A stretch of DNA of 63,699 bases, the filler included, from Lenisia limosa (Eukaryota; Protista; Breviatea): assembly GCA_001655205.1 (NCBI GenBank). It is 13 parts of 13 records of this genome, joined end to end, with 100 filler letters (N's around TTAATTAATTAA, not from the genome) between each part and the next. Parts side by side here need not be neighbours in the genome. Positions count along the whole stretch, not along the records: positions 1 to 28,343 come from LPNZ01005521.1; 12 more parts are not named here. One strand, written 5' to 3'. Shown here piece by piece: positions 1 to 63,699 of this stretch. Under the pieces are notes generated by a model. That model was not told the origin of the DNA and ran no database searches. It was given only the letters and a program-made list of their open reading frames with translations. The first letter of the stretch is position 1, and every line of letters begins with the position of its first letter. A program made the translations under genes and the position numbers.

Positions 1-331
1 CCATGAAGAATATTGGCGTAAAGGTACTAATCACGAACCGAATAATCTAAATCTCCAAACAAACAAAAAACAAAACAACAAAGCACAAAAAACAAAACAA
101 AGGGGCACAGGTCAGGTTACTTAATATCAATATTAAGCTGAGGGGAATAATAGCATTAAGGCTTTGAAAAAGCTCCCCTATTTAATCTTTGAACCTAGAC
201 ATTGTGACAGACTTGGCGCATAAGGCGGCCGCGTCTAGTAAAACGAAGGAAATTTCGAGAATATTGTCATTAGGTACTAATCACGAACTGAAGAATCTGA
301 AACTCCAAAAAAACAAAACGAGCAACCAAAG

Positions 332-1952
332 CTAAAACCAGACAAAATCCAAATGACAAAAACACAATGAACTGATGGAGCCATAAAAATTACTAGCAAT
401 GAGGTGGGTCATAGAAAGCGTGCAGTCTTGAAAAATCCCTGTTAGATGGGCAACATACTTTGGACCTGCTGGGGGTTGGTGATGTGATTTCCTCTTCCAT
501 TGGAGGGGACTCATATTGCAGCTCTTGAGGCTCCTGTGAGATAAGTCTCATTCAATGTCGAGAATTAAACCACTTATGGCATATGGCATTTTGACGAAAT
601 GAGAAAATAAAGAAGCCTTCAATCTTCATGAACACAAGAACACGTGCACTTTCTCGTTTACCAGTATGTGACAAAGATCCCTTCCATACGTCGTATTGTG
701 GTAGTGGCTCATAATGCCCCTGCTCGATTGATCTCTTCATGGCGGGACTAGAGTAGAGACTTGCCTAAATAGCCATCAACAACGTAGAGTACCGCAGAGC
801 TGGGTATAGCTGCTGTATTTGAATCCATATATGATACACATTTAGTATACATATTTCTATTTCTATTTCCACTCATATTCCTGCTGAAAAGAGGCACATG
901 ATATAGTAGGTACCTTCTTCTTCTTGGTCTTGCTCTTTGGGGTAATCTTTGAGCGTCTCTTACTAAACGCATTAGTTGGTCAAAAATTACCCATAAATAT
1001 ACCTCGGCCTACCTTGAGGTTACCCCGGCCTGGAGGTCGCTGAAAACGGAGCCGAGAAGGCTCTCGTCAATGTCGGCGCTTTTTGTTACTGGTGTATCAG
1101 CTTTAATAATCTTGGGAGTTGGCCGCGCCTTTTGCTGCGCGGGGGGGGGGGGGTCAGGAACAANNNNNNNNNNNNNNNNNNNNNNNNNNNNNNNNNNNNN
1201 NNNNNNNNNNNNNNTCGGAAATCTGATCTTTACTTGATATCCTCCGTGGAAGCTTACATTGGCAAACATGCTTGCAATTTTATTCTGCTTCGGGGCAGCA
1301 AGAGCTGCGCTTTTCTTCTTTTCACGAGGGCCAGCTGAGAGAAAAGTAAAACAAAGACACGTTAACTCACTCACATTTATCACTTCTCCTTTTCTTCTCT
1401 ACCTCCTCTTGGTACTCCTCAGTTTCAAAGAACTCCTCACCTGCAGGGTCAATGCGGGGATTTGATGCACAAAAAAGGGGGGGGGGGGTAAAACGAAGNN
1501 NNNNNNNNAAAAACCTCGAAATTCAAATGGAAATCGAACTGCGTCTTACTTGATCATCTTTGCACCCACCATTATCCAGATAGTCCTCGTCAACTTCTCC
1601 ATCGGAGTCAACAACAAAGTCTTTCTGTCTCTGCCGCCGGCTCACAATCTGCTCGTATTCCTCCTCTCCAACTTTGTCATATATGTCATTTTCATGGTTA
1701 ACCTGTAGATAAGTGACTGTAATTTGTAAAAAAGCAACTCACACAAAACAATGGTACCAGTAATAGACCTCTTAAAACAATGATATAGCAGAGGAGGAAA
1801 ATGGGCGGGAAAACAGATACAAACACACCATCACTTCTTTTCTCCCAATTACTCTCCGCTTAGAGAAAACTGAAAGCTCCACATACCACAGTGTTTTTTG
1901 ATCCGCCTGCCCGCGCGCGTTTCAGTGCCTCAAGGGCTTCACGATGTGAACC
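332..1952 (-). CDS. POLA1: DNA polymerase alpha catalytic subunit, N-terminal exons (partial, multi-exon)
   Basis: Spliced exons read HREALEALKRAR.. / VNHENDIYDKVGEEEYEQIVSRRQRQKDFVVDSDG (Pol alpha N-terminal motif), then QNKIASMF and DESLLGSVFSDL. Exons below about 1000 match only weakly. The start codon is unresolved. Confidence 0.7.
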
Positions 1953-4320
1953 CTACAGTCAATTAGTGCTGTAATCTTTCAGAAAAGTCAAAAAAACAAG
2001 AACACCACTCCATCAGTCGCCTTTTCAGATGAACTTTAACAATAGTGGGCGTGAAAAGGCAAAGGTGGTGTGCAGTAAAAAATGGCGGGAAAGTAGATAG
2101 TTCATCAAAGCTGAATTGAGTGTCCATATACTATTTGGCAAAGACAAAGTACACCTTACCATGCTGCAGCAAAATCCCGTTGAACCTCTTCCTAGATTCG
2201 TCCCAGTGCAAGAAAAAACTCCTCTTTTCTATTTACAATGTGCTCTACTTACTTGATGAGATTGGTAGATTGATACTCTGACTGACAGAGGGCTGATATC
2301 TTGATATTTTGTGAATACTGAATTTGGGTAAAGGTGACAAAAATCCGTGAATTTGAACACGACATTCTGCTCGTTCTGCTCTCCTGCTCTCCTCTTCTGC
2401 CCCCTTCCCTTCTTCTGCCATTCTGCCATTCTCTGCTCCCCTCTTCCCCTCTTCCAGCTCTTCCATCTGTTCCATCCCCCCCTTGCATTTCCCCATCCCC
2501 CCAGCTTCCATCTTGAGTTTTCCTGTTTTGTATGTCATGCACAGTTGCATGTTAGATATTATACTAAAGCTGATAGATATTTCTACCTAGCATTTAGCTG
2601 ATCTTTGCGCTGTCACTTTCCCCTATTCCAAACCACACATCCTCGTCTCTCCATTGTCTTCTTGCCTTAATTAATTACGTCCATCAGGTTCGCTAAAGAA
2701 TGCCGCCAATGGGTTTAGCTCCAGCTTCAAGGTTTGATTTCTTGAAACCATCTAATTAGCTGTAGCTGCAGTCCCCACTCAATACTAATTGCCATCACCA
2801 TCCTTGCTGTCGTATTTCCTGTGTACCTTGTGGTGACTTTCCTCCATAGACAGCCTGAGTGGGTGACTGCAAATCAAGGTCAGCTTCTGAATGCTTGGTG
2901 GTATTTATCTTTTTCTTTGTCCGTAAATCTTTTAGCTCTCTCAACAAGGTCATCATCTCTCCCAGTTGTCCCCAGTCTTGCAAATTGGACGGTTTTAAGT
3001 TGGTGTCAAGCTAGATGACAAATTGGGAAGTGCTTGTAATATATGGCATAATTTATTGTTGTGATATGTCGCATTTAACTGATGATTTTGCTTTATTCAC
3101 CACTTGAGCAACATGCAATGTATTTTTGGAGCGAAATGATCTTTTTGATTGAATGTTATGTCCTGTAGACCCTTCACACTGCAGTAACACAATACAAGGC
3201 CCATTTTTTATTACTGATGATAGAGGTTTGTCACTTTGCGTAACTCGTAAGAACAACTTCTCAGTTCCTGAAAATCTATTGATACACTTTACTGTTACTT
3301 TCAAGCCTAAGAAGCTTATAATAACTTATCTAGGAATGCTCTGTCTCAAATCTGAAGTTGAAGGCAATGAATGCTGCCCATCTCGTGATATTGGAGGGGA
3401 AGCTATCCCCCCCATTTCGTCCCACCCCCATTACACAAGTGAGAATTTTTCCATTATGCATTTTTACAGCTGCAATTTAATATCATAGTTCCAAAGATTC
3501 TTTACTCATTTTGTACAAAGGTGACTCCTGGCGAGGACCATATAGTTGCCAGTTTTGTTCGTCATATTGCTGCCCCACTTTAGAGACATGTACCTCCTGT
3601 TGCCAACTACCAAGTAACGTTGGTGGTAGATATAGTTGCACTCTTTCGCGAATAGCTCCATTGTAAGTTTTCGTTCATGTCCCAAGGAGGAGCATCTTCG
3701 GTCCATTCTGTCTACACCGCCGCTGACGCTGAGTCTCCGCTCGATACAAACGAAGTTCCAGGTGGCTACGGCTGAATATTATTCCGGATATGAAATAAAT
3801 CCACCAGTACATACAGATATTTAGTACATTTTCAATATAATATGCATAGTATGTAACAATATCGATGTACGTATCATATGATATTACGTATATAGTACAT
3901 ATATTTGGCCATATGAGTACCTGGGAGTTTGTTATGTAACATATTACTCTATATCATTGGATGATTGTAATAAATGTTTGGATAATACACGATTTCCACA
4001 TCCTAATTATCAAAGGCCTGTGTTACCCTTTGTCGCACGTCTAGCTCCAGTGTTGTGCATGAGTCATATTACAAACGACAAAACCACTACTGCTTTGCAT
4101 GACTCTTTATGGTAGTGGTAGTCTGTTTCCTTTCTTGATATTATTTATTTCGACTGAAAATAAATAAGTGAAAATGAAAACAAAATGAAACAAAACAACT
4201 AAAGAATAATCAAATGCATCCTCAAGAATTAGGAATTTCTAAATTGTTAGCACAAATACGTTGAAATAGTAAAACGATAAAATGTTCTGTATGTGTATCT
4301 GGCAAGAATCGTCCACACCA

Positions 4321-7300
4321 CTACGTTTGATCCCTTTGGAGCCACCCCCCCCCCCAACAGTTTGCAGATCTCNNNNNNNNNNNNNNNNNNNNNNNNNNNN
4401 NNNNNNNNNNNNNNNNNNNNNNNNNNNNNNNNNNNNNNNNNNCTGACACAGCGGGATCTCTCTTAACAACATACTGAAGGGCACACCGCTTGACCTGAAG
4501 AGTAAACAAATATTCCTCAACGTCAAACCTGGTCAGCATCTACGAGGTCGATTCGTGAGAACAGCTCCGGTAGAGTCAGTCGTCTTTTGAAGGTCAGCAG
4601 CTGTCGACCAATGTCCTCGCAGATGTTGGACGATCCATCAAGCTGCAAGTAAGTAGAAGAGGTGTGCTAACCTCTCTCGCAATATTGGCTTTGAGTTGGC
4701 TCTTTGCTCTCTCAACTTCATCGTTATTAACGTTCTCAGAGAGGCGTTTCCTGATCACATTATAAATGCCACTTGAAAGCCTCAACACCCCCCCCCCCCC
4801 CCNNNNNNNNNNNNNNNNNNNNNNNNNNNNNNNNNNNNNNNNNNNNNNNNNNNNNNNNNNNNNNNNNNNNNNNNNNNNNNNNNNNNNNNNNNNNNNNGAC
4901 CCGTGTCCGTGTACCCGGTGAAAAAGGCCATGGAGGAAATGGCAATATCCTTGATTGTCATGAAAAGAAAGATGGACAATGGCCAATAAAGCTATTGGAA
5001 TGGATAGCAAACAACGTACTTGCTCAGCCAGTGCTTTTGAAAGCTGCGATGAAATTAACCGAAGGTTCCCTAAAGTGTCACATCTGGGTAACATGACAGA
5101 TAATCCTCTCTAACATAGTTGTTCTCCTGACACTGTAAATTATGGCGAACGAACATTCAATACTCGAATTGTCACAACATACTATAAGCATATATATAAT
5201 ATTACATCTACTATATCTATCACATTGTAAATTAACACTTGTGGTAAAGTTTGGAATTGTATTCATAGAGTGCACATGGGTGGTGAAATAAAAAATAGTT
5301 TGATGCAGAAGTGTGTTTAATAACAGTTTTATTTCAATACAGGTGTGTGCACTCAGAATATCCAACCAAAACAAACTTATATTGAATTTGTTATATCGTA
5401 ATAACAGATTCACGTATTTAGTACTGCCTTATTTGATTAATCTACTTAGATCAGTGGTCAAACCCCTCTAATCAGAGCAAGTATAAATGGCTGTATTCCT
5501 ATTATTACGACCCTTCTTGAGTATGGGGCCAATGTTTTCCATGCAGATAAGGTATTTTGTTGAACATACATGGTTATTTCAGGAGGTTTTTTACAAAGTC
5601 GAATGTAACTTGGTGTAGCAATATTAAAAAGTGAACAGCAATTGATCTGAAGTCTTACCTCCAGCGACGTCCCATTGGCCAATCATGGACTGCATTACCA
5701 AAAGAGGAAAGTAGTCCGCATGCCGCCATCCAACTCCCTAAACCAGATAATGCAAAAGCGCTACGTTTAAACATTTATCTGACACTGTTTGAGTGTTTCA
5801 AAAGATTAGTTAATTGACAACTGTCATATTAACATTTTCGTTCACTGTCTGTTTTACATTTTGAAACGAATCGTTTCACAAAAAAAGGTTTCAGTTGAAG
5901 TACCCCCCCCCCCTCTCATACCTCCACCGTAATTGCAGTGTTGGTGTAAGGCTGAAGGGGATCAATAACTTCCTAAAATATGAACCGTTGAGAAAAGCGA
6001 CCATTAAGATTAGACTAAAGTAGCTCCTTATTGATTTGATACAACGCACCAGAGCAAACGGAAGCAAACCTTGAAGCCCGGTGTGAACTGCGATGGGTAC
6101 TGAGCAAGGGCTTCCACAGCGGAAGGTCCAGATGGAAGCTTGCCGAAGTGCTTCTCTGTCAACTAAACAAGTTTTAAAAAAAGACAGATCCACACAAAAA
6201 AAAAACTCCTTACCTTGCACAATTCATCGTGATCAACGGCTCCGGCGGCGCAGACAATAACTCGTGATGAGTGGTAATGAGACTCGATATACTGACGAAG
6301 GTCCTTGCGATTGATGGATTGGATGTTACTATTGGGTTAAATTCAATGGATCATAGGTCAAAAAATAGTAACCAGCAAACATAGGAGGTCCGAGAATGGT
6401 TCGAGCCAAGGATGAACCCGAGTAAGCGGTCTCATGAAGGTGGTCGAACACAACTTCCTAAAAGATAAGCTTGGCTGGTGAAGGGAGACCCCACCTCCAC
6501 GTTCTTATCGACTTCCTCCATTTCTCTTAGGATCACGGCCCTTTCGTTCTCAATAAAAGCCTTTTCAAACTTCGAGTGCTGCAGGGAGGTGAAGAGACAT
6601 ATATACGTACATATATGTAACTTCAAGGACAATCCGTCCTCAACATACCTGCAGGATGTCGGAGAGAATTTCCACGGCATTTGGGATGTTTTCTTTGCAA
6701 ACCTATCCCATTGTTACTATCAAGCCAAGAATCAAAGAAGCCTAAATACACTTCATTATTTTTTAAAAAAATAAGTTGCAGCATAGAAAAGAGCCCATTA
6801 ATATGAACAACACCACCCTCCCACTTTGGCATAGTACACCGTTTGCTCTCTTGAGGTATACGCGTTCAGATGCGCACCTAGGTTTTCAACCTCAAGCTCC
6901 AAATCCCACTGTGTACGCTTCTTTGTACCCTACAATTTATTAACAAATTGGATATAGGATTTTGAAATCATATCACCTCTTTTATTTCATTTTCACAGGA
7001 GTGAACTATCATTGTCCAAACAGATATGACACCCTATCCATCAGTCTGGTAATTGAAGAGCCACTTGTAGGAGTATGAATACTCACACCATTTTTTTACT
7101 CCACCGCTATCCTGCTCATCGTAACAACCCACCTTGAAAGACATATGTTCTAGGAAATGGGCCACCCCGTTGTTTTGTTCAGTTTCAAAACGTGACCCAG
7201 CATCAATCCAGACGCCAACCTAAAAAGTCATGTGGTGTCACATAATTCAAGAATTAGATTACTGAAAAGAAGATCACACAAATCTGTACGAGTCGGTAAC

Positions 7301-7786
7301 AATTCAACCCACAGTTGCTGTTTCGCCACCAAAAGTCTCTGAAGCCACACGAACACCATTCCTTTCAACATTAAAATGTAAGATTAAAGAAGGTTACTGA
7401 ATCTTGATGAAGCCAATAATTACAATAATATATTATTTACAGAGAGTTAAGGGTTGCAAGTATCATATCTAAAAACAAGTCCTTGCTTTATGTGTTACTA
7501 TGGATTGGCCCACGATGTAGTTGAGATCTTTGTTGTTGGCGAGTTAAAGAGGTGACTCGAGCCACTGGATGAGAATCTGCCGATCAGAGGCTGCAGCAAC
7601 CGCGACTACAGCAATATGAAAGGTGAGAATAACAAATATCCTGCATTTATGTCTCGGAAGATAAACTAGGGAGAATATAAACTTGTTTCTATTAACCCGA
7701 GGGATAACACCACAATACAAAGTACAAACCGTCTGGTATATGATTCCTGTGGATGGCAAACTTGAAGCAAGTTTCACGAGAGACAT
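4321..7786 (-). CDS. PMPCB: Mitochondrial processing peptidase beta subunit (M16 peptidase)
   Basis: Exons read [37 protein letters not shown] (HxxEH), [54 protein letters not shown] and [16 protein letters not shown]. The N-terminus [25 protein letters not shown] looks like a transit peptide. Confidence 0.93.
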
Positions 7787-8081
7787 CTCTCCTGTTTCTT
7801 GCCTGCCTACAAAAGGAGGCTGTAAATGCGCGATGTAAATAAGACGGAGAGAAAAGAGCGGAAGAGCAGTAACCGGGAACAGCGTACAGCGGGAAGCAGA
7901 ATATCTGGCTGTGATCTTGTGATCTGGTCGTGAACTTTCTTTTGGAATAATTGATTTTTTTATTTTTCCCACGCACGATATCTGCAGCCCCTGCAACAAC
8001 AGCCCTGCCCCCTGTGCCCCCCCAACTAGATAAAAACTAGATCTTCCACCTGCAGACCACCTGCCTGGTGTCACCCCTTGT

Positions 8082-11000
8082 ATGATGGAAGAAGACAAAG
8101 TCAAATCATGGGATGGGCAACTTCCAGACTGCAATCTTCTTGGCGTTGCACCAAAGGTGAGACTTCTCTGTCAGCATTGCCATGAAGTCTTTAGTTCACA
8201 AGCCAAAGCCAAGCTCATCATTTTGTCATTTAGGTGTTCTCTGGATTCGGACGTTCTAGCGCAGAAGGGCTCGCAGTTGGATGGACCTTGAACTTCGATC
8301 CCAGTCCGCCAGGTTGGAAGGTGTTCCTAAAGCGGCTAACAACTGAATAACAGCAAATGTGATGAATATCATTACATTTTCAGACTACTATGCATTGGCC
8401 AAACAGAGAAGACTGGCTTTCGCAGCAATCAGACAGTTAGTGAAAGAAAAAAAGAAGGAAAGGCGAAGGGAATTCATTCGCAAAATGATTGCCGAAAGAG
8501 TAGGACTCTGGTATTTAAAACAGAAGTCATTTTTTCAGGAAGCCCAGGCAACAATTATTGATGAAATACAAAGAGAAGATGATGCTGAAGAGAACATCGA
8601 GGTTAGTTCAGTCCCTTATCAATCCGTCTTTAGAAGGAAGAGCGAGACTGGTGTGGAGCGCCAGATGACCAGCGGATGTACGATGACTTACCTATTGGGC
8701 ATGAAGGCCGAAGCCGCTTCGTTGAGACAGCAGGTGATGATGCTGCTGAGGTTGAAGGGTGTCACTCTGTCGAGAGTGTTTCCATTGAGGATAGTGAAGT
8801 GGTTGAAGTAAAGGTTGAGGAGAAGGAAGGGGAAAACGAAGAAAAGACAGGAAAAGATGAATCATATAAGAAAATTAAGGTTCCTGATTTGCCGCGTGTT
8901 GAGGATGTTGACGTATCTGATGAAAATGGAACCTTCTTCGTAACAAAAGAGCGCATTCCCGAATTTCTTGTGGCAGTTCTCAATAAACCAGAGGTAAGAT
9001 GCACACTAGCCGCGCTTGTTTTATCTACGTAGCAATTCCTTGTATGTCATAGCCCTATTGAATTGTTTGGTGCGCTTGAAGGATTGTCAGATTCTTCGGT
9101 AAGGGTCAAGGTGACCATTCTTATTATCATCGCAGGAGCTTGTATGGAACCTCTTCGCCAGGAATCGAGTCCAATCCACTTCTGTTCTTCATAGCCTTAT
9201 CTTGTTAGGGGCGAGTTGGTGGCTTATTCTGTTAATGTGACCGGCCCTTCATGATATTTCAGATTATCCACGAAAGATATCTCCCCAGAATTGAAGGACT
9301 TTGAAACGATTTCAGCCTCCACAATTAAAATCTCTAAGGTTCGCTCAAATGAATATCTTTTCTTATTATCCAGCCGCACTCAGAGTGCAGTATTCATGAC
9401 CATTTGGCCTGGACAGCAGTATCTCTCACAACTGTTAGTTCTTTTCTTTAATGAAACCAATTCTAACCGTTTAGATATACCGTCTTCTTTGTTTTGAGGC
9501 AGATCTTGAGGCAAGAACAGCGGCTCTTTGTGGACTGGAGGCATTGCCTAATGCTGTAGCAAAATATGGCAGATTGTCGGAATGTTTGCCTTTCATCTTA
9601 ATTGAATTACCAATTTGGAAGTACTCTTATATTACTACATTAGATATTCAAAGCCAAGCCTTTATCGCTTTCTTTGTAGTTGAGAGAAGTGGTAAGTCTT
9701 GCTGTAGATATGAAAGAATTTTATTATTATTATTATTATTTTATGAAACATAGGTCTTGAAATTGATGGGCTTCGTGTTAAAAACGTCAAAAACACTCTG
9801 AAACAATCAGTAAAGGATGTTTACAAAGATCTAGACGGTATAGAACTTATCGTGTTGATCATTGTTCTAATTTCAATTAGGTGATTATTTGAAGTTCTTT
9901 TTGGACTATTCCAATGAATCAGTGCGGACTAGAAAAGGGTCAAAGTACCAGACACGGCTTCAGGAGCTTCTCTTGAGAGCATGCAAGGTTTGTTGTGGCT
10001 GTAACATTATTCGCTTTAGGAAGTGAAGGAAGACACCGATCGACTGATCTACTACCCGAAACGAGATGACGGATCACCCCTCCTAATTCATCATAAGTGG
10101 CGTTTCTTTGGTAGGTATCTTGCTGGTGTTAAAAATGTTATCTTCAGCTGGGGAACATCGCTTCATTAGAGCTTGGTGCGACCATGAATATTTCCGTTAC
10201 ATTTACACCTTCACAAGTCTGTTACCAGAGTCTGATATCCCTTGGTTTGTGGCCATGCTTCAACAGTAAGGAAGTCTTGAAACTGTATTTAAATAATCTT
10301 CTATTGTGGAGAGGAATTTGTAACGGATGTAGTGAAACGAACACGATTCGGCCGCACTACACGGTGTGTGTCCGCAACGGCCGAACTGCCTGTGACGGAC
10401 CAAATCTGCAGCACATTCCTCGAACCGGCGGCTTTAGGTAATTTCTTTAACTTTTCGCTGCCCTTATTTGAATGGTATATTTTAATTTCCTTATTTTGTA
10501 GATCTTGCGTTGTTGCTCATCCCGGAAATATGATAGTTGCCTGCGATTATCGGTTTATTGAGCTGGTGACTCTTTCGGCCGTTTGTAAACACAGGTACAG
10601 TCAAAATTCTTTGTCTCTCATCCTCCAGATACGGGACCAGTGTTCTTTCTGATGTTATTGAAGACAACTGGGATCCCCATTCTTTCACTGCTGCTATGTT
10701 TGCGAACATGCCTTATTCCAAATTTGTCAATCGTCTGTCATCCCATGATCCTGAGGTAACTATGCATATCATATGTAAAACGATACTAATTTCTCATACA
10801 TATCATATCATATGATATGTAGTTCTGAGGAAATAGATAAATCCTATCTTCTTTACTCATTTTGACACTAACTCTTGTCAACGCTCTAAGTTTACTTTAG
10901 GATCGCAAAGTTGCTATTGATTTGAGAAGGAGAGCCAAAGCTGTCAATTTCGGTATAGCTGGTGGACTTGGACTGAAGTCTCTTCGACAACAGGTGTGAT

Positions 11001-12546
11001 ACAATAATCATTTTACTTTTGTTGTGTGTGTGTGTTTGCCCACAAAGTTGTATAGAAAATTCTTTGTGGTTACTCTTCAGGCATTGGATGATTTCGGACT
11101 GTCGCTTTCTATTGTGAGTGGGATTTTGTTACCTTGCTTCTGAGTATCTGAAATAGTAACCCAGAAAGATCTTGTTAGTGACAGTATTATTGGCATCACC
11201 TTCAGTAACTCTCAAGGATGAAGCTCGCCAAATGAAAAAGCGTCTTGTCACTGAGGTGTATCCCGAACTTGGCTACTACCTCTTTGAAGATGTGGAACGT
11301 AGGTTTAATCTCTTTCGTTTTGGGTAACAATTCAGAGTTCCTGGCAAGTAACCTTGGAGTGTCAAGAAACCTCTTGCACATCAACTTCATTAGAGCAACC
11401 AAGTCGAAAATGCCGAAGAATGATCCGGTATTTTCCTTGCTTGCCTGTTGACATTGCAGCCTCTCGAAGGAGACATCAAAGCTGTGCTCTCGGGTATATC
11501 CTTTGCACAAATGCCTTATGCTACACATGTGAGTTATTCCTGGCTACTTTTGGCTTGTTATATACTGTGGTGGGACAGTTTTCTGGTACTATTTTATCGT
11601 CAACTTTTAATTCGATCATCGTTGTGTGATAGTACAGCTGAATATTGGTGATTGAAGAGGGAATTTCCAATGTTGACGAGGTAGATTGTGGTCAAGGTCT
11701 GGGAAGTTCTTCAGAAACTCAATAGGAATGACTCGTTGAAAGTAGGCTTTTCGGTGAAAATGTTATTATTGCTTACTTACTATGATCTACCTTTCAGAGT
11801 GTGATTTACTACTTAGGAGCCAATTGAGTCAGGTCTCCAAGCAGCTAAGGATGGGTGGGTAGACCAGGGCTGTTGTCTCATTATCCAGGCGAATTGTTCA
11901 ACACTGGAATGCTTCACTTTCAAAACAGCTTTTCGGTGCCCGCGCGTCCACACTCACTGGTATTGAAGGCAGATGTTTAGTCTAACATCATAGGGAGGCT
12001 TCGGAAAGGGATGACTTTCACACAGTCCTGCAATACCCCCTTTGCTGGTAAGCACTCTACTCTGATTCACCTATTTTCCTTTGTACCCAAGTATAAATTG
12101 TTTGCTATGAGGAACAACAACTTGTTGTGCTTCATGCCAATTTCTACCTTTTTCAGCAAACACCTAACTCTTTCAGGTTTGGCAGCGGATGGTGCCAAAA
12201 TGGCCATTTTTAGACTTTGTTCTCTTGGATATCGCTGTGTGGCATTTGTGCACGACGAAGTTGGTGGAGTGGCCAATTATTATTATTGACCACCAGACCC
12301 TCCCTTCACACTTCAGATCTTGATTGAAGTTCCCACTGGCGGCGTTGGCAATGACGGCACAGATGTGGCTCTCAATGGTACCCTGGCCGAGCGGTCACTT
12401 CAAGGCCATATGGAGTTCATTGAGAGAGTCATGCAAGAGGCCATGATGGTAGGTGTTGATACCGTTTACTCCTTACACCCCAGGAACTGGTGTTAATTCA
12501 CGTGGATGTGTCAGTTGTAGCAGGCTCGTGCTGGTCAAACAAGTAG
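8082..12546 (+). CDS. Family A DNA polymerase, resembling the kinetoplastid Pol IB/IC/ID and phage-related clade; start unresolved
   Basis: Spliced motifs: IRPHYTVCVRNGRTACDGPNLQHIPR, VACDYRFIELVTLSAVC (motif A), DPHSFTAAMF, RRRAKAVNFGIAGGLG (motif B), LVTEVYPELGYYL, STLTGRLRKGMTFTQSCNTPFAGLAADGAK, GYRCVAFVHDEILIEVP (motif C), ending ..CWSNK*. It has many short GT-AG introns. Confidence 0.92.
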
Positions 12547-12693
12547 AAGGTACGGCTAAATCAAATAACTTCTCACTTGGCCCTTAGATGGAGAATTCGT
12601 CATCTCAGATATTATTTCCTGAGCACCAAATTTTGTTTCTAAATTTTTGTCTAATATTGTATTTTTATGTTCTCAAAGTAGTTTGCATTGCAG

Positions 12694-15600
12694 TTAGTGG
12701 ATGTTTGCCATTGCGCTCATCACCATGCCCTCAGCTGTAGCAGGGTATTCGATCAGACGGGCTCCGTCACCATCAGGGACAACATGAGGCTAGATGGTGA
12801 GGAATGGCGAACTGGACCTCCCCCAACCTGAACAAGAACTCTGCGTGGTTTCATTTTCTCCAGAACCTCAAGTCTCAATTCTTGCATTTCAGGGGTCACA
12901 TTTGTTAATTCTAAAAAAAGTAAGACTTGAAGGATAGCAGAGGATAAGACGTACCAGAGAACATTTCGATGCCTCTTTTGTCACCAATGGCCTTGAAAAT
13001 ATTGAGCTTGGAGAGAAGAGCGTTGATAGCAGGGACTCCAACAGTCTTGATCTTTGATCCGTCCATGGTCAAGAGAGTGTCACTTCTGTTACCGTGACTA
13101 AATAGCAGTTACTTACTTTTCCTTTTTGAGAGTGACAAAGCCTTCGCCAGCTCTGAGCATCGTGTTGAGAATCGCATGACGTGCTCTCATGTGGGCTTGG
13201 CCCCATTGCGCTGTCTGGATAGTGAACGATTGGCTGTCAACACACCGTTGGTTCGTAATATGCCAGGGACATTACTCCTGCACGTGCCATTGAAAGCCAG
13301 TTGGAGTACACAATGTTGTCAGCTGCAAAGTCAAAATGCGAACAGGACAGTTTCAATACCATCAGAGCCTTCATAGCCGAAAATTTCGAGAACATCATCC
13401 CTAGCTCCTACAGCGTAAAGAGATATTTAAGGCATTCAGATAACAATCCACAGTCGGAAGCCACACAAACCAAGAGTAATTCCGACACACTCAGCACGAC
13501 ACTCTTCGTAGGGGTTGGAAAGTGACCCGTAAACGGTGTTGAAGTTGGTGTCAGGCTGGAGGGTGAGAGGCAATTCACCTCACAAACCTTGTACCAAGAC
13601 TGGACAGGTTTGTTGGTGGTGGGGTCAATGACAGTCTTTTTGAAGTTCAATTTCCCGTCTGAATCTTCCTGTCTCGGTCATCGCATACAAAGAAGAGGGG
13701 GTTTTGAAAGCAGATAGAACTGAATTCCCTCAGGCTTCAATCATTGCACTCTCAGTGTGACCTACCATAAACAATTTGCCAACACCATGACCAAGAGCTT
13801 CATGTACACCAACCTTAGTGGTGAAAATTGGGCGATAAGACAAGACAGAAGATTGGGCAAAACAGAGATTTCAATGGGTTTTCTCAAGCAAAGAATAAAA
13901 AGAAGCAAAACTCACTTGGATAGTAAAGGCCTTGTTGGACCAGTCATCAAGAATTTTTGAGTCTTCAGCAGTGACAAAAGTGAACTCCTTAAATGGTTAA
14001 TTATATTTTCCCAGGAATTCTGACCTCTCCCTTCTTGTAAGACGACAAGACATTGCCAAGGGCAACATTTTTGAACCCTTCCTCTTGACGGATATCATCG
14101 TAATTGCTTCAATTGTCACAATTTGATTTGTACACATATGAAACCTTTGGAGCGTTCGCTTACGGGATGTTAATTCCTGCGGGAACGCCGGAAGAGGTGA
14201 ATGTCACCACGTCAAGGGAAGTAAAATCTGGTTCAAGGAAAGTGCTACAATTGTTAGAATCAAGCTAGGAAGCAAAATAGAGAAGATGGCAAAATTGTCA
14301 GCACAAAAGAGTTTCCGCTTTGAAAATTAGAGTCCCATCAGAATCCTTTAACATGAACTCTCTCACTCTTTTTCAAACTCTGGTCCCCATGGAAGTTCAG
14401 AAATGAGTTTAGTCTTTCCAAGTTCCACCAGGTTACTAAACTAAATGGTCAAAATCATTATCTTTCTTCTGACTTTTGTACTCTCTTCTTTGTCAACAAC
14501 AGCAACAAATCCTTCAAATTCACCACGAAGGTCTAAACAAGTTAAGATCACCACAATTTATGAAATAACACGGTGAGAAAAGAATTACACAGGACTTACT
14601 TCGGGGGTCTCTGTAACACTCAATAAACCCGATGTTGCACTCCACATTGGGTCCCTTATCTTTCACCCAATGCCGCTGTGCATCCTACGAAATGTCACTC
14701 CAACACTTCTCCCAACCTTGTGCTTTGAGATGGCTCCAGTTTTGAAATGCTCCACATAGTTCTCCATCATGTCTTTTTGATAATCGTTGGCAGCATCAGC
14801 TTGAGACTAGAGACTCAGGCGCTAACAAATCGAAATGTCCAACACAAGAAGTACAAAACAGGCGTGAACCCAGCCCCCTCTTACAAATTGGAGGAAACGG
14901 GCAACGTTGTCGAGACAGTCCGAGAATTTGCCATATCTCACTTCCACGTCATTATGAACTCCCTGGGGGAACTCAGCAGCTCCTGTGGTCTCAGCGGACG
15001 CAACTTGGATTACAACTTTACTGAGTTGTTAGACCAGAGAAGGAGCTCACGATCCGTCCTTGTCAAGGGTGGTATTAAAGATATGATCGTTGTCAGTGAG
15101 GGAAGCGAGGACATCTTCGGCTTTTTTGGCTTCTTCCTCGGTCACGCCACCATTGATATAAGTTGTGATCCCCTCAGGGGCCATGCCTGATTGTCAAATA
15201 TTGCATTTATTATTATTATTATTAAGAAAGCACGTTGATTTCGACACAATTTCCAAGCTTGCAACAACCCATGAGCGCACCAAGTTGCTTTTCGTGATCT
15301 TCAATGGAGTAAATCTTGCCAATCACCTTTTCCAAGAGAAAAACAGCCTAGAAATGTCAAACGTATTTCACTAACATCTTCGGCAGTGGAAGCGGAAGCA
15401 ATCTTCTTTAAGGAGTCAGAGGGAATTCGAGGAATAAACTAAAACGTAAGATTGGTATAATAGCTTAACATAAAAATAGAATAAAAAAAATAATACCAAA
15501 AACAAACACGTCTTAAGAATTTTTCTGTAAACGTCAAACCTTGGTGTCTCCAAAGCTCTTGTAGTTTCCCATGTTTCCAAAAAAGGCAGCTTAGCAATCA

Positions 15601-16616
15601 ATACAATTCAACAGAAATCAGCAAAGTTTCCATTCTATCAATAACCCTTGCTAAAATGGGATGTGGTGTATTTCATCTAATTATGTAGTTTATGATAACA
15701 TTACATTTAAGGGAATCATTTTGAGAGGAAAAAAACTGAATTGCCGGGAAAATTACTCCCGAAAAAATACCGTGTTTGTTCCGGAAAAAACTGAATTCGC
15801 TGGAAAACTAATTACTCCAAGAAAAACTACAGGAGCTCACCAAACACAACCAAGACAATTCTATTTGAGATGAATACGCTCCTATATTTTAACTTCCAAG
15901 ATAGGGTGCGAAAATAGCAGCCACCCCTATATTGAATAGAAAAATAGAGTAACATAGTTTCCAAGCGAATTCAGTTATTTCCAAGCGAATTCCCACTTGG
16001 ACTTGCCCGATTAGTCTAATAGGAAATCCTCTAACAAAGCAACTCTAGACTTTCTTGTGCAATAATATGATGGTATATCCTCACCGCAATAGTTCATGAA
16101 AGCGGAGTAGTCCTCTTCAGTAACACCTGAAGCAAGGGACTGGTCCTGTGTACATCAATATCAACATAGACCCAAGATTTACACTGAATGCACTGTAACA
16201 TCACAAACCTTAAGCTTTTCGATTCCATCAACACGAAACATGGTGAGTATGAAGTCGGAGATTCCCTCAGATTCCTCAGAGACCTGGCGTGGGAGTGTCA
16301 GTTATCAGTTTGAGAAGTGAAATTTGAAGTTAATGAGAGAATCGGGACTTCAAAAAGAAAAACTACAACTAAAAGAAGAAAATGGAAATAACCCTCTTGT
16401 GTCACACCTGTCTGAAGACGATTTTGGCACCAGCCCAACAGGCTCTGGAAATGCTCATGGCGTAGAGTTGGTCAGAGGTTGACAGCGACTTGAAAGCTTT
16501 GCTGGCCTCAAGAGCATTTACAGGTTGCTACAGCGTCATCAAAACCTCATGCAAAAGTAAAGTTCAGTTCCAACCTCCACTGGGCAAAGGAATTCCTTCG
16601 GAATAGTGGCTGACAT
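12694..16616 (-). CDS. DPP3: Dipeptidyl peptidase III (M49)
   Basis: Exons read [79 protein letters not shown] (HExxGH) and [12 protein letters not shown]. Confidence 0.93.
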
Positions 16617-16949
16617 TGCTTTGTTTAAAGTTGAAAAGCTACTAACTAAAGGAATAATAGGGTTGAATTTACTCAATAGGGAACAGAAACGAAGTGCAAA
16701 AATGATGGTGATGGAGACTCTCAAGCTGCTATAGTAGTAGGGTTCGTCAAGGGGCTTAGGGGCTGCTTGATTCTGGGAAATCAAAATCCCAAAAGATCTG
16801 ACAGATCTTCTTTGAGGAGGTGCCTTTTTTTGCACTTTTTTGGCCTGTTTTATCCACTGGTGTGTCTGTTTCTCTGTTTTAGCGTTTTTGTGCTTTTGTG
16901 GTGCTAATAGGAAAGAAGAACACAGACTTGTGATTGTTGAGATTTTGCA

Positions 16950-19352
16950 ATGGACGCTGAAGCGAAGCCAGAAGTAGTTTCAAAGAAGCTCAATAAGAAT
17001 CAAAAACGTAAACTTAAGAAGAAACTGAGAAAGCAACACTTACCTACTGAAATACCTGTAATTAAGACTCCTGTGAAGGCAGCAACTGCAACTCTTGCTC
17101 AGAAGAGTGATGTTGATGTTCAATATGTCTCTGAGGATATCACTTGTGGGATGAGGGGTGCTATGTTTTTCGTGAAAATGATATTTTCCCTGAAGGCTAA
17201 CTCCATTTAGTGATTGCAAATGATGAGGAATTAGCTCAGATGAAAGAAGTGTTTGAGGCTTTTACAAGGTCAGTATATTTTTAGTTTTCTTACAGACTTC
17301 ATCCAGGCCTGAGGAGCTTGAAGTTGATGTTAAAGCAGAACGTTTGGCTCGTGATTTGGAGGAAAAGGCTGAGCTCTTGAAAGTAAAAGCAGAGAGAGCT
17401 ACTGCGATTGAAGAGAAGAGAAAGGCACAGAAAGAGGCGAAAGAAGCTGCTAAGGCTGTCAGGGTAAGGTTTTTTATGGGGTTTGAAAGGTTAACGGTCC
17501 AGATGGCAAAGGCTATTGCTGCTGGCGAAACATTGGAGGAGGATGATTCTCGCCTCAGTCGTCGCCAATTCAAGAAGCAGCATCAGGTTTGTATGATTTC
17601 AGCGTGAGGGTTACGCTTTAGTTGAGTATTGGTGAGCTGAAACGTCAAGTGAAAAGACCTGATCTTGTTGAAGTTTGGGATGTAACATCACATGAGCCAA
17701 AGCTTCTTGTTGAGCTCAAATCTGTCAGAAACTCAGTTGAGGTCCCAAGACATTGGTATGAATGATTTTCTTTGTTTGTGTATTACTGTCAAGGTGCCTG
17801 AAGCGTCGCTATCTTATGTGCAAGCGTGGTTACGTCAAACCTCCCTTTGAACTTCCCGGTGGGTCAGGGTTTCATTGACATATTTTTGCAGGCAAAGGCT
17901 TATTGTCCAGACTTCATTAAGGCAACTGGTATTCACAAGATGAGAGATAACACCGACGAAATGCAAATTAACCCTAGTTTGTCACAGAAGGTTTGCGGGT
18001 AACGCACCCGTATTGTTATTTATTAACGATAGTGTATTCTCATTCTTCGAGTGCCTTTTTTTAACGTATTTGTTCCATGAACGGACCTGACGATGCAGGC
18101 TAAGGAGAAAGTTCGCCCTAAAATGGGTAAGATTGACATTGACTTCAACGTCCTCCATGATGCCTTCTTCAAATACCAAACAAAGCCCGATATGACCATC
18201 CACGGTAGGTTGTTGTTGGCCATTGTTCCTTAAGATATTTCTTATCCCCCCAGGAGAACTCTATTACGAAAACAAGGAGTTTGAGACCCGGCCTCGTGAC
18301 GCCCGTCCAGGTTTGCTTTCATTCAGCCATTTGCGTTTTTTTTTGGGTTTTTTTTACTATTTGTTCATTTCATTTCTGCTTTCCTCTTCTTTTCTGAAAT
18401 AGTAGGCATTATTTCGGACACCCTTCGTGATGCTCTTGGAATGAGCAAGACTAACCCCCCTCCCTGGTTGGTTAACATGCAGCGGTACGGTCCCCCTCCT
18501 TCTTATGTTTGTGGGACATTTTGCTAAAGGAATTCAAGTACGATTGGAGATTATAGTAATGTAATCTAGTGATATCCTCAAGTTACTACGTGTATCTCTG
18601 TGATGCAACTATCTTTTCTTTTTATCCGACAGAGTTTTGACAGTCTTTCACTTTCTAGCCCACCCTCAAAATCCCTGGGCTCAACATGCCCATTCCCTCC
18701 AACTGCTCATATGGTTACCACACTGGCGGATGGGGAAAGCCCCCCGTGGATGAGGTGTGTGTTTCCCCATAAATGATGGAATTAATTGGGCTCATCTTAA
18801 ACTAAGCTCAGATTGAATCTTGTTTTTTTTTACAAATTTGATAACTGACGTAGTACGGTCGCGCCCTTTACGGTAATCCTTTTGACGTTCTTTTCGACAA
18901 CGATGCAATGGTGGATGAGGTGGGATCTTGTCCATTTGATGCTTCAACTCACCCCCCGCAGGATAGCGAGCTTTGGGGAGAGCTTATTTCAGACGAAGAA
19001 GTGGAATCGAGTAGTGATGAAGACTCTGACGAGGAGGGCGCGGTTGAAGCAAAGGTGGAAGACTCTAGTGTGCCGAAGCAGAGACTGACCAAGGCTGAGG
19101 AAAGCGGTATTGCGTCAGTTGCGTCAACAGCAGGTCTTGCCACCCCAGCGCCGTCAGACGTGCTGGATCTTCGTAAAGCGTCGGGCACATCCACGACTGG
19201 CGCTGACTCTATGGAACCCAAATCTTTGTACACTGTAAGTGCTCGTATTTTAATTTGAGGTTCTCACTTTCCAGGTTCTTCAATCCAAGTCCAATGCTAT
19301 TGGCACCGACCTATTTGGCTCTACTCATGTGTATGATGTGAAAACAGAATAA
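16950..19352 (+). CDS. SF3B2: Splicing factor 3B subunit 2 (SAP145/Cus1)
   Basis: Exons read LKRQVKRPDLVEVWDVT, SVEVPRHW, KPPFELPDFIKATGI, KVRPKMGKIDIDFNVLHDAFFKYQTKP, PPPWLVNMQRYGPPPSY and GGWGKPPVDE. Confidence 0.95.
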
Positions 19353-19456
19353 ATTGCCAAATTTCTTTCAGGAATTTGTATTTATATTATGAAATCAGTT
19401 AAATAGAAAACATCAAAAAAAAAAAAAGGTAAGAAGGAAGAGACAGAAAATATACA

Positions 19457-21593
19457 CTAGGCGGATTTGGTAGGTGTGACTGAAGGGAAAGACTGTTGAA
19501 GATCCGCAATAATTTGCCGTCGTTCCAGATCGGAGTCACTTGGCGGGGTAAACGGGCCGGTCCAAGCTGCTCCAGTCACAAACGGATGCGCTGAGGCTTG
19601 AAGAGCAGACCATCTCTTCTCGGGATCGAGACACAAGAGGCCGAAGAGGAAGTCCTTGAAGATGGCTCGTTGCTTCATTTCTGCAATATCAAAACGGTTC
19701 GCAGAGATAGAGGCATTTCTTTCATTCATACCTCTTTCAAACTCTTTTCTTGAAATACCGCGTTTGAAGGAGTAGTTGTCAATGATTTCGGGGAGGGTCT
19801 TGTAGTTAAAGTAATTCTTGTAGTGGGGTATTGAGGCCTTCATGTCCTGAAATGAAGAGCAATTAAGAATACAAAGAAAAGAAAAGGGGGTCACAAGAAA
19901 AAAGCTCCAAAATGATAATCCCATTTCCCGCTACCTTTGCATATTGTACCTTGTCCTTGATTTGTACAGTTTTGTGAGTTCCCTTGTCGGTGATGTTGTA
20001 GAATCGCGAAGCTCTCTCACCACTTACAATCATATGATGCGGCNNNNNNNNNNNNNNNNNNNNNNNNNNNNNNNNNNNNNNNNNNNNNNNNNNNNNNNNN
20101 NNNNNNNNNNNNNNNNNNNNNNNNNNNNNNNNNNNNNNNNNNNNNNNNNNNNNNNNNNNNNNNNNNNNNNNNNNNNNNNNNGAGTTCGGCGGCGATGCAG
20201 CCTAAACCAATGAGGAAAAGAGTCCTGTGTTTTCAATTTTATTATTATTATCTAACTATTCTTTCAAATTAGCTTGAGACCCCTCAAACCGAGAGACCAA
20301 ACATCTATCTTGCAGGCGTAGGTACATCCAAGTAACACCTCGGGGGAGCTAAAACATTAAAACGCCCAAGGCAGCAAACCGGTAGAAGCGGGACTGAATA
20401 TAGGAATAGACTGTTTTGTTTTCGAAGCATGCAGAGCCAAAATCAATGACTTTTACTCTTGGGGATGACAGCCTAAGTGGTAAATGAAATAAAGGTCACA
20501 AACGATTCCAAGAGGACATTCTCCGGTTTGAGGTCACAGTGGATGATGTTGTGTTTGTTGAGGATCTGATGGATGAGGCTACTCGGAATAGGAATGGGGC
20601 TTACAGTGAGGGAGTTTACGACTTGCTTGACAAATCGCTGGACGAGGGAAAGGGAGACACCACGGAAGGAGTTTTGTTTGATCAAATCGTAAAGATTGAC
20701 CCTTAATAAAATAAGCCCAGTAGAGCGAAAAGTAACTTACGAGAGGAGTTCGAAAGCAAGGCAAAGATGATGGCGATGGTGGAAGACGTCAATCTGAGGC
20801 GGTAAGTGCCAAATAGTCACCAATGTGAAGAACATCCCCAAAAATTCACTGCTTACAAGTCTGACGAGGTGGTATTTATCTTGGGGATCCGCTTTTTGAT
20901 TGAGCTTGGTGGTGTGAATAAGGTAAAGAGCAGAAAGGGCACTGGAATAATTGCAATCAAAATTCAAAGTGATCTCTTCCTACTCACCACTTCAAGGATT
21001 TTCACTTCCATCAAGGCTTGATTGTAATAGGCAGGCTTGTTTTTAATTACTTTAACAGCAACATGTGATTGAAACTTTTCAGAGTAGCATTTTACAACCT
21101 GTCCAAATGTGCCTTGACCGAGAAGGTCAATGACATGATATCAGGTTAGAACCGAACACCTCACAAAAAAAACATAAAAAAGAACATACTTATTGTCATC
21201 ATTACTGCCAAGGGCATCATTAACGTAGATAATTAAATCACCATTTTGATTATCATGGCCTTCATTGAGAACCCCGTCTATTTGAACAAAAATAAGCAAA
21301 CCTGAGGGTTTAGTGAGGACTCTGCGTGGATTATGCGATGGAGCGTAGATGAAATTGGGATTACAAGCTTTGTATATTGATACACAATCAACAGTGGCTT
21401 TAATACAAGGCTGGTTAGAACAAAAACAGGGCCAAAACACACACACACACAAAAAAAAAAAGAAGAACGAAAATACTCGGGTGTTGAAAGGTCTGGGCGT
21501 TACATTGCTGCTGGATTTGGAGTATGCACTAAAAGTATTTCCAACTAGATTTGCCTTCTTCCCTAAAATGCAGTACTTATGAGGATTCGGCAT
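19457..21593 (-). CDS. YAK1: DYRK-family protein kinase of the Yak1/YakA type
   Basis: Exons read [73 protein letters not shown] and [28 protein letters not shown]. Confidence 0.9.
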
Positions 21594-22066
21594 AAGTTTA
21601 TTAAAACAAAAATTTATGGACTTAAACTCATCACAATTTGAGTAATTCTGGTTGATATAGTTTATAAGAGTTGATAGATGTTCTAAAGAGTTGTTTCCCG
21701 AAAAATGCTTTTATAGTCACGTCACGTATGCGCTCATTTCTATCTCACTCAATTACTCAATCTTCACTTCCAGTCCAGATTCTTCAGCTTGCAAACTGCT
21801 TGCGCGCCCAACCAACTAACTACTACCTGCACCTCAGGCAACCTTCCTGTTTGCCTCCAGTAGGAGCTCAGAGGTATGATGACATACCACCACTCACCTA
21901 CCTCTCAGAACTCTTAATCCCCTCAGTATTATGTGATTAGTAAATATCCCTGCTCTTACAATTATTTCAGGTATTTTGTGATACAGATTATATTGATTTT
22001 GGGTGTATCGTGGATGTATCTCAGTGTTATGGGATAAGCTCGTCTTTCAAGGCTAATGTGACAGAC

Positions 22067-23158
22067 ATGGCCCTCCCCTATACAATAGAACCAGCATCAC
22101 ACCTCTGGGCAATACTCCAGACTTCCATTATCAAAACTGGAATAGATGCATTAGGTTTGTGTTTTAAAAGTTAAAAAGATGTGGGGATTTCAGGAGGTCT
22201 CAAAGGAGGAAAGATTATTGAAGTTTACTCCCCAACTCAAGGAGGTATGATGATGAGGGAATGGAACATTCCAAGGGCACATGTAGTATTTCATTGCTTG
22301 AGGCATACTGCATCCTCTTCTTAAACATTTCTCTGACTCTCCAGGGAAAACACTCTGCTGCTTGAATATTATTGCCTCCTGCATTTTAGATAAAGAATAT
22401 GGAGGGTGTGGTAAAGAGGTTCGTCATTCTAGCAAATTCACCAAACCAGGCTTTTTTACTTGATGTGGGATGTTGCTTTAATGTATTACGGCTTGGGGAG
22501 TTACTTTCAGCAAGAATATCTTCATTTCTGTAAAATATTTTGGTTAACCAGTTCTAAAGATATAGATGTTATTGAAACCATTCGTCCATCACTCGAAAGG
22601 CTGCATATTGTGTCTTGTCCTCAGAGGTAAAGGGCTGTTTTGAAACGGTTTCATGATTATCTTTTTGATTCTATTTAGTGTGGATATATTTGAGGCAATC
22701 AAATCTTTACAAAATCAGAAGAAACAGAGTAAACAATTTTCTTTGGTTGTTATTGACTCCTTTGGGTAGGCCAGTGAAATTCTTTGACAATTAGAGTCCA
22801 TTTTTCTATTGAGCAACTTGAAGGTGTGGAGGGTAGTAACCGTCGAGAGCGAATAGCTGGTGCTTTGGACAATTTATCAAGGACTTCAAAACCTTTGATC
22901 ATTGTGGGAAACTCTGCCCTTTTCAATGCCTCAATTTCTGCCAATAATTTGATTGATAAGTTGTTTTGGTTTTGTAACACGACCCGTCTACCATTCTCTC
23001 AAGCGAGTGATTAGTGGACAGATTATTATGTGCCCAGGACCTGAGGGGACCTATGTTTGCAAAGTTAACAACAAAGATGGCCCTTCATCATCCTTTACCA
23101 TTTTCTCAAATGAGGTTTGTGCGTGAGGTCTCACAAGGCTGGTCTGCTGTCAAATAAG
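22067..23158 (+). CDS. XRCC2: RAD51 paralog, XRCC2-like; 3' end approximate
   Basis: Spliced IKTGIDALGGLKGGKIIEVYSPTQGGKTLCCLNIIASCILDKEYGGCGKE and FLLDVGCCFNVLRL match the XRCC2-type Walker A region followed by CILP..GG. Confidence 0.7.
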
Positions 23159-23408
23159 CCAACATGATATCTCTAAAACTTCTTTATTCAGTTAACGGTT
23201 ACTACTTCCAAGGCTTATTCTGAATGAGTTGTTCAGATTATTTATGTGTGATAGACTTGACTAATGTACTTATCCAAATGGAAAATTCAGGAGGTATCCA
23301 AAAAGGTGTGTGTGTGTGTGGGGGGGTATTATCATGCAATTAGACAAGAAGGGATATGGAAGAGAATAAGCGGGGCGGTACATAGCATAAATAATGACAA
23401 TCACAAAG

Positions 23409-26400
23409 CTACAGAGTAGTGTTTATGATGAGAGACTTCCTGAGCTTGCGAAGATCACTGAGACCACTTTCCACATTGCTGTTACCCGCCAGATCAAGGA
23501 TGCGAATATGCTTATGGGTAGTCTGTTGGGGATGAGATAGGAAAGAAGCAGCACACCAGTGGAGCAGAGATGTGAGTGGCACCAGAGCTGCCAAAGCTGT
23601 TTGATCTCAAGCCAAGGTATTCAAGGGAGCGTGCAGATGACAAGGCGGAGGCAATCTGTGCGGTCAAGAGGCAGAACAACAGGTTCTTGAATGAACAGAA
23701 AGCACACCTCGAAGCAGCCCTTGTCCGAGATGTTGCAGGAGGTGAGCTTGATCTTCCGAAGACCACGCGCCGATCTCAGTAGTTGACCCACATGCTTGGC
23801 ATTGTCCTGAAGTGTCAGGAAATACAAAATGACGAGTAGGGTTTCACTTCGGTTCGAAAAAATACTGAATTTCTCGACATCCTCGAACACTATCGATATT
23901 ATACCTGTCTTTTTCGAACCGAAGTGAAGCCCCAATGACGAGTCAAGGAAAATGTAAAAGCAAAGCATTCCTCCGACTCCTGAGAAGTCATTTTCGGACA
24001 CATTCAGTTCATTGATATTCTCAGATCTGCTGAGAGACTGAGAGATGAGTCCAAAAACATTGTTGGAGTCCTTGGACTTGGTCCAGTTGCGTGAAATGTC
24101 TACTGACTGGAGACGATGCTTTGTGGCCAGAATTTGAGACACAATGGTACCGCCTAAGTAATCATTATCAGCAAAAAGATTGAAAGAAATGTCAAAAAGA
24201 TGTACACAAACACCAGAATAGGTTTTATATGGTATTCTATACATTTCGAATGTGTGCATACCGTCAACACCGAAGTCACACGAGCCAAGACCCAGAACCT
24301 TCAGGGAGGGGTGGGTGCGGAGGGAGTTCTCAAGGGCCTCCACTGCCAAAGAGTCCACATGATTGCCTCTATGAGAGTTAAAGTCAAAATGGTGAGTGGC
24401 GGCTACTGGTAAAATGCTAAATAAAGTAGATTTCGCTTGAAAAGAAAATGGAAAAGCTCACGAAATGTTGAGATTGGTGAGAGAGGTATTTTTCTTGATG
24501 GCCGTGCAGACTTGAAGGCAAAGTGCTTTACTAAGTCCTAAAATATCATAATGTCAAGCAGTCAAACAGATAACAAAGCATCAAAGTTCTCTCCGTCTTA
24601 CCATTATAGGAGATGTCAAGTTGAGTGAGGCGACAGTCAGCCTTGTTGAGAATGTATTCGGAAAGGTGTTGGGCAGCTGCAATGGTTATCACTTTTCAAC
24701 CACCAGCTAGAATAGCCAGAATATTCAATAGCCCCGAACTTTTAGAACCAAGCGCGGTGTGGGACAAGATAAGATTTTTGAGGGATCCATTGGAGGACAG
24801 AGAAACAGCAAGGTTGAGGCAACCCTTGTCCCCAAGATCATTAAAAGACAAGTCCAAATACGTGATCTTGCAACTTGGTTTTGTGAGGCTGAAAGAATAA
24901 GTGAGTAACCATAATGAACGTACCCTCTTGATAAAGCCGTAGCACCCTTTTCGCCGAGTTTGTTGTGATGAAGATGCACAATACGGAGGTTAGTATCATC
25001 ACAGACGACCATGTTGCCAATAGCTAAATGGTAAGAAGAGAACTCAGTTTGGCAATAATAATAAAAAAACATACTACGAGCTAGCTTGCTTACTTTCAGC
25101 GCAAACATCATCAATTGAGTTGTGAGCGAGGTTGAGACCGGAAAGAGAAGTCAGTGCTGGCCGGGACTCACGGATCGGACGAAGAAGAGCAATAGCACCC
25201 TGCTCGTGTGAAAAATGTTGTCCCATAATAATTTATTAAACCACTGCCGCTATAGACTCTTCCAATTATCAGCTCACTTTGGAGCCAATTTCGTTATTGG
25301 GAAGGGAAATCTCTGCCACTTGAGCAGGCACTGGATTGGAGTATTTGAGAAGAGGACCTTCTTTGCCTTGAGCACTGCTAAAACAAGATCCGAGCATTGC
25401 AGCACCACTAAAAGGGAAAAACACATCAACAAGACAAAAACAGTCAAATTACAAAGACATCGTCATACCTATTGCCAATTTTGCAATCAGAGAAGTCCAT
25501 GAGTCTAACAGCCTTGGGAGTACCATTCTTATGACGAGGAGGGCAACACGTCAGAAGTCCCTTCATCAGCGGAAGTGTCTATACTATGAGAAACAGCAGG
25601 TAGGGGTCAAAGACATTCATGAAGACAGACCAACCCACCTTAATGGAGAGCTTGGCGTTACCTTTCAGACGGTACATGTTGACCGCCACGTTGTCGTAGA
25701 ACACCTTTCCTTTGTAGGGCTACACTGTCAAACAAAAACGTATACATGAAGAATCCTAACCTCATAAGCAAGAGCCTTATTGAGACACTCAACAAAGAGG
25801 TCAATGTGCTTCTTATCAAGGTCAACATTGACAAGATCTAGCACTTCAAGAATTTCACCAGGTCGGTCCATGGCCAGTTCCAACATTCTGGGGAGGTGGG
25901 TGAGCTAATCAACTATCGTACAAAATGATTCTAATTCAATATTTCATGGGATCAGGGTACCAACTTTTCCATTGCAGCGGAGTAGTTCTTCTTTTCACGG
26001 AAGCCAATGTAAGTCTCATAAAGAATCTGAAGACATAAAGAGCTAATTAAACGAACCTGGAGTCTGGAGCGGTTGGTGTCAAAGACAGGGCGAGTTCTAG
26101 TCTTCTCATATAGGGTGTAGTGAGGAATAGAGGAGAGGTTAATGGGGACAGCAGCTGGCCACGACTGGAGGTTGTTGACTAGGTAGTACATTTGGTATGT
26201 TGACAGAAGCTCATTGAGGGCAGATGCTTGCTGGATAGGCATGCGGAAAGTGAAGGGGCTCTCATTGCATGGAATGGTGATACCTTCAGGGACAACCTGA
26301 AACACAATAAGACATTTGTTTCCAGAAGGATTCTTACCTTCCATCCTGACACTTTGGTAAAGTCATAGTATGCAGGCATCTTCGCATCACCATAGGTAAC

Positions 26401-28342
26401 AAGGAGGCCTCCGTCAACAACACCAAGAAGAACTATGGATAAGTTGAAAACCCAAACAGTTTATCTTGGAAGCAACTCACCTTTCTGGTCACCCTTGCTA
26501 TTAAGCGCCTTGAACTCAGTCACACCAAAGGCAGGAAGATGGTCAACCACATCAAGGTAAAGCTAAATATGGTCAGATTAGGAAACCGGAAAAAATTTCA
26601 CAGTCGCATATCCTTTGACACCCACCCCCATTCTCACCAGCTGAGCAGTGAGAACGTCAAATTTGAACTGAGAAAAGAGCTGGAAAGTACGGCGCTCGAA
26701 TTCCGATCTTGGTAACGCGTCTGAAATGACAAGAGGGAAGAAGTCAGTGAAGGCATAGTCCTTGCTAGCTCTAAAACAGTTAGACTGATGCACAAGAGAT
26801 CAATAAAAGCCTACTCAAAGAAGCCGGGGCGGTGTAAAGAGGAGTCAAAAGTACCAAACTCGGCAAGGAACTATTGTGTTAAATGAGAGAGGGTAGCAGC
26901 AAGAGGAAACAATGGAACGGATAGCCTACCTGAAGGGCAGCAAGACGGATGGCAACATGGGGAGGGCATCTAGAACGACCTTGAAGGACATCATTGTTGA
27001 CTTGGTAGTAGTACATGCGGACAAGTCCCGGGTCATCACGGAAGTTTGGAAGCGCCTAAAGTATGATGGGGACGTTGTAATTGCTTTCTTACCTTGACAC
27101 ATCTGAGCTTCAATGTGAGACGAGAGTTCTGATCAATTTGAGGGTTTTGGGCATTGAGAGGTTTCATCAAATCAATCCAGTTGTCTGGTGGTTATCAGTA
27201 AGAAAAAAAAAAAAANNNNNNNNNNNNNNNNNNNNNNNNNNNNNNNNNNNNNNNNNNNNNNNNNNNNNNNNNNNNNNNNNNNNNNNNNNNNNNNNNNTTG
27301 CACACAACATCACGAAGGGTCTAGATGTTAACTTGCAAGAATAACCAACAGCAGCAGTTGCATCTTGGTTGATTGTGATAAGAGTTCCCTTTTCGTTCAT
27401 GAGATAAACTTGGACTTGGATCTTGAAATATAAGAAGATAGAGGGAGAAGACATACCTCTGGTCCCTTTCCAGGATTAGCCATAGGAGGCGCGCTTTTAG
27501 GCCAATTTGAGGCATTGAAAGGTTGAAGGTTGAGAATTTTTAGGGACGGAGAATCCTGTGGATCGGGCAAAACCTTCTCTGTTTGGACCGTCTAAGGGAG
27601 GTTAATCGCTAATACTCAGTTAAGAATTAAAATAAGTATTAAATGTGCTCTAACAGGAGGTCAAAAGGACTTTTTGTCTTCTACTACAAATAAATATGCT
27701 CTCTCCCCCTCTTCTCCCCTCTTCCTTCCTTCTTACCCTTGGAGTTGCGGGTTTTCCAGTGATAGGTGACTAAAAAGGTCAGTATATCGATTCCCCCTTG
27801 AAAACCAACCGAAGCAGTAGGAAGAGTTGCAAATGATCCTTGGTTGAGAAGTGTTGGAATTGATGACAACAGAGATGGATTCGCAAGAGATGGGGCTTTT
27901 AAGGTTGGAGAGGCTGCTATTTTATGAAAAAAAAAAAAAAAAGATCAAGAAACACCAACGAGCTACAGAAGATGAGGCAGTTGATGGGGCAAGGAGCGGT
28001 GGAGGAGCAAGTCCACCAAGTGAAGAAACATGTTGCATTCCAGAAAAGGAATTCGGGTCACCAAGTGCACCAGGAGGTGGAATATCGCCCTAAATGTCAG
28101 ATAATGAAAATACTTACAAGAGGGGGTGGAGGAGGTAAGTCGAAATCTAAAGAATGAGCCATAAATTCAACAGTTCATGAAAAAAAAACAAAAAAAAACA
28201 CAGCAAACCCACTGTCAAAAGCTGGTGGAGGAGGGAGACCAAGAGGAGGTGGTGGTAAAAAGTCACCAGCGGGAGGCGGAGGGGGCAGATCGAAAGCGGG
28301 GGGAGGAGGTAAATTACCGTTCATAGGAGGAGGAGGGGGAAG
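23409..28342 (-). CDS. Proline-rich + FERM + RNI-like leucine-rich-repeat protein (5' end runs into a gap)
   Basis: Poly-Pro exons at 28000-28340. FERM exons NWIDLMKPLNAQ..LKLRCVK, LVRMYYYQVNNDVLQGRSRCPPHVAIRLAALQ and LYLDVVDHLPAFGVTEF. LRR exons LHLHHNKLGEKGATALS, INELNVSENDFSGDNAKHVGQLL and LEYLGLRSNSFGSSGATHI. Stop at 23409. Confidence 0.85.
23839..23932. mobile_element. MITE family A, complete copy in an intron of the FERM-LRR gene
   Basis: 23 bp TIRs GGGTTTCACTTCGGTTCGAAAAA / TTTTTCGAACCGAAGTGAAGCCC with one mismatch, preceded by TA. Confidence 0.8.
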
Positions 28343-28387
28343 GNNNNNNNNNNNNNNNNNNNNNNNNNNNNNNNNNNNNNNNNNNNN

Positions 28388-28399
28388 TTAATTAATTAA
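28388..28399. other. Artificial contig-join linker TTAATTAATTAA embedded in N runs (12 occurrences)
   Basis: The same 12-mer, with stops in all six frames, sits inside N runs at about 28388, 34777, 38595, 43343, 45953, 48954, 52440, 54032, 55511, 58372, 60027 and 61995. Confidence 0.97.
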
Positions 28400-28539
28400 N
28401 NNNNNNNNNNNNNNNNNNNNNNNNNNNNNNNNNNNNNNNNNNNGGGGGGGGGGGAGGTGATACATCATTGGTGCAGATACCATTCATCTAATCATAAAAA
28501 CCCTCCTATCGTTTTGTTTATTATTGCCCCCTCCCAGCA

Positions 28540-31500
28540 GCCTACCATTGCACGCAGTCTTTCATTGAAGTCCTGAAATAATAAGACCATTAATTGCAAA
28601 AGGTAATAAGCTGATGGGAAAGTAAATAAATGATTTAGGGCTTCAATTTGGTTCAATAAAAGACTGAAACTCTCACATAGAAATTATGAAGTTCAAGGTA
28701 CATGCCTCTGAGTTTCTGCGAGGTTTGTTGTCCTGTCAGGATTCTTCTGAGAATTTGCGACGTTGTCTTCAGTGGGCCCTGGAGGGAGTAAAATTGGAAA
28801 ATTATGAAACAAAAAAAAAAAAAAAANNNNNNNNNNNNNNNNNNNNNNNNNNNNNNNNNNNNNNNNNNNNNNNNNNNNNNNNNNNNNNNNNNNNNNNNNN
28901 NNNNNNNNNNNNNNNNNNNNNNNNNNNNNNNNNNNNNNNNNNNNNNNNNNNNNNNNNNCAGGGGGGGAGTAAGCGTGGAGCGAAACACTACGAAGGAAAT
29001 TTCAAGTACCCCAACTCGCCCAAATATCACATCCCATAATACCTTGGGCTTCACTTCGGTTCGAAAAAGACTTAATCCTCGAAAACTATCGATATTTCAC
29101 TATTTTTTCCGAACTGAAGTGAAACCCTCTTTACCCCACTCTCACCGGTTGGAGCAGCCGATCGATTCCGTTCAAAACTTCGAGGTTGAGCCCCTTACAC
29201 CACTGCATCAGGAATTCAAGAGACTTTTTTTGCTAAATATGGATGATGGGAATTTCTTTCTGCTTAGTAGAGACTATAGTCAGGGCTTATGAAGAAAATA
29301 ATGTCATGTTAATACATAAAATATATATCATATAACTACTATAAAAAGTGATAACATCATTATTGAGTACGATAAGAGAAAATCTAAGTATGATATTTAA
29401 AGAAAAGAAAAAGGTAGAAAGGACAAATGTAGAATAGATGAGCCTATCCGCCATTATGATATATTCTTTGAATGTATCAAAAGCGCTTAAGGATAACACA
29501 AAAGCGTTTAAGGATAACACGTTTACACGTGATAATAGTGGGGGTGGTGGGGGTAAGATAGATGACAGGCGTGCCACACTTCCCCTGAGATTCCATGGAG
29601 GAGGCCGTATGATGTAGAGATGATTGACCCACCACGGGTCCAGCGGGAGTCGGTGCAATTGGCCCAGTTGTCGGATGGTGTCTCACTCCCTTCTCCATAA
29701 ACTCAGCCTCTCTGAATAGGGTGAACAGAGTAAAAATGGAACAGTTTTGCTTAAAAAAAGGAAACAAATGAGGGTTGAATGAAAATAACAAAATATTTCG
29801 CGACTCCAATCATCACAAACGCCACATAAAATAATACAAAAAAATAAAAATTAAAAATACAAAAAAAAACACAAGAATNNNNNNNNNNNNNNNNNNNNNN
29901 NNNNNNNNNNNNNNNNNNNNNNNNNNNNNNNNNNNNNNNNNNNNNNNNNNNNNNNNNNNNNNNNNNNNNNNNNNNNNNNNNNNNNNNNNNNNNNNNNNNN
30001 NNNNNNNNNNNNNNNNNNNNNNNNNNNNNNNNNNNNNNNNNNNNNNNNNNNNNNNNNNNNNNNNNNNNNNNNNNNNNNNNNNNNNNNNNNNNNNNNNNNN
30101 NNNNNNNNNNNNNNNNNNNNNNNNNNNNNNAATTCTGTTGACTGACAACACACAAGGTTGATCACAACAATACAAAGCCAGTCGCGTCTATAGCACCGCA
30201 TCCATCACGTTTGGAAAATTTACAAAAAAAAAACAAAGCTGAGGCTAGTCTTCTTCTGTAGCACCAAAATGGGAACAATGTACAAAAACAAAATAATGAT
30301 GGGGGAGGGTGACTGGGTGTTTATTGGTGGGGGAGAGTCATGAGTACAATAATTTACGACTGAGGGGTCTTAAGGAAATTTATGATAAAACTATCTCCTT
30401 ACTAACACGGAGTCAAAGAGAAATTCCCCTTCCTTAAACGGACCGTCTTATTGGAATCCCCCTTACGGTATTGGTGGAGTTCAGCTCGTCAAGAGCTTGG
30501 ATAACGACCTTGTCCAAAGACCCTTGAGGCTGGGGGGGGGGTGAATCCTGAAACCTCGGCTATAGAAAAAACGTGGGTTTCCTCCGTGCAATTAATTGAG
30601 GCAATTGGCAAAATTAGAAATTAAAGCGTCTGAAATAGGGTTCTGCTTACAATATGCCTCGTCAAATTGTAAAATTATTCAATTAATTGCAGGGAATCTC
30701 TTCGTGATATGCATTATTTTGCTTGCAAACTCAAAATCTAATTGCGGGAGGAGGCGTAAGAAAAAAACGTGGGTTGTAAATAAGATAAATCCTCTATAAT
30801 CAATATTTTGACTGTATTTTTCGGACCTAGTTATAGAGCATACCTTGCTGATAGGCATGATTTTTGGAGGCTGAATAACAAAGATGTCTTCGAGATCCTT
30901 TTTGCGTAGTTTGTGCTTCTGTTTCGAATTGTTGACAATCTAAAAAGTCATTCGAGAAATAATACTATTAGAAAATCTAGGGTAACTAATCAATACCATG
31001 GATACAATAAGTCAGGAAATGAGTCGCAGTTAGGGTAAAATAAAATATCGGAGTATCATTGATTCACAACATCAAATTGACTGGACAGATAAAGGGCCTC
31101 TTTAGTTGTTGGACCCTGTTTTGATATGGAAGTGTTCAAAAAGTTAATTGTACATTTTCGAAATTCAAGCCTCTGAAAAGGAGTTCCCATTACATGCACT
31201 TCCATTTTCAAGTAATATAGCTATATATTCAAAATTATTGCAGAGGTTTGATTGTTTCCAATTATGATAAGCACACGATATCGATATTTCAAAAGCACAA
31301 CAGACATTTTCAGCCATGCACTTCTTCTTGATTTGTCGGTTGTGGATGATGTTTTCCGTTGTACCGTCCGTCTGAATTGTGAATTGAGACAAGGGTTTCA
31401 AACCGGAATGAATGGATACAATATTCACATAGAGATGAATATAAGTCGCTAAAACACTTACATAAGGCTTGGACAAGCTGATAAAATACAGTAAAGCCTG

Positions 31501-34500
31501 CACACCTCCCTCTCTCATATTCCAGTCCATAACGCCACTATTCAAACTCATTGCCTCCTCCCTCCCCAAGTGAAATACTACACTAGTATAAGGTATAAGG
31601 CTCACGATAAGTTGGTAGGTAAAGCAAGGTTTGGTCTGTCCTCTTCTCCATGTACGAGCACTGGGAGNNNNNNNNNNNNNNNNNNNNNNNNNNNNNNNNN
31701 NNNNNNNNNNNNNNNNNNNNNNNNNNNNNNNNNNNNNNNNNNNNNNNNNNNNNNNNNNNNNNNNNNNNNNNNNGGTACACATAAGGACTTGGCTTAATCT
31801 GACCCCCCACCCCTACTTGGCTTGGTCTTCGTTATTTGGGTTGAAGCCGATGTCGTAAATGAAAGTTCTAAAACGGTTATGCAGGAAAGCAGTCTAAAAT
31901 GGTCATACAGGAAGGCGAAGGGTTTCCTGTCTATCCAACTTTTTTCAAAGAAAGAGATTTATTTACTATCAATCCCATACATTACTCCACATCGCATAAC
32001 AAAGACCGGGGAAGGCGCCAAGGAGCGTGGGCGTGGAAGTGGTATTTTTTATGGTGTCCTCTATGTAGTTTGTTTATGGTGTCCTCTATGTGTTTCCCTT
32101 GATTTCTCATGTATAATATTTCTCTTATTAAAAAAAGACCCGTCTTCCCACACACACACAATCATTAACATTTAGAGCCGTCCCCCCTCCAACCTGGTTC
32201 CTCCAGTCAGGTTGATACCTTCGCCGCCGGAAGTGATCGAAACTACCAGAACCGTGATTTCGTCTAAATAGGGCATTAAGGCGGAGTTTCATATAATAGA
32301 TAAGAGTTTTATAGAAATAGATGAAATTGAGACAATCTTAAGAGAAAATGAAAACAATCTAAAAAGAGAATTGAGACAATCTAAAGAGAATTGAGAAGAC
32401 AATCTAAAGAGATTATCACAACTACCTGAAGTGACATCGTTGAACGTTTGAACTGTTTTATGTCTGGATGAGAAGTCGACCTGTCCTGTTATCACAGCGG
32501 GACGAAGGGGGAGGCTTGTACGGTCATTGGCATTTTCCTCTTGCGAGAAGGGGAACACATAGTTCTCAATGTACTTCAAAGTCTGGAGGAGGTTACAACA
32601 ATACATAGCTACACATCATATGTATTTTGTATATGAGATGTATACAGTGAGTTACATAAGTAATGGCAAAAAGTTGGCAAAAAGTTTTTCTTAATAACTT
32701 GACGCAAAATAGGTCTTATTCTCTGAAAAGTTTGTCATTTTATTATGATGTGTTTTTAACGAAATAATAAAATGACAAATAAAGCACTTGTAATACCATA
32801 AAACAATCAGTGCATCAAAACGCTGAAAATTTCAAGTACTTCCCCCCTTTTGGTGGCGATGACAGCCGAAAAAACATCATGGTATTGTGTCAATCAGGTT
32901 TCTCATCTCTTTTGAGGTGATTTCAAAACAAGCAGATTGCTGCTTTTTTCAAATAAGAAATTAAGGTGTCAGGAATATGACTTCAAATATAGAAATTAAT
33001 TGCATGGAGCCCTGCTTTAAACACACCTCTTATTGATTTATGTTTGTTTTTTTTGTTTCACCCCCCTCCCCTCTCTCTCTCTCTCAATTCCCTTAGGAAA
33101 AACTTTACACCCACACGAAAGACTCCACCCACCTCGATTCGCTTGGAAAACACCACGACTTTCTCCCGGTTTCGCAGGCAGCGTGCAACGGCATGAGCTA
33201 GCGCAAGGGCCTTGTGGGAATGGGAAATACTCAGGTAGTCTGGGTCCTATGGGGGGGGGGTAAAATTGAAAAACTTATAAAACAAAAAAAGCCCAAAATC
33301 AACTCTGTTGGATGGCAACACACGAGGGTTGATAACAACAAAACAAACAACAGAGGTGAATCACGCACCTAACCCCCCACCGAATGTTTGAACTCGAACA
33401 AAGCACGCCAGAAAGGGGACGTTAAGTGCTCCTGTGATGTTAAAATGAAGTTGAATGTGGATGAAAAGATGAAAAATACATTCTGAGGGTCAGAAGCTCT
33501 GGTTCCAATTCAAGAAGAGAAGCTCTGGTTCCAATTCTTGCCCCTAGTAGTCCTATCCATTTACGTACCTCAGGGATGTTGCGCTGCGATACGATACCCT
33601 TGATTGTCAAACATGAGAGGAGATAATAAAACGAAGGATGTTCAAAAATGAGAGGAAATAGCCTTTTGAGCAATCCAAAAATCTAATTAACGTCATAATC
33701 ACTATCTGTAGCTCCGTCACTCACCAGTGGGATGCTAGGGTGAGAGAGGAGATGGGTGACCATATTTTCTCTGCTGAAAAGATCCCCCCCTTTCTCCATC
33801 CTAAATACTCAGACCGCTTCTCCATCTTAAAGTAAAAAAATATATATTATACATGTATGTATGTAAGTTTAAATAGTTAATCAACACATACTATGTCATA
33901 TCATTAGATTAGAAAGTAGTATGAAAGACTATCCTTATGTGGAAGATTGTTAAATCGAATTAAAAAGGGACTCACTGAGAGTCCCCCCTCCAAAGTATGC
34001 AGCGTCCTGTCACTTTCCCCCTTGCCAACGCCTGAGAAGTGGCGGCAGAATCGTTGATGAAGATTGTGTAAAGGGTCTGCAAGACTGGGGACAACGTGAA
34101 CTTCAGCGTGTAATCCTCGCGAGGTGGGAGCTCCTTCATCAATAGACGAGCACTTCGTCTAAAGCTGTGATTTGTATCTGATATGATATAGAGAGACGAG
34201 AAATACAAGGTTGTATTTGGCCAAAGCCGTCATACCAAACAATTGTCATAATCATATCAATTGTCCAATTTGATAACAAAAAATAATCATACAACCAAGA
34301 TAAATCAAATATACCTGATGTTTTTTTGTGATATACTAATCAAATCTATATCATCACAAAATAAAGATGAATATCAATTTCTTATTAATCAAGAGCGCTT
34401 TTAAGGCAATATCACGACCAGGCCACCCACTTCAGCACCACCGCTTTTAACTTTTCAGTGATCTGATAAAGAAGTTTGCTTAGTTTCTTTGACGCTAAAG

Positions 34501-34510
34501 CAGACCGTTA
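28540..34510 (-). CDS. Snf2-family helicase/ATPase (ATRX/ARIP4/Rad54-like), C-terminal half
   Basis: Exons read RRSARLLMKELPPREDYTLKFTLSPVLQTLY, HKALALAHAVARCLRNREKVVVFSKR, ITGQVDFSSRHKTVQTFND, VVSITSGGEGINLTGGT, IYDIGFNPNNEDQA and ARTWRRGQTKPCFTYQL. The N-terminal ATPase lobe is not on this contig. Confidence 0.88.
29046..29127. mobile_element. MITE family A copy in a Snf2 intron
   Basis: GGGCTTCACTTCGGTTCGAAAAAGAC ... CCGAACTGAAGTGAAACCC. Confidence 0.8.
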
Positions 34511-34839
34511 ATGAAAAAAATAAAAACACACCGCATAAAATTCAAGACTTACATAATTTTCGATATAATAATTAATATGATATACACTGTTTGTATTTAT
34601 TTTCATTGATGTAATAAAATGTGTAACGAAAAAATGAAAGAAGCAAACTGCTGCGTACCAAGTCTAACCATACCCATAATACCCCTCCCCTTTACATGCA
34701 AGACTTATCTACCTATCTTACCCCACCCCACCNNNNNNNNNNNNNNNNNNNNNNNNNNNNNNNNNNNNNNNNNNNNTTAATTAATTAANNNNNNNNNNNN
34801 NNNNNNNNNNNNNNNNNNNNNNNNNNNNNNNNGTGACGT

Positions 34840-35585
34840 CATCTCGAGACAACGCAACCCTCGCTATCTCGAAGAGGGTGGGGGGGTTACAGTGACCGGG
34901 ATAAGGCTTAACCAATTTGCTCTGTGATTCCAAAAGAAAATCGGTCAAGACTTATCCCAGTCAGTGTATAACCACAGAAATAATCTTAACGATTCTACTT
35001 TCTACCTACATTTCTCAATGTCTTTCCCTATTTCCTGTTGTTCATGCCCCAGAAATTCGTTCTCAGCGTGCACCTTGGCGAGCCAATCTTACACCGAGGA
35101 ATGCAGCGATGGGGTTGGATCGAGTTCGTCTCCCCCCAAGTCTGCAGCTCTTTAATGGCGTAAGAGGGGGGGGGGGTTAAGACTATGACGTCACTATCTG
35201 ATGCCTAATATCGTACACAAAATCCTTCTGCTTTTTGACCACTGCCTTTTTAGACAGTCAGCAGCTCCCTTAATTTCACCCCCCCCCCCCTTTTTTTTTT
35301 TNNNNNNNNNNNNNNNNNNNNNNNNNNNNNNNNNNNNNNNNNNNNNNNNNNNNNNNNNNNNNNNNNNNNNNNNNNNNNNNNNNNNNNNNNNNNNNNNNTT
35401 TTGTTCACGCACGCAGGTCGCTCACAAATGGCTTCATCCAAATTGACAACATGAACATCAGTGTGCAGCCCCATAAGGTTGGCTCTACGGGTGTTATAAT
35501 ATTTAGCTACGTTTTGGGTGTTTTGCTTCATACTGTTATACAATCATGGGATATCATAAGTAATGTATTAGTTCGCTTCAACTAC

Positions 35586-35628
<43 letters not shown>

Positions 35629-38130
35629 CCCTCCCTCCAGACGAGCTTTAAGCAGAGGCCCCCTCAAAAGGCCCTTAGCCCCATGCCAGGCCGTGTCAAT
35701 GATGATATCGAAAACTGCAAGGTGGGGGCGTTGTACAGCTTGAAGTGATGCCTGCGGTTGTGCAGGATACTTCGTTTTTGTTACTCGGATCCTCATGTCC
35801 AGGTCTCGTCTTTTCTGTGTGTTGTTCTTTGTGTACATCGTTCAAAGACTATGTGAAACTTTGCTAATTCATTCCTTCAGCTCTCTCAGAAACCTTACTC
35901 TCCAGAAACTGATATCCATTTTGGACCGCGAATGTCAAATTCCCGAGGCGAAGTGGATCTCTGAGGTCGCGGGGGGGAGGGGGGTACTTTAATTGGTATC
36001 TTTTGTTATTTATAAATGATGGTGTGGACGTCTTCCACCAGTCCCAGTCCCACTTATCATATCATATTAGTCATAACAATAGGGCACATGTAGTGCTTCA
36101 ATCGGTTCAAAATAGACTTGGTAAAATATCGAAGGATTTATCGATAAATTCAGACTTTTTTTGAACCGAAGTGAAGCCCTAGGCACATATATTCTATTCC
36201 CACGCTTTAGGCCATGGAGAAGGACTCGTTTGAGATTCTTGACACCTTCATCACCTATCTCCGCCACGTGCACTTGTTCTGCTATTACTGTGGAGGTGGG
36301 GGCGGGGGGGGGGTGCTCCAAAAAGAACACTACAGACATTTTCAATCCTTTTTCCTTCTTCTTCTTTTTTTGTTTTCCCTCACTGCCAAGACCAATACGG
36401 CGACGTGGAGACGATGTTGAAGAAGTGTGGCTCGAACCATCTCAGATGCAAAGCGCCAACTGGTGGGGGTCTATGTACAACTGGTGGGGGTCTATGTACA
36501 ACTGGTGGGGGTCTATGTACAATCTTGGGTTACCTTGCTTGTTACTCCAGCATATCAGGGATATCAGAGATGTCTTCAAAGGGACTTAGATATCAGGCCA
36601 AAGGGACCTGGATATATCGGGGATATCTTTGGAGTATGTATACTGCCTCACCCCCCCCCCCCNNNNNNNNNNNNNNNNNNNNNNNNNNNNNNNNNNNNNN
36701 NNNNNNNNNNNNNNNNNNNNNNNNNNNNNNNNNNNNNNNNNNNNNNNNNNNNNNNNNNNGTGAACTTGATGCCAAGGTCCAGGACGAGGTCAACATGTGG
36801 GGGGTATTTCTCTGGGTTTTATACGGTCATACCACTATTTTATGCACTTTTGTTGCCCAGATTTTTTATTATTTTTTTTCGTTCCTTACCATCAACTGCG
36901 GCACTGACCCTCAGGGCCCTGAGCGAGATTGGAGAGAACGAGGTGTACGTCTTCGATGCCGATGAAAAGGTCTCTTGCAAGCACTGTGGAAGACGCTTCC
37001 ATNNNNNNNNNNNNNNNNNNNNNNNNNNNNNNNNNNNNNNNNNNNNNNNNNNNNNNNNNNNNNNNNNNNNNNNNNNNNNNNNNNNNNNNNNNNNNNNNNN
37101 NNNNNNNNNNNNNNNNNNNNNNNNNNNNNNNNNNNNNNNNNNNNNNNNNNNNTTCCTTACCAAGAACCAAGGGGCTGCAAGGGATAAGGTGGGTCAACAT
37201 ATGGTACCATATGCTGATTTGTTTCATGATTCTTCATTCACCCCCTAGTCCGCTTCCACGAGTTACAAGAAGAACCTCGAGGGAGACGATCGTCTCATTT
37301 CCAGCCTCATGACCACTGTGCTACCAGCTCTTCCGTCAGGTGTGTCAGCGCAAGGGCGTTTTTGTTTCTTTGAGTGAATTTGAATCTAATATGGTGCTCT
37401 AATGATCGGGTGAATTTAGCAATATCCCTTATACGGTCGGATACATCCTTTATATGTCCCTACACAGCGCCCAAGTCAGGCGGCCCCCTCCTTCCNNNNN
37501 NNNNNNNNNNNNNNNNNNNNNNNNNNNNNNNNNNNNNNNNNNNNNNNNNNNNNNNNNNNNNNNNNNNNNNNNNNNNNNNNNNNNNNNNNNNNNNNNNNNN
37601 NNNNNNNNNNNNNNNNNNNNNNNNNNNNNNNNNNNNNNNNNNNNNNNNNNATTATGATGGTGGAGACAGTCAATATGACTCTTTATCCTTGTCGTGAGAG
37701 TTGTGATAATATTATATGATATGTACGTTTAAATTGCGAACTGAACAAAGAGTCCCCTTGAAGGGACTGTTAAAGCGGTGCTCCTCTCCCTTACCACCCA
37801 GCATTCCCCCCTCCCCCCATCCGCCGTCAATACGTTGACCTCGACGCCCCAAATGGTACGCTCGAGGCTCTTCTGGTTCTGAGTGAATCCCAACAACTCC
37901 TCGATCTACGACTACATACATTTATATCATATGATTTTAGATATCATAGTATATGATGTACTACTGCTATATGTATTTGGGTGCTCCTTCTGATGTGGAG
38001 AGGCATGCAAAGGCTGTCTTCAACGAGTGTTATTTTTCTCCCCCTTTTTTTTTCTTTCCATTTTTATCTCTTAGGAGAGAACTTGACCACATCCCTCCGC
38101 CAAGTCATCTCATACGCTGAAGATATTTAG
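34840..38130 (+). CDS. SRRT: SERRATE/ARS2 RNA effector homolog (partial; ends approximate)
   Basis: Exons read ILDTFITYLRHVHLFCYYCG, a zinc-finger-like KVSCKHCGRRFH and C-terminal IRRQYVDLDAP, which match the order of Ars2/SERRATE signatures. Confidence 0.75.
36093..36179. mobile_element. MITE family A copy in an ARS2 intron
   Basis: GTGCTTCAATCGGTTCAAAATAGAC ... GACTTTTTTTGAACCGAAGTGAAGCCC, flanked by TA on both sides. Confidence 0.75.
36458..36522. repeat. Short intronic tandem repeat, 21 bp unit (ACTGGTGGGGGTCTATGTACA) x3
   Basis: Direct reading. Similar small arrays occur at 43910-43985, 45290-45362 and 49378-49490. Confidence 0.85.
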
Positions 38131-38549
38131 GAACCTGTGATCCAATACATGTATAACAATACTTTCTCTCGTAATACAAGGCCAAAGATTTTATCATTTT
38201 GCCGACATGTCACCAGCCAAAACAACGTGCGAAACGAGGGCTTTTCAAGAGCCTTACTTTTTTCTTTTTTTTTTGATGAAAATCCACTTTTACCATCTGT
38301 AAAAACTGCAGCCATCTCAACCCCTCCGTTTGAATAAGACAAAGAAAATCCATAATCTACAGCAACATGAACCGGGGCCTATGGCGTCCTCAAGGCCCAG
38401 GAATAAACAATTAACCATTCCCATAAGGGGTTCAAACATACGACGCATCTTCGGGTATAATGACGGGGTTGGCAGAGTCCGGCAATGGAGCGTCCTTGGA
38501 AAGGTCCAATAACGTCCGCATTGTTTGCACTGGGAAGCGGCTGTCGTAG
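38127..38549 (-). CDS. 3' exons of an unidentified gene (possibly the tail of the GYF-STAR gene across the linker)
   Basis: Open exon YDSRFPVQTMRTLLDLSKDAPLPDSANPVIIPEDAS followed by a GT donor. No family recognised. Confidence 0.35.
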
Positions 38550-38650
38550 ANNNNNNNNNNNNNNNNNNNNNNNNNNNNNNNNNNNNNNNNNNNNTTAATT
38601 AATTAANNNNNNNNNNNNNNNNNNNNNNNNNNNNNNNNNNNNNNNNNNNN

Positions 38651-41500
38651 TCTCTCCTCATCATAGACCCCCATATTAAGCCTCCCACGGTGATGATGAA
38701 GAGGGGCTTGAGGAGCTTCTCAGCGGTTCTGAAGGACCAGTCGACTTGAGACTCGGGGCCGTTGAAAGACACAAGAACGTGGAGGCCTTCCTTCAGGTGC
38801 TGGAACTGAGGGTCGTTCATGTCAATGCGCTGAGCGGTCAGGAAAGCAAATAGCCAGTGTAGAAAAAAAACAACTCGTTGAGGCAACATTGGGAGAGGAC
38901 TCTCGGCAGACCTCAGGGTTGCGGACGGAGCCCTTGCCTCTGACGCACATGCGAGCGTGGCACATCTGCTGCATCTCCTGGAGAGTGGCTCCTTGGGGAC
39001 CCAGAATCTTGCCGACAAAGTTGAAGCTGAATCGTGATACATCTTACAGAAGCACTGTATCATCGCAGGCCATACATCATCTCACTTCGATCAAAAAAAA
39101 AAAAAAAAANNNNNNNNNNNNNNNNNNNNNNNNNNNNNNNNNNNNNNNNNNNNNNNNNNNNNNNNNNNNNNNNNNNNNNNNNNNNNNNNNNNNNNNNNNN
39201 NNNNNTTACATCATCATGAAGGGCCCCTCATACCCGGGGGCAGTTTCGGTGGGAACGAAAATCTTATGGGAGGCGCGAACGACTTGGCCCTCGGGGGCAG
39301 GGCAGGGGGGAATGGTGTCCTGGGACATAAGAGGAAAAGGGGGGATACACAAGAAGGAAAAAACAACCAAGAAGCATACTCTTTGAGGGCCTGGGCCGGG
39401 GGGACCCGGGCGCATCATTGGAGGTCCACCAACCTTAAAGATCAGAAATGAAAAGGAGTGTTTTGGGGCAAATGTATTTGTTTCCCTAGATTTCTAATGT
39501 ATATTATTCCTCTTGTTCTAAAAATCCCCCCCCCCCCCAAAAAAAAAAANNNNNNNNNNNNNNNNNNNNNNNNNNNNNNNNNNNNNNNNNNNNNNNNNNN
39601 NNNNNNNNNNNNNNNNNNNNNNNNNNNNNNNNNNNNNNNNNNNNNNNNNNNNNNNNNNNNNNNNNNNNNNNNNNNNNNNNNNNNNNNNNNNNNNNNNNNN
39701 NNNNNNNNNNNNNNNNNNNNNNNNNNNNNNNNNNNNNNNNNNNNNNNNNNNNNNNNNNNNNNNNNNNNNNNNNNNNNNNNNNNNNNNNNNNNNNNNNNNN
39801 NNNNNNNNCTCAATGAGGATCATGATTCCTCTCTCAACGAAAGGTACGTCCTTGAGGCGACGGTACTGGTCGTGAAGCATTCTCAAGTAGCCTTCTGACA
39901 GGGGGCCAATGGGCTTGGCGCTCTACAACATCATATCCCATCCACCTTTTCAACGGTCATATCACATCATTCAGATTAAGCAGTTGTAGCACCTGTCATT
40001 TCGTGGTTTTTACCCAAATCTTCGGTCAAAGACACTTTTTGAAAAAAAAAAAAAACTTACTATTTTCTACTTATAAGAATCAAACATGAATACTATACCC
40101 CACAAACAGCGGCAGGAACAGTCACCACGGGGTGGGGCTCCTAGAACATAAAAAACACGAACAACAACAAAAAAAAAAGGAGGGGGGGTCAATATGAACC
40201 AAAAACTCATTTGTGTACAGACAGCTCTTACCTCGCGAGGGGCAACACGACGCTCGGGCTAAGAGGTGAGGAAAATGGTAATTTGGATTGATGATGAAAA
40301 GAACGTTATGATATGACTTTGATCGTTGAACCAACCTCATGTTCGGTTGTGGGGCTGAAGGTGGCAGGCGGCTGTTGGGGAGGCTGTTGCTGAGTGCGGT
40401 TGCCGTAGTAGCTCTGAAAGAATGAATTGGAAACGTAAGAGCAGATAACAAAGGGCTCAACCTACCGATTCTTGCTGAGGGGGGCTCTCGCGTTGGGGAG
40501 GGGCTTGGGGCTACAGGAGGTTACACGGAAAAATATGGATCATTCTCACGCTTGTAAACAAACGGAGATTGCTGTATCACCAACCTGAGGCTTGGGAGGA
40601 GCGGGGGCGGAGGGGCGGTTGAAAGCGGGGTGGCGGCCAATGGCAACAAGCTCGTTCTCGTTTTCACTACTACGATGACATTGTGGAGTTCTTATGAATA
40701 GGGCTTCCCTACGGTCCGAAAAAGACCGTTAAAATATATATCGAGGTTTTATCGAGAAATTCAGCCTCCATAGGGAACCCTTACATATGAACATAGTCAT
40801 GGAAGCGACAACAACACCCTACCGTCTGACAAACACCTCGCTATGGAGGAAGTTTTCGTTCACCCAGAGTTCCATCTGAGGCATCGAGAAGGGGCCCTGG
40901 AGCACACCCTTTCCGTCCTGAAAGGTCAACAACATCCTCGGAGATTTGGTGATTCAGGAGAATGGGAAAACGGGAAACACTAAAGAGTATCATGATTCAG
41001 GAGTAGAGAAATTACAAAATCGAAGCACACCTGGTAGAGCCACTGGTTTCCTGAAGCCGAAGGGGCGGGCGCTGCTGGTTGCGCCACCTGGGGCTGGCTG
41101 TAGCTTTGGATGGGCTGGGATACAGGGGGGGCAGGGCGAGGCTTTGTGGTATCAATCTCCCAGAGATCTGTGCGGTCGGCAAGGGTGACAAACTCATGGT
41201 CGCCAGTTCTAAGATGGTGAAAATCAATACTATCATATTATTTTTCTGGATCAACGCAGGAAGGAGCAGGAGAGGACTTTGGAGAGAACCGTACCTCTTA
41301 GCCTTGATTTTGAGGGGAACAAGTCCATTGCTGAACCATTCCTTCATCTGGTCGGTCTCAAAAGGACCCTGAAAGCGTCAATACTCAAGAGAAGATGTGT
41401 TTCAACCAAACCTGCTGTTTGTTCTCAACATCGAGGTAGAACCAAGCTTTTCCTTGAATAGTGAAAAGAAGAGATTAATGGTAGAAAACAAACCTGACAT
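38651..41500 (-). CDS. Tandem GYF-domain + STAR (QUA1-like/KH) RNA-binding protein
   Basis: ATG at 41500. Exons read MSGKAWFYLDVENKQQGPFETDQMKEWFSNGLV and QWLYQDGKGVLQGPFSMPQMELWVNENFL (two GYF-like domains), a Q/P linker, YLRMLHDQYRRLKDVPFVERGIMILIE, KIFVPTETAPG, NFVGKILGPQGATLQEMQQMCHARMCVRGKGSV and LKEGLHVLVSF. Confidence 0.8.
40701..40770. mobile_element. MITE family A, truncated copy (further left-arm remnants at 28638-28675 and 54965-55000)
   Basis: TA-GGGCTTCCCTACGGTCCGAAAAAGAC..ATCGAGAAATTCAG. The right TIR is degenerate. Confidence 0.6.
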
Positions 41501-41757
41501 GTTGTCTTATACCAATCAATAATAACTATGTCGCAAATCAGATTGATATATAAGGATTATATGAGAAACAAAAGGGGAAAAGAAAGCCAAAAACTGGTTA
41601 TAAATAGCTACGTACATGGGGATCGTATAGAGTTGTCTTTTTGTTGCCCTTTTTTTTGTGCATTTTTGCTCTTTTCTCCCCTCCAACTTGCCTTCAACTG
41701 GCCTTTCTGTAACTTAGTATTCAAGAACACATTCTGTAAACCGCTTCCTGAGTGAAA

Positions 41758-42317
41758 ATGTTTAACGAGAATGGCCTTCCAGCCCACCAGGCCTCACCAA
41801 ACCTTCAGTTTTATCCTGGAACACCCGGACAGCCAGTGAACCCAACTACAACCGCAATACCTGTAGGTTCCCGGTCGGCATATGTGTTGCACTCTGAGCT
41901 GCCGAATCATTTAATATCCCTTTAACCTATTATCTAATTATTATGAGAAATTTATCAGATACCTGCTACTATAGGGTGGAGAGTGTATTCCCCTTTTATT
42001 GTCTCAGATGCCTCACCAACAACCAATGTACCCCCCACCTCCCACTGGTCCAACTTCAATCGAAGATGAACCTCCTCTTCTCGAAGGTTGGCTTCTTTTA
42101 CAATAATTGGGTGACGAGTTGAGAATTAAGCTTGGTTCGGTCCGCTTATTCAAAGTAATAAATTCACGATTTAGAATTGGAAATAGACTTCGACCATATT
42201 TTGAAGAAGGCCCTGGCAGTGTTGCACCCTCGGACAACCCCAGACAAAAACGTTCTTGATGCCGACTTGAGCGGGCCTTTTTGTGTTGTTGTGGCCCTCG
42301 GTGCCATCTTATTGCTG
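41758..42317 (+). CDS. YIPF5: Yip1-domain protein YIPF5/7, 5' part
   Basis: Exons read [47 protein letters not shown]. Confidence 0.85.
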
Positions 42318-43614
42318 GTATGTTAGTGAAATTGGGAGATTCATCATGTCAAGCATTATATCCATGGAGAAATAGTTGTGCTATTCTATATGATGTATCA
42401 AATAAAAATCATATCATATAATATATCATCATATACTATATGATATATGCATTATATACATATCATATCATATATAATTATCTATATATCATATATTCTA
42501 TATATTATGTATATATACATATATATTCTTAAATTGTGTTGTTGTCATCTTTGTGTGTGTGTGTGTTTGTATGTATGCATGTATATGCTCAAGGTCCACA
42601 ATTATGTCGTTAATACGAATCAATGTCGTTAATTATTTACGGTCGCCAAATCAGTTATTCACCTTCAAAACAGTAATATATTTCTGAGATATACACATTA
42701 ATTGTTTATGAAAGGAAACACAGGAAAAAAAATAACCTTTCAGAATATTTCATATGTTTTTTGAAAGATCAGCAAACTTTATCACGAAAAATTTTTTTAG
42801 CGCCACGCTCGCAATTTTTTTTCAGCTTATGCTCGCATTTTTCTCAGATGTCCTTTTTGGCGAGTTAAACTGTTGTGAAGTTGACCGTAAGATGAAAAAG
42901 NNNNNNNNNNNNNNNNNNNNNNNNNNNNNNNNNNNNNNNNNNNNNNNNNNNNNNNNNNNNNNNNNNNNNNNNNNNNNNNNNNNNNNNNNNNNNNNNNNNN
43001 NNNNNNNNNNNNNNTGAGCATATATCGATATATATAGTATATACTACATATATATGATATAGTATATATATATTATATCGATATAGTATATCATATGTGT
43101 ATAATATATATATATATATATATATACTATATATGTGTGTGTGTATGTGTGTATGTATGTATGTAATTATGAATGTAAAAATATATATATAATATATCAC
43201 ACCCTCCATATATCTGTGAATTTTCCTTTATTTGTGATTTTTTTTGAAATTTACGGAAAATTTTGCTAAAAATATGGCATATAACTAAGAGAATTGTCNN
43301 NNNNNNNNNNNNNNNNNNNNNNNNNNNNNNNNNNNNNNNNNNTTAATTAATTAANNNNNNNNNNNNNNNNNNNNNNNNNNNNNNNNNNNNNNNNNNNNTC
43401 GAGGAATTAGTAAGTTTGTCTCTATAAATTCTACTTAAATATTGTTATTTCCCGCACATTTTCGGACTGTATGGCCGCAGCGAGTGGAAAGGAAGATAAC
43501 TTTTCCAAATCCAAAGAGATAATTACCGATATGTTTCATATTATCCATTTTTAAAGGTGAAGCCGATCAATCTTTCTGTTCAAATAGTTTCTCTATTTAA
43601 CACCGAATAGGTTG

Positions 43615-45908
43615 CATCCGTCAGTGGAGGTTTCAACGAAGAAAACGATGCTAAAACCGTTTCAGAGGCCGACAGTGGGTATTGATTGGATATGGAATAG
43701 TCGTTACAACTACCAGATAATATATTTGTTGTGGAATATATATTTTGTTTATGAAGGGATTTTATGATCCCAAACCAGGAACACCATAAACACTTCATAA
43801 ACAAAGTAATTATTATCTTTAACTTCTTGCAGTTTCGCGAATGTCGTCAGAAGAGCGTCGTATTGCCGGTCGAGTTATGCTTGAACGTGCAGTGGTGTGG
43901 CACTACTATAGAGAAGTGGGCGGGGGTATGGTACTACTATAGAGAAGTGGACGGGTGCTACTACTATAGAGAAGTGGGCGGGGGTGTTTTTTGTCAAGGA
44001 GTTTTACCTTTATTTGACATCTTATATCTTATTTAACAGGCTGGATACGCTGCTATTGCATTCAAACACGCACAGAAGATGATGGTAAGCACTCATGGTT
44101 CTGAAAACAGTGTCTCTCCTTTGATTCATTGGTTTAATTAATGAAATGGCAAAGAAACTGTGATATTAATGAACTTTTAGGCTCTGGACGTGGGACTAAC
44201 CGGAAAGCTTGGAAAGAGAACCAAGTTCCAACAGAAGGGTGGGTATTTGGATGAAATTTTAGAAATGCTTAATAGCAGATTTCTGTGTGTACTTTTCTTT
44301 TTAACAATTGGATTCCTTATTTTTTTTTATCTCTTCAAAGCCACTTCTCTCTTCCTTGCGTCCATCATCACGTTCCTAGATGTTGCGCAACTTATCTTGA
44401 CGGCTTCCTCCTCTCTCACCGACGAGCAGACTGAAGAGCGGTCCCCGGACATGGATGCTGAAGACGAATCGGCAGCTCCCAGTATGGGGATTATCTGTAA
44501 TTTCTTGAATTCTAAGGAAATAGAAAAGGTTAATTGGTTTAGAAAACATTGAACTGGACGACGACACTCTTCTGGATAGAGTACAGGTGGGGCTCCTGGT
44601 TGCATAGTTATTTTTTATATTATATTTGAAAGGGTTTGGGTTACTTTTAATGAATTGTATCTCAATAATATACTTACTTCTTTTTCTGTTTGCAACAAGT
44701 TATAACCTTTCCTTCACCATACACTATCAGCCATTCAATACACTTCTACCCTGGGCTTCAATTCGGTTCGAAAAAGACGATAAAATATCGATAGTTTTCG
44801 AGGATTTATCGAGAAATTCCGTCTTTTTTCGAACTGAAGTAAAGCCTTACTTCTACCCAAAACGTAGCGTTCCTTTAAAGTATGTCCCTATCTCCTCCTC
44901 ACATCATCATCATCTCATCCTCACATCACCATCATCTCATCCTTGCATCACCATCATCTCATCCTTGCATCACCATCATCTCATCCTTCACCTCATCCTC
45001 ACATCACCATCATCTCATCCTCACATCACCATCATCTCATCCTCACATCACCATCATCTTATCCTTACTTCACCATCATCTCATCCTCACAAGGCTACAT
45101 CTCCTCTTTACAACGTCACCTATCTATACAACACCAGCTTGCTGACGGTGGAGCTGACTCAGTTGAGGGTCTCTCAATCCTCGAACAGTCCCTCGTATTG
45201 GGTTTATGGTGGGGAGGTGATGTCACTTTGGCTTATCCAAGAACCCATAGTGAACGCAATCCATTAGTAATAGATCTTCTTTGCTCAATGCGGGGCTGAA
45301 CTGGATATCATATTTATGTGCGGGGCTGAACTGGATATGTGCGGGGCTGAACTGGATATCATATTTTCCGATAAAAAAAACAGTCAGCATTTATTGATTT
45401 AAATCCTGGCTGTAGTCCTTTTCCACATTGATTGTACTCCAGCCACAATGTCCGCAACAAAAACCCTGCCCACGGCCTTACTAAGGAGGAAATGATGCCG
45501 TATGTCAGATCCGTCCTGGACAACCATCAGAATTGGTTGGGCGACTTCTTTATTTTTTCTTTTGCTGTGAAGCTCAGTGTGCTTGGATACTATCACACAG
45601 AAAGCCACAGAAAGCCCTGTGCTGTGTCCAAATTGCAACAATAATATGAGTAATCTGACCTACAAGGCTGATCCACTCCCTCGGACTGCTTCTTCGTGCC
45701 CGACTTGAGAGCAAAAGTGTCAGAACAGTTGATCGTTCCACTCTTCAACTCCAAGTGGGAGGAGAGGGGGGGGGGGTCACCCCGTTTTTAAAAAATATCG
45801 CTGTATTTACTAATTATTGTTCTTCTGTTTGCGATTTGCTGATGTAATTGTTTCACTCCCTAGGCTCTGGTTGACCAATTTGACGATGACCAAAGCACTT
45901 CCAGAGTT
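43615..45908 (+). CDS. TTC27: TPR protein TTC27/Emw1, internal part
   Basis: Exons read VGLTGKLGKRTKFQQKDVAQLIL, IELDDDTLLDRV, NPAHGLTKEEMMPYVRSVLDNHQNW and ALVDQF. Confidence 0.8.
44753..44847. mobile_element. MITE family A copy in a TTC27 intron
   Basis: GGGCTTCAATTCGGTTCGAAAAAGAC ... GTCTTTTTTCGAACTGAAGTAAAGCCT. Confidence 0.8.
44895..45090. repeat. Intronic minisatellite, approximately 22 bp unit (TCCTCACATCACCATCATCTCA), about 9 copies
   Basis: Direct reading. It explains the spurious His-rich ORFs. Confidence 0.9.
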
Positions 45909-46204
45909 NNNNNNNNNNNNNNNNNNNNNNNNNNNNNNNNNNNNNNNNNNNNTTAATTAATTAANNNNNNNNNNNNNNNNNNNNNNNNNNNNNNNNNNNN
46001 NNNNNNNNCCAATAAAAAGAATACCCACCTCTATTGGCATTATATTTTAGGCATTCGCAAGGTCTAAAAACAAAAAAAAACAAAACAAAAAAAAATACAC
46101 AGCAACAATTCGCAAAACAGTCAAAACCCCATAGCAGTAAAAAGTAATATTAATCATAAAAGCACGATGCTTTGGTTATTTAAGAAGATCACACCATCAC
46201 CTAC

Positions 46205-47280
46205 GGGGTCGGTTTTAGTTTTAGCCCAGGTCAACAGAGATGACAGGCAAAGGACTGACTTGGGTCCAGAGAGGGATTTGTCCAGGAATCCTGGGGGGGT
46301 AAAACTGGGCTAAAAAGGAGGGGCTTCGTTTCTGACCCAAAGCTCACGCTTTCGAATACAGCTTATTCAAAGCCCGGGGGGGGGGGGGNNNNNNNNNNNN
46401 NNNNNNNNNNNNNNNNNNNNNNNNNNNNNNNNNNNNNNNNNNNNNNNNNNNNNNNNNNNNNNNNNNNNNNNNNNNNNNNNNNNNNNNNNNNNNNNNNNNN
46501 NNNNNNNNNNNNNNNNNNNNNNNNNNNNNNNNNNNNNNNNNNNNNNNNNNNNNNNNNNNNNNNNNNNNNNNNNNNNNNNNNNNNNNNNNNNNNNNNAAGC
46601 TTACGTGTATGAAAGCCCCTTAACTAACACAAACTAGCCTGAAATTCATAATCTCTGTTTGCACAGCTAGATGGCAATAATTAGAGTAGCAGCCCCAACG
46701 CATCATCCCCACCCAATTAAAGACGCCCAGAACCGTTATCAAGACAAACGACAAAGGAAACAAGCCAACACTATCAAGTAAAGACTTTTGTGTGTTCCGG
46801 TTCTCCCTACAAACCTTCAAAGATAGCCTGGGCAAATTCGGTGTTTTCAACCGCGTTAACGATGAGCACCTCAGTGTTCCTAATAAGATCCATGGTGGCC
46901 CTCACCTCAGAAGTCTGAGAATGTAAGGGGGAAGGCCAGAGGCGAGCCTGGCATACCTGGCAGATCATATTTGCACCTTCCACGGGCTTGTCGTCTTCAT
47001 TTTGGGGACGAGAGAAGGTTCCTGAAACAGACCACGAACGAGCGGGCAAGACTCGCTCTTCTTGGTTTTCGTCATCGTCTTCGTTTTCTGAAAGCTCTGG
47101 AAGCACATCCCAAGGAGCAGGGGCCGAAGTTGAGGCAAACAAGCGGACAATCTCACGGCCAACAACGGTATCTGCGTCAAGAACTAAAACGTTCACTGGA
47201 GATGGTGGTGTGGGTGGAGCTACAGGGGTTTCGGCAGGAAGCTCGCCTTGAGAGGCAAGTTCGCCCTCGATATCGCTCAT
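46205..47280 (-). CDS. AK7: Adenylate kinase 7-like, N-terminal part
   Basis: Exons read VLVLDADTVVGREIVRLF, an acidic insert, WSVSGTF, LIRNTEVLIVN and PKSVLCLSSLLTWAKTKTDP. The order and motifs match the AK7 N-terminal domain. Confidence 0.72.
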
Positions 47281-47482
47281 TGTGGAAGGTTTTCTCTGTT
47301 ATTCCTAGCTGACTAGTTGTATTACTACTATATAAGTAAATATATGCAATCCTAATAACGACAAAAAGAGAGTTAAAAAAAAAAACCCCCACCGTTTTTT
47401 AAATGATCAAATGATCTGTAAGCATTGAAGGTTTCTGTTTGAAACATAATTCATCGAAAATAATACTACAAAAAACCCAAGT

Positions 47483-48806
47483 TTATTCCGAGTAATCCAC
47501 ATCTTCCTGCTTTTCCTCCTCCGTCATTTCAACAGGCTTTGTCTCCTCGGCCTTCTCTTCTTCCTGAACGATTATTCAAGGGTTTGGTGAGTAGATCAAC
47601 AACGTCATTATAAAACAACGTGTGAATAATCTTTAAAACCTCACCCACCTTCACTTCCTCCTCCACATCTTCTTTTTCTTCCTCCTTTTCCTCCTTGGTT
47701 TCTTCGGTCTTCTTGTTGGTTGGTTCTGGGGTGTTAATTACCACCTGACTGGACTGTATATGGAATGTAAAAGCAAAACCGAAACCAAAAACTCCCTGCT
47801 AATCAGCTCATGGCCAAAATACGACAACTTTATTAAAATCATGTGTCACAGCCCACCCCCCAACCTGAGATTTTCACGACCACAACACGGCCATCAATTT
47901 TCTTCGGTTTCGCCAAGTCCTTCTTTTCCTCCCTAAAACGTCAAGATTTTTTCTTGGACAAACTTGTGAAACAAGACTTTGACCGAACAAGATTTCATTG
48001 CCCCCTCCCCTCACTCTGTAACCTCCTCTTCTTTCAACATCTTCAAATGGATGTGGTTGTGTGCGTAACCGGCAATAGCCTGATAGGGATCAATTAAATG
48101 GTCCTTTCGGCCTTTTCATAACAAAGTTTCATTGGGGTATGAACGTGAGATGAAAAAGGAGTATCTGGCTGAAGTCTCCACATCGTAAAGCGTATTAATG
48201 GTTATAGAGAACAGTGATTGTGTTATGTTTAACTATAAGATTTTTGTTTAAAAAAAATATCAGCTTAAATTTATGCGAATCCTTGTAATTCACTCATACA
48301 TATTGATAATTCTTTGGAAAACCATTCTCCCGTTTCCACACCTTTGCAGTTGCTTCTTTGGTTTCGAAGTTAACAAAACCGAAGCCCTTGGATCTCTTAG
48401 TACCAGGTTCTTTGACAATCTGGACAGTGAACCATTTTTTGGTCAGGTAAAACTAATTATAGTTGAAAGCGATTATTTGTTTTGCTTTACTAGTAAGAGC
48501 AAAGTTGGTATTTGTTGAAGCTTCAAATATCATAGGTGTATACAAAAACCGAATGAGATTCCTAACAAAATATATCCGATGGAGCGCCCCCACCCCCTCC
48601 CCCACGAAGGCGCTTTTAACCGTGCCGAATCGTGAGAAGACCTCAATGAGCCTCTGTCCGTCGGTCATGAAGTTAAGACCGCCGACAAAGAGCCGAGTTT
48701 CGGGATCATACTCAACCCGCGGCGGAGGGCGGTGGCTGCGGATGGGGGATGGTCTGGGTGGTGATAGTGAGGAGGATGTGAGCCTCCCACCACAATATGA
48801 TATCAA
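47483..48806 (-). CDS. RRM-domain RNA-binding protein with acidic tail (5' end uncertain)
   Basis: RNP2 RLFVGGLNF and RNP1 RSKGFGFVNF lie in adjacent exons. The C-terminus is Glu/Lys-rich and ends ..VDYSE*. Confidence 0.8.
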
Positions 48807-49259
48807 CTCGATTCACAAATATGTGTATTAAAAATAAAAAAAAAGGAAAAGAAGCAGAAGAAAAGGATGAATACGAAGAAGACAACAAAGACCCCCCCCC
48901 CCCCCGGGGNNNNNNNNNNNNNNNNNNNNNNNNNNNNNNNNNNNNNNNNNNNNTTAATTAATTAANNNNNNNNNNNNNNNNNNNNNNNNNNNNNNNNNNN
49001 NNNNNNNNNAACAATATGGTGTCAAGCAAACTGTGACTATTCTAAACCATACTGATGCTGAGCAAAAAAAGTAGTAATGGTACAAAAAAAAGGGTTGTGA
49101 AGCTTTAAAGCGGCCAAACTAACTATACTGAAGAATATTGAAAATAGTATTATTTCAGCCAATCCAAAATAATATCTCCACATTTTTTTTTTATATCATA
49201 TATACACTGACAGCGATAAGTCCCAACACGATTGACAAAGATAAATCTCAATGTCCGTC

Positions 49260-51344
49260 TTATGACTTATCGCGGCCACTGTATACCCTTCCTGTTTGAA
49301 GATATGGCCGCCCCCTTACAGCTTGGGTGGCCTTGTAAAGAGTTAACGCCTCAATTTCCGGCGAGATACTGGGTAGGTTAGAGAAGCTGGAAATGAAGGT
49401 TAGAGAAGTGGAAATGAAGGTGAGAGAAGTTGGAAATGAAGGTTAGAGAAACTGGAAAGCTGGAAATGAAGGTTAGAGAAGCTGGAAATGAATCTTGTGC
49501 CCATGAACAAACGAGCCTCTAGTGGAGTGATGTGAATGAAGCAGAAGGGTATCATTTTGACCCCCCAACCTGCAGTCGAGAGCCTTGCCTGCTTCAGCAC
49601 GTGACATTTGATCAACTTCAGCTGAAGTTGTTAGATTGCCCAACTGAAGATGTCCGCATCCCTAGGTTTTATGTAGGTTTGATAGATATGGAACTTTCAC
49701 CCACCCGAGGCACTGGCGTTTCCCATGACTAGGGGAGCCAACGCGGCCGAGGGCACAATGGTATCCAGGGTGCAGTCCGGGAAGACGGCGAGTGTGGCGA
49801 TTGCTGACGCCGAAGTGGGGTTGGTCAGTCCGGTGTGGATCACACTGGAGGTGAACTCCGGAGAGGGAGAAAGAAATATTGATTAGGGGTACAAAATAAC
49901 AATACCGTATGTGAAGGACTGAATAGCTTACGTGTTGCCAGCGTTGTTACCTGCTGCCTCATTGATGATGTAGTACTGTGGGGTTAGATTGGAAACAAAA
50001 AAAACCAAATTTCAACTTAATTGGCTAACTATCAAGATCGTGAAAGGTTTGAAAAGACAAGCACATTTGTGCTCACCTTGGTAGCGGTAATATAGTCAGC
50101 AATTGTGGTCTGTGCGGCGTCAAGAGGTGTATGGACCTCAGCCCCCTGAAAGTCAGCGCACAGCAACCAATAATACCAACAATATGAAGAACCAATTAAA
50201 GGATGCAATGGCAAGGACCAACCAGCGCTGTGGTAATGGCAGTATTGATGTCACCGTCACGGCCGGCATCGAGGGTATTAGTCAGTGAAATGAGGATGAC
50301 CTTCTTAGTGGTCTCAGCATCATTCCAAGCCTTGATCTCCTCCAAAGCCTGAAGGTCAACATCGACACTACCGAAGACAAAAGGAAGGAATATGTGCGCA
50401 GCATCTCACTTGCTGAAGCGTCTTATCCGAGGTCTCACATCCAACATGCTTGTTGTTGACATTCACGGCAGAGTAGGGGGTGAAAAAGGGTACATTGCTG
50501 AGGGGTTATCAAGCGGTCCTGTGTTATGTTCTTTAAAAGGAATACTGCTTTACAAATACAATTTGAAGATTTCAAGATCCATAGCTTACCAAGAACCTGG
50601 GTCAGCAACACACTTCAGCTCAATCTAAAAAGTGAAGAGCTTTCTTCCTGTAGTGTTTATCATATGTGAACTCAAATGAATAACACCCAGCCCACATCTT
50701 CGCCAGCAGTACAGGCCTTAATGGCGGCGGCGGAAATGTCTCCCAAAGGAGCTCCGGCAGCATCAAAGACAAGGGGATGGATCTCAAGGTGGATGTGTCT
50801 GTATTGTTATCTTAACTGCATCAAATCCTCAATAAAGTAGAGACGCTTATGTTGTAGAGATCAACAAGAAATGGGGAGTGAACTCGTTTATTTATCGACT
50901 TCATTGGGAGGCCAACATCGGATACCCATCACACCTTGAGCCCATTGTCAACTGTTGTGTCACATTCAGAGCGTGAGTCGCAAACTCTCTCTCATCCTAT
51001 ATGGTAAACGAGGAATATGTACCAGGGTCTTTGAACCATGTTCAAATGATCTCAATATTATGTATTTGTTCAATTAAGAGGAAAGATGAGGAGGCGGCGA
51101 ACCGGAATATTTTGGAACGCATTGCGATAGGCTGTCCATGATTGGCGTTGGAAAGGAGTAAGGGTTGATGAAAGTTCGTCTTGAATCGGAACAACCGCCT
51201 TAGTAAACCTATTAGTCAGCAAAGGCGATTGAATAGAGGGGCAAACCAATTTCTGAGTCTCCGACTCTGTCCTTCAGCAAAACTAGGCTTCTGAGCAAGC
51301 GTTAATGATACAACTGTTAATAAAACGAAGAGAATAGCCTTCAT
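49260..51344 (-). CDS. Secreted PI-PLC X-domain-like phosphodiesterase (3' end approximate)
   Basis: Signal-peptide-like MKAILFVLLTVVSLTLAQ, then NVTQQLTMG, YIHLEIHP and ALEEIKAWNDAETTKKVILISL, which resemble PLC-like TIM-barrel motifs. Confidence 0.6.
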
Positions 51345-51668
51345 TCTCGCCCTTGGGGTTGATGGGCCAATGCTACAAACTTCTTTTTCTCTTTAAACAA
51401 ATCAAAGTGATATTCTTCTATCCAATTTAACGCAATATCAACAAATTTTGATCGATTTTGGGCGTGTTCTTTTTTTTTGTTTTTGAACAGTCACTCGATA
51501 TTTTTCGAAAGTCAGTCATCTTTGTTTTTCAACCCAACCCCCTCCTCTCGCCCTCTTCAGCCCTCTTTCTCATCCCTTAATTACAGTTTTAACCCTTACT
51601 TAAATTAAAAGTGGAAGAAGGGTCAGAAGAAGGCAAATCTTCACATATATTATCCTGACTTCAACAGA

Positions 51669-52006
51669 ATGACTGAGTCCACACTGCCTTGTATGCATTT
51701 ATTGCGAAACCATTGGATTTTAATGATGTTTTTGTGACATTGATTTGGTAATATTTAGGCACTTACCTATCAGACGAAGATGTTGAGATTGAAGATATGG
51801 ACTACAACCCCGAAACTGAGTCCTTTCTTTTCGCCTGCCCGTAAGTGGGCTGCATTTAATGCCCTATTATTTTCCTTTTTATTGGACCCTCTTAATGCCT
51901 CAGATGTGGGGACGAATTTGCGGTCACCGTTGCGGACCTGAAGAAGGGCGTTGACGTTGCCACATGCCCCTCTTGCTCGTTGTGGATCAGGGTTATTTTC
52001 GAAGCG
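51669..52006 (+). CDS. DPH3: Diphthamide biosynthesis protein 3 / Kti11 (CSL zinc finger); last exon unresolved
   Basis: Spliced [57 protein letters not shown]. Confidence 0.93.
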
Positions 52007-52619
52007 GTGAGTGGAGCGGTAGTCTCGTTGAGTTGGGTTGCACAATTAAGTTCATTGTTGAAAAATGGATTTTGGTTATCAACAAAAGTGTAATCATTAA
52101 CAATGAAACTTTGAAAACCTAATTATCAAGAAGTAACCACATGTGATGATATTGTCACGAGTTGAGTGAACTTTATTGAAAATGTATTGGAAAATTAACC
52201 ACTTCTGACTATTTGTTAAAAACTTGACTCCACTCAATCATACTATATTGATATGGATTATTTTTGCTCATCGTAAATATTAATATTATTAAGTATTTAT
52301 ATTGTTATTTATATATTATGCATATCATTTATGATAGATATAATATACATATATGTATATATATGATAAATCAATACCCCTGTCCACAAAAACCGNNNNN
52401 NNNNNNNNNNNNNNNNNNNNNNNNNNNNNNNNNNNNNNNTTAATTAATTAANNNNNNNNNNNNNNNNNNNNNNNNNNNNNNNNNNNNNNNNNNNNATTTC
52501 GGACATGAATTCGGCATTTCGGACATGATTTCTGCGCCCCAGCATATATATATATATATACTCTGTATGAACAGCATATATACCTACTAGTATAATATGA
52601 TATATAAATCGTTGTTACT

Positions 52620-53240
52620 ACTAAGTGTTATATTCCTCCGCATTCGTGAAAGGGTTGGGAATTTAACGGAAGTGGCAGCAAGCATTGCGGAGGCACATCT
52701 GACAAACTCGGGACTTGGGGTATCTTCGGGTACCAATGAAGCGGCTTGGCTTGCCAGTGCCTGTTCAAGTTGGATGCATCCTTTCGGCTTAGCAACATCG
52801 ATCTCAGTCAAAATTTTAGCCTTCTCCAGCGCAGTAGGTTTGCTGGTCATTCTTGGGAAAGCTGGTGTACGTGGGTAGAGGTTGGGGCAATTGAATGGAC
52901 AGTGGGTGTTTGTGTGGGAGAAAAGAGCTCTGAGGTACTGGGAAGTTGGAGCAGGGTAGTCTTCGGAAGGTGGAGGGCGGAAGACAGAGCCTTTGAGGTA
53001 GAGGGAAGGGGGGATTTGGAAGGGATTGTTGCCAGAAACTTCATATCCACAGGACTTTTGAGAGGCACTGAAGAGTTACGAAATATTTTTTACACCGTCT
53101 TGTTTAAGTAAACAAAAGGAATACGTCATAAACAGCTCTAAAGTCTTACCGAATCACAGCCGTACTGGGGCTACTCATTGCTTTGGCAATAATTCCAAAG
53201 ACTTCTTCTTCCTTGATGAACCTAAACTGATGAGCTGAGA
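52620..53240 (-). CDS. Hypothetical protein, C-terminal exons
   Basis: Exon FIKEEEVFGIIAKAMSSPSTAVIR splices in frame into an open exon of about 150 codons (ASQKSCGYEV..LYPRTPAFPRMTSKPTALEKAK..). Family not recognised. Confidence 0.5.
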
Positions 53241-54087
53241 GATTAACATTCATTATACAAATACAATGAATATTCTTACTTTTCAGAGNNNNNNNNNNCA
53301 AATAGAGAATTCGGGTATTGAGACTTCAAGAGGATTTACTAAATCTAAATATTTTTTACACCGTCTTGTTTAAGTAAACAAAAGGAATACGTCATAAACA
53401 GCTCTAAAGTCTTACCGAATCACAGCCGTACTGGGGCTACTCATTGCTTTGGCAATAATTCCAAAGACTTCTTCTTCCTTGATGAACCTAAACCGATGAG
53501 CTGAGAGATTAACATTCATTATACAAATACAATGAATATTCTTACTTTTCAGAGNNNNNNNNNNNNNNNNNNNNNNNNNNNNNNNNNNNNNNNNNNNNNN
53601 NNNNNNNNNNNNNNNNNNNNNNNNNNNNNNNNNNNNNNNNNNNNNNNNNNNNNNNNNNNNNNNNNNNNNNNNNNNNNNNNNNNNNNNNNNNNNNNNNNNN
53701 NNNNNNNNNNNNNNNNNNNNNNNNNNNNNNNNNNNNNNNNNCTGGAAGGTAAGTGAATTATCGACATGTCATATAGTTTTCAAAAAATAACAATTTTAGT
53801 ATCATACTTCAATGGTTGCATGAATGCTAGCCCCATCTCCGATCATGACGATGGGATCATGGCAAGAAGAGCGCTTGTTGCGGCAGACGNNNNNNNNNNC
53901 GCATGAATGCTAGCCCCATCTCCGATTATGACGATGGGATCATGGCAAGAAGAGCGCTTGTTGCGGCAGACGGATTCCAAGCATCGGNNNNNNNNNNNNN
54001 NNNNNNNNNNNNNNNNNNNNNNNNNNNNNNNTTAATTAATTAANNNNNNNNNNNNNNNNNNNNNNNNNNNNNNNNNNNNNNNNNNNN

Positions 54088-54600
54088 TGCAGCCAACATG
54101 TTGCTCTCTTTGCGAATGAAGACGCCAAAGGTCTCCGTTTTCCTCTTCAGCAAGACGCTGGAGAATTTGAGTGTATAAATTAGAATGAGAAAAACAGATA
54201 CCACAAAATCCAGTGATTATGTGTTTGTTATTTCGAATACCGTGATTAACAATATCCTTAGTTAAAAATAAAACTAAAAGTACACCCCCAACCATGACTT
54301 GGCTGTGGAGTGTGATGTGTTCGATTGATGACGCAATAGTTTCGCGTGAACGCGCAGTAACTCGCACCACCTGATGAGTTAGAGGTACATGCTATGCTGT
54401 ACAACATATAATACATCCATTTCACATCAACTTCCGGTTCAAAATAAAAAGTGAATTCTAGAGCAATCCAAGATAAATACCGATATAATATCCGTCAGTT
54501 TAAACCAAAATGACATACCTTGAGTCCAGTAAGAGCGATTTTCTCGGTCAAATGGTCGACTGCAACATTGGAGGGGGCACAGACGAGAACCTTTGAAGGT
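54088..54600 (-). CDS. UPF1: UPF1 RNA helicase, internal exons
   Basis: Spliced [25 protein letters not shown] / [25 protein letters not shown]. Confidence 0.88.
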
Positions 54601-55154
54601 GAAAAACAAATGAAAAAATAAAAAAATTCCTTCTGAAACTGTTGTAAAAAAAAAAAAAAAAAAAANNNNNNNNNNNNNNNNNNNNNNNNNNNNNNNNNNN
54701 NNNNNNNNNNNNNNNNNNNNNNNNNNNNNNNNNNNNNNNNNNNNNNNNNNNNNNNNNNNNNNNNNNNNNNNNNNNNNNNNNNNNNNNNNNNNNNNNNNNN
54801 NNNNNNNNNNNNNNNNNNNNNNNNNNNNNNNNNNNNNNNNNNNNNNNNNNNNNNNNNNNNNNNNGTTTTTCAATATTACTTGATATTGCTAACGATTTTG
54901 TCATAATAAGTATGATACAACAAAAATTTTATTATCCCAGTCAACAATATATGACACCAACAAAGGCTTCACTCAGGTCCGAAAAAGACCGGTAAAATAC
55001 AAATATATATCAATGAAATACATTTTTTAAGGACAAGAATGTAAATGTATCAATTAATGATAATTATATCATATACATTGAATATATGATATATTGAAGA
55101 AATAGCAGTTAACAGTACCAAGGTCATTTCCAAATGAAGTATTAAAAAGAAAAA

Positions 55155-55330
55155 CCCGAGTTTTTTTTCCTGGGAGTGGTTTTCTGATTTTTTACAAGGA
55201 GTTTTCCTCAACAGAAAACCCCGAGTAACAAAAGGAAGACAACCACGAGCAAAAAAAAACGAGAGGTATTTCGATTGGAAAAGACTTGAATCGGATTTTT
55301 TCACTTTTTCAGTGGTTTTCCTGGAAAAAT
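55155..55330 (+). repeat. Dispersed repeat family C (about 175 bp); inverted copy at 57535-57706
   Basis: Near-identical core TTACAAGGAGTTTTCCTCAACAG..GAGTAACAAAAGGAAGACA.CCACGAGCAAAAAA, also visible as matching spurious ORF text (FARGCLPFVTR.FLLRKTPCK). Confidence 0.8.
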
Positions 55331-55567
55331 ACAGTAAATTTTCTGGAAAAAGTTTTTTGCTGGGAAAATACAGAATTTTCAAGAACAAATTTGTTCCAAA
55401 AATTTACAACAACTCTTCGTAGCACTTCGTCTCTATTTTTGATTTGCTTAATACTGGAATCATCAANNNNNNNNNNNNNNNNNNNNNNNNNNNNNNNNNN
55501 NNNNNNNNNNTTAATTAATTAANNNNNNNNNNNNNNNNNNNNNNNNNNNNNNNNNNNNNNNNNNNNC

Positions 55568-56213
55568 CCAGGAGGCAGGCGTAGAGCATCTTGTCTTTGC
55601 CGTTGTGAGTGCAGGCCTTCTTGACGCCCGTCTTGACCAGCTGCAGAAGACTATCGAAATCACGTGGGTGTCGTTTTACGATTTTGGGCTATTTGTTTTT
55701 GTTTTAATTTTCCATTTTTGGCCTGGGCTTTTTTTGTTTCATAAATTTTCCCATTTTACCCCTCTCCAGACGTTCAACCCCCCGAATGTCCGCGGACTGG
55801 GAGACCCTTCACAGCCGCTTGAGCGAGTGGGCGAACAGCATCCAATCCCTTCTCGAGGTGGGGATGAGCTTGTCAAAAAAATTGGGGTGGCGGCGTCTGT
55901 AGTTAAAAAATTTACAAGTGTTATGTTTGAACAAACTAAAAAATAAAAGGTTAATTTACAGACAGACGTTTTTTGGCCACCCCATTTTTGGGGTGTTATG
56001 GGGCCTTTAAATACTTCGTGTACGCTAGAGTAATAGGATGCGGTGCTGCAGAAGCGATTGGCCTGGGTTTTGTTTGTTGGAGTGATGGGATGCTGTGCTG
56101 CAGAGTCAGCCAACAGGGTTGATTTGGACTTTTTTTTTTTTCGTTTCATAAATTTTCCATAATTGACTCCATAGGTTCTCAAGGGCGAGGAGGACAAGGG
56201 CCGCAACCATTAG
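55568..56213 (+). CDS. EIF3M: PCI-domain protein, eIF3 subunit M-like, C-terminal exons
   Basis: Spliced VEHLVFAVVSAGLLDARLDQLQKTIEITRSTPRMSADWETLHSRLSEWANSIQSLLE..*. CSN7 or Rpn9 fit less well. Confidence 0.7.
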
Positions 56214-56399
56214 GTATATTGTACAAGAAGAAAAAAGAAAATGTCAAAAATACAAAAAAACAATGAATACATCACAAACTGGTTTCCAATTATTTTTATT
56301 TGAATTCTCGATTGATCTAAGATACGGGGGAGTGGGTAACAATGGAAAATTGAGACAACACAAACCCCAAAATCAAATCTGGGGGTCGGGGAAACTCGT

Positions 56400-58327
56400 G
56401 AAGATTCTACGCTGTAACCAGGCAGAACGCCTTTTTGATATCAGAGCTTATGCATTTTGTCACGAAGTGAAGCCTGGAACCAAACAGTAAGAAACGCCCA
56501 AGGCCTTCGAGTCATTTCAAATAATTGGAGGCCAATTGGAGGCTGACTAATTAGAGATGGACGGCTTCGAAAAACAATCGAAGCCGTCCACACCAAAAAT
56601 AGTGTCATGGCGCATTTGGGAATCCCATTTAATTTTATGGATATTTGAAGAAAATGATCAAGGGAATCCCAAGTCGATGCGCCGCAGTGAATCTATCGAG
56701 TAACTTCAAGTTGGGCTCTCCCAAGAAAAGGTATTTCGATAAATTACTACAAAAATCTCTCAAAAACAGGTAATATACCCCAATGTTGATTCGTTCTCTC
56801 ATATTTCATATAGTATATCATATAGTATTATTATTATTATTCTTCCCCCCAAAAATCTTAAAACCCTCAGTGAAATCAGTAAAACTATAATATAGTACCT
56901 GGGGAAACAAACAAACAAAAAGACCATTTTTACGGAACTGGTGTGGAAGTCGCGGGGCGAGCAAGATGGGACGTTCGAATATTCGGATGGCGTATGCGCG
57001 ATATTCGTGGCGTGGAGGAGAGGCGAGGCGATCCGGATACCCGGGGGGAGGNNNNNNNNNNNNNNNNNNNNNNNNNNNNNNNNNNNNNNNNNNNNNNNNN
57101 NNNNNNNNNNNNNNNNNNNNNNNNNNNNNNNNNNNNNNNNNNNNNNNNNNNNNNNNNNNNNNNNGATGAAATGAAGGATATTGTATGAAACAAAATAGAA
57201 AATTATGAAACAACAACAACAACAATAAATAAAGCAACTAATCATCCCACAGATAAACGGCGACATATTTGGAGTTCCAGAGGGGGTCACGCCAGCCTGG
57301 TAGAGCTTTTGCAGTGTGTCTTCCTGAAGGGTGAATGGTGTTTTGGGAGAACAATATAAAATAAAAATAATAATAAAAATATTTATATATTAATATTTTT
57401 TTAAAAAAAAACAGGAGTTGAGATGTGTAGGGGGATTTGCTACTTTGGGAGCGGAAGGAAAAGAATTATAAAAAAGGAAATGAGAGAAAACACCAAAGAA
57501 ACTGGAAAACACCCAAGAAACGGGGAAACACTTATTTTCCCAGGAAAACTATTGAAAAAGTGGGAAAATCCCGACTCAAGTGTTTTCCAATCGAATTCCC
57601 CCTCGTTTTTTGCTCGTGGCTGTCTTCCTTTTGTTACTCGGAGTTTCCTGTTGAGGAAAACTCCTTGTAAAAACTCAGAAAACCATTCATAGGAAAAAAA
57701 CACGAGGAAAACACCCAAGAAACATGAAAACAGGAAAACACCCCTCCCTACAAACGCACATGTTTACCACCCCCCCCCCCATCCCCCACGATCTGGTCTT
57801 TTGAAGTGTCCTGTGCGCGTTTGTGTTGGATCATGAGATCTAAAACTACCTCCGCTGCAAACACCACTGTCACTGCTGCCAGCACCAATGGGGGGCTCTG
57901 GGGGGGGGGGGNNNNNNNNNNNNNNNNNNNNNNNNNNNNNNNNNNNNNNNNNNNNNNNNNNNNNNNNNNNNNNNNNNNNNNNNNNNNNNNNNNNNNNNNN
58001 NNNNNNNNNNNNNNNNNNNNNNNNNNNNNNNNNNNNNNNNNNNNNNNNNNNNNNNNNNNNNNNNNNNNNNNNNNNNNNNNNNNNNNNNNNNNNNNNNNNN
58101 NNNNNNNNNNNNNNNNNNNNNNNNNNNCCAATTAAATCGAAAATTGAAAAACCGTTCGTGTTCAATGATTCTTTTTTTTTGTTTTTCCGTGTAGGTGTTC
58201 GCGATCATGTATGATCACCTAGCTATACGATAATCATCATTAGGGAGGTGAGTCGTCTCAATATTATAAAAATGGAGTAATCTGCCCTACCATGAGGGAG
58301 GCTGAAGTGGCGCATGCGAGGGCGCCA
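56400..58327 (-). CDS. Possible Sec23/Sec24-like vWA (trunk) + beta-sandwich protein fragment
   Basis: Exons read GALACATSASLM, GSFRSHDP and LHFVTKCISSDIKKAFCLVTA*. The motif resemblance is weak. Confidence 0.35.
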
Positions 58328-58427
58328 NNNNNNNNNNNNNNNNNNNNNNNNNNNNNNNNNNNNNNNNNNNNTTAATTAATTAANNNNNNNNNNNNNNNNN
58401 NNNNNNNNNNNNNNNNNNNNNNNNNNN

Positions 58428-59860
58428 GTCTGTACTGAGACCTTCACTGTACATATCCAAAGGACATGGTGAGCAGCGGACTTCTGACGACGTTCTCATT
58501 AACTGGAATGGGATCAAAGAAAGCTCAGAATGAGACAATGAGAGAGCAGAGATATTAAAACCGTGGATCACAGAGATTAGAAACGAGGATCACAGGGGAG
58601 AAGATAAGAGAAACGAGGATCACAGGAGAGAAGACAAGAGAAACGGGGATCACAGGAGAGGAGAGAAGAGAAACGAGGATCACAGGAGAGAAGACAAGAG
58701 AAACGGGGACCACAGGAGAGAAGAAAAGAGAAACGGGGATCACAAGAGAGAAGACAGGAGAAAGGGGGATCACAGAAGAGGAGAGAAGAGAAACGAGGAT
58801 CACAGGAGAGGAGAGAAGAGAAACAGGGATCAGAGGAGAAAAGAGAAGAGAAACTAGGATCAAAGTAGAGGAGGCAAGAGAAACGGGATCAAAGTAGAGG
58901 AAAGAAGAGTCAAAGTAGAGTCAAAGGAAAGAAGAGAAACGTTGGAGAAACGACGATCACAGCGCTCACTTCGGTTCCTTTTGGGCATTTGCAGCCGGCG
59001 TCAGTTTCTTCAAACGTCTCCATACAAACACACATATCGCGGCTTGTGGCCCCTTCCTCGGCCGTGGTGAAAGTATCGTCAGTCAGGCTACATGCGGTAC
59101 ATGCCTACATTGTGATAAAAGAACTATATGTATGATATATGTATGATCATATATGTATGATATACTATATGATATGTAGGACATAGAGAATAAACTCGTA
59201 GATAAAATATCGTTGGATGTGCCTTCTTTTGAATATAAATCGAAACCAATAAATTGTTTTATTGACAATATGCAACACATGCTGGGGTGAGACACTGTTC
59301 CACATTATCCACATACCTGGTTTCCGGTAACATTCTTAAAGAAGCCAAGGCTGCAACCAAGACAAGACCCTGTGCTATCCTGTGCAAATCCTGAAGCGTG
59401 AGAGGGAAAGTTGAGAATAGGTTGCTGTACCACCACCAAGTGGATCCAATATTTTGCACAGTTATCCAAAACACGTGACTATCCGCAAACCCTTTTCGCA
59501 AAGGCAAACTTCTTGCCCGTTTTCAATGGCAGGAACTGTGTTAACAGGACAACGCTGGCAGTAGTCCTCCCCTGATGTATATAAGTCAATATTATCTTCA
59601 AAAAATAACAAAATAATAATAATAATACTTCTATGAACCATAATTGTACTCTTCACTTTAATTTGTGTAATCTGTATTTTGTGTACCCATTACTGGGATT
59701 GATTATGCCAAATTATCCGAGTTAGATTGGCTCATAGTATGAATAGTGTCGCATCGGTTGCCCCCCCCCCCCTCCCCCAACCATTCCTTGTTTTGAGAAC
59801 AGATGATTCAGGGCAAACACACTTCATCCCTTCCGTGGAGTTCTTTGGCATGAAAGCTAG
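58428..59860 (-). CDS. Cysteine-rich repeat protein (CxxCP / GCC2-GCC3-like), internal exons
   Basis: Exons read EGMKCVCPES, DYCQRCPVNT..VCLCEKG, GSCLGCSLGFFKNVTGNQ, TTAEEGATSRDMCVC..CKCPKG and RCSPCPLDMYSEG. Confidence 0.7.
58570..58900. repeat. Intronic minisatellite, approximately 31 bp unit (AGAAACG(A/G)GGATCACAGGAGAGAAGACAAG), about 10 copies
   Basis: Direct reading. It explains the spurious hydrophobic ORF 58555-58863. Confidence 0.9.
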
Positions 59861-60329
59861 TGGGTGAGAGGGAGCTTGCAAGATAACGTCCCCATGTTTT
59901 GTTGTTATCGCCCTTGTGGGTTGTCGACAGCCAACAGAGTTGATTTGGGCTCTTATTGTTTCATAAATTTCCCAATTTTACTNNNNNNNNNNNNNNNNNN
60001 NNNNNNNNNNNNNNNNNNNNNNNNNNTTAATTAATTAANNNNNNNNNNNNNNNNNNNNNNNNNNNNNNNNNNNNNNNNNNNNCAATTACAGTGCGGTGGC
60101 GGCCGTCCCAGTGCCCCTTACGACTCAGTAGATTCCTGGTATATAATTGCGGGCAAATGGGGGCAAAATGCAAATTCCGTCTAAGCTTACACATAATCGT
60201 TACATTTGCCACATACATAAATAAAATACCAGCTTTCATGAGTTCTCCCCTCATATAACCACTCCAGTTTGTGCCGAATTGGTTTCACTAACACCATTGA
60301 CGGGTGTGTCAAATGCCCCATTGGATTTA

Positions 60330-61600
60330 TGGGTGAAAGCCCGGGAACATGTGTGCCAATTTCAGGCGAATTCTACACGGGACCCTCCGGTGCTGTTTAC
60401 CCGGTATGTAAGGCACAGAGGCGATTGGTCAAGCTTTAAATGCAATCCTGAAGCATACATATACATAATGTACTATATGATATAGCTATATTATGTATGT
60501 ATGATATCGATATTATTATAGTATAATACTTATATCATATAGTATACATAAAATTTCTTTGATATGTACATAAACCCACTTTTACTCCATGAAACAAGGC
60601 AGCTATTGAGTTAGAAACCCTTGGTATTTTTTAAGGTACGAATAGTATATGATTTACTATATGATATCATATATGCATATATATAATAATATACAATGAA
60701 CGTAATAAGTATGGACTGGTTTTTTTTTATCGGATTTGATCTGACCTCCCTCTAGTGTCCAGCCGAATCCACTGCTATTTCCCACGACCGATTTGAGGAC
60801 TGTTTGTGTGACACATCATTCCAAATACCGCAAATGCTCCCCCACCCTGTGTGTGCATATTGCGGGCTTGGTAGGCTGAGGGGTCAAGTTTGACATATCG
60901 GTCTCATTTCATTATTCTTTTGTGTATGTGTGGAGGTTTAGACTGTACTCACTTTGGAGGCTTCATTTGGTGTTTGTGTATATTAACACTTCATGTTGAT
61001 TATCCCAAACAGAACGTGCCTTGCTCTTCTTTTCACCTCTTTAGGTCTACAATACAACGTCACAACGAATGTCTGTTCACCCTGCCCTGAGGGGTTCTAT
61101 AATGACCGCAAAGTCACAGCCACCGGACAAAGCTGTATCCAGGTCAGTGGTGAATTGTGTATCCAGGTCAGCGGTGAGTTGTGTTTTTTTATGTGAATGA
61201 TATTGGGTTATTGAAAGCACAGTATTGCATATTTCAACTTGTGTTCCCTTTCGAGTCTGTTTTCTCAGAAGACATGGAAGACTGTTTTTCACCAGTAGTG
61301 GGACCAGTACCATTTTGTCCCACTGTAGTAAACCCTCTTACAACACAGTGTCCATTCAGCTTTACCACCGACACCTCTTCTGACGACCCAAGACTGAGGG
61401 ACTCAATCCACGACTGGTTTGCTAAAACGTGGCTGCTTCATGATGATGATAGTAATCATATAATTTTACTATTTTCTCTTGCGTCCAATTATGTACCATT
61501 TTTCTTCTTAATATCGCAGCATCTGTCCCTATGATAAGGAGCTACGTTCTGGGAGCTGTGTTGATTGTCCCGGTAATACAATGAGAAGAACGTATAGTAC
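60330..61600 (+). CDS. Cysteine-rich repeat protein (CxxCP), internal exons
   Basis: Exons read CPAESTAISHDRFEDCLCDTSF, NVCSPCPEGFYND and GSCVDCPGNT. Confidence 0.65.
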
Positions 61601-62050
61601 CGACTTTTGCTACCCCCCGGGTTTGTGGGATTTGAATGATCTGTTCACTTTGGTGTGGGCTCAAATAATATCGTAATTGAGATTTTTGAGAAATTTCCTC
61701 TGTTTTGGAGTTATTTATAATTTGATTTACATTTTTGTAGCGATTTTTGAGAAGCAACACAAGTTTATCGCTTCTTATTCACTACTTTTAGCTGGAAATA
61801 CTTACGTTCAAGTGGGGGTGATATATCCCTGCCCTGTCAATTCAAAGGTGTGTTAGTCGGGATTTATGGTTCAAACATGGATTCCATAATATATCACACC
61901 GTCCATATATCTGTGAATTTTCCTCTATCTGTGAAAAAAGGCCAAATGAANNNNNNNNNNNNNNNNNNNNNNNNNNNNNNNNNNNNNNNNNNNNTTAATT
62001 AATTAANNNNNNNNNNNNNNNNNNNNNNNNNNNNNNNNNNNNNNNNNNNN

Positions 62051-63699
62051 GCCAGAACTTCCGTCGGATGAGTCGGAACAGTTCACTTCCGATTCCGAAC
62101 AAGACGAGACCGCCATATTCCAGCAGTACGAGGTCCTCCCGCCCGGCGTGTCCAAGAACGTGGGTTGCCTCTCCTTCCACTCTAATTGCATACCCTCTCC
62201 CACATAGAGTTGATTTTTGGACCTCCCCCCTTCCTAGTGTGTTTCAGATGTTGAGCCAACAGAGTTGGTTTTTGTTTTGTTTTCATCACCCTCCCCCCCT
62301 CTTGCACCCATATTCCTTTGTTTCATCTCCGTGGGATGGGATGCGTTGCTGTAGAAGCGACTGACCTGGTCTTTGTTTGTTTTCTTGTTCTCAACCCTCG
62401 TGTGTTGTCAGCCAACAGAGTTAATTTTGGACTTTTTTTTTTGTTTCATAAGTTTTTACTCCCGCAGTCCGGCGTAACATTGGCTCCACCAGAGCCGACG
62501 ATTCTGACAGCTTCTGGCGTGACGACTGCTGCCGAGGCCTCGTTCTGGTCGGGCAAGAAGAAAACTGACGCCTTTTCCAAATTCGCCATCGAGAAGGGTG
62601 GGGGGTTCAAGTGTGTGTATTATGATCGTGTAATTATTTATCATATATCATAGAGCTATATGTAATTATATACATTGACGATGACACTAACCACCCACAG
62701 AAAAGGACATTGACGACGACATCGACGATTTCCTGCGTGAGAAACGAGCGGAGCGGTACAGTAAACTGCGACCTGCCACCAACGTCAAGTCCATCACAAT
62801 CGGTCAAGAGAACTCCGACAGTGATGAGGTTGGCCAATAATGTTGTTCTGGTGGTCTAAAATATATATACTATACATATATTTTTTAATATCCCGTATGC
62901 TGGAGTGAATAGGATGCGGTGCTGCGGAAGCGACTGGCCTGAGCTTTATTTGTTCCCTCGTCTTTTTTGTTTCATAACTTTTCCAATTTTACTCCCCCCC
63001 CCCCCNNNNNNNNNNNNNNNNNNNNNNNNNNNNNNNNNNNNNNNNNNNNNNNNNNNNNNNNNNNNNNNNNNNNNNNNNNNNNNNNNNNNNNNNNNNNNNN
63101 CAATCCGCCGCATGCGCCAACGCAAGGCCGCGCGTGGCAAAGCCAAGAGTTTGAGGGTTCATGTTGATGCTATACGCCGCGGGGGGCAGGGGCAGAAAGA
63201 TGTATGCACAGAGTTGTAGTAAGGCACATGATTGGGTGAATTGGTATTATGCTATAATCCATTATCTCTGATAAGCGTGATGCTGTGGACGGCTTCGGCC
63301 AGATACAATCTTTTTTTTTTATTTCTCATTGCATATGTAAATGCTGGGGGGATATGTTCATGCTTTATGCAGTGGGAGTAACTGTCAATATCTCTATCTG
63401 GACAATTCTAAACCCGCCTTTATCTGGACAATTCTTATTCCCTTCAGAGTCGAAATCGCCACAGCCTCAGCCTGAAGCGGAAGCGGAAGGCAAAACCGAG
63501 CCTAAGAGAAAAGAGGCCACACCTGAGGTGACCAGGCCGAAGATCGGAACATGGCGAAGCGTTGAAGAAATCGAAAAGCAGGAGAAGGAAGAGAAGGAGA
63601 AGGAGAGAGCACGGGCTACCTTGGTCAAACCGGCTGCTGTCCCCTCAGCTGTTCCTCTTGTGACTCAGACGACTCTTGAGGATGATGGCAATAGCGGTT
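62051..63699 (+). CDS. Hypothetical charged, low-complexity protein, internal exons
   Basis: GT-AG-bounded open exons such as DDDIDDFLREKRAERYSKLRPATNVKSITIGQENSDSDE and a final E/K-rich exon running off the window. Confidence 0.5.
62337..62467 (+). repeat. Dispersed intronic repeat family B, most complete copy
   Basis: Modules GGATGCG(G/T)TGCTG(C/T)AGAAGCGACTG, GTGTGTTGTCAGCCAACAGAGTT(G/A)ATTTTGG and TTTGTTTCATAA, ending at a CAG acceptor. Related copies at 30131-30203(-), 33262-33330(-), 55680-55769, 56036-56174, 59916-59982 and 62912-63000. Confidence 0.8.

Follow-up and report, generated by a model that had tools for sequence, protein, structure and literature searches.

A family A DNA polymerase gene with 28 spliceosomal introns in the breviate Lenisia limosa is very probably the nuclear gene for its abanPolA

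The family A DNA polymerase gene described here, on the plus strand of a 63,699-nucleotide stretch of Lenisia limosa DNA (the window, along which all coordinates are counted), is very probably the nuclear abanPolA gene of this breviate. AbanPolA was defined by Harada et al. (2024, Mol Biol Evol 41:msae014; PMC10877234) as a type of family A DNA polymerase in Apusomonadida, Breviatea, Amoebozoa and Nebulidia, with a donor traced to Planctomycetes and a location predicted to be nuclear. Lenisia, a member of the Breviatea, falls inside this published host range. Comparison by eye over the whole length showed that residues 339-694 (356 aa) of the spliced protein match the partial "Lenisia limosa abanPolA" of Table S1 (EukProt EP01086), and 14 of 14 probes picked across exon joins were located in order in that entry. 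The entry is a transcript truncated at both the 5' and 3' ends, and was omitted from Fig. 1 of Harada et al. (PMC10877234); compared with it, the full gene, in 29 exons, adds an N-terminal half that is exonuclease-like but degenerate, as well as the last 149 aa at the C-terminus. The hallmark motifs of the published family are also found in the Lenisia gene, namely DYxFIEL, DPHxFTA, AKAxNFGIPGG, VYPE, NTPFSGLAADGAK and VAFxHDE. The Lenisia copy shares 35-45% identity with other members and diverges the most in the sample analysed. It is the match to EP01086 that assigns the host to Lenisia; a Paramoeba host with its Perkinsela symbiont had also been considered and was rejected, since the Paramoeba aestuarina abanPolA (Table S1) differs widely from the protein described here and the Lenisia entry matches it. 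The earlier note had suggested a possibly new organellar replicase, but the same protein is already listed by Harada et al. (PMC10877234); the family, its distribution and the Lenisia copy are all published, and the gene therefore opens no new question.

The phylogenetic placement comes from a careful IQ-TREE run of 85 rows and 689 columns, assembled without apusomonad, other breviate or Nebulidia abanPolA or PolIB/C/D sequences. The Lenisia protein lies inside an 18-row eukaryotic clade (support 100/99) together with Arcella EP01124 (P0065), Copromyxa EP01127 (P0063) and Pyxidicula EP01125 (P0068), all three of which are named abanPolA in Table S1. This clade is in turn nested in a Planctomycetota-dominated clade (support 96/91), giving the Lenisia gene the same planctomycete sister groups as the published family, and the placement was unchanged when the corrected Lenisia protein was used.

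A different affiliation had been proposed in the earlier note, which put the gene in the PolIB/IC/ID clade or among related phage or prophage PolAs. The PolIBCD+ enzymes of Kinetoplastea and Diplonemea, which are reported to be autographivirus-derived and mitochondrial, do resemble the Lenisia gene: both are family A polymerases of protists that are encoded in the nucleus and have a foreign origin related to mobile elements. A gene that belongs to PolIBCD+ or is its sister, acquired by an independent phage-to-eukaryote transfer or by transfer from a kinetoplastid and serving as a new organellar replicase, would fit the motif B without Tyr, the foreign origin of the gene and the presence of relatives on phage contigs such as L098. 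The comparison was made by proxy only, with T7 gp5 standing for the autographiviruses in place of PolIB/C/D sequences, and on this proxy no grouping with T7-like polymerases was found: the family profile scored 510 bits with the Lenisia protein and 82 bits with E. coli Pol I but gave no match to T7 gp5 at E<=10, and in the tree no row was more distant than T7. The best PDB matches of the profile were instead Pol I 8JRB (E 1e-50) and the PREX or apicoplast polymerase (E ~1e-31), which have the same two-domain layout of exonuclease plus polymerase as the Lenisia family but, unlike Lenisia, an exonuclease that is active and a motif B of the canonical form (NFGLIYG), so that the likeness is at the family level only; a literature search on PDB 8JRB returned nothing relevant. 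Furthermore, the gene is catalogued as abanPolA, and its host is not a kinetoplastid or diplonemid but a breviate, with 28 spliceosomal introns in the gene and a mitochondrion-related organelle (MRO) reported to be genome-less. Kinship with PolIBCD+ is accordingly extremely improbable, and transfer from a kinetoplastid finds no support. What survives of the proposed foreign origin is that a non-canonical family A gene was laterally acquired by a non-euglenozoan host and has prokaryotic kin that include prophage-like elements and phages; what does not is a position in or near PolIB/IC/ID.

Transcripts of the abanPolA gene are polyadenylated, and removal of 28 canonical introns leaves a single open reading frame of about 843 aa. 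The RNA-based splicing that the earlier note had called for was carried out with polyA RNA contigs (run X1), and its description of a family A polymerase gene split by many short GT-AG introns was borne out: the model has 29 exons, all on the plus strand, and 28 GT-AG introns of 32-227 nt (median 50). Fifteen explicit GT..AG joints were read from the contigs and the remaining joints were set by record-coordinate and depth arithmetic, with the joint of exons 1 and 2 and the interval 8990-9193 lying outside direct RNA contig cover. Exon 1 (7980..8156), which holds the 5' UTR and the start of the coding sequence, is covered by RNA contig record 1 (7980-8157) and followed by a GT donor at 8157-8158. 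Depth arithmetic on RNA record 2 placed exon 2 (8384..8435; 54 nt covered in bin 8313-8483) and exon 3 (8524..8601; 76 nt covered upstream of 8632), both with GT-AG flanks, and a piece of the same record (8632-8989) corresponds to exon 4 (8634..8993), which encodes an acidic low-complexity region and the start of the degenerate exonuclease-like domain. Exon 5 (9033..9098) is provisional; it lies outside the RNA contigs but is in frame between two short introns (39 and 37 nt) and encodes an Exo II-like segment (..CHSPIEL..), which lines up with the part of bacterial and viral relatives that carries HNxxFD (Exo II). Its addition replaced a single 142-nt intron at 8994-9135. Exon 6 (9136..9203) aligns to the family and has a provisional acceptor, its last 10 nt being a loose RNA end joined to 9263. 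Length arithmetic on RNA record 3 placed exon 7 (9263..9338), and the same record requires a 60-nt exon, found with the help of alignment as exon 8 (9374..9433), which is Exo III-like without the Tyr and Asp; exon 9 (9475..9583) is itself a piece of that record (9475-9583). Exon 10 (9644..9691) is the sole fit to a depth bin (9510-9680) with 111 covered nt and brings back the conserved family segment IQxxxxIA..ER.G; a 12-nt microexon at 9680-9691 was rejected in its favour by depth arithmetic and family alignment.

The partial EukProt protein begins in exon 11 (9754..9837), which was established by an RNA joint (9838-9880) and by the match to the Table S1 sequence. Explicit RNA joints define the long run of exons that follows: exons 12 (9881..9987), 13 (10020..10110) and 14 (10148..10244); exon 15 (10333..10437), with VRNGRT..PNLQHIPR, the Arg668-equivalent region; exon 16 (10502..10594), with motif A (DYRFIEL; Asp497, Glu502) and a weak Pfam DNA_pol_A match; exon 17 (10629..10755), with DPHSFTAAMF; exon 18 (10901..10993), with motif B and the O helix (RRRAKAVNFGIAGGLG; Arg564, Lys568, Phe572, and Gly576 replacing Tyr766); exon 19 (11081..11113); exon 20 (11217..11298), with VYPELGYYL; exons 21 (11336..11427) and 22 (11460..11528); exon 23 (11685..11741), where the EukProt partial protein ends (..NRND); exon 24 (11817..11854); and exon 25 (11889..11959), with ..STLTGR. 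Exon 26 (11994..12047; ..NTPFA, with Asn747, and Ala751 replacing Gln849) has an RNA joint upstream, and its downstream intron (12048-12176) is fixed by arithmetic, the 674 nt of RNA contig between pieces 10626-10753 and 12317-12447 being the exact sum of the modelled exons. Motif C (VAFVHDE; His777, Asp778, Glu779) lies in exon 27 (12177..12259), placed by record arithmetic, and exon 28 (12317..12448) corresponds to the RNA piece 12317-12447. Column analysis was used for the residues in exons 15, 16, 18, 26 and 27. The contig has 65 unplaced letters between 12447 and 12586, which fit exon 29 (12484..12549), where the protein ends in the ..G.CWS.K typical of family A C-termini. The 3' UTR is itself interrupted by a GT-AG intron of 38 nt (12550..12587), as shown by the occurrence of pieces 12317-12447 and 12586-12789 on one contig. 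All of the motifs quoted in the earlier note are present, in plus-strand reading frames, where it had located them.

The span first given for the gene, 8082-12546, is exact at its end, with the stop codon TAG at 12544-12546, but not at its start. Position 8082 is an ATG, but its frame runs into a stop after RNA-supported splicing (8156|8384, 8435|8524); a model starting there was rejected, as it either calls for a donor other than GT or meets a stop after the RNA-supported intron 8436-8523. The first ATG in the polymerase frame is at 8113; the remaining two frames contain the ATGs at 8082/8085 and 8108. The N-terminus is therefore placed provisionally at ATG 8113.

The polymerase 3' UTR reaches position 12789 or further and runs into the 3' end of a convergent neighbour on the minus strand, an intron-split DPP3 gene (Peptidase_M49) with a Peptidase_M49 exon at 12914-13072. 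This arrangement bears on whether the gene could have entered the assembly as a bacterial or phage contaminant, an idea that the frequency of its nearest prokaryotic relatives in metagenomes might encourage. The probability of such contamination is negligible: 28 GT-AG introns of the spliceosomal type have been spliced out of the polyA RNA, the intron-split DPP3 gene is on the same scaffold, and the polymerase belongs to a eukaryote-only clade. The introns, the polyA RNA and the DPP3 neighbour rule out a bacterial contaminant, as the earlier note had maintained.

Motifs A, B and C of family A are all present, and column analysis aligned Asp497, Glu502, Arg564, Lys568, Phe572 and His777-Asp778-Glu779 to E. 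coli and T7 residues. Judged from the sequence, all of the polymerase catalytic, metal-binding and dNTP-binding residues are kept. The absence of the motif-B Tyr, remarked on at the outset, was confirmed as Gly576 at the Klenow Tyr766 position, and throughout the family this Tyr is missing and Gly takes its place. The Gln849 position is occupied by Ala751 in Lenisia, by Ser in every other eukaryotic member, and by Gln in 63 of the 64 prokaryotic or viral members. Loss of the Gln849 equivalent is thus one of the derived features shared by the eukaryotic members, along with a Cys before NTPF and the Asn of VRNGR (16/16 eukaryotic members, 0/64 prokaryotic or viral). In the N-terminal half, the Asn and Asp positions of Exo II align with His and Glu and the Tyr and Asp positions of Exo III with His and Thr. 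For Exo I, the Lenisia protein has nothing that aligns as a DxE motif. Bacterial and viral relatives do carry the exonuclease motifs. The exonuclease-like domain no longer has the catalytic residues of Exo I, II and III, and the protein departs from the proofreading Pol I type (PF01612; Exo I DxE, Exo II NxxxD, Exo III YxxxD).

Changes found only in Lenisia at otherwise invariant positions are the motif-B Pro to Ala at residue 575, which sets it apart from other abanPolAs, IELC to IELV, and the Ala at the Gln849 position. Because of the two Ala residues, polymerase activity could be altered or reduced. These unique changes, the missing exonuclease motifs and the longest in-group branch of the tree (an end branch of 2.0 against a median of 0.54) would also be expected of a copy that is in decay or neofunctionalised, one that is still expressed but has ceased to be an efficient polymerase and has, for example, a DNA-binding or scaffolding role. 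Such a fate is unlikely, given that the metal- and dNTP-binding residues are all intact and that an expressed reading frame remains open over 28 introns and 843 codons. In addition, the losses of the exonuclease motifs and the Gln are common to other eukaryotic members, and are therefore old and compatible with function.

Pfam searches of single exons yielded only a DNA_pol_A match below threshold, but relatives of the polymerase exceed the PF00476 threshold. An exhaustive protein search, queried with a 97-aa ORF of the genome in which two exons are connected by reading through the in-frame intron between them, returned only the genome's own ORF artefact (P0001) and distant relatives; the EukProt Lenisia transcript was out of reach of this query because it ends upstream of the queried piece. 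When a family member was compared by tblastn with GenBank phages, only distant PolAs were found, with at most 36% identity over parts, and close viral relatives were found in IMG/VR only. The 79 bacterial genome loci with relatives belong mostly to Planctomycetota or other PVC-group bacteria; Novipirellula and Tautonia, species of which are named in Harada et al., are absent from the 80 loci kept. Close prokaryotic relatives are also common in metagenomes.

The planctomycete relatives are found in elements that combine a primase-helicase, PolA and an integrase, and other relatives are on phage contigs; in phage contig L098 the PolA is adjoined by a primase-helicase, and a large terminase and RecE/RecT are also present. 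The PolAs of the Planctomycetota integrative elements and IMG/VR phages belong to the same family, with an NFGIPGG motif B and no Tyr766 equivalent, and stand as prokaryotic sister lineages to the clade of eukaryotes. Unlike the Lenisia gene, they retain Exo I (DTETE), Exo II (HNxxFD), Exo III (YxxxD) and the Gln849 equivalent, are intronless, and either have a primase-helicase as well as a tyrosine integrase for neighbours or lie in terminase-bearing phage genomes. A tentative model, for which we claim somewhat less than even chances, is that abanPolA came from a planctomycete self-replicating integrative element or phage (primase-helicase, exo-PolA and integrase) rather than by capture of a chromosomal PolI, and that eukaryotes later lost proofreading and the minor-groove contact of the Gln849 equivalent, leaving a low-fidelity nuclear repair or bypass polymerase, of which the Lenisia copy, the fastest-evolving in the sample, gained 28 introns.

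Lenisia abanPolA would be a proofreading-free DNA polymerase, and its role would most likely be in nuclear DNA repair or lesion bypass as opposed to replication of an organelle genome, because the MROs of breviates are, according to published work, devoid of a genome (a statement applied to the Lenisia MRO from the paper). For the same reason, and because abanPolA is predicted to be nuclear, the organellar replicase suggested in the earlier note is unlikely. From ATG 8113 the protein begins with MGNFQT and a hydrophobic and basic stretch within its first 30 residues, so that a targeting signal could conceivably be present. Together with the Thecamonas abanPolA, called mitochondrial by one predictor (Table S1), this stretch might argue that the Lenisia protein is targeted not to the nucleus but to the MRO or some other membrane-bound compartment. 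The start codon is uncertain, however, a long acidic tract follows the stretch, most full-length abanPolAs are without a predicted organellar signal, and the MROs are reportedly genome-less; targeting of this kind is very unlikely.

The added value of a nuclear abanPolA gene from Lenisia is modest and lies in a gene model for a breviate member of the family that spans the full length and is backed by RNA, and in the finding that eukaryotic members, Lenisia included, lost the proofreading motifs and the minor-groove-sensing Gln while the catalytic core was kept. The gene also illustrates that a prokaryote-derived gene can become peppered with 28 tiny introns. The mobile-element setting of the planctomycete relatives would refine the published origin from a "Planctomycetes bacterium" to a mobile element.

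Every motif quoted in the earlier note lies in short open segments on the plus strand at 8082-12546, and the proposed splicing with RNA used two runs of one study, polyA RNA (X1) and DNA (X2), both of which contain the stretch. Lenisia cultures include bacterial partners, which presumably explains the metatranscriptomic library label. Placing the contigs of both runs on 7800-12900 yielded five RNA contigs and 15 explicit GT..AG joints. With the exons joined, a single open frame runs across motif A (DYRFIEL), motif B (RRRAKAVNFGIAGGLG) and motif C (VAFVHDE) and ends with a TAG at 12544-12546. In its final form the model encodes 843 amino acids in 29 exons separated by 28 GT-AG introns (32-227 nt, median 50), bearing out both the motifs and the many short introns.

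Joints lacking an explicit read-out were placed by arithmetic on contig coordinates. The contig letters between pieces 10626-10753 and 12317-12447 number 674 nt, exactly the exon sum, which fixes introns 12048-12176 and 12260-12316; likewise the 65 nt between 12447 and 12586 agree with an exon at 12484-12549. Plus-strand exons 8384-8435, 8524-8601 and 9644-9691 were placed by depth bins, and the joint of exons 1 and 2 is based on 2-3 contig letters. Within 8990-9193, which has no RNA contig, the plus-strand exon 9033-9098 and an acceptor at 9136 were placed provisionally, from the reading frame, from the usual intron lengths and from an alignment with relatives. The 129-nt intron 12048-12176 is stop-free and in frame, giving a genomic 92-aa ORF that bridges two exons; a 161-aa entry in the public protein collection (P0001, from a 52-kb contig of an ENA metagenome assembly) is a prokaryote-style gene call of this stretch. 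Intron 9692-9753 holds an (ATT)n-type simple repeat (9712-9750), and runs of N occur elsewhere in the window within 1009-1383, 4239-4526, 4594-5096 and 27167-27454 (scaffold gaps or masks).

Splicing puts the ATG at 8082, from which the gene had been thought to start, out of frame; the first in-frame ATG is at 8113, and those at 8085 and 8108 are also out of frame. The interval 8082-8115 has three ATGs in three frames before or overlapping the polymerase start: ATGs 8082/8085 open a short ORF with a stop in exon 3, ATG 8108 an ORF ending at 8809-8811 once spliced, and ATG 8113 the polymerase frame. This arrangement points to leaky scanning, to control by uORFs or to a true start further downstream. 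At the other end, the 3' UTR contains a 38-nt GT-AG intron (12550-12587), which begins 3 nt past the stop. Within 12550-12900 this UTR overlaps the 3' end of its downstream neighbour, a convergent, intron-split DPP3 gene (Peptidase_M49) on the minus strand, and the two transcripts are merged in a single 3.7-kb RNA contig.

An exhaustive search with a 97-aa genomic ORF matched only the genome's own ORF fragment and distant relatives, the best being a Clydonella (Amoebozoa) transcript at 38% identity. Searching with the latter returned 420 proteins; those named in EukProt were all amoebozoan, and the named bacterial ones were mostly from Planctomycetota. The amoebozoan proteins, from Arcella (P0065, EP01124), Copromyxa (P0063, EP01127) and Pyxidicula (P0068, EP01125), are listed as abanPolA in Table S1 of the preprint version of Harada et al. 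These authors (MBE 2024, PMC10877234) describe abanPolA from Apusomonadida, Breviatea, Amoebozoa and Nebulidia, predict that it is nuclear, and assign it a planctomycete origin. The listed Lenisia abanPolA agrees by eye with the spliced protein from exon 9754-9837 through exon 11685-11741, and 14/14 probes spanning exon joins matched in order (residues 339-694). This identifies the window as nuclear DNA of Lenisia limosa and the gene as an abanPolA that was already catalogued. The idea of a new transfer is not supported. Being derived from a transcript, the listed entry gives independent confirmation of the splice junctions in the matched stretch.

The earlier note had placed the polymerase either with related phage/prophage PolA or with kinetoplastid PolIB/C/D, which belong to PolIBCD+, described as autographivirus-derived and confined to Kinetoplastea and Diplonemea (PMC10877234). 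Kinship with PolIB/C/D found no support. Searched with an HMM of a 14-sequence family alignment, whose consensus shares the window hallmarks, the window protein scored 510 bits in a single domain, against 82 bits for E. coli Pol I; T7 gp5, the autographivirus proxy for PolIBCD+, had no match at E<=10. Against the PDB, the family profile found Pol I 8JRB (1e-50), then PREX/apicoplast Pol (~1e-31), then Bst, Taq and Klenow. A tree (85 rows, 689 columns, LG+C20+F+G4 PMSF) was built from the window, 13 eukaryotic or eukaryote-like sequences, bacterial and viral relatives, E. coli Pol I, T7 gp5 and jumbo-phage PolA. The window fell inside an 18-row clade holding every eukaryotic sequence (support 100/99), itself nested within a planctomycete-dominated clade (96/91), and the corrected protein was placed identically. 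Its end branch is long (2.0 versus a median of 0.54), but long-branch attraction would draw it toward the outgroups, not into the eukaryotic clade. Column counts give three shared derived states: a Cys preceding NTPF, loss of the Gln849 equivalent, and Asn in VRNGR (16/16 eukaryotic members and 0/64 prokaryotic or viral ones). Metagenome contigs L002, L003/L004 and L006 (proteins P0030, P0044 and P0032) carry abanPolA polymerase domains as uninterrupted single ORFs of 516-659 aa; these contigs are eukaryote-like (split housekeeping genes, ribosomal L32e, Prp3). The 28 introns in Lenisia versus these single-ORF relatives suggest that this gene, bacterial in origin, gained many introns in a lineage-specific way.

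Klenow polymerase depends in part on Tyr766 and Gln849 for its fidelity and for minor-groove checking. The noted absence of a motif B Tyr was confirmed, NFGIPGG lacking it in the family consensus as well, and the Gln849 equivalent is lost: 17/17 eukaryotic members have Ser at this position and the window has Ala, against Gln in 63/64 others. By alignment, the polymerase core residues are intact (Asp497, Glu502, Arg564, Lys568, Phe572, Asn747, His777-Asp778-Glu779). The N-terminal half is exonuclease-like and can be aligned with the proofreading domain that bacterial and viral relatives have; in that alignment it has no Exo I, and its catalytic positions read His/Glu in Exo II and His/Thr in Exo III. 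Because the proofreading motifs and both fidelity residues are absent, the enzyme is likely to be error-tolerant. The suggestion of a new organellar replicase is unlikely and gained no support: Harada et al. (PMC10877234) argue that the mitochondrion-related organelles of breviates lack a genome. Given this and the loss of proofreading and fidelity residues, the best reading is a predicted role in nuclear repair or bypass.

The prokaryotic relatives bear on the proposed phage kinship. A scan of one prokaryotic genome per species gave 79 loci among the matches listed, most from Planctomycetota or other PVC-group bacteria, and IMG/VR returned 80 viral contigs, with full-length relatives on about 25 (33-37% identity). 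More distant members occur in Dependentiae (L053/L058), which are amoeba-associated, and at L054 and L060 (Bdellovibrionota); these lineages inhabit other cells or prey on them, which may be relevant to transfer routes. P0019 (1738 aa) and the L019 ORF (1719 aa) carry the exonuclease and PolA C-terminally behind ~1000 unannotated residues, and may be fusions with a primase-helicase. In 5/5 planctomycete loci examined (L005, L008, L012, L028, L030) a primase-polymerase/helicase gene lies directly upstream of PolA, and four of them (all except L028, which has primase and topoisomerase) have a tyrosine integrase no more than a few kb away. The order is primase-polymerase/helicase, (exo-)PolA, then tyrosine integrase, with the exonuclease a separate ORF in L005; these modules resemble self-replicating elements that have integrated, rather than chromosomal polA. 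L098, a 48-kb IMG/VR UViG, is a tailed phage in which PolA lies next to RecE/RecT, a primase-helicase, a large terminase and methyltransferases. This makes the prokaryotic relatives replicases of mobile elements or phages, not housekeeping Pol I. The kinship with phages and prophages thus stands to that extent; it gives no tie to PolIBCD+, and it refines the published planctomycete origin of abanPolA.
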